DNA from: Promethearchaeota archaeon
Lineage (GTDB): Archaea > Asgardarchaeota > Lokiarchaeia > Sigyniarchaeales > SOKP01
Assembly: GCA_048939015.1 (NCBI GenBank)
Contig: JBHLPW010000105.1
Location: 1-10,142 of the forward strand
Direction of reading: 5' to 3'
DNA length: 10,142 nucleotides
Part shown: in pieces, positions 1 to 10,142 of the stretch
Numbering within the stretch: position 1 is the stretch's first letter
How the letters are laid out: every line of letters begins with the position of its first letter
Program-made: the position numbers and the translations under genes
The notes under the pieces: generated by a model
Told to the model about the DNA's origin: nothing
The model's database searches: none
Seen by the model: the letters and a program-made list of their open reading frames with translations, nothing else

Positions 1-1511
1 TGTCCAATTCCAGCAATATGAATTCCAAAATAAGGGATTATTAATTTATAAGCATTAATATGCTCACAATTTATCTCAACTTCCTTAACTCTTGTAAAAG
101 TAAATTTACTAAAAATTTCCCATAATTTCATTGTAGTTAATGTTTTATAATCATTTTGAATTAGGTATTTTAAAGTTTTAAGTAATCTATATTCAGAAAT
201 GTTCTTTTTAAATTGCTCTTGAGAACATTTAGCAGCTATGAATGGTATATTTTTTCGTTCTGCTAACATCCTTAGAGAGATTTTATACATTCTTTTCATT
301 TCTTCATTAATCTTTTTCATCCATGGATTGAGATTAATTACTATATCTTTTCCTCTAGCAAATTTCCCATATTCAGGTAAATCAGGAATAAATTCTCGTA
401 ATTTTTTTAAATTCGCTTTACTATTTATAGCAAGTACGTAGGAATCATGCCAAGTTGGATGCTTTTTATTATCAAACTCTCTTGTTTTAAATTCTGCTAC
501 AACACCAAATCTTTTTAATAAAAAATTCAATCCAAATATCAACTTTTTCGAAGAAGAATTTAGTCTGTATAATACATCACGAGAGGGGGATGCTTGAAAC
601 TCTCGATTACGAATATAATCTCCTATTGAACCATCCCCTTTAGTGAATCCTACTAGAAATCCCTTGACACATTCTTTTGGAGCGTTATACATGAAAGGAG
701 GAATTTCTTTAAGGGGTGCATATTTTGGCTTTAAACCTATTCCAATAGTAAAGATTAACTTTGCTAACTGGGAGTAAGCATCTACAGTATAAACTGTATC
801 ATATCTCTTTTTATCATGTTTTCCAATAGATGGTGAAAATCCAAAATTATTTTCAACTAGAACTGATACTTTTTCTATTTCAGCTTTTTGATTACCACAA
901 GATACCACTACTTGGTTCATGGAACCTTCTGAACAATAGTGCCCTAAAATATAACCTAGATCAAAATCCTTTTTAATAAATCTAAATGCTTTAGTACGAG
1001 CCCTTTTTACGTATTCAATTCCGTCTTCTTCAAAAACTTCTCCGCAATTAGAAAAATCTAAAGGAGAATGATTTTCAATAATATTAATTTGTCGAGGCAT
1101 CAAGATTGGCATACCTACTTCAATTTTTTTTACAGGAATTTTGATAATATTTAAATTTTTATCAACACTAAGGAGTGAATGATGTTCTGATAAGGATAAA
1201 GTTCCATGCTTAAAAGCTATTTTATAAGAAATACTATTTGGATATTCTATAATTTGATCTATTTTTATATTTCTTAAATTACTATTTTTATCTAATCCAA
1301 AAATATATGAATTATTACTTATTTGACGATTATCTAGTTCTGCTAACTCATAAGTTTTTAAATCACTGTTATATATTAAAATAAGCTCATTTTCTATTGT
1401 TTTGATATTAGGCTTTTCTTTGCCAATAACATTACAAAAGTTCTTAGAAGTATTTTTCTTATAGTTCCAATATGGTTTATTACTCTTTTTACAAAAATCT
1501 TCATTATCCAT
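1..1511 (-). CDS. Intein-derived Hint + LAGLIDADG (DOD) homing endonuclease-like protein, apparently free-standing; 3' end runs off the left window edge
   Basis: Hand translation shows an uninterrupted minus-strand frame from ATG 1511 (alternative TTG 1556; in-frame TAA at 1559-1557) to base 3, 503 codons. Motifs in order: degenerate block A region KTIENELILIY, block B GTLSLSEHHSLL...IEVGMPILMPR, LAGLIDADG motif 1 LGYILGHYCSEGS (959-921), block D APLKEIPPFMYNAPKE, motif 2 FLVGFTKGDGS (659-627), block H-like SSSKKLIFGLNFLLKRFGV, and C-terminal Hint strands FTRVKEVEI...AYKLIIPYFGIHIAGIG at the edge. Confidence 0.9.
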   Translation of the reverse strand, partial: MDNEDFCKKSNKPYWNYKKNTSKNFCNVIGKEKPNIKTIENELILIYNSDLKTYELAELDNRQISNNSYIFGLDKNSNLRNIKIDQIIEYPNSISYKIAFKHGTLSLSEHHSLLSVDKNLNIIKIPVKKIEVGMPILMPRQINIIENHSPLDFSNCGEVFEEDGIEYVKRARTKAFRFIKKDFDLGYILGHYCSEGSMNQVVVSCGNQKAEIEKVSVLVENNFGFSPSIGKHDKKRYDTVYTVDAYSQLAKLIFTIGIGLKPKYAPLKEIPPFMYNAPKECVKGFLVGFTKGDGSIGDYIRNREFQASPSRDVLYRLNSSSKKLIFGLNFLLKRFGVVAEFKTREFDNKKHPTWHDSYVLAINSKANLKKLREFIPDLPEYGKFARGKDIVINLNPWMKKINEEMKRMYKISLRMLAERKNIPFIAAKCSQEQFKKNISEYRLLKTLKYLIQNDYKTLTTMKLWEIFSKFTFTRVKEVEINCEHINAYKLIIPYFGIHIAGIG

Positions 1512-1613
1512 TATTTCATCATTATTTCTTTTATCGCTGATATTTAATTTCCACAATTATTTAAAAAAAAATCTTGATATATTTCAATTTTAAAATTTTA
1601 TCTTTTGTTATAA

Positions 1614-2048
1614 AGTCCTAAAAAAGCTGTTGTTCAATCAAGTAGAAGTTCTGCTTATTATACTAATTCTGGTCATTTACGATATGATGCTGAGATTCCA
1701 TTATCAGTATGAATCAAAAAACAAGGTGATTTTCATCCTATCGTAAATGGAAGTGTAATAACTCACATTTGGATGGGAGAGCAAAAACCAGATATTTATG
1801 GCTTATGGGAACTTACAAAAAACATCTGTCTTAATACAAACACCGCATATTTCGCGTATTCACCAGACTTTATTTATTGTCCTCATTGTAGAAAAATGTT
1901 TCGCTGAGGAACTTTTGTATGTCCTCAGTGTTAATCAAGAGATGTAAACGTGTATTCAAGAGTTACAGGATATTACAGTGAAGTAAATAGATACAATCCC
2001 GGAAAAAGGGCTGAATGGAAAACTCGTAAACGAGAAACCATTTTTTAG
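1614..2048 (+). pseudogene. nrdD: 3'-terminal fragment of class III (anaerobic) ribonucleoside-triphosphate reductase, copy 1
   Basis: Translates as SPKKAVVQSSRSSAYYTNSGHLRYDAEIPLSV*IKKQGDFHPIVNGSVITHIWMGE...CPHCRKMFR*GTFVCPQC*SRDVNVYSRVTGYYSEVNRYNPGKRAEWKTRKRETIF*. It has the NrdD YYTNS motif, CxxC/CxxC zinc site and glycyl-radical motif RVTGY. It lacks a 5' start and has three in-frame stops (TGA 1710, TGA 1905, TAA 1932). Confidence 0.92.
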
Positions 2049-2126
2049 GAATTTTTTTAACTAGTAAATTCAAAAGAGTATTTTAAATTTCATTAGAAAG
2101 TAATGTGAATTTTTTAAACATTAATG

Positions 2127-3056
2127 TTACTTATAGGCTTTAATCATCTCAATTGCCAATTTCAAGTAGCGACTACTTATTTTGGTTGGTATTTTTTGAA
2201 TATATTTCCCAGGACTAATATAACCAGGTATTGTTTTTGGAGCACGTTTAGCTGGTGAAAGAGTTTTCTTTTTCCCCCGATATGATAATTTTATAGCATG
2301 AGTTGGACAAATTCGAATACAAGTAGTACAATACATACATCGATTAAAATTAATAAGATTAGATGAATTGGAGATCTCAATTGCTGCCATTGGACAGATT
2401 CGTTCACATAAACCGCATTTATTACAAGAATGTGTATCAAATTTGATTAATCCTTTGGTAGAAGCTTTGGTAGAAGCTAATCCTTTAATAATATATCTAT
2501 ATGCATATCTAGTAAGGAATTTAAAACGAAATCTACTTAAACGTAAATTAACAAATCTATCATCTTCAGTCCAAAGTCTTTTTGCAATGAGTAAGCCAAA
2601 AGAATAACATCTATCAATGATTTCAGGAGCCCACCCTATGGGATAATATTTGTTACTACAAAAGGGTTCAGCAGTAGGAGTAGGAACTTCTAAAACACCT
2701 AAAGGTTCATAGTTCTTTTTTCTCAGTAAATCCATCGCAACTCCAGCTGAATCACATGGTATGCCAGCACTCGTGTCTATTATAAAAACAGGTGTGGTGT
2801 GGTGTGCAGATGGTAATTGGTTTAACCAAATTAGAATAATACGTGGAATCATGAATTCATATACCGGAAAGGCTAATCCAATGGCAGGATACATCTTATT
2901 TTCATCAGGAAATGGAAATTTTTTAACATTTTTAACTTTTATAAGCTTGACTTGAATATTTTTATCTTGAAATCCACGTTGTACCAATTCAGAACAATAT
3001 TTGGTATTTCCAGAGCCAGAAAAATAATATAATGGGATTCTTCCTTGATTTGACAT
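2127..3056 (-). CDS. Flavodoxin-ferredoxin fusion (EFR1-like) with two 4Fe-4S motifs
   Basis: N-terminal flavodoxin loop YYFSGSGNT and GLAFPVY; C-terminal CNKCGLCERICP and CMYCTTCIRICP. Confidence 0.88.
   Translation of the reverse strand: MSNQGRIPLYYFSGSGNTKYCSELVQRGFQDKNIQVKLIKVKNVKKFPFPDENKMYPAIGLAFPVYEFMIPRIILIWLNQLPSAHHTTPVFIIDTSAGIPCDSAGVAMDLLRKKNYEPLGVLEVPTPTAEPFCSNKYYPIGWAPEIIDRCYSFGLLIAKRLWTEDDRFVNLRLSRFRFKFLTRYAYRYIIKGLASTKASTKGLIKFDTHSCNKCGLCERICPMAAIEISNSSNLINFNRCMYCTTCIRICPTHAIKLSYRGKKKTLSPAKRAPKTIPGYISPGKYIQKIPTKISSRYLKLAIEMIKAYK
2453..2478. repeat. Perfect 12-bp tandem duplication within the flavodoxin-ferredoxin linker
   Basis: CTTTGGTAGAAG x2 + CT; gives ASTKASTK in the protein. 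Confidence 0.85.
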
Positions 3057-3110
3057 TTTACTCGTCTAAATATAAATTTTTAAGTTTATTAATTTAAGAA
3101 AATATTTAAG

Positions 3111-3130
3111 GATTTCATTTTTTTGAAATC
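3111..3130. promoter_or_regulatory. Candidate operator (inverted repeat) in a divergent promoter region
   Basis: GATTTCA-N6-TGAAATC perfect 7-bp arms, in the 130-bp gap between the flavodoxin-ferredoxin gene and the wHTH regulator. Confidence 0.55.
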
Positions 3131-3186
3131 AAGAATATTAAATCTTTAAATTATTGGCAATATTAATAAATATTAATTGATGCATT

Positions 3187-3690
3187 ATGAAAGATGATTT
3201 TCAACAAAAATTTTTAAAGATTATAGGATCTTCCTATCAAGATTATGGATTTCCTCCTATTTGCGGTTGGATTGAAGCTCTTTTGGGCATTAAAAAAAAA
3301 GGATTGACACAAGTTGAAATCTCTTATTTATTGTCTACAATAATGGATGATAAGAATATAGGAACTTCAGTTTCATCGGTAAACAGAGCCTTAAAGATCT
3401 TAGTTCCTTATGGTTCAGTAATCAGAAAAGGTACAGCTAAAGAAGGGTATCAATATGAGTTAAACACAAATCCAGAGTTTTTCGACATGTTTATACAAAA
3501 CTTTATTAATGTTAACAAGATAACGTTGCGATCATTAGAGAAATTAAAACAAAATTGTTTAAAAGCAGAAGACACCAATTTAATTGAAGCTATTGAAAAT
3601 GAAATTGTTTACTTGAAATACATGGATGATTACCTGATAGAAAGTAAGAAGATTTTAGACTCTTTTAAAAAAAAATATTTTAAAGGCTGA
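3187..3690 (+). CDS. GbsR/MarR-like winged-helix transcriptional regulator
   Basis: YGFPPICGWIEALL...GLTQVEIS...TSVSSVNRALKILVPYGSVIRKG fits the GbsR (COG1510-like) N-terminal wHTH pattern, followed by a helical C-terminal region; divergent from the flavodoxin-ferredoxin gene. Confidence 0.75.
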   Translation: MKDDFQQKFLKIIGSSYQDYGFPPICGWIEALLGIKKKGLTQVEISYLLSTIMDDKNIGTSVSSVNRALKILVPYGSVIRKGTAKEGYQYELNTNPEFFDMFIQNFINVNKITLRSLEKLKQNCLKAEDTNLIEAIENEIVYLKYMDDYLIESKKILDSFKKKYFKG

Positions 3691-3768
3691 CAATCTATTT
3701 TATACTTCACATATATTCTCAAGGATAGGAGTCTGAACTATTTAAATAATAAAAATATCAATATATGA

Positions 3769-4227
3769 TTTCTTTCTCAATTAATACAACAAACAGGAAA
3801 AAAATTTAATGAACTTGAACCAGAAGGATGGTATAGTACTAAAGTAATTGACCGTGTTTTAAATTTATACGCTGAAGCTTCTCCAATAGGATTAACCGCA
3901 ATTGTTACAATGGGTAGAAATGTTTATCCTCTCATTAATAGAACAGTAGGAATACCCCCTGAGAAGATAAAGACTATATTAGATGCAATAATGTTTGAAA
4001 CTGAAAATTTTCTTATAGACCATCAGAGTGATGAAGTTTCTCAAGTCGTCCCTAGAAAAATAATAGAAAAAAGTGATCGTCGCATTGTTATAGAAGCACC
4101 TGCACCAGGATATAACCCTCTATTGTATAAAGGTGTATATTTAGGAATCTTAAATATGTTAGGCAAAAATACTGGAAAGGTCGAAATGATTGATAAAAAT
4201 AAAGCAATATTTGAAATTACTTGGTAA
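3769..4227 (+). pseudogene. 5'-truncated or start-less gene for a small V4R/H-NOX-like ligand-binding protein
   Basis: The frame of ORF 3910..4227 stays open and protein-like upstream to a TGA at 3766-3768 (FLSQLIQQTGKKFNELEPEGWYSTKVIDRVLNLYAEASPIGLTAIVTMGR...), with no in-frame ATG/GTG/TTG before 3910. The EPEGWY motif, the YxGxxxG helix and the terminal FEITW are reminiscent of V4R/HNOB-like proteins. Family call is from pattern memory. Confidence 0.5.
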
Positions 4228-4300
4228 ATAGTATAAAAAGTAGAAATACCAATCAACTTTATTTATTATATACCTAAAATTCAATCATTACTATGCAAAT

Positions 4301-4462
4301 GGTAGAAAAATGTTCAGAGGAACTCAATTTAGTTGTCCAAGATGTAGTTCTGGAAATGTAAAAGTCTATTCAAGAGTTGCTGAATATTATAGTGAAGTGA
4401 ATAGATATAATCTTGGAAAAAAGGCTGAATGGGAAACTCGTAAAAAATATAATTATTTATAA
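4301..4462 (+). pseudogene. nrdD: 3'-terminal fragment of nrdD, copy 2 (radical glycine lost)
   Basis: GRKMFRGTQFSCPRCSSGNVKVYSRVAEYYSEVNRYNLGKKAEWETRKKYNYL*; colinear with 1887-2030; RVTG is changed to RVAE. An ATG at 4310 would give a 50-aa ORF. Confidence 0.85.
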
Positions 4463-4583
4463 TTTACAAAAGTAAATTAGAAAATAGTAAAATCACCTAA
4501 AAAAAAAGTTTGTAAACGTGAGTTTCTTAAATTATAATTGCACCATTTCTATTTTTTATATATTATCACATATTATAGAGTAT

Positions 4584-4901
4584 ATGATTAATGAAAACTT
4601 TCTAAAAGAAGCTCAAGATATAGTAGATAAGTGGATCCGAGATCATGGAGGGTATTGGCCTCCATTATCGATGACTTGTGCTATTATGGAAGAATTAGGA
4701 GAAATAGCTAGAGAAATCAATGCTATTGAAGGATATAAACCCAAAAAATTAAGAATTTTAGATTCTAATCTAGGTGAAGAATTAGCGGATCTACTATTTT
4801 CAGTCATTTGTATAGGAAACTATTTTGAAATTGATTTAGGAAAAGAATTTAATAATATAATAAAAAAATATTCAAGAAGAGACTCAAATCGTTTTAAATA
4901 A
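4584..4901 (+). CDS. MazG-like nucleotide pyrophosphohydrolase (YpjD-like)
   Basis: GGYWPPLSM...MEELGEIAREIN...LGEELADLLF (ExxE and EExxD metal-binding helices). ATG 4584 (MINENFLKEAQ) is preferred over GTG 4518. Confidence 0.9.
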   Translation: MINENFLKEAQDIVDKWIRDHGGYWPPLSMTCAIMEELGEIAREINAIEGYKPKKLRILDSNLGEELADLLFSVICIGNYFEIDLGKEFNNIIKKYSRRDSNRFK

Positions 4902-5032
4902 CATAAGGTAGAGTTAAAATCATCCTCTTTAATAATTTAACAATTTTAATTGTAATTTATAAAATTTTAATTGTTTAAATTCTTCTACTTTATGAAGAAA
5001 TTACAAAGATTGACCAAGTTAAAAACGTAACA

Positions 5033-6211
5033 ATGTTAAAAGAAGGATTAGAAAAGCAAGAAATAATAAAAATTCTTAATGATAAATTAAAAACAGATTA
5101 TTCATACAAATCAGGTTCTATATTGGGTTCTATGTGTACTGAACCTTTAGCTCTTGCTGTTGAAATCTATATGAATTATGTTGCTAAAAATTTAGGAGAT
5201 CCTGGCTTATTTTCAGGAACAGCTGAATTAGAAGCAGAATTAGTTTCTGAAATTGGTGAACTTTTTGGAGGGAAAGAGATAATAGGGACTTTCACTACTG
5301 GTGGTTCAGAATCAAACTTAATAGCTATGAGGATTGCGAAAAAATTAAGACCTGATATTTCTTTTCCAGAAGTAGTTTTACCTTGTTCAGCACATATATC
5401 TTTTGATAAAGCAGCTGATTTACTTGGAATTAAACTTAGAAAAGCAAGATTGAAAGATAATTTTGAATTAGATCTTGACCATTTTCATTCTTTAATAAAT
5501 AGTAATACTTGTGGTGTTGTGGGAATTGCAGGAACTACTTCGCTAGGTTTGATTGATCCAATAAAAGATATTGGGAAAATGGTGGAGGGAAAAGATATTT
5601 TTTTTCATATCGATGCCGCTTTTGGAGGATTTATTTTACCTTTTCTCAAAGAAATGAACTATATTTTACCCTCATGGGACTTTTCTGTAAAGTCAGTTGA
5701 TTCAATTACCGCAGATCCTCATAAGATGGGATTAGGAATCATTCCTTCTGGTGGTTTTTTCTTAAGAGATTCTTCAATTTTGCAAAAAACAGGATTTGAG
5801 ATTCCATATTTAGCAGGAGGGACTTTTAAACACTTTCATATAGTAGGAACTAGATCAGGGGGAACTGTCATAGCATTTTGGGTAATAATGAAAGCTTTGG
5901 GAATTAATGGATTTAAAGATGTCATAAAAAGCTGTATGACAAACACACAATATTTAATTAAGCGAGTAAATGAAATTAAAGGTATTAAATTAGCTACTAA
6001 ACCGATGATAAATGTTGTTGGAATTACAACTGAAAATAATGAAAGTATTTGTAAAATTGATGAGGAATTACGAAAGAGAAATTGGATGGTTGGAAAGTTT
6101 GAAGAATTCAATCTTATTAGAGTTGTGATTATGCCTCATGTGCAAAAAAATCATCTACATAATTTTGCAGTTGATTTAGAGAAAATATTAAAAAAACTAA
6201 AAATTTCTTAG
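5033..6211 (+). CDS. mfnA: Archaeal L-tyrosine/L-aspartate decarboxylase (group II PLP-dependent)
   Basis: ILGSMCTEP, NLGDPGLFSGT, TTGGSESN, HIDAAFGG and the PLP-lysine motif SITADPHKMG; 392 aa. Confidence 0.9.
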   Translation: MLKEGLEKQEIIKILNDKLKTDYSYKSGSILGSMCTEPLALAVEIYMNYVAKNLGDPGLFSGTAELEAELVSEIGELFGGKEIIGTFTTGGSESNLIAMRIAKKLRPDISFPEVVLPCSAHISFDKAADLLGIKLRKARLKDNFELDLDHFHSLINSNTCGVVGIAGTTSLGLIDPIKDIGKMVEGKDIFFHIDAAFGGFILPFLKEMNYILPSWDFSVKSVDSITADPHKMGLGIIPSGGFFLRDSSILQKTGFEIPYLAGGTFKHFHIVGTRSGGTVIAFWVIMKALGINGFKDVIKSCMTNTQYLIKRVNEIKGIKLATKPMINVVGITTENNESICKIDEELRKRNWMVGKFEEFNLIRVVIMPHVQKNHLHNFAVDLEKILKKLKIS

Positions 6212-6346
6212 GATTCAAATAGAAATTTTTTAAAATTTCTTTCTTAAATAATATGATTAGAAAAAAAATATATTTATCACAAAGTATTATTAATTTATTA
6301 GGAAGGTTATTTGGGAGTTAAATTTCTAAAATTTAGAATCTGGACT

Positions 6347-7120
6347 ATGGTCAAAGAAAAGAAAACACTTGGAATTAAGACAACAAGATATTTTACAAAA
6401 AATTGTTCCAAATGTAATTTTGAATATCCTAATTGGTTTACTAATTGTCCTAAATGCGGAGCCGCGTGGGATGACACTAAAATACCCACTACTTCAAAAG
6501 AGGCTCATAAAAAAACAATCAAAATTGTCGTAAAGATAACAGAAGAAACATTTAATAAAGCTATAATTTCAGTAAATTTAGTATTTAGTGCGGATCAGGG
6601 CAAATCTTGGTACCAAATGAATATGGATTCTAAATTGGATTATTACATAGCTGAAATTGCTGAAGTTCCTATCGGGTCGACCATAATTTATTATGTAGAT
6701 GTATATTTAGAAGATGGTGAAAGAATAATCGAAAATAATGATAATAAATATTTTTTCTACAAAGTTGGAGTTCCAATTGAAGAATCTGAACCTGAAACTC
6801 CCAAACCAGAACGTAAAGTGTTAGAAAAGAATATCGCTGAAACACCTATTAAACCTCAAAAGTATATTAAACCTCCTGTAGAATTACCACCAGAAAAAGT
6901 TCATGTCTCTAGAGAAATGATTGAGAAATCCACTTTAGTTCCACGAGAACAAATCAAAGTTCCAGAAGAAGATCTTCCTTCTGAATATAGTAAAGTACAA
7001 CCAACTATTTTTGGGAAGCCACAAACACAAATCGATCCTGAACTAAAAATTTGCATTCACTGTAAATCAAAAATTAAAAGAATGTGGAGTGTTTGTCCAA
7101 TTTGCGGAAAATCACTCTAA
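6347..7120 (+). CDS. Hypothetical protein: N-terminal zinc ribbon, Ig-like beta-sandwich, Pro/Glu/Lys-rich linker, C-terminal zinc ribbon
   Basis: CSKC-x10-CPKC; beta-rich FSADQGKSWYQMNM...YIAEIAEVPIGSTIIYYV segment; CIHC-x10-CPICGKSL. ATG 6347 is preferred over TTG 6311. Confidence 0.8.
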   Translation: MVKEKKTLGIKTTRYFTKNCSKCNFEYPNWFTNCPKCGAAWDDTKIPTTSKEAHKKTIKIVVKITEETFNKAIISVNLVFSADQGKSWYQMNMDSKLDYYIAEIAEVPIGSTIIYYVDVYLEDGERIIENNDNKYFFYKVGVPIEESEPETPKPERKVLEKNIAETPIKPQKYIKPPVELPPEKVHVSREMIEKSTLVPREQIKVPEEDLPSEYSKVQPTIFGKPQTQIDPELKICIHCKSKIKRMWSVCPICGKSL

Positions 7121-7192
7121 ATTGAGTGCTTTTTAATTGATTAATACTAGGATTTTTTGAAAATATTATTTAGAAGAAAAATGTAGATAAAT

Positions 7193-7207
7193 GATCCAAT
7201 TTGGATC
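7193..7207. terminator. Small inverted repeat between convergent genes, possible terminator element
   Basis: GATCCAA-T-TTGGATC, just downstream of the GTPase stop codon and flanked by T-tracts on the minus strand. Confidence 0.25.
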
Positions 7208-7218
7208 TAAATAAAAAA

Positions 7219-8835
7219 TTATAATGGTGATCCACATTTATTACAAAATTGATAATCACTCGAAAGAATTGCTCCACACTTTTTACATGTAACAATTTCT
7301 TTTTCTGAAGAGATCGATGTTTCTGGCTGATTTGACTTGCTTTCTATGTCTGAAACGTTTGGAATAATTCTTAATTTGCTAGGTTCTTGAGTTTCCACTC
7401 CTTTTTGAGCTGAAAAAGGAGTAAAATCTGCAATAAGACTTTTCTCAGTATCATCAGTTTTTTGACTTAGAGTTTGAAAAAGAGTAGGAGATCTTGATAT
7501 GTCTTTTGCTGGTGCTGTTGGTACTGAAGCTACTGGTTTAGCTTCTGTTTTCTCTTTCTTTACTTTTTTTTGTTTTTCTTTTTTTTCTTTCTTTGCTTTT
7601 TTCATTTCTTCTAATAATTTTTGTTGTCTCTCCTTTTCCTCCTGAAGTTTTTTCTCTTTCTCTACTTTCTTTTTTTTCTTTTCTGCTTTTTTAATATCTT
7701 TTTTAGAGTAAACAGGTTCAGGTAAGTAGTCCATTAATGAATCTGATCTGGGTTCTTGCGAATCTGTAGGTGGTAAAAAAGGAGCACTAGTTGAGGGTAT
7801 AGTATCATGAGACGTTGATTTTGCTGGAGATTGAAATCCTTCTGGGGCAGGGGCAGGAATAGGTACATTTGGTGTAAAAGGTGCTGTTTTTGGTTTATAA
7901 CTTTCACCCTCCTTTGTAAAAATGGTTGGTTCTGAACGAATTTGTGGTCGATCTTCTGGAGTTACATTTGTTAATATTTCTTCTGGTGTTTTAAAATCAA
8001 ATTCAATAGGTTTTTCACTTTTTTGTTCAATTTGTGATTCTGGCAAAGGAATTTCTGGTTCAAATTCCTGTTCTTGTATGTGAGTTGGCTCTGGAACGGG
8101 AGGAGCTTCAAATTCAAATTCTGGCTCTGGTTCAAATGCTTGACTTGGTTCAAATGTTTTGTCAGAAAGAGGTTCTGGGACGGGAGGTGCCGCAAACTCA
8201 TATTCTGGTTCTAATTGACTAGATGGAGTAGAATACATTCCTATTGTTGATGGAATTTGCCCAGGACTATATACAATTCCTTTTGAAATTAACTGATCTG
8301 GAACGCCTGATCCAATCATTAAACATGCAAGGATGTAAAAACAATCACCTACTCCTTCACCAGTTTTTGCTGAAGTCTCCATATAGTATAAATTGAAGTT
8401 ATTTGTAAATTCATTAATTTCTTCTAATGAAACTTCTCTTAAGTCGTGAAGATCACTTTTATTACCAACTAGAAGTAAGGGGATCTCTGTTTTAACATTT
8501 GCTCTCACTTCTTCTATCCATTGAGGGAGGTGTTCAAAACTAGCACTATTTGTAAGATCAAATATTAGTAAAGCTCCTAAAGATCCTCTATAGTACATTG
8601 GTCTAATTGAGCTAAATCGCTCCTGTCCTCCAGTATCCCATATTTGAAGCTTGGCTCTTAATGGTCCTTCAATAGAATCGATATTAATCGTCTTTACGTG
8701 GAAATCTACTCCAATTGTCATTTTATAATCTTCCGTGAAGAACCCTTTACTAAATCTGAGAGTTAAAGCAGTTTTTCCGACTCCACCATCTCCTACTACA
8801 ATCGATTTAAAGAGATAATCATATTCTTCAGCCAT
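7219..8835 (-). CDS. Rab-like (Ras superfamily) small GTPase with a long Pro/Glu-rich disordered tail, Lys/Glu helix and C-terminal zinc ribbon
   Basis: G1 GDGGVGKT, G2/RabF1 TIGVDF, RabF2/G3 KLQIWDTGGQERF, RabF4 YYRG, RabF5-like LIFDLT, G4 NKSD, G5 ETSAK; ends CKKC-x10-CNKCGSPL. Confidence 0.93.
   Translation of the reverse strand: MAEEYDYLFKSIVVGDGGVGKTALTLRFSKGFFTEDYKMTIGVDFHVKTINIDSIEGPLRAKLQIWDTGGQERFSSIRPMYYRGSLGALLIFDLTNSASFEHLPQWIEEVRANVKTEIPLLLVGNKSDLHDLREVSLEEINEFTNNFNLYYMETSAKTGEGVGDCFYILACLMIGSGVPDQLISKGIVYSPGQIPSTIGMYSTPSSQLEPEYEFAAPPVPEPLSDKTFEPSQAFEPEPEFEFEAPPVPEPTHIQEQEFEPEIPLPESQIEQKSEKPIEFDFKTPEEILTNVTPEDRPQIRSEPTIFTKEGESYKPKTAPFTPNVPIPAPAPEGFQSPAKSTSHDTIPSTSAPFLPPTDSQEPRSDSLMDYLPEPVYSKKDIKKAEKKKKKVEKEKKLQEEKERQQKLLEEMKKAKKEKKEKQKKVKKEKTEAKPVASVPTAPAKDISRSPTLFQTLSQKTDDTEKSLIADFTPFSAQKGVETQEPSKLRIIPNVSDIESKSNQPETSISSEKEIVTCKKCGAILSSDYQFCNKCGSPL
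8086..8211 (-). repeat. Intragenic peptide repeat in the GTPase tail
   Basis: EPEYEFAAPPVPEP (8211-8170) and EPEFEFEAPPVPEP (8127-8086). Confidence 0.8.
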
Positions 8836-9256
8836 TGCACGTCCCTATGTTAAATTTCAATTTATTTTATAAACGACTATTTACTAAAATGGTATAGCTA
8901 TTATATATTATAACTATATTTCTATTAGAGTTTATATATTTTTTAAGCTAATTTTATTTTCATATTTTTTTTAATAAACCTATTTAACTAATCATTTTTG
9001 AATAATTTAATTTTATGTTTTTTATTAAATTGTTTAGATTTTATAATTAAAACCTATTTTTTCAAAAAATAAGTTTTGAGATTATCAAAATAACATTTCG
9101 ACAAATCATAATAACAGTTTGAAAATCTTTAAAAATTAAGAATTTAGTAGATTGTATTTTGATAATTTAATCCAATTTTCTAAATTTGAATTAAATTAAT
9201 AAATAGGATTTGATAGAATGCTTTTAAAAAAACTTTAAATGAATCATTTCTTTCAA

Positions 9257-10142
9257 TTAATTTAAATTTTCAATTAACTCTAAAAATTGATTATAGTCAT
9301 AAAACTTTGGAGGATTATCGCTTAATAGATCACTTTCAGATAAGAGCGATTTGGAATATTTGAAATACTTTTCATTATTTTCAGTTAAAAAGAAATATCT
9401 TTTATATTTTTGACATACTTTTCCAACAGTACTAGAGCCAGCAAAAGGATCTAATATAATGTCTCCTATGTATGAATAAAATTTTATAACCCATTTTACC
9501 AATTCTTCTGGGAATACAGCGGGATGGATCTTGTCATTAGTAGGTGCTATTTTCCATAAATTAGTTTTTTCATAATCTTCTTTCACTTTACTTTTTTCTA
9601 TAACCTCATCAGAATAATGCTCCATATTCCAATCAAGTAATCTATGTGTCTTCTTTCTATAAACCATAACATATTCTACCACAGAATTAGCTTTATATCC
9701 TAATGGTTTTCTATGTTGAAAGAAACCACCATTTCTATTAGCTGCACTGGGATCTGGTTTTTTCCATATTATATCTTCAATGAATTCAAATCCAGCATTT
9801 ATTATTCTTGGATGAATATCAAAAGGAATAGCAAAACGATGACTCGAATATTTCCTGCTAAATCGTGGAATAATTATAGGTGATGTATTTAATACAAAAA
9901 ACCTTCCTTCATAAGTTATTCTATATATTTCTTTAATTACATCAGTTAAAAAATTAAGATATTCTTCATAATTTGAATAAATACTATAATCTCTTGCATT
10001 GTAATAAGGAGGAGATGTAAAGGTTAAATGAATACATTCTTTTGGTAATTGTTTTAGGATATCTCTTGTATCTCCAAAAACTGAAGTGTTTTTAATTATT
10101 GGTAAATATTTTTCAAATCTTTCTCTTTTTTCTTGTTTACTT
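9257..10142 (-). CDS. Beta-class N4-cytosine/N6-adenine DNA methyltransferase; 5' end beyond the right window edge
   Basis: The frame is open from the window edge to the stop at 9257 (the ORF track shows only the last 141 aa): GDTRDILKQLPKECIHLTFTSPPYYNARDY (motif IV), IIWKKP, HPAVFPEEL, ILDPFAGSST (motif I). Motif IV precedes motif I, which defines the beta order. Confidence 0.92.
   Translation of the reverse strand, partial: SKQEKRERFEKYLPIIKNTSVFGDTRDILKQLPKECIHLTFTSPPYYNARDYSIYSNYEEYLNFLTDVIKEIYRITYEGRFFVLNTSPIIIPRFSRKYSSHRFAIPFDIHPRIINAGFEFIEDIIWKKPDPSAANRNGGFFQHRKPLGYKANSVVEYVMVYRKKTHRLLDWNMEHYSDEVIEKSKVKEDYEKTNLWKIAPTNDKIHPAVFPEELVKWVIKFYSYIGDIILDPFAGSSTVGKVCQKYKRYFFLTENNEKYFKYSKSLLSESDLLSDNPPKFYDYNQFLELIENLN

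What the first reader, a model, noticed from the sequence alone, without database searches (positions are those of the whole stretch)
1..4462. Candidate archaeal WHO-like homing system that replaces the 3' end of nrdD
Seen: an intein-type LAGLIDADG gene with no host extein lies about 100 bp from a dead nrdD 3' fragment, and a second, different nrdD 3' fragment lies about 2.4 kb further on in the same orientation. Known: yeast WHO elements (relatives of HO) encode intein-derived LAGLIDADG nucleases that cut FBA1 and insert a new FBA1 3' end plus the nuclease gene, leaving arrays of displaced FBA1 3' fragments downstream. Ribonucleotide reductase genes are classic targets of inteins and homing endonucleases. 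Inference: an analogous element operates here on class III RNR. It would supply a resistant nrdD 3' end and push the older ends downstream, where they decay. I am not aware of such a system having been described in archaea, but could not check the literature.
Basis: partly seen in the sequence, partly recalled or inferred. Interest (0 to 1): 0.9.

Follow-up and report, generated by a model that had tools for sequence, protein, structure and literature searches.

The report
Ex-intein homing element replacing nrdD ends
In a Loki-type Asgard archaeon, a DNA-cutting gene that escaped from a self-splicing protein element (intein) of the ribonucleotide reductase gene nrdD now sits behind that gene, appears to cut it at the old intein site, swaps in a new gene end plus passenger genes, and strands the old ends downstream, a strategy published for yeasts and fungal mitochondria but, in my search, not for archaea.

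Summary
Observation confirmed; the WHO-like reading is supported by comparative genomics, but cleavage is untested. The window is a whole contig. The intact nrdD is on contig C105, 3.1 kb from its end, and nrdD directly precedes mazG in 23 of 34 genus loci, so the two contigs are probably one locus. 16 of 17 loci with this nuclease clade share a contig with nrdD or its 3' fragment, always antisense. Its sister group is an intein inserted in NrdD at EQPAE|S (codon 544/545). Displaced fragments start at codons ~535-559, the resident nrdD changes ancestry at ~525-555, and codons 543-550 are the gene's most diverse 24 nt. Fragment 2 is probably the native end (90% to the nearest relative). The nuclease keeps its catalytic acids (dN/dS 0.21-0.37) and has lost its splicing residues. 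New relative to WHO: the target is inherited from the parent intein, up to 11 kb of cargo is carried, and a sister family sits at leuS. It is not a WHO family member; the origin is independent. This scan already noted like elements at other Asgard genes (polB, uS19; unchecked notes); I found no paper on archaeal ones.

The parts
3..1511 (-). Free-standing Hint + two-motif LAGLIDADG endonuclease (P0001, 503 aa seen; 3' end off the contig). Splicing residues lost, catalytic E195/D293 kept
1512..1616 (.). Upstream region of the nuclease and right junction of the newer element layer. Shared (82% over 303 nt) with locus L071, which joins nrdD at the same codon (~559-560)
1617..2048 (+). Displaced nrdD 3' fragment 1 (codons 559-701). 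Stops at 1710, 1905 and 1932, no frameshift. Sister to the 3' end of G014 nrdD (bootstrap 98, 88.9% nt); predicted right homology arm
2127..3056 (-). Cargo of the older layer: EFR1-family flavodoxin/ferredoxin, 309 aa
3187..3690 (+). Cargo: winged-helix (weak FUR-like) regulator, 167 aa
3745..4227 (+). Cargo pseudogene, broken at its 5' end. A 177-aa intact copy, 91.7% identical over 530 nt, lies before a displaced nrdD fragment in G102, whose mfnA is only 77% identical
4289..4462 (+). Displaced nrdD 3' fragment 2, probably the native end. A decayed remnant of codons ~535-541 is joined by a microhomology deletion (GTAGAAA) to codons ~649-704. The glycyl-radical Gly676 is changed to Glu (4382-4384)
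4584..4901 (+). mazG: conserved downstream anchor, directly behind nrdD in empty alleles
5033..6211 (+). mfnA-type decarboxylase: second anchor, used as the vertical-descent reference

Best explanation
A homing element of the gene-end-replacement type acts on class III nrdD. Its nuclease is an NrdD intein (site EQPAE|S, codon 544/545) that lost splicing and exteins and now lies antisense downstream of nrdD [shown by sequence and tree]. It still cuts susceptible nrdD alleles at or next to that site [inferred]. When a carrier allele and a susceptible allele share a cell, the break is repaired from the carrier. The left end pairs with the carrier's nrdD 5' part; the right end pairs with the carrier's displaced 3' fragment, or with mazG where there is none [inferred]. 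The recipient gains a re-spelled, resistant 3' end, the cargo and the nuclease, and its own 3' end is pushed downstream, where it decays [products shown]. This genome records at least two rounds. The older layer (ferredoxin, regulator, pseudogene; no nuclease left) displaced the native end, fragment 2. The newer layer (HD-like gene ... nuclease) displaced fragment 1. Repeated invasion and loss has reshuffled nrdD 3' ends across the genus and diversified the target codons [pattern shown, cause inferred].
For: Linkage: 16 of 17 loci, always antisense; the 17th has only nrdG on its contig. Closed single-contig arrays: nrdD-nuclease-gene-fragment-mazG (L063); nrdD-11 kb-fragment-nuclease-nrdG-mazG (G086); nrdD-cargo-fragment-cargo-fragment-cargo-mazG (G102). 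Origin: the closest inteins (44-47% identical) lie in NrdD at PAE|S and are sister to the free nucleases, 97/94. Fragment starts that are not eroded map to codons ~535-560. Resident nrdD vs its nearest relative G020: 94.8% (codons 20-300), 89.3% (301-540), 75.5% (546-700), while other lineages rise from ~80% to ~90% after codon ~555. In 27 taxa, forcing the mfnA or 5' tree costs 380-392 logL on codons 546-700 against 54-66 on equally long codons 386-540; Robinson-Foulds distance 38-40 vs 22-26. Fragment 2's best match is G020 (90% over 141 nt), which is also best for 5' nrdD and mfnA. Codons 543-550 are the most diverse 24-nt window (0.435 vs median 0.19); all 4 Ser-rich columns there toggle between TCN and AGY, against 5 of 48 elsewhere. 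Nuclease dN/dS is 0.21-0.37 and SEG/GDG are kept in all 16 loci checked. Cargo is shared at 92% between genomes that are 77% identical at mfnA.
Against: No cleavage or homing was observed. The C105-C23 join is inferred by synteny; the gap is unseen. Only 5 of 135 family genomes carry the nrdD-type nuclease, yet 3' discordance is genus-wide and G102 has two fragments and no nuclease, so frequent loss or action in trans must be assumed. Several nuclease loci lack a fragment (L013, L059, L076, L113). At the protein level 543-550 is raised (48 parsimony changes vs median 14) but is not the top window (Zn ribbon, 77), and distant NrdDs also vary after PAE. Nuclease vs 3'-end co-divergence is weak (rho 0.25 vs -0.07 for the 5' part; pairs not independent).
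Confidence: 0.82

Rival explanations
1. The nrdD 3' end is an attachment hotspot for integrase- or Tn7-type islands that restore the gene end; the ex-intein is a passenger.
For: Tn7-like elements next to nrdD are reported in archaea, including a Promethearchaeota genome (10.1101/2025.07.27.667033). Many inserts between nrdD and mazG lack the nuclease, and G102 has fragments without one.
Against: No phage integrase on C23 or C105, and none among the annotated genes of closed loci. Tn7 elements usually insert outside the gene and would not replace 150 codons. A passenger would not be tied to nrdD in 16 of 17 loci, nor descend from an intein whose site coincides with the breakpoint.
Confidence: 0.06
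2. The nuclease is host-domesticated (HO-like) or defensive, for example cutting viral nrdD or blocking intein invasion; the fragments are relics of past recombination.
For: Purifying selection. One parent intein lies in an nrdD on a 101-kb contig of many small genes, which looks virus-like. Several homologues have acquired N-terminal zinc-ribbon or helical domains.
Against: Patchy (5 of 135 family genomes), with a decayed remnant in G145. It stays next to its target and travels with cargo. A domesticated gene would not need displaced host ends beginning at its own ancestral site.
Confidence: 0.07
3. Fragments arose by local duplication or ordinary recombination and may act as spare-part glycyl-radical domains; the nuclease is a dying relic of a lost intein.
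For: In L058 the fragment is sister to the resident end. Fragment 2 keeps a 50-aa ORF.
Against: Here neither fragment is closest to the resident gene (83% and 76-79%), and each matches a different lineage. The radical Gly is lost in fragment 2, and fragment 1 has three stops. The nuclease has dN/dS of about 0.3 with catalytic acids intact.
Confidence: 0.03
4. Assembly or binning artefact: C23 and C105 come from different strains, or the fragments are misassembled.
For: Bin contamination is 6.5%; the contigs do not overlap.
Against: C105 5' nrdD and C23 mfnA have the same nearest relatives. The same architecture occurs on single contigs from independent samples. In the likely source run the nuclease-to-fragment-1 junction lies inside one contig (window 4-1679).
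Confidence: 0.02

Closest known systems
WHO elements of Torulaspora/Lachancea at FBA1 (PMC7282813; 10.64898/2026.08.13.744650)
   Same: Extein-less, intein-derived LAGLIDADG gene downstream of an essential host gene; duplicated 3' fragments starting near the cut; discordant 5'/3' gene trees; hypervariable target codons; layered arrays.
   Different: Archaeal; independent origin from an NrdD intein, not VDE. The target is the parent intein's own site, whereas WHO changed target. No C-terminal zinc finger. At most one nrdD-type nuclease per array was seen, but up to 11 kb of unrelated cargo. No meiosis to supply heterozygotes.
Mobile-ORF gene hybrids of fungal mitochondria (Allomyces atp6; Glomus atp6, atp9, cox2, nad3; PMC3630166)
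   Same: An endonuclease ORF brings a foreign C-terminal part of the host gene and strands the native one, which stays closest to the relative's gene.
   Different: Those are intron-type LAGLIDADG or GIY-YIG ORFs, often co-transcribed or in frame. Here the nuclease keeps a Hint fold, is antisense, chromosomal and carries cargo.
Endonuclease-bearing archaeal inteins (TliVMA 7qss, 2cw7, PI-PfuI 1dq3) and the NrdD PAE|S inteins P0034-P0036
   Same: Same Hint + LAGLIDADG architecture; 44-47% identity to the NrdD inteins; same inferred homing site.
   Different: No exteins, no N-terminal Ser/Cys, no His-Asn plus +1 Ser. Resistance must come from allele sequence, not from interruption of the site.
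Tn7-like elements using nrdD as att site in archaea (10.1101/2025.07.27.667033)
   Same: Cargo inserted at the nrdD 3' end, including one Promethearchaeota case.
   Different: No transposase or TniQ seen here; the gene end itself is replaced.

Membership tests
WHO elements | Stand-alone, extein-less LAGLIDADG gene of intein origin | tested here: met
   this copy's last few codons are off the contig, homologues stop at the intein end
WHO elements | Lies downstream of an intact host gene | tested here: met
   shown in relatives on single contigs; inferred by synteny for G000
WHO elements | Extra 3' fragments of the host gene that begin near the cut site | tested here: met
   starts at codons ~535-560 around the intein site 544/545; some further eroded
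WHO elements | 5' and 3' halves of the host gene have different phylogenies | tested here: met
WHO elements | Diversifying selection at the recognition site | tested here: inconclusive
   top nucleotide diversity and Ser-codon toggling; no codon-model test run; not the top window at protein level
WHO elements | Allele-specific cleavage; linked allele resistant | not testable with these tools
   needs an assay
WHO elements | Descent from the VDE/HO lineage, C-terminal zinc finger, FBA1 target | tested here: not met
   sister to NrdD inteins; archaeal inteins outrank PI-SceI in the fold search; homologues end at the intein terminus
WHO elements | Clusters of several nuclease genes | tested here: not met
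   at most one nrdD-type nuclease per array in all loci read; G000's gap is unseen
Inteins | In-frame insertion between N- and C-exteins | tested here: not met
   own start codon, antisense to nrdD; homologues have no extein
Inteins | Block A Ser/Cys1, terminal His-Asn, +1 Ser/Cys/Thr | tested here: not met
   TIENELILI vs SLKSDELVLL; homologues end QIFVN*, QIFIN* or HIFTF* vs YAHN|S
Integrase/Tn7 islands | Integrase or TnsAB-TnsC-TniQ in the insert | tested here: not met
   none on C23/C105 (PF00589) or in annotated loci; not every cargo ORF was scanned, and G000's gap is unseen

The most novel reading that the evidence does not exclude
An active, intein-born class of archaeal homing elements caught in the intein-to-free-standing transition. 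The nuclease keeps the parent intein's site, uses gene-end replacement as an integrase-free vehicle for multi-kb cargo between Loki lineages, drives an arms race at nrdD codons 543-550, and has sister families retargeted to other essential genes (leuS near GGIEHA).
Probability: 0.6. Interest if true: 0.88.

Novelty: new variant of a known kind. Interest (0 to 1): 0.77.

Why it matters
It would extend the 'third class' of homing elements from yeasts to the archaeal relatives of eukaryotes, by independent origin. It gives the missing intermediate in the proposed intein-to-WHO-to-HO path: parent intein and free-standing offspring at the same site of the same gene, so the cut site is predicted to within a few bases and can be assayed. 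It offers an integrase-free route for moving cargo (HD-like, SduA, restriction-like helicase, two-component genes). It implies that Loki archaea bring foreign alleles into one cell often enough for homing. It also warns that nrdD and leuS 3' parts are chimeric markers in this group.

Tried and rejected
The search for related loci with the single protein in genome contigs and with the intein in viral contigs found nothing (low sensitivity). No overlap or gap-filling contig between C105 and C23 was found. Laid contigs of the likely source run also stop at the window's left end, so the join could not be closed. No RNA holder is listed, so nothing can be said on expression. Bacterial promoter/terminator scans were at shuffle level and are not suited to archaea. 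No terminal inverted repeats or target-site-like direct repeats were found beyond the nrdD fragments. The truncated NrdD paralogue used as a control shows no peak at the equivalent site (0.27-0.35 vs median 0.33) but lacks the motif, so it is a weak control. Gln/His at codon 545 occurs in 4 of 12 nuclease-linked alleles vs 1 of 35 others, but two are close kin; suggestive only. Fragment 2's place in the ML tree is unresolved (long branch, support 36), so its assignment rests on identity rank. Paper searches for WHO + archaea, Asgard + LAGLIDADG + intein, Loki + intein + RNR and free-standing archaeal endonucleases showed no report of such an element; the library lacks most subscription papers. 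The spare-part radical domain idea was rejected (Gly676Glu; stops).
Full report
Setting. The window is the whole contig G000:C23. The host is inferred to be a Loki-type Asgard archaeon: close homologues come from Loki's Castle sediment and from Promethearchaeota records, and the window has a Rab-like GTPase.

Observation. The minus-strand ORF 3-1511 has Hint and LAGLIDADG domains, and its model matches endonuclease-bearing inteins. It runs off the contig a few codons before the stop seen in homologues. Two plus-strand nrdD 3' fragments lie at 1617-2048 (codons 559-701, three stops) and ~4302-4462 (codons ~649-704, radical Gly676 changed to Glu), 2414 bp apart. Between them are an EFR1 ferredoxin, a winged-helix gene and a pseudogene; mazG and mfnA follow.

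Where the intact gene is. The one full-length nrdD of this type in G000 is on C105, pointing to the contig end 3.1 kb away, with a 539-aa HD-like gene between. In 23 of 34 genus loci nrdD lies within 300 bp of mazG; 11 have inserts of 0.8-11 kb. C105's 5' nrdD and C23's mfnA have the same nearest relative, G020. I infer one locus: nrdD, HD-like gene, gap, nuclease (antisense), fragment 1, cargo, fragment 2, mazG. The join is not shown.

The nuclease family. 33 homologues of 295-885 aa show no NRDD domain. Of 17 distinct loci of the closest clade, 16 share a contig with nrdD or its 3' fragment, always antisense; the last has nrdG only. Closed examples are L063 (nrdD, nuclease, one gene, fragment, mazG) and G086 (nrdD, 11 kb cargo, fragment, nuclease, nrdG, mazG). 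G102 has two fragments, three cargo blocks and no nuclease. Five of 135 family genomes carry this type, one as a remnant. Both LAGLIDADG acids are kept and dN/dS is 0.21-0.37, while the block A nucleophile, the terminal His and the +1 residue are gone.

Origin and target. The longer-protein search returned three NrdD proteins with an intein 44-47% identical to the nuclease, inserted at EQPAE|S, between codons 544 and 545 of the C105 gene. These inteins are sister to the nrdD-linked free nucleases (97/94). That inteins' endonucleases cut at their insertion site is established knowledge, so the site is predicted independently of the fragments. Three other lines point to the same place. (i) Fragment starts: codon 559-560 in the window and L071, which share the junction DNA; ~550 in L053; ~549 in G086; and a decayed ~535-541 in G102. 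The window's fragment 2 keeps that same remnant and lost codons ~541-649 by a GTAGAAA microhomology deletion. (ii) The resident nrdD switches from about 90-95% to 75% identity with G020, and from ~80% to ~90% with another lineage, across codons ~525-555. (iii) Codons 543-550 are the most diverse 24 nt of the gene, with Ser codons toggling between TCN and AGY and variants such as PAES, PSEQ, PSEH and PVES within one family. This last signal is weaker at protein level, and distant NrdDs vary there too.

History. Across 27 taxa the nrdD 3' part conflicts with both the 5' part and the downstream mfnA, although it lies between them: logL cost 380-392 against 54-66 for a same-length control just upstream. 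Fragment 2 matches G020's intact end best (90% over 141 nt), as expected of the displaced native end. Fragment 1 groups with G014's end (98). The older cargo's last gene and junction are 92% identical to G102's, whose mfnA is 77% identical, so cassettes move between lineages.

Mechanism. Shown: architecture, origin, conserved catalytic residues, chimeric nrdD, stranded ends, mobile cargo. Inferred: cleavage near codon 544/545, resistance of the linked allele through re-spelled codons, and repair by gene conversion using 5' nrdD and the stranded fragment (or mazG) as arms, as modelled for WHO (PMC7282813). An inherited right junction, as in the window and L071, is what that model predicts. Unknown: how two alleles meet (DNA uptake, cell contact or virus). 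One parent intein sits on a virus-like contig and another on a cellular-looking one.

Wider family. A sister clade sits antisense behind leuS in L069, L073, L049, L110 and L112. In L069/L070 a displaced leuS fragment starts at codon ~538, at the GGIEHA motif. So the strategy has at least two targets within this protein family.

Comparison. It works like yeast WHO elements and fungal mitochondrial gene hybrids but is not a WHO member: different intein parent, no C-terminal zinc finger, no multi-nuclease clusters. It is not an intein. No integrase or Tn7 gene was seen, though Tn7 elements can use nrdD in archaea. I found no paper describing an archaeal element of this kind. Earlier unchecked notes of this scan report the same lifestyle at polB, uS19 and other Asgard genes, and first-stage notes on homologues of this nuclease read them as domesticated; none of these counts as support here.

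Verdict. Real; a new variant of a known kind. Confidence in the homing, gene-end-replacement reading is 0.82; interest 0.77.

Noticed in passing
L108 (G083:C306:~3570) and L109 (G084:C185:~15920): The only leuS found in G084 (99% complete) and G083 has a 29-nt frame-breaking insert exactly at GGIE|HA, the sister family's target. The 5' part is 81% and the 3' part 64% identical to the reference, and a nuclease relative lies upstream, co-oriented. The insert folds with the flanking exon into a hairpin with a 4-bp central helix, loosely like a bulge-helix-bulge, but no splice restoring the motif was evident. Possible mini-intron, recoding site or 5'-end replacement.
   Followed up: partly
L069:5218-7482, L073, L049, L110, L112: Sister nuclease family (505-1353 aa, long N-terminal extensions) antisense behind leuS, with displaced leuS 3' fragments. 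G004 has two full leuS genes (74% and 68% to the query), one beside the nuclease.
   Followed up: partly
L107:9929-11851 (G095:C75): A third nuclease clade (P0026/P0027) lies between an alpha/beta hydrolase gene and nadC; target not identified.
   Followed up: no
L132:8001-11531: NrdD with the intact PAE|S intein lies on a 101-kb contig packed with small unannotated genes and two dCMP deaminases, probably a virus or large mobile element.
   Followed up: no
L013:11744-14521, L062:5885-8665, L063:4365-5006, L076: Genes co-oriented directly upstream of the nuclease travel with it: a 926-aa membrane AAA ATPase (91% identical in L013/L062) or a 213-aa unknown protein (L063/L076). Possible helpers.
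   Followed up: no
L042, L043, L044 (nrdD codon 171) and P0034: Three genus genomes carry an ordinary intein at nrdD codon ~171; P0034 carries three inteins.
   Followed up: no
G000:C65:19930-20568 and L144-L166: Most genus genomes have a ~605-aa NrdD paralogue lacking the PAES motif and the C-terminal radical domain; G000 has a separate 669-aa NRDD-like frame on C65.
   Followed up: no
L033, L039, L046; L019, L022, L031; L024, L029, L172; L032, L044: Nuclease-free cargo blocks (two-component system, aspartyl protease, others) recur at 70-97% identity between nrdD and mazG in different lineages.
   Followed up: partly
window 7219-8835 (-) and 9257-10141 (-): Rab-like GTPase with a long Pro/Glu-rich linker and C-terminal zinc ribbon, conserved in this neighbourhood; an N6/N4 DNA methylase at the contig end.
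   Followed up: no
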